The position numbers and the translations under genes are program-made. From contig MHRT01000001.1 in assembly GCA_001821055.1 (NCBI GenBank), positions 27,868 to 91,867 on the forward strand: 64,000 nucleotides of DNA. Reading direction: 5' to 3'. Below the pieces are notes generated by a model. That model had not been told where the DNA came from. It made no database searches and worked only from the letters and a program-made list of their open reading frames with translations. This document shows, piece by piece, positions 1 through 64,000 of the stretch (positions within the stretch are counted from its first letter, which is position 1; every line of letters begins with the position of its first letter). This DNA is from Candidatus Taylorbacteria bacterium RIFCSPHIGHO2_12_FULL_45_16. GTDB taxonomy: Bacteria > Patescibacteriota > Minisyncoccia > Phycocordibacterales > PALSA-1337.

Positions 1-372
1 TTTGATGATTATCAAAAAACCCATCCCAATTTTAAAGAAGTTTCCGTGCCGGTCGTTCCAAATCAACTTGACGATGTGCATACGCCAGATAAAGCGCCAA
101 GAATATCATTCATCTCTCCGTTGGCCGGCTCAACAATCAAGTCTCACGATATGCTATTGATCAGACTCCAAGCGACAACTTCATACCCACCGCAAAAAAC
201 TGAAGTCTATCTCAATGGAAAATATGTCTTGACTTCGGAAAAAAATCCTTTGAATATATCTTTCTTTCCTGCCGATGTCGGCGGTCTCATTGAAAACAAT
301 ACAATTTCAGTTACCTTATATGACAGTGTATTCAACAAAACAACCGCCTCGACGACTTTTTCGGTACTATAA
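1..372 (+). CDS. C-terminal part of a protein ending in an Ig-like (Big) domain, probably a penicillin-binding protein 1A-type tail; 5'-truncated by the window
   Basis: Frame open from base 1; P-x-ISFISP, VYLNG and ISVTLYD..NK pattern typical of Big domains. Confidence 0.45.
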   Translation, partial: FDDYQKTHPNFKEVSVPVVPNQLDDVHTPDKAPRISFISPLAGSTIKSHDMLLIRLQATTSYPPQKTEVYLNGKYVLTSEKNPLNISFFPADVGGLIENNTISVTLYDSVFNKTTASTTFSVL

Positions 373-436
373 CGTCTGGTTTTGTTAAAAACCCTTTTTA
401 TGTTTCCTGTGGAAAATGTGTTTGCGTGCCCTAAGG

Positions 437-697
437 TTACCTTATATCAGAAATGATCTCGTTGTTTTGTTTCAAATTTATCTCTTGAAGTATTGTTTGT
501 TTTTTTATGAAAATCTGCGATCTCGCCGTCTGTGAAATACCGTTAATAACAACATTTCTACCGGAAAAAGAGATCGTGTCCACAGGGATGACTATTCCGA
601 TATGTTTTTGTATGGTTTCGGACACAATCGACCGAATAAATATTTGTTTGGAATATTTACCTTTTATTTTTTTGAAAAATTGGCTTATGTTCAACAT
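437..697 (-). CDS. Small basic hypothetical protein, possibly DciA/DUF721-like helicase loader
   Basis: Directly downstream of dnaN; 'ARSQIFIKKQTILQEIN...ISDIR' resembles the DUF721 C-terminus. Confidence 0.45.
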   Translation of the reverse strand: MLNISQFFKKIKGKYSKQIFIRSIVSETIQKHIGIVIPVDTISFSGRNVVINGISQTARSQIFIKKQTILQEINLKQNNEIISDIR

Positions 698-707
698 GAA
701 TAAAAGA

Positions 708-1814
708 TTACCGGTTCATTGGCATCACCAAATACAAGAAGTTTTGCTCGCCTGATACTGGTTTTATGACAACCGGCTTGTTGAGTCCGTTAAATTGAAG
801 TGTAACACTGTCTGTGTTTATAGATTGAAATCCATCAATGAGGTATTTGTAGTTGAAATTGATTTCCATAGCCTCACCTGTTAGGGCAGCATCAATATGT
901 GTTTGGTTTTCGCCAATATCGCTGTTTTTGGTTTGTATTTCTAGTAGTTTGGTCCGTGGCTCAATCTTCATGTGAACCTGATTAAATTTGTCGGAAAAAA
1001 TATTTGATATTTTGAGGGCGTTTAGAATATCTTGTTTAAGAGCAACAACTTCTGTAGTGAATGATTTTGGGATAATTTGTCTGTAATCTGGAAAAACCCC
1101 GTCGATTATCCTCGAAACAATGTATATGCCATTGTTTTCAAATGAGATGAGATTTTTGTTGGCGCAAACTTTCATCGAAGAGGTGAGGTACCCAAGGACT
1201 CTTATAATATCAGGTATGTTTTTGAATGGGATAAGAATATCATTTAATTTGTTGGTTGTTGGGGTTTTTATCTTCTTTTCAGATAATCTAAATGAGTCTG
1301 TGGCAACAAATGTTAGGTTTTCATTGTCTTTATATATATACACACTAGAAAGTTCGGGTTTTACATTGGATATTGAAGCACTATAAAAAACAGCAGTGAG
1401 ACCTTGGGTAAAATCTTCAGGGGAAATTTGATATTCTTGGCAGTCTTTAAGTTTTGGAATACTAGGAAAATCTTCTACTGGAACAGTCTTAATAACACCT
1501 TTTGATTTGTTTGTTTTTATATGTAGATTTCCAGAAATAAATTCTATAACCACTGATTGGTTTTGATCTTGTGTTTGGGATATAAATAAGGAAAGTGTTT
1601 TAGCTGGAACAGCAAACGTCCCAATTACATCAGATTTTGCTGGAACAAAAATTTCCACCCCAATATCCAAATTTGTTGCTCTAAGGATAACCCCATTTTT
1701 AACCACATCAAATAATATACAAGATAATACTGGAAGTGTTTGGTGTTTATTTGCTACCTTTTCAAGTAAAACAATTACTTCTTTTATTTTTTTAAACCCC
1801 AATTCTATTTTCAT
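708..1814 (-). CDS. dnaN: DNA polymerase III beta clamp
   Basis: ATNLD, VATDSFRL, GVFPDY and C-terminal LVMPM motifs; follows dnaA. Confidence 0.98.
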   Translation of the reverse strand: MKIELGFKKIKEVIVLLEKVANKHQTLPVLSCILFDVVKNGVILRATNLDIGVEIFVPAKSDVIGTFAVPAKTLSLFISQTQDQNQSVVIEFISGNLHIKTNKSKGVIKTVPVEDFPSIPKLKDCQEYQISPEDFTQGLTAVFYSASISNVKPELSSVYIYKDNENLTFVATDSFRLSEKKIKTPTTNKLNDILIPFKNIPDIIRVLGYLTSSMKVCANKNLISFENNGIYIVSRIIDGVFPDYRQIIPKSFTTEVVALKQDILNALKISNIFSDKFNQVHMKIEPRTKLLEIQTKNSDIGENQTHIDAALTGEAMEINFNYKYLIDGFQSINTDSVTLQFNGLNKPVVIKPVSGEQNFLYLVMPMNR

Positions 1815-2013
1815 AATGAATAATTTTATTTTTTAAACCCAAACAAATTTATTATTAAACCTGTTGATATGTTGAAATCTGTCTTTAAACCACACCCACA
1901 ACTGTTTTTTACTGGTTTTGTTTTCTAATAAGTTTGTGATTGTATTTTACTAACAAACTTACCAACAAATAAACCAATAGTTGTATACAAATTATTCACA
2001 TAGTTATCCACGC
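1815..2013. promoter_or_regulatory. Probable oriC (dnaA-dnaN intergenic) with AT-rich tract and DnaA boxes
   Basis: TTATTCACA 1992-2000, TTATCCACG 2004-2012; AT-rich 1815-1860. Confidence 0.65.
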
Positions 2014-3360
2014 CTATAACATAGTTCTTACTTGGGTTATCTCTTGCGACAGTAATTGGTTAGTTTTTATTTCTTCACGCATTTTTTCGTATGAGTGAAT
2101 AACTGTCGTGTGGTCTCTTCCACCCAACTTTTCCCCAATTGACGGAAAAGAAATACCAAAATCTTCCCTTAATATATACATAACTACTTGACGAGGTCTC
2201 ACTACCTCCTTGCGTCTAGTTTTGTTGTATATACTTTCTTCGTCTATATTATAAAACTCAGAAACTATTTTCACCACATCCTTAACCGACACCATCTTTT
2301 TTGGTTTTAAGTTGTTTTTGAGAATATTGCGAATCTCGTTGAGGTTCAACTCTTTGTTTTTTAGTTGTATTTGGCAGGCAATAATATTGATTATACCCTC
2401 AATTTCACGGATATTGTCGTTGATTGATGTCGCGATACACTCAACCACCTCATCAGAAAGAGTTATTTTGTGTGGCCGGCACTTACTACGCACAATCATC
2501 ACTCGAGATTCTTGGTCGGGTTCCGGAATATCAACAATCATTCCCATGGAGAATCGGCCACGCAGGCGGTCTTCAAGGCCGGGGATGGTGTTGGGATGTT
2601 TATCTCCAGAAAAGACCAATTGGCGAGCAGTGTCATAGAATGTATTGAAGAAATGGAAAAGTTCCTCTTGAAACTTTTCTTTGTTCGCGAAAAATTGGAT
2701 ATCATCCATGATAATGACGTCATATTTACGGTATTTGTCTTTAAAAGCTTGAACCTTTCCCTCTTGAATAGCGGAAAACAATTCTGAACCAAAACGCTCA
2801 GATGTTAAATAAAATATTTTTTTATCGGGATGAAGCTTTTTTATCTCATTTCCCACAGCTTGAATTATGTGTGTTTTGCCACGACCAGTTTGTCCATAAA
2901 TGAAGAGAGGGTTGTATACTTGGCCCGGACTCTTTACAACCATTTGTGAAGCGGCGTGAGCCAACTCATTAAAAGGTCCCACCACAAGGCTCTCAAAAGT
3001 GTATCTAGGATTTAAGTTGTCTTCCTTGTTGATGTAGAAATCCTGTAACGGCATGGCGATAGTCGGAGCCTGAGACTGTTCTTTTCGTGTATTTTGGCCA
3101 CTTTTACCATCTTCTCGCACAATGACATATTCAAGCGCTCGTACATGCTCATTCATCTGCCTTAAAATGCGTAAAATTGAACTGTGGAACTTTTTTTGGA
3201 GCCATTCGTGGGTAAATGAGTTGGGAACACCGAGGTATATGGTACCTTCATCTTCACGCAGAATGCGGATATCTTTGAACCAGGTAGAAAAATTTGCTTG
3301 GGATACCGCACTTTCAATTTCTATTAGGGCAGTTTGCCACATTTTGCTGTGATCGTTCAT
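2014..3360 (-). CDS. dnaA: Chromosomal replication initiator DnaA
   Basis: LNPRYTF, YNPLFIYGQTGRGKTH, DDIQF, GGRDHTTV. Confidence 0.99.
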   Translation of the reverse strand: MNDHSKMWQTALIEIESAVSQANFSTWFKDIRILREDEGTIYLGVPNSFTHEWLQKKFHSSILRILRQMNEHVRALEYVIVREDGKSGQNTRKEQSQAPTIAMPLQDFYINKEDNLNPRYTFESLVVGPFNELAHAASQMVVKSPGQVYNPLFIYGQTGRGKTHIIQAVGNEIKKLHPDKKIFYLTSERFGSELFSAIQEGKVQAFKDKYRKYDVIIMDDIQFFANKEKFQEELFHFFNTFYDTARQLVFSGDKHPNTIPGLEDRLRGRFSMGMIVDIPEPDQESRVMIVRSKCRPHKITLSDEVVECIATSINDNIREIEGIINIIACQIQLKNKELNLNEIRNILKNNLKPKKMVSVKDVVKIVSEFYNIDEESIYNKTRRKEVVRPRQVVMYILREDFGISFPSIGEKLGGRDHTTVIHSYEKMREEIKTNQLLSQEITQVRTML

Positions 3361-3524
3361 TGATAGTAATTAGGTACCAGTAAGTATATACCTGTTTATA
3401 ATTTTGCAAACTTGTGGAGAGTAAAAAAATATGGTGATAAGGTGTGGATAAAGTATAAATACAAAAAACACACAACACCTCCTGACTTGATAGCAGAACT
3501 AGAATATGTAATAGTATATTAATC
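3361..3524. promoter_or_regulatory. dnaA/rpmH divergent promoter region with DnaA box (possible second part of a bipartite oriC)
   Basis: Perfect TGTGGATAA at 3443-3451; near-match TGTGGAGAG at 3413. Confidence 0.65.
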
Positions 3525-3659
3525 ATGTCATTCACATACAAACCAAATAAACGCAAGCGCGCCAAGTCGCACGGATTTCGTGTTCGAATGAAAACAACCG
3601 CTGGACGAAAAACACTTGCGCGCCGTCGCTCAAAAGGCCGCAAGCGTGTTGCTGTCTAA
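3525..3659 (+). CDS. rpmH: 50S ribosomal protein L34 (not in the ORF track)
   Basis: [44 protein letters not shown]. Confidence 0.98.
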
Positions 3660-3672
3660 TTATAATTTCAAT

Positions 3673-4008
3673 ATGCTCTCTCGCTCCCGAAGACTTTCCA
3701 CGGAACAACTAGACTCTGTCATGAAAAAAGGAAAAATATCCCACTCTTCCCTTTTTTTGATGAGGGTATTTAGCGGACAGACAGATACACGGATAGCGGC
3801 CATTGCCCCAAAGAAGACAATCAAAATGTCTACAACTCGCAACGCCGTTCGTCGAAAAGTTTATAACGCAACCAAAACACTTATAAGAGAAATAATTCCC
3901 GGTACACACATCGCACTGTTCGCCAAACAGGCGACGACAAACGCAAAACTGGTCGATATAGAAAACAACATTAAAACTCTCTTTGTGAAAGCTGGGCTTT
4001 TAGGGTAA
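3673..4008 (+). CDS. rnpA: Ribonuclease P protein component
   Basis: MLSRSRRLS..., K....TRNAVRRK motif; between rpmH and yidC. Confidence 0.92.
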   Translation: MLSRSRRLSTEQLDSVMKKGKISHSSLFLMRVFSGQTDTRIAAIAPKKTIKMSTTRNAVRRKVYNATKTLIREIIPGTHIALFAKQATTNAKLVDIENNIKTLFVKAGLLG

Positions 4009-4060
4009 TATTGTCTCTATATTCTTACTCGCCGAGGGTTTTTAATTTACGATTGAACTC

Positions 4061-4825
4061 ATGTATCACACATTCATATTTTTGCCTCTATATAACGGTC
4101 TTGTTGGAATAATGGACATATTTCCATGGACAGATGTTGGTGTTGCGGTCATTATTTTCACAATTATCGTAAAATTGATTCTATTTCCTCTTTCGAAATC
4201 TTCAATTCTGACACAGGTCAGAATGAAAGAAATTGAGCCCGAGGCCAACAAAATAAAGACAGAATACGCCAATGATCGTCAGACTCAAACACTCAAGATT
4301 ATGGCCCTTTACAAAGCCAAAGGCGTCAAGCCATTTTCCGGTATTTTACTGCTTATTATTCAACTCCCCATACTTCTAGCTCTCATTTCAGTGTTTTATA
4401 AAGTTATTCCTTCTATAAATCCAGATTTTTTATACAACTTTATTTCAATGCCCGACATAACAAACAAAATACAGTTTCTTGGTCTCATTGATTTGACCGA
4501 AAAAAGCCTGATTTTGGCTCTTATCACTGGTGTAGCGCAGTTTTTTCAACTTCACTACTCTCTTGCCTCTCAAAAACCAGCAATCATTGCCGGCACCTCA
4601 AACACGAAAGGACTTATGAATCCCGACATGATGGCTTCAATGACCAAACAAATGAAGTTTTTCTTGCCAATACTCGCTTTTGCTTCGGTTTATTGGATCA
4701 TTCCAGCACAGTTTCCTCAAGCGGCTTCAATCATTGCTATTTACTGGACAGTTAGCACTCTTTTTACTCTAGGTCAGGAGTTGTATATTAGAAAGAGGTT
4801 TGTCGCGCGTTTAATTGTTAATTGA
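4061..4825 (+). CDS. yidC: Membrane protein insertase YidC (short, no periplasmic domain)
   Basis: TIIVKLILFPL, PFSGILLLIIQLPIL, IYWTVS; synteny. Confidence 0.95.
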   Translation: MYHTFIFLPLYNGLVGIMDIFPWTDVGVAVIIFTIIVKLILFPLSKSSILTQVRMKEIEPEANKIKTEYANDRQTQTLKIMALYKAKGVKPFSGILLLIIQLPILLALISVFYKVIPSINPDFLYNFISMPDITNKIQFLGLIDLTEKSLILALITGVAQFFQLHYSLASQKPAIIAGTSNTKGLMNPDMMASMTKQMKFFLPILAFASVYWIIPAQFPQAASIIAIYWTVSTLFTLGQELYIRKRFVARLIVN

Positions 4826-6151
4826 AACCAGATCCAGCGACCATAAAGACAGGTCGTTTTTGTTCATAAAGATAAGAAAACTATCTTTTTCGTCCAAACC
4901 GAGATTGAAAGCGTCAATCACACGGTCTGAGGTATCCACAATTGAAGAGACAAGATCAATTTCTCCGGTAATGGCGTTTATTCCCCAAATTTTGTCAACA
5001 AATGAAACTCTGCCAACGTACCAATCGTCCGGGTATGTGCCAGCAATGGGTTGTGAGGGTGCGGCGCAATAGACCATTTCTTTGTAGAAGTTGCCCCAGA
5101 CGCATTTGTCAGCCAAGGTGCGGACGATGGCATCAATCCCCTTCCCTTCGGAAATATTGAAAATACTGGAAATAATATTATTGGCATTGCCGGCCATTGA
5201 TAAAAATACACGCTTGGCGTCGGTGCTTACTTTTGTGCTTAATCCCGGTAGGGGACCAAGTATTTTTTTCCAAATGCCAGTTTTTGGGTCAATAAAATAT
5301 AGAAAACCACTCGAATCGGCGGCGCCTTTTGTAGTAATGGCAATCACATTTTCTGACGGCCACTCAACATTAACTTGGGTTATGGGCGTGGAAAATATTT
5401 TGACCACACTGGACCCGTCAAATTTGGCTGTATAGCCCGAGCCAGCACCGTTTTCGTTTATAAGAAAGAATATACGATCTCTCTTTGGTGAACTTGCGTA
5501 AGCGATAATATTTTCCGGTAAACTCTTGCCTTTTAGTTCGTATGGTGTGAGAGTGGCACCAGTTGTTTGGGAGACCGGTGATGTAGTGCTCGTGGCAATT
5601 TTTGGCACGATTCGGGCCTTTAGCTCAGCGTACACACCACCCGAGGTTCCACCTCGGTCAAAACCATCACCATCATCAAGTCCGAAGGCGATAAATCCAG
5701 TCAGATTCTTGTTCCAGGAGCTTTCGTACAATTTCGGCACGACCGTGTTTGATAACGTTACTATATCCAAGGTATTTCCACGCGCTTCATACACATTTCC
5801 TCTACCTCTATCAACCCAGCGGATAGCCGTTGTCGTGCTGGCTGGCTTGGCATTTACCGCCCCGGTAGTACTGGCGCCATATCCACCCGCCGGAGTATTG
5901 CTCAAAAGTCGTAGGGTAGGAATTTTGAGCTGTGTGCCAGGAGTTGCCGAGGTGGAACCTCGGTTATCACCCGGGACAGTTCCCTCTGTCCCCGTCACAA
6001 GACCTCCCCCAGGCCTATTGATTGGAACGAAGCCAGATTGAGGTGTCTCTGGTTCAAGTACAACATCAGTTCCTACACGCATGAAAAAATACCAGTAAGC
6101 CACGCCGGCTATAATGAGGAGGATGAAGAGTGTGAGGAGGAGTTTTTTCAT
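4811..6151 (-). CDS. Single-pass membrane protein with beta-rich (propeller-like) extracellular domain
   Basis: N-terminal TM helix, low-complexity linker, TolB-like repeats, PDDWY motif. Confidence 0.7.
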   Translation of the reverse strand: MKKLLLTLFILLIIAGVAYWYFFMRVGTDVVLEPETPQSGFVPINRPGGGLVTGTEGTVPGDNRGSTSATPGTQLKIPTLRLLSNTPAGGYGASTTGAVNAKPASTTTAIRWVDRGRGNVYEARGNTLDIVTLSNTVVPKLYESSWNKNLTGFIAFGLDDGDGFDRGGTSGGVYAELKARIVPKIATSTTSPVSQTTGATLTPYELKGKSLPENIIAYASSPKRDRIFFLINENGAGSGYTAKFDGSSVVKIFSTPITQVNVEWPSENVIAITTKGAADSSGFLYFIDPKTGIWKKILGPLPGLSTKVSTDAKRVFLSMAGNANNIISSIFNISEGKGIDAIVRTLADKCVWGNFYKEMVYCAAPSQPIAGTYPDDWYVGRVSFVDKIWGINAITGEIDLVSSIVDTSDRVIDAFNLGLDEKDSFLIFMNKNDLSLWSLDLVSINN

Positions 6152-7446
6152 TTGTTATTTTCCCGGACTGAAAACTTTGCATTTATTAAATCTCGACTAT
6201 TTTTTAGTCTTTTTTGCAGATCTTTTTGTAACTCTGGGTCTTTGACATTACCCATCATTTGTTCTGCTGTACCAATATATTTGGCGAGCCTTGATTCAAG
6301 CTCTTTTTTTTCAAAAACCTCGCCGCTTCCCAAGAATACTGCGCTACTACCCACATAGGCAGTATTTTTTGAAAAAAGTCCAAATGTTGTATTTCCGACA
6401 ATTGTATCACTTCTATTTAGCTCAAGAACAGATTCGTAATAATTTGCCTGATCATTAATACCACCGTGATTATAAATTTCTTCCAATTGGTTTATTTTTG
6501 TTAGTTGACTATTTCCATCATCTCTTATTTTGTTTATTACTTCTTTTTGTTTATCAAACACCATATTTATTCCGGATAGATTTTTTGTAGTATCGTTATT
6601 TTCGAGATCAATAAAAGTTTGTTTTGATTGGGCCGCCAGAGACAATTTTGTTGCATTAACTACCAAGTTAGCTTTTTCCTTTGCAATTTCATAATCTTTA
6701 TTTTTTATTTCTGCAACTAATTCGTCAAATTCAGGGTCACCAATCTTATAATTATGTAATTGGGCCAGTAATGCATCTTGTTGTTTTTTTAAATCAGAGA
6801 CAATGGCCTGAGTTTGTTTTTGTTTTTCTGCTATACCTTGAATTTTAACCTGGTATTTTTCTAACTCAGCTGTAAGCTCATTAAAGAAACTACCAATATC
6901 TCCACTCTTACACCCAGGATCACCGATCGATATATCTGGATTATCTGCACATTGTATGATTATCGGCTCAACCAGATTTGTAGGTATAGCCACCAACCTC
7001 GGATCAATAGTCTTCAAAATTAGATATGAACACAAGACTAGTAACAAGCCGGAAATGGCATTTTGTAATTTTTTCAACCCGTCTTTTTTTCCAAGGAATG
7101 AATCAGAACTCATGTACTCAAATCCTCCCCAAACGATCATGAAGACCGCGGCCACGGCGGCCAAGGCAATCAATAAGTTGAACATATACTGGACATATCC
7201 TTGGAAATCAATTTCTCTGATTTGTGATTCAGAGCAAGTAACCGCGGGGATTTTGTTACCGTTTCCGTCTACGGTTTCTGGACTTTCTATACATGGCAAG
7301 GCTTCAAGAAGGGTGTATTTGTCAGGTGTTTGTGCTTGTGCCAGTGAGACATTTATCAAAAGAAATGACATGAATAGTGCGCACACGATAAAGACAAATA
7401 ACCCCCCTATTTTTTTTGTATGTGATGTAGAATTCATAAATAACAT
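6148..7446 (-). CDS. T4SS pilin (VirB2/TrbC-like) domain protein with long coiled-coil tail
   Basis: 'FNLLIALAAVAAVFMIVWGGFEYM...K.GLKKLQNAISGLLLVLCSYLILKTIDP' pilin hairpin signature. Confidence 0.8.
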   Translation of the reverse strand: MLFMNSTSHTKKIGGLFVFIVCALFMSFLLINVSLAQAQTPDKYTLLEALPCIESPETVDGNGNKIPAVTCSESQIREIDFQGYVQYMFNLLIALAAVAAVFMIVWGGFEYMSSDSFLGKKDGLKKLQNAISGLLLVLCSYLILKTIDPRLVAIPTNLVEPIIIQCADNPDISIGDPGCKSGDIGSFFNELTAELEKYQVKIQGIAEKQKQTQAIVSDLKKQQDALLAQLHNYKIGDPEFDELVAEIKNKDYEIAKEKANLVVNATKLSLAAQSKQTFIDLENNDTTKNLSGINMVFDKQKEVINKIRDDGNSQLTKINQLEEIYNHGGINDQANYYESVLELNRSDTIVGNTTFGLFSKNTAYVGSSAVFLGSGEVFEKKELESRLAKYIGTAEQMMGNVKDPELQKDLQKRLKNSRDLINAKFSVRENNK

Positions 7447-7452
7447 AAAAAA

Positions 7453-8544
7453 TTAGAACGTTGCAGTTTCATCTATTGAAGCTGTCTTGTTGGAAAATAT
7501 CGCAGAAAAACCAGCCGTTGAACCCTGGAGTATTTTATCAGTATTTTTGATGTTCAGCTGTATATTGGAGGATCCAGACGAACCTTCTGGCGCGCGCAAG
7601 ATGACTGATCTGTTTGATGATAATTCTGCCCGACTAAGATTGTTGATTGCCCATGCCCACGACAAATCATTATTACCAAGCGAATTGCCCACCCCACTGA
7701 AACCAAAAGGTACGGCCAACACGGTAACTTCTTTTTGTGTACCTATTCGGATTGATCCTTGTAGTGCGATATTAAACAACTTCCCGTACAACGGATCATC
7801 CACGTAAAAAGTTATGTATGGATTGCCGACGCTGACTTCGGAATACACTTGGGCGCTGGAACTATCATCGCGTGGCCAGATGGTCACGCTGATATCATAA
7901 GGCCGAGGCACAATGTCTCCTACTAGAGTGATGGATTGTTTGCCGTATCCACTCTGATTTTCTACGACACGGCTATTCTTTTTCCATTCATAAATAAGAG
8001 TTTTGGGGTCATATTCTACGCCAGAGACATTGGCTAGATGAGGAATGGCGATGATTTTGATCGAATTTTGATATACCGGGGCTACTTTACCTTTGAAAAA
8101 AGGCGGGACGTATCCATCGGTTTCCAATATAAGATCAATAGATCCGGAACCAAGTACCAGAGAGGACCCTACCATTCTGCCCTCCGGAGTGGTCGCCACG
8201 ACTTCCAAGGTTATTTTTTTGCCTATGGCAGGCGCGGTTATTTCAATAGTCGTGGCACCCACGGCATTTTGGGTGACTTTTCCGTTGACTGTCCAAGATA
8301 TTTTGGCGCTATTGATGTCAATGCTATAACTGCGGGCGGTAACTGTAATTTTCTGATTTGGGACTGGATTGTTGGTTGAGGCGGAGAGCTCCAGACCACT
8401 ACTGGATATGGGTATTTGGGCGAAGGCTGTTAGAGTAAACCCTCCTCCGCCAAGGCTACGGAGGGCAAGGAGACAAAAAGCAAAGATAAACAAAAAGCAA
8501 AGAAGATTAGAAAGTCTAAAAATCATAAAGAAACGAGATTTCAT
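7453..8544 (-). CDS. Exported beta-sandwich (Ig/PKD-like) protein
   Basis: Signal peptide; ISWTVNG, YEWKKN, YVPPFFKGK. Confidence 0.7.
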   Translation of the reverse strand: MKSRFFMIFRLSNLLCFLFIFAFCLLALRSLGGGGFTLTAFAQIPISSSGLELSASTNNPVPNQKITVTARSYSIDINSAKISWTVNGKVTQNAVGATTIEITAPAIGKKITLEVVATTPEGRMVGSSLVLGSGSIDLILETDGYVPPFFKGKVAPVYQNSIKIIAIPHLANVSGVEYDPKTLIYEWKKNSRVVENQSGYGKQSITLVGDIVPRPYDISVTIWPRDDSSSAQVYSEVSVGNPYITFYVDDPLYGKLFNIALQGSIRIGTQKEVTVLAVPFGFSGVGNSLGNNDLSWAWAINNLSRAELSSNRSVILRAPEGSSGSSNIQLNIKNTDKILQGSTAGFSAIFSNKTASIDETATF

Positions 8545-8608
8545 TAACTTTATTTTACCATGATAAAATTCTCGCGTCTCTTGGCTGATTCGGGGATAAA
8601 GAAATAGA

Positions 8609-9085
8609 TTAACGTGTCAAACCGCCACTTGACGCGCGTATACCGTCCTTGTTTATCCTAGAATTACCTATTTGTGTCTGAGATGAAGTTGATTGGCGTA
8701 TGCCATCTCTGTAAAGTGGTTGTCGAATTGTGTTACCCAACATCATTTCTCGTTCTTGTCTTGCTTGTTCGGCGGCCTCTTCTTTCTTTACATCACTATG
8801 AATATACCAGACATCAACAACCCAAAAAGGTGCTATTCCGCCGGTGATCGCATCGCCAAGAGCCAGTCCAAGCAGTGAAGCAATCCTTTTTGGTTTTGTA
8901 ATAATTGGAATCTTAAACAAAGAAAAAAGCCCGATCAAGGCAGGTCCGGTAACAACTTCCATGGCCTCACTTATAGCAATACCTATTCCAGTTAAATCAA
9001 TGAGAATTTGCACAATGTCAACTATTATTGCAAATCCATACAAAACAACCCAACGCATACTACTCTTTTTTTTAGTCTGCTCCAT
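8609..9085 (-). CDS. Hypothetical membrane protein
   Basis: Hydrophobic N-terminal half; in operon; TATAAT 6 nt before ATG. Confidence 0.65.
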   Translation of the reverse strand: MEQTKKKSSMRWVVLYGFAIIVDIVQILIDLTGIGIAISEAMEVVTGPALIGLFSLFKIPIITKPKRIASLLGLALGDAITGGIAPFWVVDVWYIHSDVKKEEAAEQARQEREMMLGNTIRQPLYRDGIRQSTSSQTQIGNSRINKDGIRASSGGLTR

Positions 9086-9103
9086 GGATATATTATAACT
9101 AAA

Positions 9104-10948
9104 CTACCCTGCCGCTTCTAACTGTTTCTTTGCATCTTGAATAGCCAGCACTTGAGCAGGGTTTGTCGTGATAATCTGATCCTCGGTATACGATCCGTGT
9201 ATCTTGATGGCCACGTGCTTCAATCCCACGAAGAATATTCCCTCTCCCACGTCAGACTCCAACAAGAGATATTTTTCCTCATCCGTCAGGTTAAATGTTT
9301 TTTGGATATGATCGATCACGCTTGGGGATTGTTTCAAAAGGATTTGTATTGAAGAGTTTGTCACTATCGGCAGGCCATAAGGCGAGTTCAAAAAGTCGTC
9401 AACATCTTGGGTGATTGTGGCCAAGCCGAGGAAATATTTGCGACCGCGCTTTGCCAAACCGAAGAGGAACGAAGCCGTGTCTTCTGATTTCATCATCCAC
9501 CACGCCTCATCTATGACCAACAAACGCTTCTTGAGGTTCTTGCGGATGGCATTCCAGATATAGTGAGTGACTATATACATGGCCACCGGTTTGAGCTCGT
9601 CTTCCATGTCGCGGAGTGAAAAAACCACGAATTTTTTATTTATATCCACATTTGAAGGACGATTGATGAAACCAGCCCAGGTTCCTTTGGTGTATTTACT
9701 CAAGCGCTGAACCAGTGAATCCCCCCCCTCCATTCCGGCCAGAACCAGTTCAAAATCGGACAGAAGTGGCGGTTCAACAGTCCGGAAATCCGATTCGGGA
9801 GTGATATCTTTCAAAGCGTAGGTTTCACTGATGGCCCGATCAACGATGGCATCTTCTTCTTGGGTAAGACCACCCAACATAATTCGGAAAAGACCGACCA
9901 AGTTGATGATATTTGATCGAAGGACGTCAGCAGCTGATTCGTCTTCACGGGCGATCGGCAAGTCAAATGGATTTATATGGTGTTCGGAATTGAGTGAGAT
10001 ATTGAAATATTTCCCTCCCGTGGCTTCGGCCATATACTCGTATTCTTTTTCTGGATCGATAACGATTACATCAGTGTCAAACATCAGCGTGCGCAGAATT
10101 TCCAGCTTGGTGGCATAAGATTTTCCGGCGCCGGCAGTGGCAAAAGTGACCGAATTGTAGTTTTCCAACGAAAATCTATCAAAAAGTACCAGGGACGAAT
10201 TGTGACGATTTATGCCGTACAAGATTCCTTTATCTGAAGTAAGGTCAAATGAGACGAATGGGAAAAGTGATGAAAGGGGCGAAGAGTTGAGCTTGGAATG
10301 CACCCCGAGCTGATCATCGGCGATGGGGATGACGGATTTGAAGCCTTGTTCTTGCTGAAACAGCGCGGGTTTAACGTAAATAAGTTTTGATTCAAGGATT
10401 GATTTGATTTCAGATTCCAACTTATCAAGCTCACCTTCCGAGTCGGCAAACAAAGTGATATAAACACCGACATCAAAAAGGTGTTCCTGCGCCTGCATCA
10501 GTTGATCACGGAGCTGTTCCAGATCTTGATAAGCCGTATCCAATGCCGGATCACGGACCAGCCCCTTGTCTTCCCTGCGAGAAATCTGGCTTTGGACTTC
10601 GGCGACTTTCTTTTGGAAATGGCGGAGGATTTTTGCCGTTTCGACGGGATGTATGAATATTGAAATATTAAAAATCTTGTCTAGATTGATGATAGGGGCA
10701 AACCAGCTTTCGTCAAGGAAGCGTGGATATGAGATTACAAAGAGAGTTCGGCCTATTTTTTCTCCCAAATTGAGATCCTTTGGGCTAATTTTTAGAGCTG
10801 ACGGAGAAATAACATCTTTCAATTCCAAAACGCCGGCTTGATAGATCTCTTCAGGTAAAATAGAAACAATCGGTGATTGCTCATCTTTTCGTCCAAATAA
10901 TTTGTTTAAGAATGACATGTTGATTTTGTGTTGGTTCTGCGTATTCAT
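9104..10948 (-). CDS. VirB4/ConE-like type IV secretion ATPase (start 10948 or 10918; the longer ORF start lies in a repeat)
   Basis: Walker A ATAGAGKS, VIDPEKEY, INPFD, Walker B LVIDEAW, GRKY..ITQ. Confidence 0.9.
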   Translation of the reverse strand: MNTQNQHKINMSFLNKLFGRKDEQSPIVSILPEEIYQAGVLELKDVISPSALKISPKDLNLGEKIGRTLFVISYPRFLDESWFAPIINLDKIFNISIFIHPVETAKILRHFQKKVAEVQSQISRREDKGLVRDPALDTAYQDLEQLRDQLMQAQEHLFDVGVYITLFADSEGELDKLESEIKSILESKLIYVKPALFQQEQGFKSVIPIADDQLGVHSKLNSSPLSSLFPFVSFDLTSDKGILYGINRHNSSLVLFDRFSLENYNSVTFATAGAGKSYATKLEILRTLMFDTDVIVIDPEKEYEYMAEATGGKYFNISLNSEHHINPFDLPIAREDESAADVLRSNIINLVGLFRIMLGGLTQEEDAIVDRAISETYALKDITPESDFRTVEPPLLSDFELVLAGMEGGDSLVQRLSKYTKGTWAGFINRPSNVDINKKFVVFSLRDMEDELKPVAMYIVTHYIWNAIRKNLKKRLLVIDEAWWMMKSEDTASFLFGLAKRGRKYFLGLATITQDVDDFLNSPYGLPIVTNSSIQILLKQSPSVIDHIQKTFNLTDEEKYLLLESDVGEGIFFVGLKHVAIKIHGSYTEDQIITTNPAQVLAIQDAKKQLEAAG

Positions 10949-10949
10949 G

Positions 10950-11032
10950 TTGTCATTCCGGCGAAGGCCGGAATCCAGAATCACAAACTAAGTGTTAGTA
11001 ATTCTGGACCCCTGCCTTCGCAGGGGTGACAA
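10950..11032. repeat. REP/RPE-like inverted doublet
   Basis: TTGTCATTCCGGCGAAGGCCGGAATCCAG ... CTGGACCCCTGCCTTCGCAGGGGTGACAA: two hairpins in inverted orientation. Confidence 0.8.
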
Positions 11033-11671
11033 TCAGGTGATCTGTATCGGTTTCTCCGTTTCTCCTGGATTGAAGAGTTTGTAGAACAATTCTACCACTT
11101 CTTCGGTACCAAGTTCCGCCGCTCGAACCCCACAACGCACCAAACCTTGCTCTACAACAGCCACCCTTTGCTCGAGTTGGCTTCTGTACTCTTGGAATTG
11201 CGTGTCGGCCGTAGCAGTTTTGTCTGTGGCGCTCTTTTTGCCTCCAAACATGCTAGAAAGTGGATTTTTACCGCCGATGATTGGCGGATCGTATGGTATA
11301 ACCACAAAGAAACTTTTGGACATGATGTTGGTGCTTTCGACGAATGTTTTGATGAATTCTATGTATTCGCGAACCTGTATTTTCATGAGCTCGGTGGTTT
11401 GTTCTTTGTACCTATCCTCAAGAAGGGCGATATATGGTCTGATATCAAGTTTTTTTGATTGGACGAAGATTTGTATGGAAAAATCAAGCGAGTTCACGAA
11501 ATTCTGGAATTGCATCAAAATGGAACTTTGTTCATCTTGGGATTTGAGGGCGAAGTTGAGGGAAGATGCCAAAATGATGGCACGCATGCCTCCGTTTTTC
11601 AAAATGATTACGCCGTCGCGGATTTCTTGAATAGGAATGAAGTCTTGAGTTGTTGATTGTTTTGGAGCCAT
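11033..11671 (-). CDS. TraC-like / VirB4 N-terminal partner protein
   Basis: TQDFIPI.EIRDG, SLNFALKS..EQ, FVVIPY; between prgI and virB4. Confidence 0.75.
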   Translation of the reverse strand: MAPKQSTTQDFIPIQEIRDGVIILKNGGMRAIILASSLNFALKSQDEQSSILMQFQNFVNSLDFSIQIFVQSKKLDIRPYIALLEDRYKEQTTELMKIQVREYIEFIKTFVESTNIMSKSFFVVIPYDPPIIGGKNPLSSMFGGKKSATDKTATADTQFQEYRSQLEQRVAVVEQGLVRCGVRAAELGTEEVVELFYKLFNPGETEKPIQIT

Positions 11672-12108
11672 TATTTTTGGTTTTTATTTGAATACATGCT
11701 CTCTTTTATATCCAGACTCCATGTCAGGTCCTTCAGTTTGCTGTCGGAAATTTTCGGCACCATGACGGAAGCGTAATTTTCGGCGTCTTTGACGGCCGTG
11801 GCGGTATTTTGCGGGCTTTGTTTTTCGGCTTTTCTCCAGATGTAAAGTTTACCACCAAGATAGTATTTGAAAGCTGATTCAACGACATGAACAAATGGTT
11901 TGTTATTTACTTTGTAGAAAGCAAAAGCGGCGGATACGGCCATGATGAGGATAATAGGCACGATGGCGAGGGTTATGCTGTTCAGGAACACATACACCAT
12001 GAAAGAAAGTCCTCCTCCGCCAGCAAGATAAATGAACTGCTTCAAGGTAAGCGGTCCGAATATTTTGTCTTCAACCTCAATGAATTGGGGAACCTGGAAT
12101 CGCATCAC
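11671..12108 (-). CDS. PrgI family (VirB3-like) membrane protein
   Basis: FQVPQFIEVEDKIFGPLTLKQF plus two TM helices. Confidence 0.88.
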   Translation of the reverse strand: MMRFQVPQFIEVEDKIFGPLTLKQFIYLAGGGGLSFMVYVFLNSITLAIVPIILIMAVSAAFAFYKVNNKPFVHVVESAFKYYLGGKLYIWRKAEKQSPQNTATAVKDAENYASVMVPKISDSKLKDLTWSLDIKESMYSNKNQK

Positions 12109-12285
12109 TGGATATTATAGCGACAAGTGAGGATTTATGAAAGCGAGCAACCCGCGAGCAAATGTAGCTGCGAGCGGAGCCGTCCTCGGATGAGGGCTTT
12201 CATAAGATCTGAATGCAGTTGCTATATGAGCGAAGCGATTATAGCGTACTTTTGACTTAAACGAGGATAGGTCCAGCTCAAATAT

Positions 12286-13110
12286 TTACTTGATCGCTTC
12301 CCTATATGGATCATTACCCATAGCTTTTGGTGTTGGTGTACCACTAGTTCCCCCTGCCACTTTTGGAGCTTGAACGGTGACTTTTTGCGCTGACTGCCCG
12401 CTCGCATTGCCTAACAAGTAATCTACCAGTGGCTCTGTGTGGTTCTCGGGTGTCCCCCCGGAAGTTGTTTTCGCCACCGCAATTTTCGGCACTTGTGGAG
12501 CTACCACGGCTTCAGGCATCTGTGCTGATCTTCCATCTGTCGGTAGATTTGCCGGTGGATTTGCCCTAGATGGTGTAACTCTTGCCGGAGGGATCCCCGC
12601 CTGAGTCGGAACACTTGCTGGTGGATTTTCCAACCCCGCCAGTATTTCCCCTCTATCCGCCGCGGTCACCCTATTATTTTCCGTTTCCGGAACCTCTTTT
12701 TCAACACTAAAGCCGCCGAGACGTTCTAGAGAAGAGAGGGTGGAAATTTGGTTTTCTTCAGGCCTAGATTCTGGAACAGTGGTTTGAATACCATCCTCGG
12801 TTTCCCGAAGGTATTCTTTTATAGAATCAAAGACCTCATGATTTACCTCTTGGGAAATGGTTAGCGCAGCTTTACCAGAAATATTAAGCCGTTTAGAAAT
12901 TTGGTCAACAAAATCAGAAGATTTATGAAGTCCAAGTAAAACCAATCCTATTTCATCAACAAGCTCGCCCAGCTGATCGATCATGAGACCATATTTTTTT
13001 CCTACAATCTCGATTTTCTCGTGGATTTCAGGCGAAGTCACTGCCTGTTGAACATTAACAGGTAATTTATCGAACTGTGCTTTTATTTCTTCTGAAGTAA
13101 ATTGCCTCAT
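12286..13110 (-). CDS. Conserved hypothetical protein (helical N-terminus, Pro-rich tail ending DPYREAI)
   Basis: Long ORF in operon; DPYRE terminal motif recurrent in Parcubacteria proteins. Confidence 0.7.
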   Translation of the reverse strand: MRQFTSEEIKAQFDKLPVNVQQAVTSPEIHEKIEIVGKKYGLMIDQLGELVDEIGLVLLGLHKSSDFVDQISKRLNISGKAALTISQEVNHEVFDSIKEYLRETEDGIQTTVPESRPEENQISTLSSLERLGGFSVEKEVPETENNRVTAADRGEILAGLENPPASVPTQAGIPPARVTPSRANPPANLPTDGRSAQMPEAVVAPQVPKIAVAKTTSGGTPENHTEPLVDYLLGNASGQSAQKVTVQAPKVAGGTSGTPTPKAMGNDPYREAIK

Positions 13111-13155
13111 GTTGTTTTTGATGCGTCTTTATCTTCCTTTGGTTTATCCTCAGCA

Positions 13156-15021
13156 TCATCCTTGCTTGCTTCGGCCAATTCTTTTGCCAATTTTTTCATA
13201 TTCTTTATCTTTCTTTTTTCCAGAACCACGTTTGATTGCAGCATCCAGGTCTGCTATCTTTCTTCGTAATTGTTCGAGTTCAGCTTTTTCTGCGTCAGTT
13301 ACAGTAGCCCCTCCTTCAGCCTCACGTCTAAGCAGATATTTATAGTTGTTTGAATTCAAAATCCCGTCTTTTTCATCTCTATTCTTTTGGAGATCCGCCT
13401 CATCTTTCAAACTGAACGCAGTTTCGGTATTAGCGCGATCTTTCATAAGAAGGGTCATTATTGATCTACGCGGTAAGTTCTCGCGGAATTTTGTAGCATA
13501 ATCTTTTGCTTGAGCACTCGCAACTTCCCTCTCTGCTTCAGTCGCATAATCACTGTTATTTATGGATTCAATTCGTTTATGCTGACCCCCAATATCCTTC
13601 TTCCTCTGCTTCAATACTGCATCATAACTTCCTTTTTTGTCACCAAATCCAGCTCCGCTAACATTTGAAAGTCCTTTTGAAACTGCCAAGCCGAGGTTTG
13701 GGTTATTCCCATAAAATCTTCGAGCTGCTGAACTTTCGTTAATACGATTTGCGGCCATTCCAAGAGTATTCCTTCCGCCCCAACTACCCACCTTCTTCCA
13801 TAACACATCAGCACCCATCTTTTTGCCATCAAGTAGACCACCTGTACTCGCTCCAAGTTTGATTGCCGCCACGAGGGGGACATTGAGCATGAAGATAATG
13901 AGAACGGCATTGATGGCGAATGAAACGAATTCCGTTGGCATGATTCCAGTCGTGCCTGTTCCTTGCCATAAGGTGCCGTAGGCTCCGGTATTGAATAAAC
14001 TACTGCCGGTTATTATTTTGAGCGCAACATACATCAATAATAAGTATGCCGGCATGAAGGTGAGTTGGGCGATTAATATTTTCCAGTATTCTTTTGAATA
14101 TTCCTGCAATTGCGGGACAACCGCCGCCGCACACCAAACAGGCGAAAAGGCGAGCAGTAAGAGGAGAAGAACTAAACGTACAACGAAAGCCAAGGCGGCA
14201 AAGAGGAAACTCAAACCAGCTGTTACCATTATGACAACGCCAGTGATGCCGATGAGCACGATCCGAAATGGCGTCATTCCAGTTGAACTTTCATTGCCAG
14301 TAAGGTTTAGGTTGTCAGGATGAAAAGCTGTTTGTATTTGCAGTGATTGCATGAAAATTGCTGATAGCCCACCATCTTTGAACAAAGTATTTACTATGGT
14401 TGGCAATGTACCAGCCTGAGCAAGTGTGCCTGTTGCACCTTGTTTTCCTTGAATTATGGCACCAATATCCGGTTGCCCAGGAGTGATCGCTTTATATAGC
14501 TGCAGTGAAACAACATTCGAAGTGTCGATCAAAAGCGCGGTTATAAAAAAGCTAAAGTTGATCAATACACCGGCGATGACGATGTTTTTTATGACACCAC
14601 TTAGCTTTGCGTCTTGACCTAAAATCATACGGATGGACGCGTATAAAAGAGCAAATATGATGAACATGCCGGTAATATCGCGGATGGCCTTCCAAACAGT
14701 ATATATGGCGGGAGTACTATCAACGAAATCTTTGATATGCATTGTCAGATTGATCGAGACATTGAGGAGTGTACCGGTAAGCGCCACGAACCACGAGGCT
14801 ATTGATAAAATTATGTTGACAATGAATGCCGCGGCTTGAGCAAAAAAGTCCCAGATACTGCTGATCCCAAATAGTTCTATCGCATGTGTCGTTTGCGTCG
14901 AAGCAACCACGATGACCAGCATAACAATGGTGAAATGACTTATGTATTTCCAAGTAAAAATACGAGATATTATCAGCGGTATATCAATCAATCTGATTTT
15001 TTTAATATATGATTTCAACAT
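13156..15021 (-). CDS. VirB6-like polytopic membrane protein
   Basis: W..IRDI, LINFSFFIT..LID.SN, R...L..L..FSP; multiple TM helices and coiled-coil tail. Confidence 0.75.
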   Translation of the reverse strand: MLKSYIKKIRLIDIPLIISRIFTWKYISHFTIVMLVIVVASTQTTHAIELFGISSIWDFFAQAAAFIVNIILSIASWFVALTGTLLNVSINLTMHIKDFVDSTPAIYTVWKAIRDITGMFIIFALLYASIRMILGQDAKLSGVIKNIVIAGVLINFSFFITALLIDTSNVVSLQLYKAITPGQPDIGAIIQGKQGATGTLAQAGTLPTIVNTLFKDGGLSAIFMQSLQIQTAFHPDNLNLTGNESSTGMTPFRIVLIGITGVVIMVTAGLSFLFAALAFVVRLVLLLLLLAFSPVWCAAAVVPQLQEYSKEYWKILIAQLTFMPAYLLLMYVALKIITGSSLFNTGAYGTLWQGTGTTGIMPTEFVSFAINAVLIIFMLNVPLVAAIKLGASTGGLLDGKKMGADVLWKKVGSWGGRNTLGMAANRINESSAARRFYGNNPNLGLAVSKGLSNVSGAGFGDKKGSYDAVLKQRKKDIGGQHKRIESINNSDYATEAEREVASAQAKDYATKFRENLPRRSIMTLLMKDRANTETAFSLKDEADLQKNRDEKDGILNSNNYKYLLRREAEGGATVTDAEKAELEQLRRKIADLDAAIKRGSGKKKDKEYEKIGKRIGRSKQG

Positions 15022-15029
15022 GTGATTTG

Positions 15030-16784
15030 TCAGTATGAACTCAAGAGATTATTTTTGAAGGTTTCGGGCTGGATGATTAGGTTGGGGAATTGGTTGCACC
15101 TATTCTGGAAGATCTGGGCGTCTCTGTTCAGATCCTTGACGGTTTCTTCGATTGACTGGGATCTTTGTTCTATATTGTTTGAATCCTCGAGAACGGATTG
15201 GGTAGTTTGGGTTGTATTATTGACCGCCATTTCCAAACGTGAGAAGCCGGCAGTAATGTCGCTACCAGTTAGTCCTGGAATATATGAATTGGTAGTTCCT
15301 GAAGTCGAGTTCTTATACATATTCAGTTGGTTTTGTGTGGAAATTTTCTTTTCTGTTGTTGAAGCAATAAGCGGATCTATATTCCTAGTAATCACGAGAC
15401 TTATACCTTGGGTCATTTTTTCTCCGTATGATCGGCGGACGGTATCAAAGTTTTGTAGCTGATTTATCTTGTTGACGAAACATACACTGGCAGTCAGATA
15501 TCTGTTTTTTGTGTCATTGAGAAGTGCCAATGAACGGTTATACGCGGTGATGTTGTTCTCTGCAATAGTAATCACGGAATTTGAGGTACTCAACGAACGA
15601 TCCCGCGCCGAAACCACCTCAAAACTATTTTGATTGTATGATTCATCGTACAATTGGGTTAGGTATGACTGGGAATTTCCACCGACACCCGATCCTCGAT
15701 TGCTCAAGGCTGCCAGTCCTTGGGTCAACATCTGATTTACCAAGGCCCCGGTGATCGCATCAATGCTGTCGCTGATGGTTTTGACGCTGACTAGTTTTTC
15801 TCGGCCGGTATCCGCCTGATTGAATAACGTGCTGGCGATGACTGACCCGGGAGTTTGAACTTCACAACTTTCGTACTTTACTTTGTTGTCCTTGTCCACG
15901 GTCTTTTTTATACTTGTACCTTTGCCGAGAGCCGTGTAGCCTGTAGCACCGGTGCCGGTTTGCTGAAGATTTCTGATATCCGATGTGTTAAGGCCGAACT
16001 TTGGGCCAAGTTCATCTTCGGTGGCCGAAAGATAACCACTTGTCACATCTGTACATTTTGGCCAAGAAAGGAATCCCTGCCCGCGGTTGAGGTCGCTGTT
16101 GACGGAGTCTTGTTTTTCGGCAATCCGACTCTGAAGATCGGAATTCGCCAACAAATATGCCCCGATTGGATTGTTTTGCGGTTCAATCGTATAGGCCAAA
16201 AAGCCTTCCCAGCCACCTTGAGAGAAATCGCCGTTTATAAAATTGCCCAAAGTAGCACCGTCCGCGTCACCATACAGATTGATCCCGCTGTTTTGTCCCG
16301 CAGTCGCGATGGCATTTTGCGTATTGCCAATGACTCTGCTTAAGGTACATTCGTATCGTTTGTTATACGAGCTTGATTGATTCAAAGCGATATTCAGGCG
16401 AATATCGAAGCTGAACGGCGAACAAAGTTGTGACAACGCGCCTGTTTTATCTATAAGTTCGCCGGTAATCTGATCAGCGACATCAAGGAAAAATCCTTCG
16501 GGATTGGTCAGAAAAGCCGGACTACCTTGAAAACCGGTATTTATCCAATTCACAATACTGGCAGTCATGCGTTGGATGATCTGATTGGTGATGAGGACTG
16601 CTAGACGATTACCGACAAATTCTTTCCAGTTGTCCATGATGCAGTAAAAATCGAATAGTGCACAGGTATTTGGAACGGCCAGTGCCTGGGCTTTTTTGTT
16701 TGGAATAAAACCAAGTGGTGACACTAGGATGGCGATGAGTATGGTGAGTGTGATTATACGAATGCGGATGGAGTGAATATTCAT
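15030..16784 (-). CDS. Large exported hypothetical protein of the T4SS-like cluster
   Basis: Signal peptide; NWINTGFQGSPAF, CSPF, GQGFLSW, TPGSVI motifs. Confidence 0.75.
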   Translation of the reverse strand: MNIHSIRIRIITLTILIAILVSPLGFIPNKKAQALAVPNTCALFDFYCIMDNWKEFVGNRLAVLITNQIIQRMTASIVNWINTGFQGSPAFLTNPEGFFLDVADQITGELIDKTGALSQLCSPFSFDIRLNIALNQSSSYNKRYECTLSRVIGNTQNAIATAGQNSGINLYGDADGATLGNFINGDFSQGGWEGFLAYTIEPQNNPIGAYLLANSDLQSRIAEKQDSVNSDLNRGQGFLSWPKCTDVTSGYLSATEDELGPKFGLNTSDIRNLQQTGTGATGYTALGKGTSIKKTVDKDNKVKYESCEVQTPGSVIASTLFNQADTGREKLVSVKTISDSIDAITGALVNQMLTQGLAALSNRGSGVGGNSQSYLTQLYDESYNQNSFEVVSARDRSLSTSNSVITIAENNITAYNRSLALLNDTKNRYLTASVCFVNKINQLQNFDTVRRSYGEKMTQGISLVITRNIDPLIASTTEKKISTQNQLNMYKNSTSGTTNSYIPGLTGSDITAGFSRLEMAVNNTTQTTQSVLEDSNNIEQRSQSIEETVKDLNRDAQIFQNRCNQFPNLIIQPETFKNNLLSSY

Positions 16785-16785
16785 G

Positions 16786-17676
16786 TTATTTGATTATAGA
16801 AAAAACTATGGCTGGCTCTTGAGATGAAAATTGCATGTCTTGCTGTGCGAATACAAATTTTAGATCTAGGAGTGCACTTCTTAGCCGACCAACGGATTGC
16901 TCGTAGAGTGCCATTGCAACCATTCCTTGAATTGGGTCGCTAAATACTTTACTCATTCCATTGGAAACGAATGACATAGCACTGACAGCATTGATCAATT
17001 CAACATGATGCGGGGCTAGGTTTTTGGGAGTTCTAGTAGCAAGCAATTGCGCTAACAATGTGTCATATGAGACTGTGACATCTTCTATTTTTTTGGCGGC
17101 GAATTTGTCATTCTGTTCGAGCGCTTGATTTGCGATTGAGGCGGCGTCTTCTCGTGGCGTATATGTCAAAATTAACCTGCCAATGTTGTTTGCATAGGCT
17201 CGCTCGGCCGATGCGTCTGTTTCTGTCGACAATACTATTTCACGAACATCATATGAACGTGGCAATGGCGCCGCCGATACGACATTTTCTGTGGTTTGGT
17301 CAATAAGCGCTTTTATTGCTTCGGGATTTTCGGATAGATTGTTCTGCTTGAGAAATAAATACTGTTCAAAAAATTTCTTGCCGAACTGGCCGGTGACGGT
17401 TTCCGGTTCAACCGGTTCATTGGAAGTCACGGCGGTGATATCCGATGATTTGTTCTCGTTGATTTTTTGGGTCAAAAATTGTTCTTTCCAATCATTGGAA
17501 TTCGTCTCGGAAACTAGCTCTGTGGGCGTAGCACTGACCACCCCGTTCGGAGCGTTATTTATGGCCGTGTTATTCCACAATGAATCGCCGTACGCGGCAT
17601 ATCCAGCGACTCCAACTCCCAGAATACATATTATGAAAATGATAGCCGTCTGTTTGTGCCGGTAAGATAGGGACAT
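16786..17676 (-). CDS. Membrane-anchored helical hypothetical protein
   Basis: N-terminal TM; 'P.....HVELIN...DPI..M' motif. Confidence 0.7.
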   Translation of the reverse strand: MSLSYRHKQTAIIFIICILGVGVAGYAAYGDSLWNNTAINNAPNGVVSATPTELVSETNSNDWKEQFLTQKINENKSSDITAVTSNEPVEPETVTGQFGKKFFEQYLFLKQNNLSENPEAIKALIDQTTENVVSAAPLPRSYDVREIVLSTETDASAERAYANNIGRLILTYTPREDAASIANQALEQNDKFAAKKIEDVTVSYDTLLAQLLATRTPKNLAPHHVELINAVSAMSFVSNGMSKVFSDPIQGMVAMALYEQSVGRLRSALLDLKFVFAQQDMQFSSQEPAIVFSIIK

Positions 17677-17812
17677 ACGACATAATTATATAGTAGAAAT
17701 GCTTTATACGCTGTGTTTTCTGTGGACAGTGGCTCTTGACGCAGGTTGAGCTTTTTATATTCAGGTCTGTGGATACTACGCATATAAAATACATGTTAGT
17801 ATTAGTATCAAT

Positions 17813-18145
17813 ATGAAAAAACAAACTTTAGTTATTATATTGGTCGCTACATTTTTACTTGCTTCCTTGACTAATACTTATGCCGCTGCCCCTCTTCCTT
17901 TTGGTGGAGTGGTTACCATGATTCAGCCATGCAATACTGGTTTGTTAGTGTATGTTCTGACGCCACTGACGGGAGTTGTGCCGTTTATGTGGCTTACAGG
18001 TGAGTTGCCATTTTTGTCTTACATACCCCCACATCCAGGCCAATGGTTGCTAGGATTGACTGCCGCCGTCCCAGTCCCTTGTGTTCTAGGGACTGTCCCT
18101 TATGGTGCAGGGTTACCTATTCTCATGCATGGCTCAAGTCTGTAA
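17813..18145 (+). CDS. Small exported Cys/Pro/Gly-rich hypothetical protein
   Basis: Signal peptide ending TYA; PFGG..C...PGQWLLG..C. Confidence 0.7.
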   Translation: MKKQTLVIILVATFLLASLTNTYAAAPLPFGGVVTMIQPCNTGLLVYVLTPLTGVVPFMWLTGELPFLSYIPPHPGQWLLGLTAAVPVPCVLGTVPYGAGLPILMHGSSL

Positions 18146-18168
18146 TTTCCATAATTACACAGCTTTTT

Positions 18169-19098
18169 CTAGTTTAATGAATTGTATCCGGCAATCTCAA
18201 GCCACTGTTCCACTTTCAGATCCTCTGCTCTTATTTTTGGATCCAGTCCCAGTTTTTTCCAGATAGCTTCAATCCCCATTTGACCAAAAATCACTTCCAA
18301 ATTTCGGGCCAAGAACTTTCTTTTGTGAGCGAAACTGGTTTTCACTAGTCTGAAAAATCTAGGAATATCAAGGTCTTTTGAGACATCGGGGAAATTTTTC
18401 GCGCGGAAAAGGTTGTCTGAAATATTCTCAATTGAAAGAATTGCCGAATCGACTGTGGGTGGTGGAGTGAATGCTCCCGGCGGAACCTCGGCAATTATTT
18501 TCGGTGTCCCAAAAGCTTTTACTGATATGGATAGTACACTTTCTTTATCATCTCTAGCAACGATCCTTTGAGCAACCTCTTTTTGGACCAATAGAACCAT
18601 TCGATTTGGTCTCGGTTCATATTCGAGAAACTTTTCTAAAATTGCTCCAGTGATGTAATAAGGAATATTGGCGACGAGTGCATATTTGGATGATTCCAAA
18701 ATTAAGCAATTTAATGATCCCGAGTGTGAAGGTTTAATGATTGAATCATTTGATGATTCAGGATTTTCAGATGAACTATTTTCGGATAATTGATCGGATT
18801 TGATTTTAGTTTTTAATATATTCGGATCCAACACATCCCCTTCAATGATTTTTAATGTTCCACTTTTTATTTCATTGAAAAAATCTTGCTCCAACATACC
18901 GACGGCTCGAGAATCTTTTTCAATTGCTATGACATTTGCTCCGGCATCCAATAATGCGCGCGTCAAAACTCCAGTGCCGGGTCCAATTTCAAGTACTGAC
19001 TCCCCTTTTTGTATGTGCGCGGCCAAAATAATCTGCCTCAACACATGCGTAGAGTTCAAAAAATGTTGCCCCAGAGATTTTTTTGCGAATAATTTCAT
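18169..19098 (-). CDS. rsmA: 16S rRNA m6,2A dimethyltransferase KsgA
   Basis: KKSLGQHFL, EIGPGTG, ANIPYYIT, F.PPP.VDS. Confidence 0.97.
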   Translation of the reverse strand: MKLFAKKSLGQHFLNSTHVLRQIILAAHIQKGESVLEIGPGTGVLTRALLDAGANVIAIEKDSRAVGMLEQDFFNEIKSGTLKIIEGDVLDPNILKTKIKSDQLSENSSSENPESSNDSIIKPSHSGSLNCLILESSKYALVANIPYYITGAILEKFLEYEPRPNRMVLLVQKEVAQRIVARDDKESVLSISVKAFGTPKIIAEVPPGAFTPPPTVDSAILSIENISDNLFRAKNFPDVSKDLDIPRFFRLVKTSFAHKRKFLARNLEVIFGQMGIEAIWKKLGLDPKIRAEDLKVEQWLEIAGYNSLN

Positions 19099-19144
19099 TA
19101 ATTATAGTAGTTGATTTATGAGATAGCACAAGTAGCCTACATCC

Positions 19145-21109
19145 CTAAAAATCAATAAATAACGCTTTTGCTCCAGTTGGTTTTTCCGGAGGAGCTTGTT
19201 CTTCTATCAAATCTTGTCCAATGTCAGAGATAAATTCCGAAGGGGTATTTACTCTTTGCGCCCCATAGACTGTGCGAATCAGGGTATGACTCAAATGTAC
19301 CTTGTTTCGAGCGCGCGTCAATGCCACGTAGAATAGGCGTCGCTCTTCCTCGGCCTCCGCTGAGCTAATTCCAGCATCATCAAGGTGTTTGAAAGGAAAG
19401 AGGTCCTGCTCCAATCCGGCGATGAAAACTTGGTCAAATTCAAGGCCTTTTGAGGCGTGGACAGTCATGAGTTTTACTGCATCCCGATCCTTTACCAGAT
19501 CGTCCTGGTCGCTGGCAAGCGCGGCATTTTCAAGAAATTTCTCGATGCCAGGGAAAACAAAGTCCGACCTTAAGGTCGGACTTTGTTTTTCCTCATCATA
19601 CTGCGCCGCGACGGTCACCAATTCCCTGATGTTAAGCAGGCGTTCTTCATCCTCCGCGTCGCCACTCATAAGTAATTGTTCCATTCCAGTTTCTTTGATG
19701 ACGAATTTTACCACTTCTGATGGTTTCTTTTGCCGGATTTCCAGTTGGATATCATCAAGGAGTTTCCAAAAACCATCAATTTTGATTTTCATGGTCGGCG
19801 GCAGCAGTTCCGGTCTTTCAGACATGATCTTGGCAACCGTCGCTTTGCCTATTCCACGTGCTGGTACATTGATGATTCGGCCGACATCACCCCAAGATTC
19901 CCTGTTCAAAGCTGCGCGAATATACGACAGAACATCCTTGATCTCTTTCCGCTCGAAGAATCTCACGCCGACTAGTTGATAGGGGATGTTTTTCTTAATG
20001 AATGCTTCTTCAATGGCCCGTGATTGAAAATTCGCGCGATATAGGACCGCGATATTCCGTGGCGGTATCCCTTTTTCAATCAAATCACGCGCAGTGTCGG
20101 CGATATTTCGCGCCTCATCAAGTTCCGTATACGAAGCATTAAGTCCAATTTTTTCCCCATCAATGTTGTCAGTGTACAGTGTTTTCTTTTTTCGCAACAA
20201 ATTCTTCTCGATTACGCTATTTGCCGCGGCCAGGATGGTTTTTGTCGAACGATAATTTTTTTCCAGAGCAATGATGGCTGTTTCGGGATAATCTTTCTCA
20301 AAATTCAAGATATTCTCGATTGTTGCCCCGCGCCAACTGTAAATATTCTGATCCACGTCGCCGACCACGCAAATATTTTTGTGCGTTCCGGCCAATAATT
20401 TTGTGATTACATACTGAACCTTATTTGTATCCTGATATTCGTCTACGTGGATATATTTCCAGATGTTTTGATAATGTTTTCGAAGGGGTTCATTTTTGGC
20501 AAGCAGTGCGACAGTTTCTGAGAGGAGGTCATCAAAATCCAAAGCCTTTTCTTTTGTCAAAATTATCTCATATTTTTCCCAAATTTGAGCTGCCAATTCC
20601 TCCATGTAACTTTTTGTCGCATCAAAATACTCGAGTCGACTGATATTATCTCCCTTGGCTCGCGAAATCATGTTGAGTATTGTTCCAGGATCGAATTGTT
20701 TTGGGTCAATGGAACACTCTTGCATGGCTTGTTTTATCGCTCGACGAGAGTCGGAACGGTCGAAAATAGTGAAATGTTTGGTCAGGCCAAGTATAGCCGC
20801 GTTTTCTCGAATAATATGCACACCCAAAGCGTGAAAGGTACTCACAAAAGGACGCTCTCGTATTGAGATAGGTAGATTCAGACTCACGTCTTCGGTGAGC
20901 AGGTTCTCGATTCGGTCCCGCATTTCTTTTGCCGCTTTGTTGGTGAAGGTTATAGCCAAAATATTGGATGGGGATACGCCTTTTCTGATCAAATTGAGAA
21001 TACGATAAGTAATAACCTTGGTTTTTCCCGATCCTGCCCCAGCGACGATCAAAACTGGTCCTTCTAGGGTATTGACTGCCTGTTGCTGAGCTTTGTTGAG
21101 GGTTGTCAT
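19145..21109 (-). CDS. pcrA: ATP-dependent DNA helicase UvrD/PcrA
   Basis: AGAGSGKT, VDEYQDTN, NYRST, TVHASKGLEF, EERRLFYVALTRA. Confidence 0.96.
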   Translation of the reverse strand: MTTLNKAQQQAVNTLEGPVLIVAGAGSGKTKVITYRILNLIRKGVSPSNILAITFTNKAAKEMRDRIENLLTEDVSLNLPISIRERPFVSTFHALGVHIIRENAAILGLTKHFTIFDRSDSRRAIKQAMQECSIDPKQFDPGTILNMISRAKGDNISRLEYFDATKSYMEELAAQIWEKYEIILTKEKALDFDDLLSETVALLAKNEPLRKHYQNIWKYIHVDEYQDTNKVQYVITKLLAGTHKNICVVGDVDQNIYSWRGATIENILNFEKDYPETAIIALEKNYRSTKTILAAANSVIEKNLLRKKKTLYTDNIDGEKIGLNASYTELDEARNIADTARDLIEKGIPPRNIAVLYRANFQSRAIEEAFIKKNIPYQLVGVRFFERKEIKDVLSYIRAALNRESWGDVGRIINVPARGIGKATVAKIMSERPELLPPTMKIKIDGFWKLLDDIQLEIRQKKPSEVVKFVIKETGMEQLLMSGDAEDEERLLNIRELVTVAAQYDEEKQSPTLRSDFVFPGIEKFLENAALASDQDDLVKDRDAVKLMTVHASKGLEFDQVFIAGLEQDLFPFKHLDDAGISSAEAEEERRLFYVALTRARNKVHLSHTLIRTVYGAQRVNTPSEFISDIGQDLIEEQAPPEKPTGAKALFIDF

Positions 21110-21335
21110 TTGGTTAGTGTATCAGAAAAACTCAAGATGGACCCATAATTGTTACAAATTTATCCTTAGTCAGTTTAATTATTGGTTTGAATATTCATAC
21201 TTTTTGTCACATTACTTGACATTAGAGCAAGTTTTGTGACTGTGTATATCTGTTATTGACAATGCTTCTCTACCTGCTACTCTGGATAAGTACCCTAACT
21301 GGTATATGTGCTAATGTGGCTTTACAGAGCCACTT

Positions 21336-22472
21336 ATGCTTTATAACTGGGGGCACCGCGCGAAGGACAGACTGCCATGGTTGACTTGCAGAAGTGAGAT
21401 ATATGTTATGCAATTTCCGTCCCTATCAACAACAAAATACTCAACTGCTTCCAAGCGTCTCGTTATTTGGACAGCGGCTTTTCTGTTATTTGTGATTGGA
21501 ATATTGATGTATTCAAAGACCGCTCACGCCGGTCTTATTTCGTACATGCAAACTATGTTTGGCGGTGGTCGTGTTTCCGCCAAGGTCATCCAAAACCAAA
21601 TCTACTCCGATTCGCGAAATTTGGCGCTCCTTCATTCGGCGGTTAGCTATGATCCAAATCCGGAAAAGCCATCAGGAGTTTCTCCCGTCGTGGGTAATAC
21701 ACTTGTGGCCGATGCTGTCTTATCTGAAGCCGTTGAAGATACGACAAGCACTCAAATTAGTTCGTATACAGTGCGTGATGGAGATACGATTTCGGGCATC
21801 GCAAAGATGTTTGGTGTTTCTGTCAATACAGTCATGTGGGCCAACAATATAAGTCGCGCATCAGCTCTTCGTGTCGGTCAGGACTTGATAATTCTGCCGG
21901 TCACCGGGATAAATTATACCCTTCAAAAAGGAGACACGATCAAAGGTATCGCGTTGAAATACAAGGCTGATGTTGATGAAATACTTCGATATAATGATCT
22001 TTCTTTAAATTCCACTCTCATTGTCGGACAAAACATCATTATTCCCGACGCAGAATTACAAATAGTTGTTCCAACTAAAGGCGTAGTTAAGAATAATCCC
22101 GCGCACAACACAAACGGTCCCGATTACGGAAATTACTATATTCGTCCGGTTCAGGGCGGCGTAAAAACCCAAGGACTTCATGGATATAATGGCATAGACA
22201 TCGCAAGTCCTGTCGGTACGCCGATATATGCTTCAGCCGCCGGAAAAGTTCTTGTCAGCATAAGCGGTGGTTGGAATGGCGGGTACGGGAATTTGGTTAT
22301 CATCTCGCATGACAATGGAACCCAAACTTTGTATAGCCATCTCTCCAAAAATCTTGTTAAGGTCGGTCAATATGTGGAACAAAATCAAAGGATTGCCTTT
22401 ATGGGAGCGACCGGCAAAGTAACTGGACCACATCTGCATTTTGAGATTCGCGGAGCGAAAAATCCATTCTGA
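21336..22472 (+). CDS. LysM-domain M23 peptidoglycan endopeptidase (true start may be ~21408)
   Basis: Two LysM repeats; H...GIDI, GYGN, YSHL, TGPHLHFE. Confidence 0.93.
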   Translation: MLYNWGHRAKDRLPWLTCRSEIYVMQFPSLSTTKYSTASKRLVIWTAAFLLFVIGILMYSKTAHAGLISYMQTMFGGGRVSAKVIQNQIYSDSRNLALLHSAVSYDPNPEKPSGVSPVVGNTLVADAVLSEAVEDTTSTQISSYTVRDGDTISGIAKMFGVSVNTVMWANNISRASALRVGQDLIILPVTGINYTLQKGDTIKGIALKYKADVDEILRYNDLSLNSTLIVGQNIIIPDAELQIVVPTKGVVKNNPAHNTNGPDYGNYYIRPVQGGVKTQGLHGYNGIDIASPVGTPIYASAAGKVLVSISGGWNGGYGNLVIISHDNGTQTLYSHLSKNLVKVGQYVEQNQRIAFMGATGKVTGPHLHFEIRGAKNPF

Positions 22473-22496
22473 ACAAGCGAAAAATAGATCCACCTC

Positions 22497-24020
22497 TCAG
22501 ATATTTTCACGGTATTGAAGTGCTTCGAGCACGAATTCTTTTTCAACGCAATCTTTGCCAGCCAAATCGGCGATAGTTTGAGCGACTTTGATGACTCGAT
22601 GGAACGCTCTGCCAGACAGGCTTAATTTCTCAGCTGATATTCTAAGGATATTTCGGGCGGATTCATCAATTTGCACATATTTTTCAATATCTTCGGCACC
22701 CATTTCACTGTTGTAGTATATATGCCTGTCATGCGCGTGAAAGCGGTTTACTTGGCGCGTTCGGGCCGAAATAATTCGGGAGCGAATCGTCTCCGACCGC
22801 TCCGCCTCGTAATGAGAAGCCGCCAAACGATTATAATCAATTTTTGCCACAGAAATCCAAATGTCAATGCGGTCCATTATTGGTTTTGAAAGGCGTTGCC
22901 TATAGCAAGCTATGACTCTCTCCGAACAGGTGCATCCGGCGTCTTTGCCGAGCCCGCATGGGCACGGATTCATGGAGGCTATCAGCATGCATTGTGCTGG
23001 GAATGTGAGCGTGCCGCGTGCGCGAGATATGGTGATGATCCTATCTTCAAGCGGTTGTCTGAGAGCTTCCAATACATCCCGATCAAATTCGGGCAACTCA
23101 TCCAAATACAACACGCCACGGTGAGCCAGTGTTATTTCCCCTGGTTTTGGAAAACTGCCACCCCCGATGATTGATGGATATGAAGCGGTATGATGCGGCG
23201 CGCGAAACGGAGGATGTGTTATGAGTTCTGATCCGAGCATTCGAGCGGCTGAATGTATACCAGTGACTTCTACGGCTTGTTCGTATGAGAGTCTTGGAAG
23301 TATTGAACGCGCACTTTTGGCCAGCATTGTTTTTCCGGTACCCGGAGGTCCGCACATAATAATATTATGCGCTCCTGCCATCGCTATTTCGAGACCTCGT
23401 TTGGCAGTCTCATTGCCACGTATGTGTGCCATGTCCGGCTCATATGTTTGAGTTTCTTCATTTTCCGGTATGACCGCGTGAATTAATGGCTTGAGATGCT
23501 TCGCGTGCACGCAATGATCTATGATGTCACGCATAGAAGAGATGGCATACAATGTCATATCTTGCACCAGTGAAGCCTCGGTACTGTTGTCTCTTGGTAT
23601 AAACGCCGTGGTGAATCCATGCTTTTTCGCTTGACACAAAATGGGCAGAATGCCGCTGACTTTGCGCACACTTCCGTCAAGTGATAATTCTCCCAGGAAC
23701 AGTTTTCTCTCGGCGTCAAGTTCTAGATGTTCGGCGGCCGAGACATAGGCCAACGCCATGGCCAAATCGAACGAAGGTCCCTCTTTGCGCATATCGGCCG
23801 GGGCCAAAGATATAGTTACTTTTTGATTTTTTTGTTTTGGCGATATATACCCACTATTTTTTATCGCGGCCGATATCCGGTCCTTGGCTTCATCAATGGC
23901 ACGATCGCCAAGTCCGACGATGGAAAATGAATGAAGACCATTGGAGATGTCTATCTCAATGGTTATGATTTCCATGCGCAAGCCGATAAGTTGAGCGCTA
24001 TAAGTTTTTGTTATCGCCAT
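22497..24020 (-). CDS. comM: ComM / YifB Mg-chelatase-like AAA+ ATPase
   Basis: GPPGTGKT, PFRAPHH, PGEITLAHRGVLYLDE, MNPCPCG. Confidence 0.93.
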   Translation of the reverse strand: MAITKTYSAQLIGLRMEIITIEIDISNGLHSFSIVGLGDRAIDEAKDRISAAIKNSGYISPKQKNQKVTISLAPADMRKEGPSFDLAMALAYVSAAEHLELDAERKLFLGELSLDGSVRKVSGILPILCQAKKHGFTTAFIPRDNSTEASLVQDMTLYAISSMRDIIDHCVHAKHLKPLIHAVIPENEETQTYEPDMAHIRGNETAKRGLEIAMAGAHNIIMCGPPGTGKTMLAKSARSILPRLSYEQAVEVTGIHSAARMLGSELITHPPFRAPHHTASYPSIIGGGSFPKPGEITLAHRGVLYLDELPEFDRDVLEALRQPLEDRIITISRARGTLTFPAQCMLIASMNPCPCGLGKDAGCTCSERVIACYRQRLSKPIMDRIDIWISVAKIDYNRLAASHYEAERSETIRSRIISARTRQVNRFHAHDRHIYYNSEMGAEDIEKYVQIDESARNILRISAEKLSLSGRAFHRVIKVAQTIADLAGKDCVEKEFVLEALQYRENI

Positions 24021-24135
24021 ACCCAAACAATATCAGAGAGCGATAAAGAAACGCTGAAGAAGCGATAAAGTTTTGCTGGAGTTGTCTTTTCAGGTCCAAT
24101 TTACACGAATATTTTCAAGCGTGATGGTAAATAAA

Positions 24136-24507
24136 TTAAGGATGCGTGTGTTTGATTGAGATTCTAGCTGAAGGATTGGCCAGAAGGCGGTCTTCCTCAA
24201 TCGGTTTTCCGCAAATTTCACATATGCCGTACGTCCCTTTTTCTATGCGTTCAAGAGCCGCGGAGACTTCCGTTAGCTGTTTCTCGAGCTGGTCGACAAT
24301 ACCCGTGTTGTCTTCCAGCTCCTCAAGCTTATCTGCCACCTCATTTTCGTCGGCTGCGTCTATCTCCATACTGCCAGTCGTGGCTTCCCAACCGCCGGCG
24401 CTTGATGGGTCACGGTGACCGATACCTCCCAGCTGACTTTCCAGGTCGGTTTTTTCCGAGAGCAGTTTCTTTTTTGCCTGTTCGATCATTTTTATATTCA
24501 TGGGCAT
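24136..24507 (-). CDS. DksA/TraR family protein
   Basis: ALERIEKGTYGICEICGKPIEEDRL.ANP. Confidence 0.85.
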   Translation of the reverse strand: MPMNIKMIEQAKKKLLSEKTDLESQLGGIGHRDPSSAGGWEATTGSMEIDAADENEVADKLEELEDNTGIVDQLEKQLTEVSAALERIEKGTYGICEICGKPIEEDRLLANPSARISIKHTHP

Positions 24508-24510
24508 ATC

Positions 24511-26001
24511 CTATCTTATAAAAGATTGTTTTTCAAGCTTGTTTAGTATTTCAATCAGGGTTGATTCTTTTTTGGTAAAAACCAGATGGGTATTGTCTAT
24601 GAATGAATACAGGAACAAAATCTCTCCAGTATCGGCGCGGAAAGCACGCACATCTTTGTTTTTGATGATGCGGTCCTCAAATCTTCCTCTGATAGTCAGG
24701 TATTGTCTAAGCGGCTCAACGATCTCCACAGTTGAAGACCCTGTGGTATTTGTTGATGTGGCGAGTATCAAGATGCTGGTGTTTGTGGCCGTCGCCGTGC
24801 CTGCTAACGGCAATATAGAATCAATGCCGATGAGCATATTGTTAGTTGTTGTCGAAATCGGAGTTGGGTTGTTGGATATGCCGACTATCGTGTCAGAGTA
24901 CAAGTATTGTCTAAGGTCATCGGCCATCACTCTTTCCCATTGCAACATGCCGGCAAAAGCATTCTGGAAGAAATTTGTCGTACCCACAATAAAAATATTC
25001 TTATTGTTATTTATATCGTTGTATACTCCGAACATCCAACTCTCAGCCAGTGATCGAGACAAAATATCAGGAGCGTTGATTTCAAATGTTTTGATTATGT
25101 CGGGCGCTGAAACGCGGCTGAGGGATCCAGTCGCGTCTTTTTTGGTGATGATGAATTCAATGATCGTGTCTGGTGTTCGTATTCCACTGATTTCATTCAA
25201 GATATGTCGACGAATTGACATCGGATTTTGGTTGTCTATCGTTATAACGATTTGGTCTACAGATGGAATGAAACCAGGGGTCGCTTTTTGCGGTTGAACG
25301 GCCGGAATTATCGGGGCCAAGGCGCTATTGCTGTAGAGATAATATGCGCCATACGCTCCGCCAACAAGTAACAGCAGACCAACAATGGTCATCGTGATTT
25401 TTCTTCCAATATGACTCGGGACCTCGTCGCTGATTATTTCGCTTCCCTGTTGTTTTTGACTTTCGGCTATGGCAATGGAAGCAGTTGATATTTTTTTGTG
25501 TGACATTACTTCGGCAACGTCACTTTCGTAAGTGCGTACGGGTTTGGCTATATTTTGAGGTGTGGCTTCCGGTATTTGTCTGTTTTGTTGAGGGATTTCA
25601 GGGACTTTGGCAAATTGGGTGGGTTGTGCTTCTGGTTTTTGAGTGGGAATTGGGATGAGACTGGGAGTTTGTTTTGCAGAAAAGTCTTTTGGCGCGGCGA
25701 CATTGGCTGTCTCTGGTTTCACAAACCCCCGATATTGCTGAACGCCGGCGACTTGTGTGGCCGGAGCAAAAGGGCTTGGATCAAATGTGCCGATTTTCTG
25801 GTCCAGCAGTTCAGTTTTCGGTTGCGGTGCCGGTGATTTTTGCGGTGCCGGTGTTTGTTTGATGAAATCTTCGCTTGATATGGGAGAAATACTGTCTTCT
25901 GAAATGTCAAAAATATGTTCGGCTGAATTTCCGCTACCATTACCGACCGCTGGTTCGTCGGGCGGTTTGGAATTATTTGGTTGAAGATCTTGTAGATCCA
26001 T
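24511..26001 (-). CDS. Single-pass membrane protein with Pro/Gln-rich cytoplasmic N-terminus
   Basis: RTYESDV motif, TM at ~aa 200, AFAGMLQWE, F.D.IIKNKDVR. Confidence 0.75.
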   Translation of the reverse strand: MDLQDLQPNNSKPPDEPAVGNGSGNSAEHIFDISEDSISPISSEDFIKQTPAPQKSPAPQPKTELLDQKIGTFDPSPFAPATQVAGVQQYRGFVKPETANVAAPKDFSAKQTPSLIPIPTQKPEAQPTQFAKVPEIPQQNRQIPEATPQNIAKPVRTYESDVAEVMSHKKISTASIAIAESQKQQGSEIISDEVPSHIGRKITMTIVGLLLLVGGAYGAYYLYSNSALAPIIPAVQPQKATPGFIPSVDQIVITIDNQNPMSIRRHILNEISGIRTPDTIIEFIITKKDATGSLSRVSAPDIIKTFEINAPDILSRSLAESWMFGVYNDINNNKNIFIVGTTNFFQNAFAGMLQWERVMADDLRQYLYSDTIVGISNNPTPISTTTNNMLIGIDSILPLAGTATATNTSILILATSTNTTGSSTVEIVEPLRQYLTIRGRFEDRIIKNKDVRAFRADTGEILFLYSFIDNTHLVFTKKESTLIEILNKLEKQSFIR

Positions 26002-26020
26002 CGTCTAACATTATAGCTTA

Positions 26021-28225
26021 CTAGTACCTCTTCTTGAAGTCCTTTCTATGTCCGTGATCACCCATTGGCTTGGGCATTTCTTCCTTCTTGGTGAAGAAAT
26101 CAGGATTTGCGGACTTGATTGAAAGATTTAAACGACCCTTGTCATCAACTTCTTTGACCATAACAGGGACTTTGTCGCCTTCTTTGAGGTAAGTTTCTAC
26201 GCGTTCAACTCGGAATGGTGCGATTTCGGAGACATGGACTAGGCCTTCGGCATTCGGACCGATCTTCACAAAAGCGCCAAAGTCCATGAGGCGCACAACC
26301 TCCCCGTCGTATTTTTCTCCTGGCATGTATTCGCGTGTCATATTGAAGATAATTTCTCTGGCTTTAGCGGCGGTCTCGTTTTTACCGGTAATGAATATTG
26401 AACCGTCATCTTCAATGGTGATGTCATCCACATGAGTCACATCGCGAATTTCGTTTATAGTCTTGCCACCGGTACCGATGACTAGGCCGATTTGTTCGGG
26501 TTTGATCTTCATTACGAAGATTTCCGGAGCATTTGGTGAAATCTTTTCGCGCGGAGCTGGAATTTCTTTTTCTATGACATCCAAAATCTTGAAACGGGCG
26601 ACTTTCGCTTTTTCAAATGCCTCAACCAGTATTCCGAGTGGAATCCCTCCAACTTTTACATCCATCTGAACCGCTGTAATACCTTGTCGTGTCCCGGCAA
26701 CCTTGAAGTCCATGTCGCCATGATGGTCTTCAGGTCCTTGTATATCGGTCAAAACTTTATAATCGTAATTTTCAACTGCCCCCTTCCTTGCTTCCTTGCT
26801 TCCTTGCTTCCTTGCTTTTTCTTTCATCATCAAGCCAGAGGCAATCCCAGCCACCGGCGCTTTGATCGGAACGCCACCGTCCATGAGCGCCAGTGTTGAA
26901 CCGCAAACCGAACCCATGGAGGTGGAGCCGTTTGAAGCCATGGCTTCAGAAACGAGGCGGATTGTATATGGGAATTTGTCTTTGTCAGGGATGACCGCGG
27001 TCAACGCTTTTTCCGCCAGAGCGCCGTGGCCGATCATTCGGCGGTTGGTACTGCCGACGCGGCCGGTTTCACCGGTTGAGAATGGTGGGAAATTGTAATG
27101 GTGCATAAAACGCTTTTTTTCTTGGACAATCAGACCATCAATTACTTGCGCGTCGCCAGGACTGCCGAGCGTGAGAGCGGAAAGAATATGCGTGCCGCCG
27201 CGATAAAATATGCCTGATCCATGGAGAATAGGCGAAATTCCCCCAGCCTTGGCGAATAGCGGACGAACTTCATCCATACCGCGTCCATCCGCGCGTTTGT
27301 CGTTCCTGATCGCCTCGTCATGAAGCAAATCATTGACCGCTTCCTCAAATATTTCTTGTGCCATGCCGATATTTCCCTCTGGCATTTTCTCTGTGAACAA
27401 TTTGGTCCACACACCTTTGATTTCGTCAATTCTTTCATGGCCAGGTTGGTTGCCTATGACATACTGCTTTAGCCGAGGTTCCACCTCGGTATCAAAGAGT
27501 TCCTGCGTTCCAGGAGTCGGCTCAGGCAATGTCACCATCACCTTAGGTTTACCGATTTCAGAAATAATTTTATCCTGCCAGACCTGGACCTTCTCGATTT
27601 CTGTTGACGCGCGAGTCAGAGCTTCATTCATAATCGTCTCATCAACTTCTTTGCTAGCCACTTCTATCATATTTATCATGTTATCTTTGCCGCAGGCTAC
27701 CATTTCCATGACGACACCCGCCTCTTCGCGAGCTTTGAAGTCCGGATTGATTAGCCAATCTCCGTTTTTGCCGACGCGCACTGCGGAAACAGGTCCATTC
27801 CACGGGATATCAGAGACGCCCAAAGCAAGCGAAGCGGCGATGACGGAAACCACGTCGGGGTCGTCTTGGTCTATTGAAAGTGTTGTTATAATAACCTGCA
27901 CCTCATTGCGGATTTTTTGGTTGAATAATGGGCGAATAGTACGATCGACGATCCTTCCAGATAGAATTGCTTCTGTTGATGGCCGGCCCTCTCTGCGGAT
28001 GAATCGCGAACCGAGGATTTTACCGGTGGCGTAAAACCTTTCTTCATAATCAACGGTCAATGGGAAGAAGTCTCCATCTTTCAAATCGCCCATCACGGCA
28101 GTGGCTAGGACGGTGGTATTACCATAGCGAAGCATGACCGAGCCGTTGGCCTGATCTGCAAGGTCGTTGAACTCTGCGGTCAATGTCTTGCCGCCGACTT
28201 CAAGCGAGTATTCTTTTTTGTTCAT
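26021..28225 (-). CDS. pnp: Polyribonucleotide nucleotidyltransferase
   Basis: FFPLTVDY, RREGRP, SNGSTSM, GDMDFKVAGT, KH and S1 domains. Confidence 0.99.
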   Translation of the reverse strand: MNKKEYSLEVGGKTLTAEFNDLADQANGSVMLRYGNTTVLATAVMGDLKDGDFFPLTVDYEERFYATGKILGSRFIRREGRPSTEAILSGRIVDRTIRPLFNQKIRNEVQVIITTLSIDQDDPDVVSVIAASLALGVSDIPWNGPVSAVRVGKNGDWLINPDFKAREEAGVVMEMVACGKDNMINMIEVASKEVDETIMNEALTRASTEIEKVQVWQDKIISEIGKPKVMVTLPEPTPGTQELFDTEVEPRLKQYVIGNQPGHERIDEIKGVWTKLFTEKMPEGNIGMAQEIFEEAVNDLLHDEAIRNDKRADGRGMDEVRPLFAKAGGISPILHGSGIFYRGGTHILSALTLGSPGDAQVIDGLIVQEKKRFMHHYNFPPFSTGETGRVGSTNRRMIGHGALAEKALTAVIPDKDKFPYTIRLVSEAMASNGSTSMGSVCGSTLALMDGGVPIKAPVAGIASGLMMKEKARKQGSKEARKGAVENYDYKVLTDIQGPEDHHGDMDFKVAGTRQGITAVQMDVKVGGIPLGILVEAFEKAKVARFKILDVIEKEIPAPREKISPNAPEIFVMKIKPEQIGLVIGTGGKTINEIRDVTHVDDITIEDDGSIFITGKNETAAKAREIIFNMTREYMPGEKYDGEVVRLMDFGAFVKIGPNAEGLVHVSEIAPFRVERVETYLKEGDKVPVMVKEVDDKGRLNLSIKSANPDFFTKKEEMPKPMGDHGHRKDFKKRY

Positions 28226-28456
28226 AGTGTTTGTCCAAGGTTCGACCTCGGAATTCGCCCCAAGATTTCAGCTTTGAATGAATCGCGCAACAGCGAGTGC
28301 CTTGCGGCGTTTCAAATCTGCCTATCCGGGGGCGAGTTAACTTGTAAAGTGCTGGGTGGACAGCGGAGGTACTGTAGCATGGTTTTTTGGGTTTTTCCAC
28401 TGGTTGCTTATATATTAATATTCAGGTATAAATCAAACAAATCTGAATTTTTTACA

Positions 28457-28939
28457 ATGAATGCTGAAATTATCATCCCAACAGTTATTTTAAGTGCTGA
28501 CCGGTCGATGGTCTATAGACCGCCAATACGGATTCCAGAATGGGCTGTCGCTTGGGTATTTCCAGAGCTTCAACAAGTTGCTAGGCCAAAACTTGATCTT
28601 GGAAGGGTCACTTGTTTTTCTGAGTATTTTGTTGAAAAGGAAATTGTTCCCGGCTTTGAATTTTTCGAGCATCTCAAAAAGATGTCACTAATCAGTCGGT
28701 GCCTCAATTTTCCTGACGGCGTGTCAATTGCGGCTTATGAGTATTGTTGGTATGAGTTCAAAGCTAAAAGAGTTTTTCTCTGGCAATCGGTTGTTCACGA
28801 TGGCCACCAGAATCTCTTTGTGCCGTGGGTTCAGAATATTCGAGGTCAGATGCCGATTATCTACTGGCATTTGCTCGAACGTTTTTTCAGTCCTGGCTAC
28901 AACATCAATGTGAAAAATAGTTTGGGCCTTCTGGTTTGA
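28457..28939 (+). CDS. Hypothetical protein (start uncertain)
   Basis: Open frame followed by a GC hairpin and U-tract at 28956-28998. Confidence 0.45.
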   Translation: MNAEIIIPTVILSADRSMVYRPPIRIPEWAVAWVFPELQQVARPKLDLGRVTCFSEYFVEKEIVPGFEFFEHLKKMSLISRCLNFPDGVSIAAYEYCWYEFKAKRVFLWQSVVHDGHQNLFVPWVQNIRGQMPIIYWHLLERFFSPGYNINVKNSLGLLV

Positions 28940-29151
28940 ATCTGTCGCTTGCACCCCGCGCTCCTTTGCAAAAACAGAGGCGCGCGGTTTTTATTTTACC
29001 CTCTTCAACGCCTTGATCACCTCATCGATAGGAACTCCACCTTTTCGGATCTTCGTAAAATCAATCACTGTTTTCCATTTACCCATTATTTTGCGATCGA
29101 TACTGACAACTTTTTTGTTATTCAAGTTTTTATTCATCTATAAATGTAAAA

Positions 29152-29988
29152 TTAAGATCGTTTCCCATTCAGTTTTTTATTCTCTACGTTCTTCAAATAA
29201 TTCCCCTTCGAAACCACCGATCTTCCTAGTCTTTCCTCAAGCTTCTTCCGTGCTCCACCGGCAATGTCACCGCCTGCTTTGGCGTCAGATTTCAATTTAG
29301 GTAGACCCTTTGAGTCTTCGGTGCGATGAATCTCTGTGGTTGCGCGTTCACCGAGCATGTTGAATATGAGTTCAAAATCATCCATGTGGTCGCGGAGATT
29401 TTCTCGTTCCAACCCCTTCAATTCTTTGTATTCTCTTGGAGTAACGCCGAATGTTGCCTTGGAAATTTCGGCAGTCAAGATTTCGTAGTCTTTTGCCTCT
29501 TGTGCGCCGCGGTTCTTCCGTTCGTTTGTTAATTCTTCACGGATAACTATGCCTCGCATGCGCTTTTCTATCCAAGAGTCGCTGTAGCCTTTTGATACAT
29601 ATAAGGCGCGGGTGCGTTTGGTTGCCAATTCAGGGTCTTCAATATCTTGGATACGTTCGTAGCCGACTCTTGCTAGCCAACGTTTGATCGATTCTACCTT
29701 GGGAGATGGTATGGATTGAACAATACGAAACATGGCTTAGGTATTGGCGCAGTCAGTTTCTCGCATTTTACCGTCGGGAGCTTCAAGTTTCAACTGTCTA
29801 CAAATTGTAGACAGTTCAATTCCATCTTCCAATTTAACCCTTGTTTTCATTGCATTCCAATAAACACGCGGGTTTTCACTTTCTGTAAGAGATTTGATTA
29901 TGTCGACAATAGAAAACCACCATTCGTCGTTGTGAATGATTCTACGTATCCCAATCCCCCTAAATAATACAATCTTGGTATTTTCCAT
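29152..29988 (-). pseudogene. Bro-N domain (phage antirepressor-like) protein interrupted by in-frame TAA
   Basis: ...ETDCANT*AMFRIVQSIPSPK... continuous frame; stop at 29737-29739. Confidence 0.85.
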
Positions 29989-30063
29989 CCCCCAATTGTA
30001 TCACCCAAAAAATTCTTGGGAACTTCCGTGACACTATTTTTTATTTCGCAATGCTATGTTTTA

Positions 30064-30096
30064 TGAAAAATACGGACCGAGCGCCCGTATTTTTCA
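30064..30096. terminator. Hairpin terminator downstream of the NYN gene
   Basis: GAAAAATACGG...CCGTATTTTTC. Confidence 0.6.
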
Positions 30097-30124
30097 GTTG
30101 TTAACAAGTTGTAAACACCTTCTC

Positions 30125-30646
30125 CTACCTCCTCCCTCCCGTCCTCAGCAAATATTTGCTCGAACTCTCATCCAAATCCATAAAATGGTCCGCGACCTCG
30201 ATGAGTTTTGCTGAAGTAGATTTGCCGAATGAAGCCACCTCTACCTGACAGCCCTGATTCATCTGCAGATATTCAACAAGTGGGCAAAAATCGCCGTCGC
30301 CGGTAATGAGGATGACCGAATCTAGTTTTGGCGACAATTTGACTGCGTCAATAGCTAGCCCAACATCCCAGTCGGCCTTTTTGGCTCCGGAACTGAAGAT
30401 CTGCAGGTCTTTGACTTTGGTTTCAATACCCATTTTGGTGAGTGCGTCGAAAAAGGCGTTTTCTTCGCCAGATTCGGTGGCGATGACATAGGCGACGGCG
30501 CGGACGAGCTTGCGGCCATCCATGGCGTCTTTGACGATTGCCCCAAAATTGACTTTGGAGTGATAGAGGTTTTTGGCGCTATGATAGAGATTTTGCGCGT
30601 CAATGAAAATGCCGACGCGTTGTTCTTTGTGTTTGATTATTGACAT
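30125..30646 (-). CDS. NYN domain (LabA/DUF88) protein
   Basis: FIDAQNLY, KADWDVGLAID, TGDGDF. Confidence 0.93.
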   Translation of the reverse strand: MSIIKHKEQRVGIFIDAQNLYHSAKNLYHSKVNFGAIVKDAMDGRKLVRAVAYVIATESGEENAFFDALTKMGIETKVKDLQIFSSGAKKADWDVGLAIDAVKLSPKLDSVILITGDGDFCPLVEYLQMNQGCQVEVASFGKSTSAKLIEVADHFMDLDESSSKYLLRTGGRR

Positions 30647-30853
30647 GAAAATAGATGAGAAATGTAAAATTGACCTATTAGACGAATCTGCTGATTCGAA
30701 AGCGCAAAGTTACATTTAAAATAGATTAAGCAACGTATTAAAAGATTGTTAATGGAAAGAACTATACACAAGTGTACACGCTAAAGAAGACATTGAAAAG
30801 TCCATATCGCATAAACTGAAAATGCAACTCAACTTTGCACTTCACACTTTTAA

Positions 30854-31120
30854 CTATTTCTTGAGGTCCAACTTCTTGATGATACTAGAATAACGACGAG
30901 GGTGGTTTTTCTTCAAATAAACGAGGTGAGTCTGGCGATCGGCGACCATACCGAGAAGTCCGCGGCGGGAATGGTTGTCTTTCTTGTGCTTCTTGAGATG
31001 GTCGCTCAGTTCGGTAATCCTTTTGGAAAGCAAAGCGACCTGAACCTCGGCAGAGCCGGTGTCCTTGGCGTGAACCGCTGTTTCCTTGATGATTTTGATT
31101 TTTTGTCGCGTAGTTAACAT
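30854..31120 (-). CDS. rpsO: 30S ribosomal protein S15
   Basis: DTGSAEVQVA, HKKDNHSRRGLL. Confidence 0.98.
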   Translation of the reverse strand: MLTTRQKIKIIKETAVHAKDTGSAEVQVALLSKRITELSDHLKKHKKDNHSRRGLLGMVADRQTHLVYLKKNHPRRYSSIIKKLDLKK

Positions 31121-31451
31121 CGTTGGAACATCATAGCATGAATAGGGAGAGGGCGCAAGGCGATTAAAAATGTCGTTTAACATAAAGAATTCAGCCCGAC
31201 CAGTGTCCCCATAAGGTTCACAGGCCGGGCTTTTTCATGAAGTATTGATTGAAATTTTGTACTTATCCAGACTCAATCGACTGACTCAATCCAAGTGGCT
31301 TCAAGGATTGCTTTTTTAGGGTTCTAAAGCTTTTGGGCTTTTGAATTATTAATACTTTTATTTTAAGCTATATTTTTCATATACATCGCGAAAAATATGC
31401 AGAATCTCTCGTAAGTGATTCCCTTTCACTTCTCCATGCTACAATGTACCC

Positions 31452-32405
31452 ATGTCGTACAATATCCGAGACCTCAAACAGCAGTTTTTGGAATATATCG
31501 AGATCGAACGCGGCCGGTCGGTAAAAACAGTGCGAAACTATGATTTTTTCCTTTCCAAATTCCTCAATTTTTCCAAGATCAAGATGCCCGAAGACATCAC
31601 TACCGATAAAGTCCGCGAGTTTCGTCTGTGGTTAAATCGTCAGCCTGGTTTCAAGAGCCCCACTGGCATCCAGACACTCAAAAAGAATACTCAAAATTAT
31701 CATCTGATTGCCCTGCGCCTATTTTTGAAATATCTAGGCAAGCGCCAAATCAAATCCTTACCTCCGGACATGATTGAGCTTGCCAAAGTCGGTCAGCGAC
31801 AGATCGATGTCATAACAGCCGAAGAACTGAAACGATTGTTGAATGCTCCTGATGGTGATGACCTTGCTTCTTTGCGAGATCGCGCCATGTTGGAAACACT
31901 TTTTTCAACAGGATTACGTGTAGCCGAACTCTGTTCCCTATCTCGAGATATTGATTTCAATGCCGATGAATTCTCCGTTCGTGGCAAAGGCGATAAAGTT
32001 CGAGTGGTCTTTCTTTCACTTGAGGCAAAAAAAGCCCTCAAGAAATATTTGGAAAAGCGCACTGATATGGGCGAGGCTCTTTTCGTAGAGATTAGTGAAC
32101 GCGTGAAGAAGGCAAATCCCAAGAATAAAAAAAGTGACCTGGATGTCGGCGATACCCCTCTCACCACTCGTTCTGTTGAACGTATTGTCAAGAAATATGC
32201 CATCAAGGCCGGGATTTCCAAGAAAGTTACTCCCCACACTATTCGTCATTGCTATGCTACCGACCTTCTAGGTAGTGGTGCCGATATTCGCTCAGTTCAG
32301 ATGCTCCTAGGGCATGCTAATATCAATACGACGCAGATTTATACTCATTTGACGGATACTCAACTAAAGAAAGTCCACCAGCAGTTTCATGGGAAGAGGA
32401 GGTAG
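31452..32405 (+). CDS. XerC/XerD-family tyrosine recombinase
   Basis: STGLRVAEL, GKGDKVR, TPHTIRH, LGHA...TTQIY catalytic set. Confidence 0.95.
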   Translation: MSYNIRDLKQQFLEYIEIERGRSVKTVRNYDFFLSKFLNFSKIKMPEDITTDKVREFRLWLNRQPGFKSPTGIQTLKKNTQNYHLIALRLFLKYLGKRQIKSLPPDMIELAKVGQRQIDVITAEELKRLLNAPDGDDLASLRDRAMLETLFSTGLRVAELCSLSRDIDFNADEFSVRGKGDKVRVVFLSLEAKKALKKYLEKRTDMGEALFVEISERVKKANPKNKKSDLDVGDTPLTTRSVERIVKKYAIKAGISKKVTPHTIRHCYATDLLGSGADIRSVQMLLGHANINTTQIYTHLTDTQLKKVHQQFHGKRR

Positions 32406-32481
32406 TTTTTTGAGCTGGAACCTTGGCGTTTGGAAATTTTTCCCTCTTCCCTTATTTCCCTCTTTCCTTCATACTATCCCC

Positions 32482-33297
32482 ATGCGCCTCATCTCCTGGA
32501 ATGTCAACGGCATCCGTGCAGTCATCAAGAAAGATGAATTTTTGCCATTCATCAAAAAATATCAGCCCGATATTCTCTGTTTGCAAGAAACCAAGGCTGA
32601 GCAAGGTCAAGCCGTGATTGATCTACCTGAATATGAAGAATATTGGAACTCGGCCGTAAAAAATGGCTACTCTGGTACGGCTATTTTCACAAAGATAAAA
32701 CCAATGACGGTAATTAATGGTCTTCCGGACAAAATTTGCGCCAAATTTGGTCTGGCGGCCGATGAATATGGAGACCCACGTACCGAAGGCAGGGTGATTG
32801 CCGCGGAATTCGCTGATTTCTATGTAGTCACTGTCTACACTCCCAATGCCAAAGAGGATTTGAGTCGAATTCCCCTTCGCCATAAACGATGGGATCCTGC
32901 ATTCCTGGCCTATTGCAAGGAACTTGAGTCAAATAGTTCTATAGGCTCACCACATGGCAAGCCCGTTATTTTTTGCGGCGATCTCAATGTGGCCCATACG
33001 CCTGATGACCTCGCTCGACCCAAAGAAAATGAAGGTCTCAAGGGATTTACTAGAGAGGAACGAGAAGGTTTTGATAATATGGTTGACGCCGGTTTCATCG
33101 ACACTTTCAGGATGTTCAAAAAAGGCAATGGTTTCTATACCTGGTGGTCAAATTGGTCCAATGCTCGTGGGCGTAATATTGGCTGGAGGATTGATTACAT
33201 TCTCGTTTCAAAAACCTTGAAAGATAAGATCAAAAAAGCAGAAATTTTGGATGAAGTGATGGGTTCGGATCATTGTCCAGTGATGGTTGAGTTGTAA
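32482..33297 (+). CDS. xth: Exodeoxyribonuclease III (AP endonuclease)
   Basis: SWNVNG, LQETK, GDLNVAH, GWRIDY, SDHCP. Confidence 0.97.
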   Translation: MRLISWNVNGIRAVIKKDEFLPFIKKYQPDILCLQETKAEQGQAVIDLPEYEEYWNSAVKNGYSGTAIFTKIKPMTVINGLPDKICAKFGLAADEYGDPRTEGRVIAAEFADFYVVTVYTPNAKEDLSRIPLRHKRWDPAFLAYCKELESNSSIGSPHGKPVIFCGDLNVAHTPDDLARPKENEGLKGFTREEREGFDNMVDAGFIDTFRMFKKGNGFYTWWSNWSNARGRNIGWRIDYILVSKTLKDKIKKAEILDEVMGSDHCPVMVEL

Positions 33298-33469
33298 TTT
33301 TTCAATTATGTCGCTATCTCATTCTTACCTTGTAGTTTTTTGAAATCTAGTTGTCTAAATCCCAAACTCTGTCGCGTTACTCCAATCCATCTAGAAACTA
33401 CCCAAAATCATTGGGTAGTTTTACGTTGTGGTTGAGCCGTAATATGTAAAATTCGGGAAAATCTGGTGT

Positions 33470-34000
33470 AAAGAAAAGCCGCGTTAAGCAGCAATTTCAG
33501 ATGGAAAAAGTGTCAACGCGGCTACTAGTGAAGTCGCGAAGAATGAAAGAGCTTGGGTCCACAGACCCGGCAGATTCAAATGGTGAATCTGGTGCGTCCT
33601 GATGATTCCTAAGTTGACGGTGTGCACTGTATCTTAAAGAAAGTGCTCTCCCAAAGGAGGCGTAATTGTGTTTGAGACAAGTACACCGTCATATTCCTAG
33701 CAACTATTGGCCGCAAAAATTTCTTCGCGCTTCTAAGTGTGAAGCCTACCCTGAGTTTTAAGGATCAAATGTTTGTTTTGATCGCAGGAAAATGATACTA
33801 AAACTTATTCTGATATTCCCATTACACAAACTCCCCAGAAATTTTTCGTATCATTTTTCTGCGATCACCTCGGATAACAAACGAGTCTACAAATATTGTA
33901 TGTCCTTTATAAGTTTCTGTAAAGGACATAATTGTGGATAACCAGGTCTTTGAGAAATACATATAGGACAAGGTATTTTGCCGGACTAAATGTCCTTCAA
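33470..34000 (+). ncRNA. Candidate large structured ncRNA of unknown class
   Basis: Seven or more stems, some nested; G-U pairs all compatible with the + strand; no ORF. Confidence 0.45.
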
Positions 34001-34009
34001 CACTCTGTT

Positions 34010-35503
34010 TTACTGCACAAAATGTTTCTTTCTAATCTCTTTGAGATTTTCCTCATCAACCTCTTCTCTCTTCTCTCTTCCTTTTTCTGCCAACTTGATG
34101 AGTTCATTTTCAGGTAATGTAAAAAGCTTCCTGGATTTTTCTTCCAAATATTTTATGGTATTTAACTTTGGGTTATCAAGCACTTCTTCCATGAGGGCAT
34201 TCAGAATTAACCCAACCTTCGGTCCGGCCGAGATTTCACCTATCTCCATGATTCTCTTGCCATCAATCTTTAACATACCTACCGAGACTGGATCTCGGAG
34301 AGCCTCTTCAACCATAGATTTGTACTTACGGAGTCGGTATGGGTCGGCCTTAGGCCTTCCAGTACCTATTCGGTCACAAATACGAACGTTCATCAGGTCC
34401 CAGATGTTATCTTTGCCTACATTCACAATCATTCGTCTAACAGCTGAAAGTGTAATCATCTCAGTATCCGCAAAAAACATATGCCAACGTACAAGTTTAG
34501 TCACTTTTTCTGTTATTTCACGTGAAAATTTCATTCTTTGAAGTATTTTACGTGTTTCACGTGAACCAACTATCTCATGCCCATAGAAAGTAGGCTGTTT
34601 TGTTTCTTGTGAAACACCCTTAGTTTGGGGTTTAGATATGTCATGAAATAGGGCAGAAAGCCTTATTTCTAGGCCCCAATTGCTGTCTGCGGCGTGCTGT
34701 AGAGAGCGCAAAAGGTGTTCCCAGACCGTGAAAACATGGGCTTGGTTCTGTTGTACTCCAATTCCGGACTCTAATTCAGGTATGAAATATTTTAATAAAC
34801 CAGTTTCTTGAAGGAGTTCAATTCCAAGTTTCGGAGCAGGAGACATGATTATTTTCACGAGTTCTTCGCGGATTCGCTCAATGGAGATTTCCTTTATAGT
34901 CTGGCTAAGCGATTTTATAGCTGAAAATGTGTCCTTTTCGATTGTGAAACCAAGTTCAACCGCGAATCGGACGGCTCTGATCATCCGTAGAGCATCTTCA
35001 TTAAATCGGTCTTGGGCTCTTCCAACAGTTCTGATAGTTTTGTCCTTTATGTCCGCAAAACCACTATACAGGTCAATTATGTCCTTTATAGCTCCATTCG
35101 AAAGAGACACTGCCACGGCGTTGACCGTGAAATCTCGACGCTGGAGGTCGTTCTCTATCCTGTCGCTGAACTTTACCTTGTCTGGATGACGACGGTCAGA
35201 GTAATTCGACTCGAGACGATATGGTGTCACCTCGACATTCCGCAGAGTCAGGTCTTCCGTGACTTCATTGATCACGACGACGGTTCCGAAGACATTTTCA
35301 TAGACGGTTTTCACGAAAAGTCCCTGGATTTGCTCCGGTGTGGCGTTGGTGGTCACGTCCCAGTCCTTTGGAATTCTCCCTAGAAACAGATCACGGACAC
35401 ACCCGCCCACCAAAAATGCCTGAAAACCCGCTTTTTCCAATGTCTCGACAATGGCGACAATCTCCCCGGGAATGGGGCTATTTTTTACGATTTTAGTAGG
35501 CAT
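34010..35503 (-). CDS. cca: CCA tRNA nucleotidyltransferase with HD domain
   Basis: VGGCVRD, DWD, RRDFTVNA, EDALRMIRA, FHDISKP, YGHE. Confidence 0.93.
   Translation of the reverse strand: MPTKIVKNSPIPGEIVAIVETLEKAGFQAFLVGGCVRDLFLGRIPKDWDVTTNATPEQIQGLFVKTVYENVFGTVVVINEVTEDLTLRNVEVTPYRLESNYSDRRHPDKVKFSDRIENDLQRRDFTVNAVAVSLSNGAIKDIIDLYSGFADIKDKTIRTVGRAQDRFNEDALRMIRAVRFAVELGFTIEKDTFSAIKSLSQTIKEISIERIREELVKIIMSPAPKLGIELLQETGLLKYFIPELESGIGVQQNQAHVFTVWEHLLRSLQHAADSNWGLEIRLSALFHDISKPQTKGVSQETKQPTFYGHEIVGSRETRKILQRMKFSREITEKVTKLVRWHMFFADTEMITLSAVRRMIVNVGKDNIWDLMNVRICDRIGTGRPKADPYRLRKYKSMVEEALRDPVSVGMLKIDGKRIMEIGEISAGPKVGLILNALMEEVLDNPKLNTIKYLEEKSRKLFTLPENELIKLAEKGREKREEVDEENLKEIRKKHFVQ
34514..34616. 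promoter_or_regulatory. Cluster of three parS-like sites inside cca
   Basis: TATTTCACGTGAAAAT 34514, TGTTTCACGTGAACCA 34553, TGTTTCTTGTGAAACA 34601 versus consensus TGTTTCACGTGAAACA. Confidence 0.7.
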
Positions 35504-35585
35504 TGCAGAGGTATTGTAGTACAACTTGGGATTTTCCGCTAACTAAGCTAGTATGTAGAAGTTACGCTCGCACAAAATAATATAC

Positions 35586-35661
35586 GCGCCCGTGGCTCAA
35601 AGGATAGAGCACTTGGCTTCGGACCAAGGGGTTGGGGGTTCGAGTCCCTCCGGGCGCACCA
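35586..35661 (+). tRNA. tRNA-Arg (anticodon TCG), CCA encoded
   Basis: Cloverleaf GCGCCCG...CTTGG-CTTCGGA-CCAAG...TTCGAGT...CGGGCGC-ACCA. Confidence 0.96.
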
Positions 35662-36012
35662 TTCCACCAGTAGTTCTTTGAATGAGATACGATACCCACG
35701 CCGGATTACCTCACGGAGTCGTCCAAGATTCATGTGCATCACACCCTTTTGTCCAGCTACTGTAGACAATGTTCTTTGGGTAGCAATCGATTTGACCGGT
35801 ATCATTCCTGAATGATCTATATCAGGTCTGCAATTCTGATGTCAAACGTAATATAAATTCGATTGTATTAGGTGTTTCATATATGCTTATGAAGCGCTTG
35901 AGATGTCGTATTACGAAAAAAGTTCTGCCAGTAATGTTGATATTTTTGTAAATTATTAGAATGTACGCTATACTCTCGCTTACAGTAACTTTGTGCTTGA
36001 TTTTGTACTTCA

Positions 36013-36047
36013 CACTTAGCACTTAGCACTTAGCATTTTGCACTTTT
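36013..36047. repeat. Heptamer tandem repeat (CACTTAG)3 plus degenerate copies
   Basis: Directly upstream of tRNA-Gly. Confidence 0.8.
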
Positions 36048-36051
36048 CATC

Positions 36052-36125
36052 GCGGGTATAGTTTAGTGGTAGAATGCGTCCTTGCCAAGGACGAGATGGG
36101 AGTTCGATTCTCCCTACCCGCACCA
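36052..36125 (+). tRNA. tRNA-Gly (GCC), CCA encoded
   Basis: GCGGGTA...CGTCC-TTGCCAA-GGACG...TTCGATT...TACCCGC-ACCA. Confidence 0.96.
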
Positions 36126-36314
36126 AGAAATGGGGACAAGTCTGTGTATAAGGGGTATAAAAGACAGAAAAAATGGCTTAGAATCGTGAAATTTGAGTCT
36201 TATATATTCACAGATTTAGTTAATCCTTATTTATAGGGCTATTCTAGCGGACTAAGTTTAAAAGTCAGGACAAATGTGTTGAGATTTGAAATTTAAGGAG
36301 GGATTAATATTCCG

Positions 36315-36755
36315 ATGGTAATTCATACGCGGACAAAAGGGAATATAGGAGAAAACGTCGCCTGCACCTTCCTTGAAAGGAAGGGTTTCATTATCCTTGA
36401 TCGAAATTATTCAAGAAAATGGGGAGAGCTAGACATTATTGGTCAAAAGGACGATGTCATTCACTTTTTTGAGGTAAAAAGTGTTACGGATAATTTTTCC
36501 AGCAATTCTAGTGGTCCAGCAGTTATCGGAGCCATTTCCAGGGAAATTTCCGACATAAAGATTACAAGCGTACACAAACCAGAAGAGAATGTTCATGGCC
36601 TGAAAATTAGGCATATTCGCAGGATGGTGGAAACTTATTTGGCTGAAGAAAAGTATGGACTAGACGTAGAATTCCAATTTCATATACTTTCCGTCTACAT
36701 GAACGAGAAAACCCGCCGAGCTCGGGTAAAATGGCTCAAAAACGTGATTTTGTAG
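36315..36755 (+). CDS. YraN family endonuclease
   Basis: GNIGE..A..FL...G..ILDRNY..KWGELDII....FFEVK. Confidence 0.9.
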   Translation: MVIHTRTKGNIGENVACTFLERKGFIILDRNYSRKWGELDIIGQKDDVIHFFEVKSVTDNFSSNSSGPAVIGAISREISDIKITSVHKPEENVHGLKIRHIRRMVETYLAEEKYGLDVEFQFHILSVYMNEKTRRARVKWLKNVIL

Positions 36756-36790
36756 AAGGTATGTGCTAGGATAGGTCAATCACGAGATAG

Positions 36791-36863
36791 CGGAGCGTGG
36801 TGTAACGGCTAACATTTCTGTTTTGGGAACAGAAGACTCCGGGTTCGAATCCCGGCGCTCCGA
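36791..36863 (+). tRNA. tRNA-Pro (TGG), CCA not encoded
   Basis: CGGAGCG...TCTGT-TTTGGGA-ACAGA...CCGGG-TTCGAAT-CCCGG-CGCTCCG-A. Confidence 0.95.
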
Positions 36864-36944
36864 CAAGTGGTGAATTATGAATGTGTTAGTATAAGTATTG
36901 ACCTATGATCAATGAACTGAGAATAATCCCTAATCCATAAAGTA

Positions 36945-37379
36945 ATGTTCAGATCCATCTTTAATTTCTTCGATAAGTTTGAGGATCACATACGTGGTCG
37001 TTTGAGTCGTTCCCCAATCTTCTATACAATTATTGGTGGTGTGGCAATCGTGCTGTTTTGGCGCGGAGTTTGGCACACGGCTGATTTGTTGCAGGCCAAA
37101 GGTGGAGTACTCGGTTTCCTTTTTTATGAGCCGATCAATCTGCTTATTGTCGTTGGAATTCTTCTGGCCACAGGACTTTTCGTTTCTTACTTTATCGGCG
37201 ACACGATATTGATTAGTGGTTTGCGTAAGGAGAAAAAACTTCATGAAAAAACCACCAAAGAGATCAAGGAAGAAGAAGCGACTCTCAATGACATAAAAAA
37301 AGTGGTCAAAGAACTCAAGCATGAGGTTGATGAGATCAAGGATGTGGTCGAAGAAGACCACAAAGTTCATCACGGGTAG
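36945..37379 (+). CDS. Conserved two-TM membrane protein with coiled-coil tail
   Basis: FFDKFED..R..LS, IVLFWRGVWH. Confidence 0.8.
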   Translation: MFRSIFNFFDKFEDHIRGRLSRSPIFYTIIGGVAIVLFWRGVWHTADLLQAKGGVLGFLFYEPINLLIVVGILLATGLFVSYFIGDTILISGLRKEKKLHEKTTKEIKEEEATLNDIKKVVKELKHEVDEIKDVVEEDHKVHHG

Positions 37380-37430
37380 GGGAAGTAGAAAACTGTACAA
37401 AATGCATTTGAGAATATATACTTTGTTCGT

Positions 37431-38105
37431 ATGTATTCAAAAGATCTGAAAATCAAGGGCAAGCTCCTTCGTGAACAGGGTTATTCCTACGCCTATATTT
37501 CAGGGCGATTAAAAGTCGCAAAGAGCACCCTTAGTATATGGCTGAAAGATGTAAGATTCTTCCCGAATTCCGTCACGAAAAATAGTATAATTAATTCTCA
37601 AAAACAAGTTGTCCTTACTCGCAGAGCTGACAAGGCTAGATCCATTGAGGAGGCTGAAAGATACGCTGGGGATTCAGTGGGAAAATTATCTAGCCGAGAT
37701 GTTTTCCTATTGGGGATAGGAATATATATCGGCGAAGGTAGTAAGGCATTTAACACTACTCGAATTGTGAATTCAGATCCGCGGATCATCAAATTTTCTC
37801 TTGCATGGCTTAAAAAATGTTTTGGTGTCAAAGCTGACAATATACGCATACGTTTGCATGTATATCCGGATACGAATTCGGAGAAAGCCGTCGCGTATTG
37901 GATGAAAGAGCTTGATGTGAGTAAAAAAGTATTTCAAACATCGTATGTAGATCGTCGTCTGAATAAAAAGAAAAGCCGGGCTGGAGTGTTGCCATACGGG
38001 ACTGCTCATATGACAGTAGTAAGCAACGGAAATAAAAATTTTGGAGTCTTGTTACATCGAAAGATTCTTGCTACGATTGACCGTATTCTCACGATGCGGG
38101 ATTAA
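37431..38105 (+). CDS. HTH + LAGLIDADG-like domain protein abutting a tRNA
   Basis: LREQGYSY..I...LKVAKSTLS.W (HTH); IYIGEGSK...NSDP; YW; YGT. Confidence 0.75.
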   Translation: MYSKDLKIKGKLLREQGYSYAYISGRLKVAKSTLSIWLKDVRFFPNSVTKNSIINSQKQVVLTRRADKARSIEEAERYAGDSVGKLSSRDVFLLGIGIYIGEGSKAFNTTRIVNSDPRIIKFSLAWLKKCFGVKADNIRIRLHVYPDTNSEKAVAYWMKELDVSKKVFQTSYVDRRLNKKKSRAGVLPYGTAHMTVVSNGNKNFGVLLHRKILATIDRILTMRD

Positions 38106-38166
38106 TTTAGTGGCAGAATAACACACTTCCAATGTGTAGACGCGAGTTCGATTCTCGCATCCCGCA
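38096..38166 (+). tRNA. tRNA-Gly (TCC), CCA not encoded
   Basis: GCGGGAT...ACACA-CTTCCAA-TGTGT...GCGAG-TTCGATT-CTCGC-ATCCCGC-A. Confidence 0.93.
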
Positions 38167-38739
38167 CAAATGATCTAAGGCGATGCCGATGAATAAGAAT
38201 GACAATAAAAACAGCCCCCAATTTCTTGAGGACGTGGCGCCAGGAATTCATTTCGGCTATGGAGCCGTGAATAGCTCGGCTGGTTCGACGATGTGTTCTG
38301 CGCCGCCCATGATCATACTAGGAACATAGATAGTGACCTGGCGCCGACTCGAAACTTTTTTGATTAGGCCTGGCGCATACATTTTCAGATCGTCTTTTTT
38401 TTGGATAAGGCCAAGGTTATCCCACGCGACCCACTTCCCGATTTTTTGGCGCAAAGACAAGAGTGTCAGTTCCTGAAATGAACGCCACACAAAGTGGCTC
38501 TTACTTTTACGTTTTTTTATTTTCATAGATGTCCACCTAGAAAGGATACTATTACCAAATTTGTGAATAGTCAATTGCGTGCTCGAGAAATATGACCCTA
38601 TGTCGATCCGGCGGTCTACTCTATTTGGTGTTTCACCAAAATAGCCTTACAATGTCTTACGTCAGCCAGTCCGAGACGCGGATGGGTCACAAATTAGTCA
38701 TTAAAAATAAAAAATCATGCCAATTCAATTTAACAAATC

Positions 38740-38990
38740 TCTATCAAGAAGCTTCGGGAACCGGCATTTTCTTCTATGCCGTGGCAGTGATTAGTTCAGC
38801 AAATGGATATATTAGCACAAACGATATTTTCCTCGGCGACCGCATCGTTCCACAGAATATTCGCATCACAAATGGGGAAGCGGCAGTGAATTATGCCACG
38901 CGCAAATATAACGATCCGATGACTGCTGATCCGTCCGTTGGAGTAACGAAGTATTTGAAGATGGTGAATGGGGAGTTGGTGGAGGGGTAG
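38740..38990 (+). pseudogene. C-terminal fragment of an exported/lipoprotein family
   Basis: SGTGIFFY...TNDIFLGDRIVPQ...VNYA.R...PM..PS with no plausible N-terminus or signal peptide. Confidence 0.45.
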
Positions 38991-38995
38991 GTATT

Positions 38996-39793
38996 CTACT
39001 TTCCTTCAGATGACTGTTCCCACATATACCAAAACCAAGTTCGGTAGCTCTCGGCTAGATTTTTGCTTCGAATTACGAAAATTACGATATTTTTGTCAGT
39101 TTTACCGAGAGTGACTCCTGTATAAGTAACTACAAAATCACCAAAAATATGAAGAGCTGAATTGGTCGAATATTTTTTTGGCAGAAAACGATACTTGAGG
39201 TCTCCTGGGAAGTGATTGGGAAAATTTGGCATTTCTGATTTTATTTCATTGTCAAAAAGCTGAATGAATTTTATTTTTTTCCTGTTTGCTTCCTTAAAAA
39301 AAGCCGTTCTTCCCGCATCAAGATTGGGATCAAACCAAGATCCCTTCGCGCCTATGAAGTAACTGTCTTGGCCCACACGCAACACATCTCTCCAAATATT
39401 CCTCTGACCTTCTAGACCTCTATAAATGTACGCTTCCTCCGGAGCAATGCTTGCTTGGAATTTCTTTTTCAATAAAGGAAGGATGCTTCTCAAATTTTCC
39501 TGTTTTTCCGCGAGGAGCTCCGTCAGCTTGTCAGGGTCTACGGCGTTATAGGTATTTTCTCCTTTGGAAAAAATCTGGAAACAAAGACCCTTGTTGATCA
39601 ATCGTTGCATCACATCATAAGCGTTTCGGCGGTGAATATTGGCGTTCACGGCTATAGCACTGATGGAAGATTCACCACTTTCGATAAGAGATTCATATAT
39701 CCGCGCTTCATTTGGGCTTAAACCAAGCTCTTCAAGTATTTTTTGATTCATAAATTGTGGTGGTAATAGACACCCTATGGTGGTATTGGCCAC
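38996..39793 (-). CDS. TrmB-family transcriptional regulator (start perhaps 39751)
   Basis: LEELGLSPNEARIY..L...R.NAY..L.NKGL; Y.GLEG; IFGD.V. Confidence 0.88.
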   Translation of the reverse strand: MANTTIGCLLPPQFMNQKILEELGLSPNEARIYESLIESGESSISAIAVNANIHRRNAYDVMQRLINKGLCFQIFSKGENTYNAVDPDKLTELLAEKQENLRSILPLLKKKFQASIAPEEAYIYRGLEGQRNIWRDVLRVGQDSYFIGAKGSWFDPNLDAGRTAFFKEANRKKIKFIQLFDNEIKSEMPNFPNHFPGDLKYRFLPKKYSTNSALHIFGDFVVTYTGVTLGKTDKNIVIFVIRSKNLAESYRTWFWYMWEQSSEGK

Positions 39794-39850
39794 TCATAGA
39801 CCATAATATAACATACCTGTCGGACAGTCAACCAATTAAAACCAAATATT

Positions 39851-40516
39851 ATGAAAACTTCAGCATGTCTCTTAACGGCTATGTTTCTAGGTGCAATCGG
39901 TATTCAATCAGCCGAAAAGCCTGATGACTCATTGGCCTTCCAGCTTCGAATTCCAATCCATCTCCAGTTTACCGGTCTTCACACGAACAGTCTGGGAAGC
40001 TTCGGAATAGCGGCTTGGACCATCTTTTCTGACGTCACCGAAGAGGACAATAACACTGCAAACTTCAACGTTATCGGGTCTCTCTGGCAATACGGTGAAA
40101 GGGGAAGTTGGCTGGAAGTAATGGGTGGATACAAACGAACTGAAGATGGCTTCAATGACCCAGCTCTGGATATTCGCTTGTTTGATAGGACCGTTCCCAA
40201 AGTTAACATCGCTGCCGAGATCGCCTATTTTCCTCGTGAAGAGAGGAGGAGGCTCTATACTTGGCTGGCGATGGATATACCCATTTCATTGAGGAAGTAT
40301 CAGGCACGAATCGGGCTCGAATCGGAGAACATCGTCTCCTGTTCTGGAAGGAGGGATTCTTTGGGTATTGGGCCTAGACTTGTTCTGCCTCTACCGTTTG
40401 TAAGCAAAATCTCACCCGCACTGTCATCCTCACTGACGACAACTTATCAGTATCGCAATGACCGAGATTTTGTGAGGTGTTATCTCGGTTTGACTTACAA
40501 GTTTGGGAAAAAGTGA
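39851..40516 (+). CDS. Exported protein resembling an outer-membrane beta-barrel
   Basis: Signal peptide; alternating amphipathic strands; C-terminal YLGLTYKF. Confidence 0.6.
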   Translation: MKTSACLLTAMFLGAIGIQSAEKPDDSLAFQLRIPIHLQFTGLHTNSLGSFGIAAWTIFSDVTEEDNNTANFNVIGSLWQYGERGSWLEVMGGYKRTEDGFNDPALDIRLFDRTVPKVNIAAEIAYFPREERRRLYTWLAMDIPISLRKYQARIGLESENIVSCSGRRDSLGIGPRLVLPLPFVSKISPALSSSLTTTYQYRNDRDFVRCYLGLTYKFGKK

Positions 40517-40542
40517 AGTGCTGTTCCAAAGGTTTTTCTCAA

Positions 40543-40580
40543 CCAGTTGCTGACTTCACGTCAGCAACTGGCTTTTCTTT
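40543..40580 (+). terminator. Intrinsic terminator
   Basis: CCAGTTGCTGAC-TTCAC-GTCAGCAACTGG + CTTTTCTTTT. Confidence 0.8.
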
Positions 40581-40667
40581 TACCACAATGCCATTTTTTA
40601 GCCTTACTTCTAGGCGTGTATTGCTGTTGACTCTGTATTTCACATATGATACACTTTTGTCATAATT

Positions 40668-41279
40668 ATGAAAAACAAGAATAACCTTATCGAACAGCTA
40701 AAACCCTTACCCCATTTTACTAAAGATGTTGTGTACCAGCTTGGCAAGCATCTAGGGCTTGAGGATTCTACGGTTGACACCTACATTAGCCGCTTCTTGA
40801 AGCGCAAAGAAATTTATCGTCTAAAAAATGGGCTCTATGTTTCATCTGATTTTTTCGATAAGAATAAGAATGATATTTCTTATTCATTTTACCTTGCCAA
40901 TATTCTTCGCAGGCCATCATACGTTAGTTCGTGGACGGCGCTCCAGTATTACAATCTTACTACTGAAGCAATCTACGGAGTCACTTCGGTGACGCAGAAA
41001 GTTAAAAGAGACTACCAGACAAAGGCCGGCAGTTTTGTTTATCAGTCGATCGATAAAAAGTTTTTTTCTAATTTTTCTCTAGTAAACGGGAAATTTAAAT
41101 TTTTCATCGCCTCGCCCTCAAAAGCATTGTTTGATTTGCTATACTTTAAGACCAATGAGTTCCGTGGTGTTTCGATCGGAAACGTTGAGGATATGATAAA
41201 AGAGTTGAGGATAGATTTTGAAGAGATGGAAGAGGAAGAGCAGACGAAATTTTATTCAATGGTCAACAAACTAAAATGA
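40668..41279 (+). CDS. AbiEi-like type IV TA antitoxin
   Basis: RLKNGLY, PSYVS..TALQYY.L..E, TSVT, IASP.KALFD. Confidence 0.88.
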   Translation: MKNKNNLIEQLKPLPHFTKDVVYQLGKHLGLEDSTVDTYISRFLKRKEIYRLKNGLYVSSDFFDKNKNDISYSFYLANILRRPSYVSSWTALQYYNLTTEAIYGVTSVTQKVKRDYQTKAGSFVYQSIDKKFFSNFSLVNGKFKFFIASPSKALFDLLYFKTNEFRGVSIGNVEDMIKELRIDFEEMEEEEQTKFYSMVNKLK

Positions 41280-42553
41280 GTGAACAGATTAAAACAATTC
41301 TAAAAAGAAAACTTGATGATCTTGCCTCTTATGGTGAGATTGATGTAGAAACACGTCGTAACGCGCTTAAAGAGGATTTGCAGTTCTACGTCCTCAATTT
41401 TATTTATCATCATCCTGAATACAATAAATGGATTATGTATGGAGGCTCCGCACTCCGTATCATTCATGGTCTTGATCGAATGTCGGTTGATCTAGACTTT
41501 GAAATTTCACATTCTATAACGGAGAAATTCTTGGAAGAGGTGAAGAAAGAGATTGAAGACTATTTCAAAAACACTTATGGCGCAGGAACGGATTTCCTTA
41601 CAATTAAAATAACCACGGGCAGGGGATTACTTCTCAAATTCCATGTCGGTGATGAGTTAAGCTCTGGGCACCCGTCGAAACAGGTTCATGTAAAGATAGA
41701 CCTCAATCACTTTGTGGCACCGAAGACTGTGACGGAACGTAGACCAATAAACCAGGACCAGCTTTCTTTTGTAATTCTGACCTATAACATGTCAGCCCTC
41801 ATGGCTAGCAAACTGGCTGCTATTTTCCTCCGAGGAACTCGCGGTATCGGCTCTGCTACATATGAAGAAAAAGGGCGTGATATATATGATCTTCTTTGGT
41901 ACATGAACAAAAAGATTGTGCCTGATCTGGGCTATCTCGTAGCTAAGGAGATTGATGTAAAAGACCCACGCATGATCTTCGATAGGCTTACGCTTCAGAT
42001 GAACAAAGTTAGTGATGATAATCTTAAGCAGGACCTATCACCTCTGTTTGTAAATCGAGGCTTTATTGAAAGATGGCTCAAAAATTGGCGTGAGAGTTAC
42101 TTGCGACTTCTTGATGACTACAAAATTCGGACTGTAGTGGGTTTAGAAAGGATTGTAATTCATCAGGATGAGCCAAGTACAACCGCCATCACTTTTGAAT
42201 ATTTCTACAAAACTAAAGATGATAAGTTGTTTAGGGTTATGTACAAAATTGAAGACTATTTGGTTGCATTTAGTGATGATGTTTTACCCGTTGAACCTGA
42301 TAGAAACATTGAAGAGAAGATAGGGTTTGTCACCAGTATTATAGGCGGTAAGCGAGATAGGTTAAATCGGTTTGCAACTCTGTTTTATCAGAAAACTGAA
42401 AAGTATTTCAAGAAAACAAACAAAATCGTGCTTGGCGATAATCTTGTTACTAAAGTAATCCGAATGACCGCCGACGGTTTAAATCAGAAAGAACAGATTC
42501 TCCTCAATAAGTCCACCCTATTATCCTGTGAACTCGATGACTTGTTGAAATAG
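41276..42553 (+). CDS. AbiEii nucleotidyltransferase toxin with C-terminal extension
   Basis: GGSALRI.HG..RMSVDLDF, KLAA, GRDIYDL; 4-nt overlap with antitoxin. Confidence 0.92.
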   Translation: MSEQIKTILKRKLDDLASYGEIDVETRRNALKEDLQFYVLNFIYHHPEYNKWIMYGGSALRIIHGLDRMSVDLDFEISHSITEKFLEEVKKEIEDYFKNTYGAGTDFLTIKITTGRGLLLKFHVGDELSSGHPSKQVHVKIDLNHFVAPKTVTERRPINQDQLSFVILTYNMSALMASKLAAIFLRGTRGIGSATYEEKGRDIYDLLWYMNKKIVPDLGYLVAKEIDVKDPRMIFDRLTLQMNKVSDDNLKQDLSPLFVNRGFIERWLKNWRESYLRLLDDYKIRTVVGLERIVIHQDEPSTTAITFEYFYKTKDDKLFRVMYKIEDYLVAFSDDVLPVEPDRNIEEKIGFVTSIIGGKRDRLNRFATLFYQKTEKYFKKTNKIVLGDNLVTKVIRMTADGLNQKEQILLNKSTLLSCELDDLLK

Positions 42554-42581
42554 CAAAAAACCGCCCTTAAGGCGGTCTTTG
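42554..42581. terminator. Bidirectional terminator between abiEii and hup
   Basis: AAAAAACCGCC-CTTAA-GGCGGTCTTT. Confidence 0.7.
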
Positions 42582-42612
42582 CGTTTCGGTGAGAAACCGA
42601 AGAGAAATAGAG

Positions 42613-42885
42613 CTATTTTACGGCGTCCTTGAGTGCCTTTGCGGCGCGGAACTTTGGAACCTTCATGGCTGGAACCTTGATGGCTTCGCCAGTGCGAGGG
42701 TTGCGAGCGTCGCGAGCTGCGCGTTGTTTGACTGAGAAGATACCGAGGCCGGCGATAGAGACCTCTTCGCCCTTCTTGAGAGAGTCAACGATGCTATTGA
42801 TAGCTGTCTCAACTGCTTGCTCGGCCTGAACCTTGGTTCCTCCGAGAACTCCGTGAACTGCATCTACAATTCCTGCTTTATTCAT
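42613..42885 (-). CDS. hup: DNA-binding protein HU
   Basis: MNK..., GLGIF, RNPRTGE, PKF.A.K.LKDAV. Confidence 0.97.
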   Translation of the reverse strand: MNKAGIVDAVHGVLGGTKVQAEQAVETAINSIVDSLKKGEEVSIAGLGIFSVKQRAARDARNPRTGEAIKVPAMKVPKFRAAKALKDAVK

Positions 42886-43061
42886 TGTTGTATATATTAA
42901 TTAATAATCGCTTGTAAGTGGTCTCGGCCCGCCGCTGCCTCGATGGGCGGAGCGGATCGAGTCTATAACCATGGCCCTAATTATATAGTAAGCCGTATTT
43001 TGAGCAATAGGGTGGGAAAAGTTGACAAGATGTTGATAAATATTGCTCTGTACTTACCTGG

Positions 43062-44591
43062 TTATCTCGCAAACTCTATCGTCCTCGTCTCCCGTATAAC
43101 ATTCACCTTGATCTCGCCAGGATACTTGAGATCCTTTTCAATCTTCATGGCAATCTCTCTTGCCATATTTTTGGCAGTTAGATCATCAACTTCCTCGGGC
43201 TTCACGAATATGCGTATCTCGCGTCCGGCTTGGAGAGCGTAGGACTTCTCGATGCCAGGGAATGAGTTGGCCAGAGCCTCAAGGTCGCCGAGACGCTTGA
43301 TGTAGTTTTCAATATTATCGCGTCTGGCACCGGGACGAGCACCGGAAATGGCGTCCGCGGTCTGGACGATGCGAGATTCAATGGTCTCGTAAGGGTATTC
43401 TTCATGATGAGCTTGCATGGCCTTGATGACTTCTTCTGGAGCGCCAAATTTTTGCAAGATGCGGCGACCAATCTCGACATGAGTGCCGGCGACTTCGTGG
43501 TCAAGAGCTTTGCCTATATCGTGAAGGAGAGCACCAGCCTTGGCGACTTGAACATTGGCACCGAGCTCTTCGGCAATCATCCCGGCTATATGAGCCATTT
43601 CCATGGAATGTTGGAGAACATTCTGGCCATAGCTGGTGCGGAAATGGAGGCGACCGAGAATGAGTAGAATGCGTGGATCCAATCCGAGCACGCCACATTC
43701 ATACGCGGCGGCCTCACCTTTTTCTTTGATGGTTTTGTTTATATCCTGTTTTGCCTTTTCAACCAAAGATTCTATCTTTACCGGCTGGATGCGGCCGTCT
43801 TTGATGAGTTCACGCAAAGCGATGGCGGCAGTATGACGGCGCACTGGATCAAATGAAGAAATGGTGATGGCGCCTGGAGTATCGTCAACCATGACTTCAA
43901 CGCCGGTGACGCGTTCAAAAGCTTTGATATTGCGACCTTCCTTGCCGATAATTTTCCCCTTGACATCATCGCTTGGAATTTCAACCATAGTGGACATGAT
44001 ATCCTGCGTAACGGATGACGCCAGGCGCTGAATAGAAATGGCGAGAATATCTTGCGCTTTCTTATTGAGCATGTCTTCGCCTTGAGTGTCGAGTTTATTC
44101 ATACGAACGAGCAAATCTTCTTCGCTGCGCTTTTCCACGATCTTCATGAGTTGGTCTTTGGCATCGTTGGCAGAGAGCTGAGCGATTTTTTCAAGTGCGG
44201 CTAGGCGATCAAGCTCGAGTTTGTCGGCTTTCTCGCGGATAGTCTTGATTTCAGCTACGCGGATCTTGATCATCTCGACTTCTTTGTCGATGTCAGTTTG
44301 GCGCTTGTCGAGTAGGTCCTCTTTTTTGATGAGGCGATCCTCGATTTGATGTATTTTTTCTTCTTTCTCTTTAATCTCTACTCGCGCGTCGTTGAGGGTT
44401 TTGGTGGCTTTGACTTCAGCGTCCGCGGTAATCTTCTTGGCCTCTTCTTTGGCGGCAAGAAGCATTTCCTTGATTTCAAGCTCCATGGATCCCTTTTTGC
44501 CAAGAGAGATGATCAGTCGCAGATAGTAACCAACAGCCACTCCGACGACTCCGGCGACGGATAGAAAGAGGGCAACTAATTTTAATGACAT
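43062..44591 (-). CDS. rny: Ribonuclease Y
   Basis: TM, coiled coil, KH (KGKIIGKEGRNI), HD (LLHDIGKA), QAGREIR. Confidence 0.98.
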   Translation of the reverse strand: MSLKLVALFLSVAGVVGVAVGYYLRLIISLGKKGSMELEIKEMLLAAKEEAKKITADAEVKATKTLNDARVEIKEKEEKIHQIEDRLIKKEDLLDKRQTDIDKEVEMIKIRVAEIKTIREKADKLELDRLAALEKIAQLSANDAKDQLMKIVEKRSEEDLLVRMNKLDTQGEDMLNKKAQDILAISIQRLASSVTQDIMSTMVEIPSDDVKGKIIGKEGRNIKAFERVTGVEVMVDDTPGAITISSFDPVRRHTAAIALRELIKDGRIQPVKIESLVEKAKQDINKTIKEKGEAAAYECGVLGLDPRILLILGRLHFRTSYGQNVLQHSMEMAHIAGMIAEELGANVQVAKAGALLHDIGKALDHEVAGTHVEIGRRILQKFGAPEEVIKAMQAHHEEYPYETIESRIVQTADAISGARPGARRDNIENYIKRLGDLEALANSFPGIEKSYALQAGREIRIFVKPEEVDDLTAKNMAREIAMKIEKDLKYPGEIKVNVIRETRTIEFAR

Positions 44592-44863
44592 ATGCGGTGT
44601 GGATCCGCCTTTGACGAGAACTATGGTGAGATTAACGTATGAGCTTGTGCCCGAAAGTTTGCGGGGTATGATGTTGTAACTCGATTCAATAGGGTGTTCA
44701 TAAGTTGTTTTTTCACTAGAATTCCTTAAAAAGCGGTGTTAATTTAAAAATTGGTAACGATTGTATGATATAACTTATTTGGACGGAGCGCAAGTTGACT
44801 TGTCATTTTGCTTTTACTAGATATAAAAAAGGCACCATATCGTGAGATATGACACCAGTGATT

Positions 44864-45493
44864 TCAAAGTCGCTTGCCGATCATGAATATTGAACCAATC
44901 AAAAGAAAAAGGATGATTGCACTTGGCTCCGGTACGACTTGGATAAGGTAGAGTTGATCTGTCCGGAATCTCTCCGTATTTACCAAGATAAAGTCCTGAA
45001 TAGTCCCTCCTGGTGCATCTGCTATCTCAAGCGGGTTAAGAGCATCGAGGCCCCAAGAGTAGAGTCCAGTTTGTGGAGCGGCAAAATTGGGTAATATGAA
45101 TTGAAAGTTTCGACTTTCTCCTTCTGGTACCGAATACCAATCCGATGTATCGCTCGGATATGACACTGGTGAAATTAGATAGCCTTCAGCCGGAGATGTT
45201 ACATGGTAATTACCATTCAGGAGTATGGTGGTGTGGCTATATAAGCCGTCGAAAATGTTGTAGTCTTTTCGAACAAATACGTCCATGTCCGTAGCCGTCA
45301 GGCTTATTATTATCGAGAAGCTTCCGTACTTACTGGGATTATTAACCGTTCCAGTGTAATCTGCTCGTAGATTGACCAGATCGAGCTCGAACGCCTGCGT
45401 CAGATTTGAGGCAGTGAGAAAGAGAACGAGGGTAATGCCGACCAGACCAACAGCGAAACTGCCAACCGAATGTCGAATTGCAATGTTCTTCAT
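44864..45493 (-). CDS. PEP-CTERM sorting-domain exported protein
   Basis: N-terminal signal; C-terminal VVPEPSAIILFLLIGSIFMIGKRL. Confidence 0.8.
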   Translation of the reverse strand: MKNIAIRHSVGSFAVGLVGITLVLFLTASNLTQAFELDLVNLRADYTGTVNNPSKYGSFSIIISLTATDMDVFVRKDYNIFDGLYSHTTILLNGNYHVTSPAEGYLISPVSYPSDTSDWYSVPEGESRNFQFILPNFAAPQTGLYSWGLDALNPLEIADAPGGTIQDFILVNTERFRTDQLYLIQVVPEPSAIILFLLIGSIFMIGKRL

Positions 45494-45629
45494 AGTTTAT
45501 TTTCTCCCTTTGTTTTTTGGGAGACCTTTTTGTTTCTGTAAATCATCCTACAGAAGATTTTATATTTGTCAAGATTATGCTTTCATGCTATAGTGCTTGA
45601 GCAATTATTTTCAATAAAAATATAAAACC

Positions 45630-46211
45630 ATGTTAATCCCAACCGTTATCGAAAAATCATCGTTTGGCGAACGCGCGTATGACATCTACTCACGCCTCCT
45701 CAAAGAAAATATTATTTTCCTGGGCGGTCCCATCGACGACCACATGGCCAACCTGATCATTGCCCAGCTGCTTTTCCTGCAATCCGAAGATCCAAAGAAG
45801 GAAGTTCAGCTCTACATAAACTCGCCTGGCGGTTCAGTGACCTCAACTTTAGCCATTATTGATACGATGAATCATGTCAAGAATGATATCTCCACTGTTT
45901 GTGTGGGTATCGCCGCTTCTGGTGCGGCCCTGATTCTTTCGGCTGGGACAAAAGGCAAGCGCGTAGCTCTGCCTAACGCCGAAGTTATGATTCATCAGCC
46001 GCTTGGTGGCGCCGAAGGACAGGCTTCGGATATAGAGATCAGCGCCAAGCACATCATCAAGACCCGCGCGACCATCAACAAAATTCTCGCCAAGAATACT
46101 GGCCAGTCACTGTCGAAGATTGATAAAGATGTTGATCGGGATTTCTTCATGGATGCCGAAGAAGCCAAGAAATATGGAATTATTGATCAGGTGGTCAATG
46201 GGAAGAAGTAA
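45630..46211 (+). CDS. clpP: ATP-dependent Clp protease proteolytic subunit
   Basis: [25 protein letters not shown]. Confidence 0.98.
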
Positions 46212-46286
46212 TTAATGATTAAAACCCAATGATGCAATGATCAGATTCGGGCCGATTGGCCGCATTGATAATTGGAAACTTATAAC

Positions 46287-46990
46287 ATGCGTCTCTACCG
46301 CTTCTACATAAGCGAAATTATTGGCTCACGGAAAGAGATTATTATTCATTCAGATGAATTGGCGAATCAGATTTTGCACGTGTTTCGAATGAAAGTGGGG
46401 GAGAGCGTCATTCTGTTTGATGGTTCTGGTTTTGATTATGAATGTGTCATTGCCAGCTTCGGTCAAACTGACCAAAAATTAGTCACTTTCAATGTCGGGA
46501 GAAAAACGCTAAGCAGATTCATGCCTGCGTGTGAGGTTACTTTATGCGCGGCGGTGGTAAAAAAAATACTTTTGAATGGATTGTGGAAAAAGCCACGGAA
46601 CTTGGCGTGACGAAAATAATCCCGATCATGGCCGAGCGTAGCGAGAAAAAGAATTTAAATGAAGAACGATTGAAGAAAATTGCGGTGGAGGCTAGTGAGC
46701 AGTCAGGACGGGGGACTGTGCCGGAGATTGAGGTAATCATCAGTCTGGAAGAAGCTGTTCAGCGGCTTCCCCGAGGTTCCACCTCGGTGGCATTCCATAC
46801 CGAAGGTAAGCCATTACCCCTGCCTATCCGAGGTGGAACCTCGGTACTCTTCATCGGTCCGGAGGGCGGCTGGTCGCCGAAAGAAATCGAGATGTTTCAC
46901 GCCAATAAAATTCCCATATTTACATTCGGAAAACAAGTTTTGCGGTCTGAGACTGCCGTAGTCGTTACCCTTGCGAAGATATTACTGTAA
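46287..46990 (+). pseudogene. rsmE: 16S rRNA m3U1498 methyltransferase RsmE, split by a frameshift in an A8 run
   Basis: HVFRM..GE...FDG in the first frame; EKATELGV, ASEQSGR, IGPEGG, LRSETA in the -1 frame; A8 at 46559-46566. Confidence 0.85.
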
Positions 46991-47082
46991 GTCGCGTGCC
47001 AATTTCAGTTAGCGTGGGATTTCATGAGGTTTTTGATTAAATTGTTTATTTTTGGTAAAGTTCAATCAAATAAAGATGTTTT

Positions 47083-48159
47083 TTATTTGTTCGACTCAAG
47101 AAAAACAAACACCTTCTCATTGGTCAGCACCGTTTCCGCATAGACAGCCGCACGCTCACGGTCGGCGTCTTTATAATGTTCAACGATGCGATTTACTTCC
47201 TCTTCAATTTCCTGAACTTCAGGTTTGATATTTTCTTTCTTGGCGATCTCATTCAGGATCAATTGCAGCTTGGCTTTCTTTTCAGCATGAGGTCTCCACT
47301 CGGCACGAAGTTCCTCAATGGTTTTCTTGGCGTGCTTCATGTAGTCCTCCAGCTTCACGCCCATCCGTTCGATGTCAGCGGAGAATTGCGACTGGGTCCG
47401 GTTGAGTTCGCTTTCGATCATCACATCAGGCAATTCGATCTTAGTTGCTTCGACCAGAGCATCGGCGATCCGGACGCGAGTTTTTTCTATGGCCTGATCG
47501 CGTTTCTGTCCGGCAATCATGTCCGACAACTTATTCTTGAAATCAGATACATCGGTAAAATCTCCCAAACCCTTGACGAATTCATCTGTAAGTCCCGGCA
47601 TCGCAGCTTCAATAGCTTTGTCATGTTCCTCCGGCGTCATCTTGTCATGATTATGTCCTTCGTGAGACGCATGCTGTTTGCGAACGCGCAAGACTGCTTC
47701 ATCAATATCTTTTTCAGAAACCTTCAAATCTTTCGGATCGGCTTTCTCGGCTTCTTTTTCGGCAATTTTCTTGTAATCAGGCAAAACAATTTCAGGTACT
47801 ACTGAAGTCGTCGCCGTAAATTCCAATGGATTATCTTTGGCTAGCTTGGTAACACGGATCTCTGGCTTACCTATGGCGTCAATTTTTTCAGTAATTAAAA
47901 TATCAATGTATGCTTTTGACAGCGCCAACTCAGCCATCTCTTCCAAGATTGCCATATCTCCAACTTTGGCCACGAGAATGTTTTCTGGAACCCTGCCTTT
48001 GCGAAATCCGTCTAACGTGATTGATTCATTAATGTGATTTATTGCTTCGGCGCGATATTTTCCCCATTCAGCTGCGGCAACCGAACCGGTGATCTCCACA
48101 CGGGATTTGTCGAGCTTTTTAGCGATGGCTGAGTCGTATGATTTGGTTGTTTCAATCAT
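47083..48159 (-). CDS. tig: Trigger factor (PPIase domain reduced)
   Basis: GFRKGRVP signature; C-terminal SurA-like domain. Confidence 0.93.
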   Translation of the reverse strand: MIETTKSYDSAIAKKLDKSRVEITGSVAAAEWGKYRAEAINHINESITLDGFRKGRVPENILVAKVGDMAILEEMAELALSKAYIDILITEKIDAIGKPEIRVTKLAKDNPLEFTATTSVVPEIVLPDYKKIAEKEAEKADPKDLKVSEKDIDEAVLRVRKQHASHEGHNHDKMTPEEHDKAIEAAMPGLTDEFVKGLGDFTDVSDFKNKLSDMIAGQKRDQAIEKTRVRIADALVEATKIELPDVMIESELNRTQSQFSADIERMGVKLEDYMKHAKKTIEELRAEWRPHAEKKAKLQLILNEIAKKENIKPEVQEIEEEVNRIVEHYKDADRERAAVYAETVLTNEKVFVFLESNK

Positions 48160-48246
48160 GAAAATGAGTCTACACGGAAAGTTGGTCTGAAGCAAGAAAA
48201 ACTCCCGGCAAGGGAGCTTTCTTTGTCTGAAAATTTGAATTATCGC

Positions 48247-48591
48247 CTAAAAATTTTGATCATCCAGGCCTTGGGTTGAAGCTTCGAGGTCAGCTTCAAG
48301 GGATGTTATATCGTCATTTGTGCTTGTGACTGATTTGATGGTTGTTGTTTCGGTGATTGTTGTGGTCTCGGTGGTCTCGTTCGCCATGGTCGAATCGGCT
48401 GGGACTTGTTGTTCATCGATCTTTGAAGCAAAGAGATACAAAGCACCAATGACGAGTATGAGGACAATAATCAATATGGCGACAATCAGCCCGGTATTTT
48501 TGTGTTGAGGTAGATTGTTTGTTTGGACAGTAGTCGAAGACGGTGTTGGTGCTACGGGCGACAATGGTTGTTGTGGTGTGAGTGGATCCAT
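48247..48591 (-). CDS. Small single-pass membrane protein
   Basis: TM helix; DDITSLEADL motif. Confidence 0.7.
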   Translation of the reverse strand: MDPLTPQQPLSPVAPTPSSTTVQTNNLPQHKNTGLIVAILIIVLILVIGALYLFASKIDEQQVPADSTMANETTETTTITETTTIKSVTSTNDDITSLEADLEASTQGLDDQNF

Positions 48592-48609
48592 GGTTGTTGT
48601 TTATTAATA

Positions 48610-49431
48610 TTAATTATTTATGGTGTTTGTAGTAGTCGCATTGCCTACACCCAAGGCTTTGGCCACGGCCCGGACCACATCAACTAGGGCTTTGTGGGCA
48701 TCTTTGATGGCAATGATGGCGACATTGCCGAATTCACGAGGTTTGATGAGGTCAATAGCGGTGGCGGCCGCGGCACTGTCGGTTGATTCTACGGGTGTAT
48801 AGGATTCCAGTTTTCTGACTGCATTTCCGGCGACGATTATTTTTTCATCAGCGATAATCAGAAGTCTCTTGGCTTCTATCATATTTTTGCCTTCGGAAGT
48901 GGATTTCTCAATACGAGAGTTGATGCGCTCACGGATCTGTTTCAAGTTATGAAGCGAAACATTGAGCTGTTTGATAATCGCTTCTTTGCGGACTTTAAAT
49001 ATGTCTAAGCGCATATCTTTACGGATTTCCCGGCGTTCCATAGTGCTGGAAGCCTCTCTGATGTTCTCCCGAGTTTCCTTGAGAATATCGCTGACATCTT
49101 CACGACGATCATCGCGAATGTCCTTGCGGACCTCGAGAATTTTTGGCTTGGTGGAAGAAGCGATCTTGTTTTCGAGGAGCTTCTTGTTCTTAAGTTCCAG
49201 CTCCTTTCTAGCGTTTTCGCCGTTGACGCGGAGCTGTTCGCGAAGAGCTGCCGGATTTGACATGCCGGGCTTTGGAATTGGAAGAGGTGTTTTGAGGCGA
49301 GTGTCAACGTTTGCCGAAGTCGACGAATCGACTGTCGTATCGCTAGCTCCTTCTTCGGCGCGCACGATTGCTGGCAGAACGGCGATGATGGCCAGAAGAA
49401 CAATGGCATATAAGTAGTAGTGTTTTTTCAT
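48610..49431 (-). CDS. Exported coiled-coil protein
   Basis: Signal peptide VRA; charged helical repeats. Confidence 0.75.
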   Translation of the reverse strand: MKKHYYLYAIVLLAIIAVLPAIVRAEEGASDTTVDSSTSANVDTRLKTPLPIPKPGMSNPAALREQLRVNGENARKELELKNKKLLENKIASSTKPKILEVRKDIRDDRREDVSDILKETRENIREASSTMERREIRKDMRLDIFKVRKEAIIKQLNVSLHNLKQIRERINSRIEKSTSEGKNMIEAKRLLIIADEKIIVAGNAVRKLESYTPVESTDSAAAATAIDLIKPREFGNVAIIAIKDAHKALVDVVRAVAKALGVGNATTTNTINN

Positions 49432-49543
49432 GGTTATGTTTTTATTGGTAAACAGCCGTGATTGCTCACGATAGTATGAATTATATCATGCTTTTGTATG
49501 TCGTGGAACTAGTCAAAAATTATTTTTGGTATAAACTTATGGC

Positions 49544-50059
49544 ATGAATAACGAAATTCTACAGACAATCAGCTCGATTTTCGCTCTGATAGGCGTACCA
49601 GCTACGATAGCGGGCTTTATTTACGTAGGCCGCAAGCTACAAGTCCTCGATACTCTCGCCGAGGACATGGGGAAGGTGAAGCACAACCTCAAAGTCGTCA
49701 CGGATTACCTTACTCGTTATCATCTTCGATTTGATCCCGGCAATCTCAAGGCATTGAGCCCTATCAGTCTGACTGACCAAGGCAATGATTTCATTAAAGA
49801 GCTTGGATTCGATGAGGTATTTGAACAAAACAAAAATGATTTCTTCAATTTCATTGATTCCGAGAACCCAAAATTCAAGTATGATGTTGAGTTGTCAGCG
49901 ATAAAATCGGTATTTTCTCTGGCTGACAGGGATTATATGAGTTTCCTAAAGATTTATCTCTACAACAACCCGAGTCGCACCATCAACGATACAGCACCGA
50001 CGCTGGGAATTTATGTGAGGGACAAGTATCTGGCGGAACATTCGGAGATCAAGGAATAA
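49544..50059 (+). CDS. Hypothetical membrane-anchored protein
   Basis: N-terminal TM; SPISLTDQG...GIYVRDKY. Confidence 0.7.
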   Translation: MNNEILQTISSIFALIGVPATIAGFIYVGRKLQVLDTLAEDMGKVKHNLKVVTDYLTRYHLRFDPGNLKALSPISLTDQGNDFIKELGFDEVFEQNKNDFFNFIDSENPKFKYDVELSAIKSVFSLADRDYMSFLKIYLYNNPSRTINDTAPTLGIYVRDKYLAEHSEIKE

Positions 50060-50123
50060 AAAAGTCCCACCATACTTGATTCGGGTGGGTTTGGGGAGTT
50101 GGGGAGAATATGACTGTAGCGAC

Positions 50124-50984
50124 CTACAGTTTTCCCGGCCTTTTCCAATTCTCCTCTGCGAAGTAGCCAACAAACAAAGGGTGATGGAAACTGGAACGAT
50201 TGACCCACAGAAGGAAGGGCTTGTCGATTACCAACGGTGGATCAGATGGTGTGCAACACAGCAGACGTATTCCCATAGAGGCTGCACTTTCGACCTTGGC
50301 TCCGAGCTCGTTCATCCTGAACTTGGTTTGCTGAAGAGCTTGCTCGATGACCCATGGTCCAGCGGAGCTTGTCAGTTTCATACCTTCCATCCAGGAAATA
50401 TCAATTTCCCTGTTGTAATCAATCATCGGGAAGATCGCTCCATCGAATTCCATAGCCGGCTTCATTTCAGTTGAGATGACACCTATCAGCTCCAGCAAGT
50501 CGAACCCAACTGGTGGTTCGCTGAGGATGGTCATTGACACGATGTCTCCATTCTTCGCCTTGACTGAAAGTATGGGGTTATTGGAATGCTTTGACCTGAA
50601 GAAAGAAACACCAGCCTCCAGATAGACAGCAGGGTACATCCTGTTCCTGATGCTAGTAATCCTTCCCGGCTTAATCCACTCGAGAAAAAGCTTGAAGACG
50701 CTAGCGACACCGAAACTTTTGGAGCTCTTCTTGAACTCCTCCAGTTTGATCTGAAAGCCCCGCTCCTCCAAGAATTCATTGATAGTCGAGACGCTTTCCG
50801 ATGCTACTGACTCGATTTCTGGAAGAGCACAGATCTCGCCTCTAGCTCTCATGTAGTATTCCCGGATGAATCTTCTTTGGTCTTTGGTTTGTGGCTGCCA
50901 ATCATCAGAACTGGCACTAGCCATGCTTTCTGCGGCAATGAGACAACCACCGATCGGAGGCAGACATACTGTCATAGTTTTCAT
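50124..50984 (-). CDS. Truncated serpin-like protein
   Basis: QTKFRMNELGAKVESAA (hinge), LVIDKPFLLWV, PLFVG. Confidence 0.65.
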   Translation of the reverse strand: MKTMTVCLPPIGGCLIAAESMASASSDDWQPQTKDQRRFIREYYMRARGEICALPEIESVASESVSTINEFLEERGFQIKLEEFKKSSKSFGVASVFKLFLEWIKPGRITSIRNRMYPAVYLEAGVSFFRSKHSNNPILSVKAKNGDIVSMTILSEPPVGFDLLELIGVISTEMKPAMEFDGAIFPMIDYNREIDISWMEGMKLTSSAGPWVIEQALQQTKFRMNELGAKVESAASMGIRLLCCTPSDPPLVIDKPFLLWVNRSSFHHPLFVGYFAEENWKRPGKL

Positions 50985-51119
50985 TTCAGTTTCCTATTCT
51001 GTTGCAAAAGTTCACTGCTACACATGCAGTTTTATCATAAGTAGATACATTAGTCAACAAAAACAAAAAAGCCGACCAACTTGGCCGACTTTTTCGCGTG
51101 TTTTTAATTTTTCCAATCA

Positions 51120-53117
51120 CTACACCAAGAACGCCACGATCAACAGCGCCACGATGTTCAAAATCTTGATCATCGGATTGATAGCCGGACCGGCAGTGTC
51201 TTTGTACGGATCGCCGACGGTGTCGCCTGTAACGGCAGCCTTGTGGGCATCGGAGCCTTTGCCGCCATGGGCGCCACCTTCAATATGTTTTTTGGCATTG
51301 TCCCAGGCGCCACCACCTGATGTCATAGAGATGGCCACGAAGAGACCTGTGACTATTGAGCCGACTAAGAGACCGCCGAGAGCAACTGGACCAAGGATGA
51401 AACCAACCAGGATAGGAGCGAGAACAGGGATGAGGGCTGGGATGATCATTTCTTTAATTGCAGCTGAAGTCACGATATCTACACAGCGGGCATAATCAGG
51501 CTTGGCGGTTCCTTGCATGATACCTTTGATCTCACGGAATTGGCGACGGACTTCCTCAACGACTTTGCCAGCGGCCTTGCCAACAGCTTCCATGGAGAGA
51601 GCGGCAAAGTAATATGGCAGAAGTCCGCCAATGAACAGGCCGACAATAATCAATGGGTCGCTCAAATCAAAAGCCATGTCCGGAACGAGATGCGTATATT
51701 CCGCGAAAAGAACGAGAGCGGCCAAGCCGGCGGATCCGATGGCATAGCCCTTGGTGACGGCCTTTGTTGTATTTCCTACTGCGTCTAATGGGTCGGTCAC
51801 ATCGCGGATTTCCTGTGGAAGATGTGCCATTTCAGCGATACCACCAGCGTTATCGGTGATGGGTCCATAAGCATCAATGGCCACGATAATCCCAGCCATC
51901 GAGAGCATAGACATGGCTGCAACAGCAACTCCATAAATTCCGGCGAAATAATAGGCAGCTAGGATTCCAGCCACAATAGTGAGAAGTGGCCAGGCGGTTG
52001 CCTTCATTGAAATGGCTAGACCTTGGATGATGTTGGTTCCATGTCCGGAGACTGAAGCGTTGGCGATGGATTTTACCGGAGCATATTTAGTTGAAGTGTA
52101 GTATTCGGTGATCACCACTAAAAGTGCAGTAACAATGAGACCAACAAGAGTACAACCGAAGAGGTTGGCGACACTATATGTTCCATTTTCGCCCATGATC
52201 CAAGAAGTAATAGGGTAAAAGATGATGGCAGCCAGAACGCCGGCAACTGTCAAGCCTTTGTACATGGCACCCATGATATTTGGCGTCACGCCCTCCTTTG
52301 TTTTACTCATGCGGACGAACCAGGTGCCGATAATGGAAGCGATGATGGCGATACCGCCTAGAGCCAATGGGTACATTAGTGCGCCATCAAATCCTTTGAA
52401 GAGGGAAGCGCCAAGCATCATAGTGGCAATCGTGGTGACGGCATAAGTCTCAAAAAGGTCCGCAGCCATGCCCGCGCAGTCTCCAACATTGTCTCCAACA
52501 TTGTCAGCGATGACTCCGGGATTTCTCGGATCATCTTCCGGAATGCCGGCCTCAACTTTTCCCACAAGGTCAGTGCCGACATCGGCGGCCTTGGTGAAAA
52601 TGCCTCCGCCGAGACGAGCGAAGACGGAAATGAGAGAAGCGCCAAAGGCCAGACCGACGAGTGAGGAGACGTCTTGGGTGATGGTATAGAACACAGTTAC
52701 ACCGAGAAGTGCCAGACCGACAACGAAAAGACCGGTGACAGCTCCGCCATTGAAGGCCAGTGAAAGTGCCGCGCCGAGACCTTTGCGAGCCGCTTCGGTA
52801 GTGCGGATGTTGGAACGGACAGAAACATTCATGCCGATGTAGCCGGCGAGTGCCGACAAGACGGCTCCGACGATGAATCCGACGGCAATAGTAATGCCCA
52901 GAGTCAACCAGAGAACGATGAAAAGGACCACGGCAATCAGGGTGATGGTTTTGTACTGTCTGTTCAAATAAGCTTTGGCACCGGCTTGAATAGCAGCGGC
53001 AATTTCTTTCATTTTGTCATTGCCTGTCGGCTTCTTCATGATCGAAGAGATCAAAAATGTGCCATAGCCGAGAGCGAGACCCGAGCTGATAAGGGCGAAC
53101 CAGATGTAGATGGACAT
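51120..53117 (-). CDS. hppA: Membrane proton-translocating pyrophosphatase (K+-independent type)
   Basis: [45 protein letters not shown]. Confidence 0.97.
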
Positions 53118-53489
53118 GGGTGTGTGACGTTGATTTTAGTAAGGACTTCTAATATTTTTACAATGGGTCAAATATAGAGTAAAAATTGTGTTTATGCAAG
53201 GAAAGGACATTTTATGGTGCGTGTTCATTTGCTTGACGTTAGAAATCTTTTTGTGTAGGCTTGCGGTAAGGGTTATTTGCTGGATAGAGGGGGATGAAAG
53301 CTCTTGTTGCAATAGTCAAAAGTACACTGGCTTGGTAGCAACAATAAACCATTTGAGACTGTGGCGTATCCGCATTCGATTTTGGGAGCATGTTAATAAC
53401 CACGCCCTCACTTACGAAAGTTTCACGTCCTGCCGAGAAGGATCGCGGAAAACCCGATGGCGTGTCCCATAAGGAGCGCCATTTTTATT

Positions 53490-53780
53490 TTACGCCAATC
53501 TGACTTCCTTTCCGAAAACCTTGGCGATGCGATAGAGGGTAGTGAGTGTAAATGAGTGTCGGCCGCTCTCGAGGCGGGCAATAACAGACTGGGGCATGCC
53601 AGCCTTCTTGGCGAGAGTAGCTTGGCTCATCTTCTTGGCTTGGCGTGCTTCGCGGATCTGTCGGATCATGCTGTGACGTATGAGGCTTTCCTCGTGTGCT
53701 TTGCGAAAAGCTGGAGATTTCAAGTGTTTTGCTAACACTTCTTCCCACGTATATAGTTTGTGATCGCCGATAATTTTCAT
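53490..53780 (-). CDS. HigA-like HTH antitoxin
   Basis: R....MSQATLA...QSVIARLESG; downstream of toxin. Confidence 0.88.
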   Translation of the reverse strand: MKIIGDHKLYTWEEVLAKHLKSPAFRKAHEESLIRHSMIRQIREARQAKKMSQATLAKKAGMPQSVIARLESGRHSFTLTTLYRIAKVFGKEVRLA

Positions 53781-54094
53781 ATTATTTTTTTATTAATTTC
53801 CTTTAATAATAAGGCGTATAGTTTTTGTGCCATCTTGACTTCATTTCGGGGAGTTTTTACAGTTTTCTTTTGGAATGCAGTTAGTATATACACAGTTGAA
53901 TATTCAATACAAAACAAAACTCTGTAGGAACTTACTCGCAACTCTTTTATGGGTCCCCTGACTTCTTTTAAATATATTTGCTCAAAGTTTTCATCACTCA
54001 ATGCAGTGATCGCTTCACGAATTTTGTGACGATTTTCGTTATCTAGTGAATCAAAAAACTCTCTAGGACGTTCGAACCATGATATATTCAGCAT
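53777..54094 (-). CDS. HigB/RelE (Gp49-like) toxin
   Basis: IKELRV..YRVLF....LTAFQKKT.KTP..E. Confidence 0.88.
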   Translation of the reverse strand: MLNISWFERPREFFDSLDNENRHKIREAITALSDENFEQIYLKEVRGPIKELRVSSYRVLFCIEYSTVYILTAFQKKTVKTPRNEVKMAQKLYALLLKEINKKII

Positions 54095-54156
54095 TTTTGT
54101 TGCCGGTGATATTCATGACAAGATATGCAGGTATCTTCCTTTGGCGCCTAGGAGTG

Positions 54157-54184
54157 AGTATAGCAAAATTGCTATATCTGTCAA
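54157..54184 (-). promoter_or_regulatory. higBA promoter with overlapping palindromic operator
   Basis: TTGACA-16-TATACT on the minus strand; TATAGCAA-AA-TTGCTATA at 54159-54176. Confidence 0.75.
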
Positions 54185-54231
54185 GGTTCATTTTTCGCTA
54201 TCCAACGAGCTGGGCTTATTTGTCACAAAAC

Positions 54232-54261
54232 TTGACAAAATGAGTTACAATGTGCTATAAT
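54232..54261 (+). promoter_or_regulatory. Consensus sigma70 promoter of the lysozyme gene
   Basis: TTGACA-18-(TGC)TATAAT. Confidence 0.75.
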
Positions 54262-54312
54262 ACTTAACTCATAGTCATCCTCGGTTCCTCAAGCCGGCAG
54301 AAAGGCTGACAT

Positions 54313-54753
54313 ATGAAAAGAGTACTTGTAGTAGTACTGCTCGTTGCAATAATGAACGTCACCGCAAACTGCGCCCCAGCTAGCAAGGCGCCTTCGGTAA
54401 ACCGGCTGATCGCCGCTCTGATCGAAGTGGAATCGCATGGAAACGACCAAGCGATCGGTGACAAACATATGAAGGAAAAGGCGTATGGGGCACTGCAAAT
54501 CCGCAAGCCCTGCGTTCTAGATGTGAATCAGCGCCTCGGTACCAAGCACCGTCCGGAAGACATGCTCGGTAACCGCTCCCTGTCAGTGAAAGTCTGTCGT
54601 ACATACCTTGAACGGTATGCGAACAGAAAAGCACTGGGGAGAGAGCCAACGTTAGAAGACTTGGCTCGCATATGGAATGGAGGACCTATGGGCTGGAGGA
54701 AGCAAAGTACCCTCGGCTATTGGTCCAAAGTAGAGAAGGCTCTGGAAAGATAG
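54313..54753 (+). CDS. Secreted lysozyme-like protein (i-type/destabilase or SLT-like)
   Basis: Signal peptide; LIEVES, G.LQI, ARIWNGGP.G...T.GYW.KV. Confidence 0.82.
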   Translation: MKRVLVVVLLVAIMNVTANCAPASKAPSVNRLIAALIEVESHGNDQAIGDKHMKEKAYGALQIRKPCVLDVNQRLGTKHRPEDMLGNRSLSVKVCRTYLERYANRKALGREPTLEDLARIWNGGPMGWRKQSTLGYWSKVEKALER

Positions 54754-54779
54754 AGCAAACTAGCATCCCGTTAATAGTC

Positions 54780-54822
54780 GCGCCGCCACCGAGTATCCTC
54801 GGGGCGGCGCTTTCACTTTTTT
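54780..54822 (+). terminator. Intrinsic terminator
   Basis: GCGCCGCC..CCGAG..CTCGGGGCGGCGC + TTTCACTTTTTT. Confidence 0.75.
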
Positions 54823-54848
54823 CAAAGAAGCGTTATAGTTTAGATATC

Positions 54849-55070
54849 ATGACGGACCTGAATAGACAATTTCTTTTGTTTCTGGGGAAAAATATTCGCC
54901 GGCTTCGCGAACACAGAAATATTTCGCAGGAGGAATTCGGTGAGATCGTAGGAGTGCACAGGACATATGTCGGTATGATTGAAAGAGGAGAGAAAAACAT
55001 CACTATTTTCAGTTTGAGAAAATTTGCCGAGGCGCTCGGCGTAAGAGTCAAGGACTTGATTGATTTCTAG
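54849..55070 (+). CDS. XRE-family HTH regulator
   Basis: GKNIRRLR...SQEE....HRTYVGMIERGEKNI. Confidence 0.9.
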   Translation: MTDLNRQFLLFLGKNIRRLREHRNISQEEFGEIVGVHRTYVGMIERGEKNITIFSLRKFAEALGVRVKDLIDF

Positions 55071-55423
55071 CGTTACTGGCGCTACTTATAGTTATCCACA
55101 GGTCAAGTTTGTGCAACCCTTGACTCTTTTTCGTAATTGGCTATGATATCCATAGATAGCGCTAACTATAGTATTCATAACGAATATGAGGCGCTAATGG
55201 AGAACTTCCTATGCCTGAAGGTAATTGTGACGGTGATGGTCAGAAAATAGTGAAGCTGAAGCTTCGTGGAGATGATTCGGATGACGAGCCACAGATTTGG
55301 CTATTCAAGACCGAACCTAAAGTGCCGCCTGACCGCAGATGATTTGCCTCAATGAGGTAGAGTCGCTGGGTATTTGATTCCCAGGGTTCGTTATAATAGC
55401 AACAACAATAGTTCCTTGATCTT

Positions 55424-55540
55424 ATGAAGATTACGGAGAATGGTTCTGGCGGTCACGGAAACGGCAATGCTGGTTCTGGTGGTCAATCCGGAGGTCACGG
55501 TGGCTCCTCGGGTGGAGGTAGCGGCATCCGTGGCAAGTAA
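55424..55540 (+). CDS. 38-aa glycine/serine-rich peptide (not in the ORF track)
   Basis: MKITENGSGGHGNGNAGSGGQSGGHGGSSGGGSGIRGK; upstream TATAAT, downstream hairpin. Confidence 0.45.
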   Translation: MKITENGSGGHGNGNAGSGGQSGGHGGSSGGGSGIRGK

Positions 55541-55580
55541 CAATCAAGGAGGAGTCTCAGGCTCCTCCCCCTTTAATTTT

Positions 55581-55934
55581 ATGAAGACAAAAATTACCAA
55601 AAATAAATATCCGCTGGTAAAAGTTGTTTGGCGCGATTCAAACATATACCGTCTGCAAGATTCGGTCGAATATGCTTTGGATAATTACGCCATTGAAATC
55701 ATCACTACTGTTGGTTTTCTTATTGGTTATCAGGACAAGAATCCTATACTTGTCAGGGATCTTTTGAATAAAAATATTGATCAGAGATGTTCTGTGGTCA
55801 TACCTGTAGAAAATATAGTGAATTTGGTGAAAGTAAAAATGGCAGGTGGTGGAGACGCTTACAATGATGATGGTTTAGCATGGTTACCAAAAACTGAGGC
55901 GAAGATATCTCCCAAACAAAAATCCCAAAGCTAG
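55581..55934 (+). CDS. Small phage-like beta-rich hypothetical protein
   Basis: V.VVWRDS...TVGFL...IP..NI pattern. Confidence 0.6.
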   Translation: MKTKITKNKYPLVKVVWRDSNIYRLQDSVEYALDNYAIEIITTVGFLIGYQDKNPILVRDLLNKNIDQRCSVVIPVENIVNLVKVKMAGGGDAYNDDGLAWLPKTEAKISPKQKSQS

Positions 55935-55948
55935 CTTTGGGATTTTTG
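55917..55948. terminator. Bidirectional terminator (perfect palindrome)
   Basis: CAAAAATCCCAAAGCTAGCTTTGGGATTTTTG. Confidence 0.75.
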
Positions 55949-55974
55949 TAGCTTTGGTCGGCTGGAGTGTTAGA

Positions 55975-57249
55975 TTATTCAGTAGTTTTTTCTTTATTTT
56001 CTTTCGCAGAAGTTTCCTTCACCTCTTCTTTCGATGCTTGAACCTTCTCGACTTTTTCGTCCGTCTCAGCGTTTTTTGTTTCAACTGATTCGGCGGCTAC
56101 TTCCTCTTCATTTTCCTCACCTTCATCATCCCCTTCATCTCCGGCGGACTTGATGTCTATCTTCCAGCCGGTGAGTTTGGCAGCGAGACGGACATTCTGA
56201 CCACCCTTGCCGATGGCCAGAGACTGCTCATCTTCGGTAACCGTGACGATGGCACGGTGAGCTTTCTCGTCCAATTCAATGGAAATAACCTCGGCAGGTG
56301 AGAGAGCTTCTTCAATAAAGAGGGCGGGATCCTCATTCCATTCAATAATGTCAATCTTTTCTCCTGACAATTCGCTGGTGACAGTGGAGACACGGACGCC
56401 GCGCTGACCGACCATGGAGCCAATGGGGTCAATGTGTGGATCATGGGAGACAACGGCAATCTTTGAGCGAGAACCGGCCTCGCGGGCAATGCCCTTGATT
56501 TCGACTGTACCAGAAGCGATCTCTGGAGCTTCAGTTTCAAAAAGTTTTGCCAGGAATTTTGGATGAGCTCGGGAAAGTTTGAGGACGATGCCCTTCGGAG
56601 TTTCCTCGACGGCATAGAGATATGCGCGAATGCGGTCGCCCGTCTTCCAACGCTCACTCGGGATTTGTTCTTCATAGGCAATCATTCCGACCGCGCGACC
56701 CATATTGATGTGAACGATGCCACGCTCGACGCGTTCCACGGTGCCGGCGACAATCTCGCCTTCCTTGGCGCCGTATTCACTCATGACTGAGACTTTCTCG
56801 GCCTCGCGGATCTTCTGAATGATGATCTGCTTGGCGGTCTGGGCGGCAATGCGACCGAAGTCAGCCTTCATCTCCAGAGGGAAGACGAGCTCTTCTCCGA
56901 TCTCTGCGTTCTTTTTGATCTTCTTGGCGTCTTCGATGAGCATGTGCTGTTCCGGATTGAAGCGAATCTTGATGTCATCAACATTGGCTTCCTTGAGATC
57001 GATCTCCTCTTCCTCGTCACCCTCCATGATGACTTGGTTGCGGTCAACAACGACTTTCACCTGCCAGAATTCCACTCCGCCGGTGTTCTGATCGAATGAG
57101 GCGCGGACAATCTGCCCCTTCTTGCCGTACTCTTTCTTGTAGGCGGTGGCCAGGGACATGGCGATAGCTTCGAGAGTCTTTTCGCGCGGAATGCCACGTT
57201 CTTCCTCGAGCTGCTGGACGACTGAATTTATTACTTTAAGGTCAAACAT
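55975..57249 (-). CDS. nusA: Transcription termination/antitermination factor NusA
   Basis: FGRIAAQTAKQ, AREAGSRSKIAV, LAIGKGGQNVRLAAKLTGW. Confidence 0.98.
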   Translation of the reverse strand: MFDLKVINSVVQQLEEERGIPREKTLEAIAMSLATAYKKEYGKKGQIVRASFDQNTGGVEFWQVKVVVDRNQVIMEGDEEEEIDLKEANVDDIKIRFNPEQHMLIEDAKKIKKNAEIGEELVFPLEMKADFGRIAAQTAKQIIIQKIREAEKVSVMSEYGAKEGEIVAGTVERVERGIVHINMGRAVGMIAYEEQIPSERWKTGDRIRAYLYAVEETPKGIVLKLSRAHPKFLAKLFETEAPEIASGTVEIKGIAREAGSRSKIAVVSHDPHIDPIGSMVGQRGVRVSTVTSELSGEKIDIIEWNEDPALFIEEALSPAEVISIELDEKAHRAIVTVTEDEQSLAIGKGGQNVRLAAKLTGWKIDIKSAGDEGDDEGEENEEEVAAESVETKNAETDEKVEKVQASKEEVKETSAKENKEKTTE

Positions 57250-57431
57250 ATATTTAGTTGTTATTGATTTGTTATTAAGTTTTGAAAAAAGTCCGCCGGT
57301 CTGGCGAACTAGTCATGGGGGAAGTGTAGCACGGTTTGGTGGTAGGCGCAAGACTAATTGGTTTCTACAATCTTGTCCCTCACCCACCATTGCTTTATCG
57401 GGAGCATACCTCTATAATCGAACCCAATATC

Positions 57432-57680
57432 ATGCCCACATTATTTGGAGAACAGCTGAAAAAAGAGAGAAAGAAAAAAGGTCTGACTGCTGGAGGGCTT
57501 TCCGTATTGTGGGGAGTTTCTCGTAGCTACATTACCTTGATCGAGACAGGCAAACGTCTGCCGGGGAAAAAACATATTTCTAAAATCGCGATTGCTTTGG
57601 GATTGAAGACTGGCATGGTTCTAAATTGGTATTTTGAGCACATCAGTCACAGCATACAAAGTCATTCAGACAACTCCTAA
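57432..57680 (+). CDS. XRE-family HTH regulator
   Basis: FGEQLKKER..GLT....SRSYITLIETGKR.P. Confidence 0.8.
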   Translation: MPTLFGEQLKKERKKKGLTAGGLSVLWGVSRSYITLIETGKRLPGKKHISKIAIALGLKTGMVLNWYFEHISHSIQSHSDNS

Positions 57681-57933
57681 CCCAAAGATAATATAGCTGT
57701 GTGGCATGCCAAATCTATATTCTGACCTGTAGATGACAATCTCCAGTTATAGTCATACGACTATGGCTCCGCTCGCATGATCGTGGGTTATCCACACATT
57801 GTAATGTTACAAATCTGTTACATTTGAGATATACTATCATCGGATTAGAAGCGCTTCTCGGTTATTTCCGGAATGAGCGGGTCGACTGCCACAGAGCATG
57901 TCGATTTCCATAACGACAGAACATCGAAATATC

Positions 57934-59004
57934 ATGAAAAAGGTCCGCGAAATTATTGCGGTGCTCTGTCTGAGCGCCGTTCTATCATTCATTCCTTCTG
58001 CTGTATTTGGACAGGAGGCCATCGATGTAATGGTGAGGGTATATCAGGCCGCCGCCGTAGACACATCAGAGCCCCCATTCATCATATGGCGAGATGGAGT
58101 TATCTGCGAACTGGCCACCTTTGGCTACCCGAGCACAAATGCCGCACGAGCTGCAAGTCCGAGCAATCGCGAAATATCACCAGTTTTCCAGGTGAGCGAC
58201 ATGTGCGTACCCTCAACCAATTTTTTCGATCGGGGGGTTTTCAATCCTCTGCCACCGAATCAAACACGCCGAGGAAATCGGCCATACAGTTTGCTGATAT
58301 TGACGGGCATCAACGGCAAGGTTTCCCAAAGCCGTGTCTCGTACGAAGTTATATGTGGAATCACAAACTATAACAACTCCGCATCATTAGCTGGTCTGCC
58401 CTATAGCGTAAGTCGAGCAGGCAAAGACGTTGGCGGAGTTCTCAAGACCACAGGCCCGGGAACCGATCTTGTGGACACTTTCATATTCATTGGGGCTAGA
58501 TTTGGGGCGACAGTGAATGTGCCAGAAGAATTGGCCATCCTCAACAATGCGATCGCGGGATTGCCGGGCGGATATATGCCAGTGACTGTCGTCTACAAGT
58601 ACGTCTTGTTTACAGGCTCGACCATAAGTCGGAGTTTCAGTCTAAGAGTGTATCCGGATGGAATGATACCTCGGGCGTACAATAAACTGTGGATTTTTCC
58701 TACACCAAGATCAGACAGTTTTTTCGTGTCCTTGGTAGGACCAGCCAATTCATCTCCGATGACTTTGTTATCAAACAGTGTTCTCGGGACATGGAACGCT
58801 ATGGGAACGGCGTCAGAGGGTAGTTCGTTCGTGATGAGGACTGATGTTGGTTCTGGATTCTTCAGTTTCAGAGTCGATGCCTCTGGGGCACGTTCTGTTG
58901 ACAGTGGAATCATCCCTCTTAAGACTGTAATCTTTCCAATTACTGTAAGAGGAGTTCTTCCAGCGGCGAATGGGGGTCTCGAGATCGATCAGGATTCCCA
59001 ATAA
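57934..59004 (+). CDS. Exported beta-rich protein with Verrucomicrobia-like C-terminal domain
   Basis: Signal peptide (VFG-Q); TLLSNSVLGTW...GSGFFSFRV tail. Confidence 0.65.
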   Translation: MKKVREIIAVLCLSAVLSFIPSAVFGQEAIDVMVRVYQAAAVDTSEPPFIIWRDGVICELATFGYPSTNAARAASPSNREISPVFQVSDMCVPSTNFFDRGVFNPLPPNQTRRGNRPYSLLILTGINGKVSQSRVSYEVICGITNYNNSASLAGLPYSVSRAGKDVGGVLKTTGPGTDLVDTFIFIGARFGATVNVPEELAILNNAIAGLPGGYMPVTVVYKYVLFTGSTISRSFSLRVYPDGMIPRAYNKLWIFPTPRSDSFFVSLVGPANSSPMTLLSNSVLGTWNAMGTASEGSSFVMRTDVGSGFFSFRVDASGARSVDSGIIPLKTVIFPITVRGVLPAANGGLEIDQDSQ

Positions 59005-59298
59005 TGAATGACGACAACCTTTGACGCAAGGGATTGGCGTGGGGAAGACACTCATTTCCCACGTCATTTTTTATTCTTATACGATTTATGACATACAATA
59101 CGGGTTGTTTTCAACTACTTCCTCCATAATGTGTTATAATTGTAACATCAGTTCCTTCTCTTCAAAGTTACGTAACGCTTCTCCAGTAGGTCATCTCAAA
59201 GATTTTTCCGGTTTATGCAGGAACATCGTTTTTGACTTCTTTTTATCTCACTATCATCATTATGGATACAATTCAAAACAAATTAAAATATGTTCAAC

Positions 59299-60243
59299 AT
59301 GAAATCATCTTATAAAAATATATGCACGTACATATTCATTATTATAGTCGGAATGTTTTTTCTGCCTGCGAACGGATTTACCCAAAGTATCGCCCTGGAT
59401 ACTGACTTGGGACAAGATGTCGTAGCATCAAGCTCTTTACCTAAGAGCGACCCTGGTTTGGAGATACTTCAAGATGTTGTTAATTTGATTTCGAACATTT
59501 TTCCTTCTTCTGATCCTTCCACTGAGCTTGATCAGGATGTTATCACTGGGACTTCAACTTCGAGTACTTCCACGCCGCCGACTTCAACCTCTACGCCACC
59601 TTCTGATCCATCAACTGATGATGATCAGGATAGCCCTGCTGATGTCGAAGAAAGTGTTCCAGGACCTCTTCCTTCTTCTGATCCTTCCACTGAGCTTGAT
59701 CAGGATGTTATCACTGGAACTTCAACTTCGAGTACTTCCACGCCGCCGACCTCCACATCGACACCGCCCTCTGATCCTTCAGGAGATGGTGACCAAGATG
59801 GTACACTTCCAGATCAACCTGAATCTGAGACCGTAATAACCCAGGACAACAATAGCGGGGGAGTTTCGAGTGGCTCGAGTGGTTCACGTGGTAGTGTCGT
59901 TTTCAATGGAGGATTGGTCAATCAGAATCTCGGGTCAGTTCAAAATGTTCCTATTCAGTCTATTGTCGTGACGGGAAATGCTCCACAAAATGTGCCCTTG
60001 CTAGGAGAAGAAGTTGGCTCATCTGATCTAGCCGCCGTTGGCGAAGCCCCTCCACTTTTTGACGTGAGCTCACAGCCGGTTCTGGCAGAACAACAGAACC
60101 TTCTGCCGTGGATTGTTTTTTTACTCATTCTGTTTGGTCTTATGATAGTACTGATCCGGTATCTTGTACGACGGAAGAGGGCAGAGGCGGAAGCAGTCTC
60201 AATCGCCGAGAGAAGCCTGAATGGAGTTAAAAAGAAACCATAA
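59299..60243 (+). CDS. Ser/Thr/Pro/Asp-rich surface protein with C-terminal TM anchor
   Basis: Signal peptide, duplicated low-complexity block, TM followed by RRKR. Confidence 0.75.
   Translation: MKSSYKNICTYIFIIIVGMFFLPANGFTQSIALDTDLGQDVVASSSLPKSDPGLEILQDVVNLISNIFPSSDPSTELDQDVITGTSTSSTSTPPTSTSTPPSDPSTDDDQDSPADVEESVPGPLPSSDPSTELDQDVITGTSTSSTSTPPTSTSTPPSDPSGDGDQDGTLPDQPESETVITQDNNSGGVSSGSSGSRGSVVFNGGLVNQNLGSVQNVPIQSIVVTGNAPQNVPLLGEEVGSSDLAAVGEAPPLFDVSSQPVLAEQQNLLPWIVFLLILFGLMIVLIRYLVRRKRAEAEAVSIAERSLNGVKKKP
59501..59778 (+). repeat. ~110-bp direct repeat, 168-bp offset (59501 and 59669)
   Basis: Encodes PSSDPSTELDQDVITGTSTSSTSTPPTSTSTPPSDPS twice. Confidence 0.9.
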
Positions 60244-60271
60244 ACAGGAACTGGACGTATTATATTATTGT

Positions 60272-61180
60272 ATGAAAATTTTCCACACAGTTGCATTCAT
60301 AGGTTGTTTCATCTTATTATCGGGGATATTTTCCGGGCAACTTGTCGTCAGCGCGCAAACGGAATCTGGACAAAAAAATATTTTTCCGGCGGTTCCTCCA
60401 GAAGCATTGGCTCCTCTCGGGACATTGTTGGCAGAATCCTCACTTTTTGATGTAAATTCGGAATCTGCCGGGGTCCGTGCCGACACCAATAATGCTGGAT
60501 TGATAACGCGAGTTGCTCCCGGGGAACTTCTGCCGGTCTCAGTCAAGCTATCAAATTTTGGTGGAGGTACACGAGTTGATGTATTACTAAGATATGGAAT
60601 TTTTTCCGATGAAGAGAAGGAGATCTATGTAGCTACGGAGACGGTAGCAGTCGAAACGACGGCAAGTTTTGTCAAGAACTTGCAAATACCCATCGATACA
60701 GCTCCGGGAACATATGTTGCCAAGACATCAATCATATATCAAGGACAGCTAGTTCCCGCGGCAACGCAGTTCTCTTTTGAGGTGGAACGAAAGATATTTG
60801 GTATCTTCCAAAGTGATTTCTGGAAATATGGAATCGTCATTCTGGTTATAGTCGTGGTTCTGTGGTGGTTGAGTCGAACTATATCCAGACATCGTCGAAC
60901 ATTGCGTACGACACCTTTTGATTATTCAAATGTTCCGCACGCCACGCGCACGTTCTACGAGATTATCAGTGACACTATTATGCAGATGCGCGACCGCGTC
61001 GGCGATAGTGCTCTCATTATTGCCTCAAATATAGATGGATTGAAGATTGAGAATGAAACAGGCAAGGTACTCTCGGTGACCGGCCGTCCCGGAAAAATCG
61101 TTGCTGATTTGGTCTCGGAATACGAGAAATTGCTCGGTAAAAAAGTAAGCTTCTCCTTTCGAAAAGAGAAGACTGATTAA
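60272..61180 (+). CDS. Membrane protein with extracellular Ig-like domain and cytoplasmic C-terminal domain
   Basis: Signal, LFDV motif shared with the upstream gene, TM at ~aa 185. Confidence 0.75.
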   Translation: MKIFHTVAFIGCFILLSGIFSGQLVVSAQTESGQKNIFPAVPPEALAPLGTLLAESSLFDVNSESAGVRADTNNAGLITRVAPGELLPVSVKLSNFGGGTRVDVLLRYGIFSDEEKEIYVATETVAVETTASFVKNLQIPIDTAPGTYVAKTSIIYQGQLVPAATQFSFEVERKIFGIFQSDFWKYGIVILVIVVVLWWLSRTISRHRRTLRTTPFDYSNVPHATRTFYEIISDTIMQMRDRVGDSALIIASNIDGLKIENETGKVLSVTGRPGKIVADLVSEYEKLLGKKVSFSFRKEKTD

Positions 61181-61201
61181 TAAGACATTATTATAATTCA
61201 T

Positions 61202-61597
61202 ATGAATACACAAAAAACAGTACTGATCGTAGAAGATGAAAAGAGCCTCCGTGAGGCTATAGTAGATATTCTTCATCTTCACAATTATCGCACTCTCGAA
61301 GCCAAAAACGGCAAAGAGGGGGTGGAGATCGCTCTTAGAGAGCATCCGGATATGATCCTGCTCGATCTGATCATGCCCGAAATGGACGGCATGGCCGTAC
61401 TCAAGAAAATCCGCGAGGATACTTGGGGTGCTCACGTTTTTGTCATCATACTCACCAACGTTAGCGCCACGAATGAACAGTTGGTTAACGACATGGTGAC
61501 TCACAAGCCACTCAACTATCTCATCAAGTCGGACTGGAAACTCCATGACGTGGTTGAGAAAATGGAACAAATATTTAAAGCACAAAACACCACATGA
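61202..61597 (+). CDS. Single-domain response regulator
   Basis: LIVEDE, LLDLIMPEMDG, ILTN, YLIK. Confidence 0.93.
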   Translation: MNTQKTVLIVEDEKSLREAIVDILHLHNYRTLEAKNGKEGVEIALREHPDMILLDLIMPEMDGMAVLKKIREDTWGAHVFVIILTNVSATNEQLVNDMVTHKPLNYLIKSDWKLHDVVEKMEQIFKAQNTT

Positions 61598-61659
61598 TGG
61601 GCAATCGCCACTCTGCCAAAGTCGGGAGGTGGCACATTAATCAAGATAATAATACGTAT

Positions 61660-62283
61660 ATGAAAAAGAATTTAATAAAAAAACAGAAAATAATTGATCC
61701 CAAAAAACTCGCCGAAGAGTATATGTCGACCCTGATTGACATTGTTGAAGTTGCCCGAGAATCATTTCTGATTCTCGACTCAAAACTCCGTGTAATCATA
61801 GCTAATCCGACGTTCTATAAAGTATTTCGAGTTGTCAAAAAAGAAACAGTGCACAAATTCGTGTACCAACTCGGGAACGGTCAGTGGAATATTCCGGTGC
61901 TCAAAAGTCTGCTGGAAGATATCTTGCCCAAGAAAAAAGTGGTAAAAAATTTCGAAGTGACCCATCGATTTGAAACCATCGGTGAAAAGTCCATGCTTCT
62001 CAACGCGCGCCAGATAGACTCGGTTCAGCTCATCATTTTGGCTATAGAAGATATAACCCGTCGCAAGGAACTGGAAATGGAGTTATTTAATCAAAACAAA
62101 AGACTTGAAATTACAATAACTGATCGTACTGTAGAGCTGACCAATCGGATCAAAGATCTGGAAGTGTTGAACAGAAGCATGGTTGGTCGCGAGCTCCGCA
62201 TGGTCGAACTCAAAAAAGAACTCGAAATAGCTAGAAGACAACACAGGAATGGTAACGGTAACAAGCGACACAAAAATGGCTAA
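61660..62283 (+). CDS. PAS-domain / coiled-coil signalling protein
   Basis: LILDSKLRV..AN..FY..F, LGNGQW, LNAR, IEDIT; MVGRELRMVELK. Confidence 0.85.
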   Translation: MKKNLIKKQKIIDPKKLAEEYMSTLIDIVEVARESFLILDSKLRVIIANPTFYKVFRVVKKETVHKFVYQLGNGQWNIPVLKSLLEDILPKKKVVKNFEVTHRFETIGEKSMLLNARQIDSVQLIILAIEDITRRKELEMELFNQNKRLEITITDRTVELTNRIKDLEVLNRSMVGRELRMVELKKELEIARRQHRNGNGNKRHKNG

Positions 62284-63847
62284 AAAATTGTCGGTCATGG
62301 ATGATAAGGTTTTGTATCATTTGCTTTTTGATAATATGGTGGATGGTTTGGCCTATTGCAAGATGTTTTTTGACGCAGAAGGGCGACCGGTTGATTTTGT
62401 ATACCTGAAGATAAACAAAAATTTTGAAAAATTAACCGGGCTAAAAAAAGCCACAGGCAAAAAAGCCACCGAGATCATTTCTGGCATCAAACTATCCAAT
62501 CCAGAACTTTTTGAGATTTATGGTAGAGTATCTCTGACGGGAAAATCTGAAAGATTTGAAATATACATCAAACCGCTTATGCGGTGGTTTTCTATTTCAG
62601 TCTTCAGTCCTAGAAGAAAATTTTTCGCGGCAGTCTTTCAAAACATCACGGATCGTAAGGAAGTAGAAAAAAATTTGATGAATGCCAAGATTGCGGCTCA
62701 AAATGTGCTAGAAGATTTGAGCATCGAAAAAGCAAAATTGGAGATGGCGCAGGCCAAGGAAGAGGCTATTTTGCTGTCAATCGGTGATGGACTCGTGGCT
62801 ACCGATGAACATGGGTATGTTATCCTTTTCAACAAAACAGCTGAAAAACTTCTAGGCATAAAAAATAAGGACGCCATGGGGACAATTTTTTCCCAAATTC
62901 TTCGCATAGAGAATGAAAAGGGCGTTGTTATGGAGGTCGACAAACATCCTGTATCAATGGCCCTCTCGCGTAATGTTTCCACTCATATTCCAATTGTCTC
63001 CGACTCATATTATATGTCGAAAAATGTGGGTAGATTCCCTGTGGCGATCATGGCTACGCCAGTCGTTCTTGACGGCAAAGTTATTGGAACCATAGAAGTT
63101 TTCCGGGATATCACGCGGGAAAAGGAGATAGATCGGGCTAAAAGCGAATTTGTCTCTCTGGCATCACATCAGTTGCGTACGCCACTTACCGCAATCAGCT
63201 GGTATACGGAAATGATCTTACGAGGGGATGTTGGCACGGTTGTCCCTACCCAGAGGAAATATTTGGAAGAAATATATAAAGGAAATCAGCGGATGATTGA
63301 TCTCGTCAATACTCTCTTGGATGTTTCGCGTATTGAGCTAGGTACTTTCAATTCTGATCCGAAGCCTATTGATATCTTTGCTCTTGCGAGTAGCGTGCTG
63401 AATGAACAAAAACAGCGGATTAAACAGAAAAAACTAACACTGATTCCTACTTTTGCCTCGAATATTTCCACATTTTTGACAGATCCGAAACTACTCCGCA
63501 TTGTATTCCAAAATCTGTTGAGCAATGCGATAGAGTATACGCCTTCGGGAGGCACTGTCGGTTTTACAATTTCGTCTGATACCAAGGATACCATAGATGT
63601 GCAGGTTTCCGACACGGGCTACGGCATACCAAAAGATCAGCAAAATAAAATATTCACGAAATTTTTTCGGGCCGATAACGTAAGAAACAAGGATACCGGT
63701 GGAACCGGTCTTGGTTTGTACATTGTAAAATCGATTGTCGAAAATTTCGGCGGGAAAATATGGTTTGAGTCCGAAGAAAATAAAGGCACCTTATTCCATG
63801 CCCATCTCCCGGCGACTGTTTTGGAAAAGAAACTAGTTGCCGTTTAG
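62276..63847 (+). CDS. PAS-PAS sensor histidine kinase
   Basis: SHQLRTPL, NLLSNA, DTGYGIP, GTGLGL. Confidence 0.96.
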   Translation: MAKKLSVMDDKVLYHLLFDNMVDGLAYCKMFFDAEGRPVDFVYLKINKNFEKLTGLKKATGKKATEIISGIKLSNPELFEIYGRVSLTGKSERFEIYIKPLMRWFSISVFSPRRKFFAAVFQNITDRKEVEKNLMNAKIAAQNVLEDLSIEKAKLEMAQAKEEAILLSIGDGLVATDEHGYVILFNKTAEKLLGIKNKDAMGTIFSQILRIENEKGVVMEVDKHPVSMALSRNVSTHIPIVSDSYYMSKNVGRFPVAIMATPVVLDGKVIGTIEVFRDITREKEIDRAKSEFVSLASHQLRTPLTAISWYTEMILRGDVGTVVPTQRKYLEEIYKGNQRMIDLVNTLLDVSRIELGTFNSDPKPIDIFALASSVLNEQKQRIKQKKLTLIPTFASNISTFLTDPKLLRIVFQNLLSNAIEYTPSGGTVGFTISSDTKDTIDVQVSDTGYGIPKDQQNKIFTKFFRADNVRNKDTGGTGLGLYIVKSIVENFGGKIWFESEENKGTLFHAHLPATVLEKKLVAV

Positions 63848-63889
63848 TCACGTTCGCGTGCCCCATTTACGTTAACAGTATATATTTAT

Positions 63890-64000
63890 ATGATTACTAA
63901 ATCTCCCTCATTCAAAAAAATAGCCATCGAAGTCATAGAAGATGATTTGTCCCTCCGGGCCGTGCTTCGCGATAAATTCGTTCTTGAGGGCTGGAATGTT
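63890..64000 (+). CDS. Response regulator, 3'-truncated by the window
   Basis: IEVIEDDLSLRAVLRDKFVLEGWNV. Confidence 0.75.
   Translation, partial: MITKSPSFKKIAIEVIEDDLSLRAVLRDKFVLEGWNV

Follow-up and report, generated by a model that had tools for sequence, protein, structure and literature searches.

A conserved structured RNA gene, uncatalogued and likely on the minus strand, in the xth-cca gap of an ultra-small (CPR) bacterium

The xth-cca gap and the predicted RNA gene

The window (the whole stretch of DNA that was analysed, 64,000 nt) contains two converging genes, xth (exonuclease III family, PF03372; 32389..33297, plus strand) and cca (tRNA nucleotidyltransferase with an HD domain, PF01743, PF12627 and PF01966; 34010..35524, minus strand), whose stops at 33297 and 34010 bound the gap under study. 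The gap is free of ORFs, as an earlier sequence-only reading had claimed: no ORF of at least 60 aa lies wholly inside 33298-34009, and the longest ATG ORF is 49 aa. Within the gap lies an RNA gene that is conserved but uncatalogued; its product, a folded non-coding RNA of ~420 bases, is likely encoded on the minus strand. Promoter and terminator scans, a start word and covariation delimit a predicted RNA of ~419 nt (33470..33888, minus strand), with +1 inferred at 33888 and the 3′ end in a U tract; xth is its convergent neighbour and cca its upstream neighbour on the same strand. The length of ~530 nt proposed earlier had to be reduced, since 33895-34000 is promoter DNA. A tyrosine recombinase gene (31452-32405) lies just upstream of xth. 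A separate hairpin region at 33340-33430, between the xth stop and the RNA terminator and seen also in two relatives, is probably the xth terminator or a small repeat.

Comparison with Rfam revealed no family at cut-off anywhere in the gap. At gathering score the 64-kb window gave 4 tRNAs only; at E values up to 10 the gap gave 14 matches, every one below cut-off. Over 40 homologous loci, Rfam 15 gave 0 matches and 4 sub-cut-off ones. No copy of the RNA was found in phage records or IMG/VR. We found no account of it in the literature within reach of our search, which excluded most subscription papers; the main text of one preprint (bioRxiv 10.64898/2026.10.21.760802) contains no CPR terms, and its supplements could list the element. 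The locus combines the features of a stand-alone structured non-coding RNA gene: promoter, terminator, no ORF, covarying helices and a single copy. Covariation, homologues and the Rfam result thus bore out the proposal of an undescribed, conserved, structured non-coding RNA gene. Judged from these sequence data, a minus-strand RNA gene at this position is very probably real.

Promoter, fold and strand

The promoter scan and locus comparison identified a -10 hexamer TACAAT (33895..33900, minus strand) and a -35 hexamer TTTACA (33918..33923, minus strand); the spacer was 17 nt in 20/20 loci. The sequence TTATCCACA, which we take to be the DnaA-box consensus, occurs at 33933..33941 (minus strand), 9 nt upstream of -35, and marks a putative DnaA box. 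A promoter with this box was present in all of the first 20 loci; the box was perfect in 19 and lay 8-10 nt from -35 in all 20. An AGA, AGG or GGA start word followed 6-7 nt after -10 in 110 of the 128 loci having one (145 distinct loci). On the basis of its position +1 was placed at 33888, from which sigma-70 transcription would start.

An array of TGTCYTTTA-like words extends over 33899..33998, with copies at 33901-09 and 33920-28 and degenerate copies at 33963-70 and 33991-98. Two hairpins that had been read as the last structures of the RNA (33899-910/33919-30 and 33965-70/33991-96) turned out to be these repeats, in promoter DNA around the DnaA box. TGTCYTTTA averaged 3.3 copies around the 120 promoters listed vs 0.08 in background, and the array is the genome's only cluster of at least 3. 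In this genus they form inverted repeats and in many families direct ones; they are likely operator sites for a further protein. An exact promoter pattern searched class-wide matched 19/301 genomes; outside the RNA locus, the matched promoters stand before protein genes or leaders, and the pattern therefore added no members to the RNA family. A DnaA box before -35 is not special to the RNA, since ordinary protein genes in other parts of the class have the arrangement too; it is a general mark of some promoters. At six loci of other orders, promoters with DnaA box, -35 and -10 drive leaders of 190-600 nt before large secreted-looking proteins, and several of these leaders carry words resembling the order's rRNA boxA. 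Elsewhere in the window, a degenerate DnaA box flanked by TGTCYTTTA-like words, the module of the RNA promoter except that -35 is missing, was seen at 36134-36168 upstream of a UPF0102 gene.

At the 3′ end, the terminator scan (minus-strand call at 33492-33478) pointed to an intrinsic terminator (33468..33523, minus strand) formed by a GC hairpin at 33477-33523 and a following U tract. Of 117 loci, 94 end in a hairpin and U tract of this kind, located at 152-596 nt (median 308).

All stems quoted in the sequence-only reading were found at the positions given there, i.e., 33477-85/33515-23, 33535-43/33721-29, 33555-59/33564-68, 33571-78/33584-91, 33615-25/33681-91, 33771-77/33876-82 and 33779-98/33848-67, as well as the two in the promoter. 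On the minus strand, alignments define a 5′ domain (33771..33882) with a short stem, a conserved UCCGAGG (33868-74) and a long variable stem (33779-98/33848-67). It is followed by a first GUUCUUU-type motif, placed by aligned position and degenerate in this genome (UGAUCCUU; 33760..33767, minus strand), and by a conserved GGGUAGGC (33744..33751, minus strand) of invariant or near-invariant columns, for which no partner strand was found. The central domain of ~195 nt (33535..33729, minus strand), described by a covariance model, has 27 pairs, 25 of them with two-sided changes. It comprises a closing stem, an asymmetric loop with two optional hairpins, an irregular inner rod with UUGCU/AGGAA and an apical hairpin (33648-59). 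A second GUUCUUU-type motif (GCUCUUUC; 33545..33552, minus strand) is unpaired in the predicted fold. RNAs of the genus usually carry two GUUCUUU copies.

Covariation analysis indicated that the stems are real. Among 41 distinct sequences, which were aligned by fitting to the model and are not independent because of kinship, 222 compensatory cells were counted, vs 61.9 after shuffling and 18-35 with slid partners. Alignments not fitted to the model still had two-sided changes in 23/27 and 30/37 pairs. The 419-nt RNA had a folding z of -4.1 in a 12-shuffle test, and 16 control windows ranged from -2.1 to +1.8. Pseudoknot partners for UCCGAGG and GGGUAGGC were sought by eye in the alignment, and no consistent one was found. 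Pairing of the 5′ AGA end with the GUUCUUU motif was rejected because no covariation was seen (15/74 vs 12.8 shuffled).

The RNA had been assigned to the plus strand; however, the promoter, the GUUCUUU motif, cUNCGg loops and the terminator all lie on the minus strand. The assignment rested on three G-U pairs on the plus strand. These pairs are real in this genome; however, one lies in promoter DNA, and the bias is not maintained across homologues. A strand-neutral count gave 26 G-U vs 23 A-C in 40 genus RNAs and 24 vs 16 in 61 others; G-U has no clear lead over A-C, and the argument does not carry. The apical loop reads cUNCGg on the minus strand in 11 of 43 cases; tetraloops counted by sequence alone gave cUNCGg 6 vs 0 in the genus and 3 vs 1 elsewhere, with GNRA equal. 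Free energy favoured the minus strand in only 13/20 loci, which does not separate the strands. A plus-strand RNA of ~530 nt would account for the three G-T pairs on that strand and for a slightly more stable plus fold over 33470-34000 (z of -8.0 on plus, -7.05 on minus; 100 shuffles), but it has no conserved plus-strand promoter or terminator, and all marks of polarity are on the minus strand. On unfitted alignments, G-U and A-C pairs stood at 43 vs 23 when the minus model was applied (without one lone pair) and at 38 vs 38 with the plus model (without two end pairs dominated by G-U). These findings make a plus-strand RNA very unlikely.

Distribution and chromosomal setting

A DNA search of 60 relatives established that homologues exist, matching 21 of 36 genus genomes and 3 of 24 from other families; all 20 fetched loci sit between xth and cca. 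In 68 of 79 genus genomes the covariance model of the central domain found a single copy; outside the genus, 2 of 71 genomes from other genera of the family gave weak matches. Among the best 29 cca loci from the rest of the order, the unit (DnaA box plus promoter) was present in 18, pointing toward cca in 15 and away in 3. A pattern scan of GTDB gave at least 120 loci. The 80 titles listed were Patescibacteria or bacteria without lineage label, and 'Saccharibacteria' labels among the pattern loci are doubtful, as some such loci cluster with this genus. Among the 120 loci listed, 104 adjoin cca and/or xth (73 toward cca, 31 away). No such unit was found in the 1.2 kb after cca in 40 genomes of other orders (3 shortened by contig ends), where this stretch held tRNA-Pro or tRNA-Ala in 31.

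The promoter, the GUUCUUU motif and the terminator thus recur across the order in both orientations at the cca/parS locus, and the unit bodies are lineage-specific, mostly 150-480 nt. Bodies of different families do not align with each other, yet z was below -2 in 62/65 (terminator included). By these sequence comparisons, one order of Paceibacteria has kept the predicted RNA gene at its cca/parS locus. A promoter, 7-nt motif and position kept while the fold is rebuilt by lineage constitute a rare case, and one in which family models miss the RNA. In many families, genomes of 0.5-1 Mb that have lost SRP and the anti-SD retain the RNA gene at the same chromosomal landmark, and this suggests a core function.

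Two parS-like sites lie inside the cca coding sequence, outside the RNA (34553-68 and 34601-16; 34553..34616). They are the genome's only sites with at most 2 mismatches to the sequence that we take to be the parS consensus. Five closed genomes have 20 parS-like sites, all within ~4 kb of cca; their distance to dnaA is 5-40 kb. In the present genome, parB is on a contig other than that of the RNA. The AT-rich dnaA-dnaN gap holds 3 DnaA boxes and is likely oriC; the RNA locus holds a single box, and a box cluster with an AT-rich unwinding region was not found there.

A DNA element at the RNA locus, such as oriC or a dif/Xer-type site, could contain palindromes that merely resemble RNA structure. 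The DnaA box, the nearby parS sites, an 11-6-11 inverted repeat at 33901-28, the tyrosine recombinase gene (31452-32405) and the small G-U bias would all fit such an element. However, the 3 DnaA boxes of the dnaA-dnaN gap are in the usual place of oriC; many families have direct repeats, and the spacing varies, a pattern that the core site of a recombinase would not allow; and the start word, the motif and the terminator, being strand-specific, mark a transcript. We consider a DNA element highly improbable.

Relation to known RNAs and possible function

The sequence-only reading had also suggested a highly diverged housekeeping RNA, and this did not hold. RNase P core motifs are on contig C10 and tmRNA is at C1:125093; neither the core motifs nor tRNA-like ends were found at the RNA locus, and both slots are filled elsewhere. 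SRP RNA, its helix-8 motif and SRP54 (Ffh)/FtsY were not found in the genome (98% complete). Parcubacteria are reported as lacking both SRP54/FtsY and SRP RNA (PMC4508563). With the Rfam 6S model, none of 101 order genomes gave a match over cut-off, but 17 of 151 phylum genomes gave matches, and from 16 of these (one near-duplicate left out) we built a CPR 6S profile. In the present genome, a 6S RNA missed by Rfam lies directly after ndk, outside the window (C1:118464-118583, plus strand; nhmmer E 5e-4, 26.8 bits), with the CACCCACCU hallmark and a 3′ bubble hairpin; a genome search with strict filters had missed it, and an unfiltered search and nhmmer found it. The profile gave candidates in 26/61 order genomes, and the 6 that share a contig with cca sit 45-110 kb from it. 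Many 6S matches elsewhere in the phylum follow a protease-like gene. The 16S rRNA gene of this genome is split over two contig ends (C4:377-1949 and C7:1-1711) and carries insertions; the 23S gene is unlinked, on C7.

The central domain resembles 6S RNA (RF00013) in being a rod of ~190-195 nt with a large internal loop, and 6S is likewise fast-evolving in sequence; the Rfam 6S model, moreover, finds nothing over cut-off in the 101 order genomes. However, the RNA lacks both the GGGAG...CACCCACCU hallmark of CPR 6S and the 3′ bubble hairpin, and the unit is 150-480 nt long with extra domains and a terminator. In 18 loci holding the RNA the CPR 6S profile gave nothing above 13.7 bits. With RNase P, tmRNA and 6S located elsewhere, SRP not found and the 6S profile scoring low in these loci, the RNA is additional to the housekeeping set. 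A diverged 6S, SRP, RNase P or tmRNA is scarcely credible; the discovery of the Rfam-missed 6S removes the most obvious ordinary explanation.

OLE, ROOL, GOLLD and the raiA motif are orphan large structured bacterial RNAs, stand-alone and with multi-helix covarying folds. The present RNA shares with them a stand-alone gene, a covarying multi-helix fold and discovery by comparative genomics. It differs in that no Rfam 15 match was found at its locus or at 40 homologous loci, that the fold is kept within the genus only whereas promoter, 7-nt motif and terminator are order-wide, and that it was not found in phages.

GUUCUUU was the only clearly enriched word across families, often in 2-3 copies, with the leading G and the middle C fixed. 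In the first 230 nt of the 120 loci listed it occurred in 79 in sense and 4 in antisense (5.5 shuffled); among non-genus RNAs it was present in 39/61, with 0 antisense. In modelled folds the motif was more accessible than average (unpaired 0.53-0.63 at the U run vs 0.40), and it lay 3-4 nt after a helix in 44/125 cases vs 30/290 controls. Two GTTCTTT words also occur on the plus strand at 35662-35830, just after tRNA-Arg; this stretch was not conserved in 60 genus genomes.

The motif resembles boxA. G1, C4 and the U run are common to GUUCUUU and to the boxA words of E. coli and B. subtilis given in PMC13753749. As in rRNA-operon leaders, where boxA serves NusB-S10 in the rrn antitermination complex, a strong sigma-70 promoter and a 5′ helix precede a G-x-x-C-U-U-U word with an A-rich tail. 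The motif lies just 3′ of the 5′ helix and is strand-specific, and NusB is encoded. However, no rRNA lies downstream here, and the rRNA promoters lack a DnaA box (0/29). The order's own 16S leaders carry NNC(T/A)TTGA(A/C)AA in 18 of the 23 with a located promoter. These leaders fix TTGA(A/C)AA; the RNA fixes GUUCUUU and leaves position 8 free (G in 35/186 motif copies). Since only 11/186 copies fit the rRNA boxA TTGA(A/C)A, we rejected GUUCUUU as an rrn-type boxA. It may nevertheless act like one. Rho was not found in the genome.

In small regulatory RNAs a short invariant word is typically set in a variable body that ends in an intrinsic terminator. The present RNA fits this type, and its motif is partly accessible, so that GUUCUUU or a C-rich loop (as in RsaE/RoxS) could be a base-pairing seed on an otherwise variable scaffold. 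The complementary AAAGAAC, however, was found near start codons in 7/701 genes of one genome (7.5 expected) and in 0/29 16S rRNAs. The anti-SD CCTCC is missing from the 16S tail in 29/29 order genomes, and GGAGG precedes 1/403 genes here. With no anti-SD and rare SD words, C-rich SD-pairing seeds would be left without a target class, and this speaks against an RsaE/RoxS-type sRNA. A base-pairing sRNA is on these grounds unlikely.

It is also possible that transcription itself is the function: a DnaA-controlled promoter at the parS cluster would affect ParB/SMC loading or origin topology, GTTCTTT would be a NusG-type TTNTTT pause signal, and the folds would just stabilise and stop the transcript. 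The location of 20/20 parS-like sites of five closed genomes within ~4 kb of cca is consistent with this possibility, and conservation is far stronger in promoter and terminator than in the body; the unit is tolerated in either orientation. GTTCTTT contains TTNTTT, and pause hairpins just upstream of this NusG motif are described in PMC9963633. On the other hand, the middle C and the leading G of the motif are fixed, although TTNTTT allows any base at its N, and a genus domain of 195 nt with several helices, invariant loop bases and compensatory changes is more than a passive transcript needs. We give transcription as the function a small chance.

CsrB/RsmZ-type RNAs titrate a protein through many single-stranded GGA motifs on a variable scaffold with a terminator. 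The RNA studied here likewise has a short single-stranded motif in several copies, a variable scaffold and a terminator; it differs in having GUUCUUU instead of GGA, and 1-3 copies rather than many. We suggest that the RNA binds and holds a protein through single-stranded GUUCUUU motifs, a possibility that we place somewhat short of an even chance. NusB-S10 is the best named candidate for the partner, albeit a doubtful one. The order of the parts is conserved: the DnaA box comes first, then -35/-10 and the start word, and after these the motif, the structured body and the terminator. Sigma-70 RNA polymerase would transcribe the minus-strand RNA from 33888; DnaA and a further protein on the TGTCYTTTA repeats would control the promoter, which would tie the RNA level to the replication cycle. 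The body, a scaffold that differs by lineage, would protect the RNA and display the motif 3-4 nt after a helix, and GUUCUUU on this stable scaffold might, as a guess, hold a protein partner. Bodies that cannot be aligned between families, and a model matching 2/71 genomes weakly, would be odd for one conserved RNA-protein complex.

A broader proposal is that an order-wide RNA, fired by DnaA inside the parS cluster, sequesters a factor for transcription or ribosome assembly (NusB-S10, for instance) once in every replication cycle. It would couple replication to ribosome production in cells without Rho, SRP and Shine-Dalgarno pairing, and would belong to a new class whose members are recognised not by their fold but by promoter, 7-nt motif and position. 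Taken as a whole, this proposal is quite unlikely to be correct. The RNA gene offers handles on the link between replication and expression in CPR bacteria, namely its DnaA box and the proteins that would bind TGTCYTTTA and GUUCUUU.

A short tandem 7-mer repeat (~4 copies) was also observed at 36004-36045, before tRNA-Gly, and similar words occur in a few other genus genomes.
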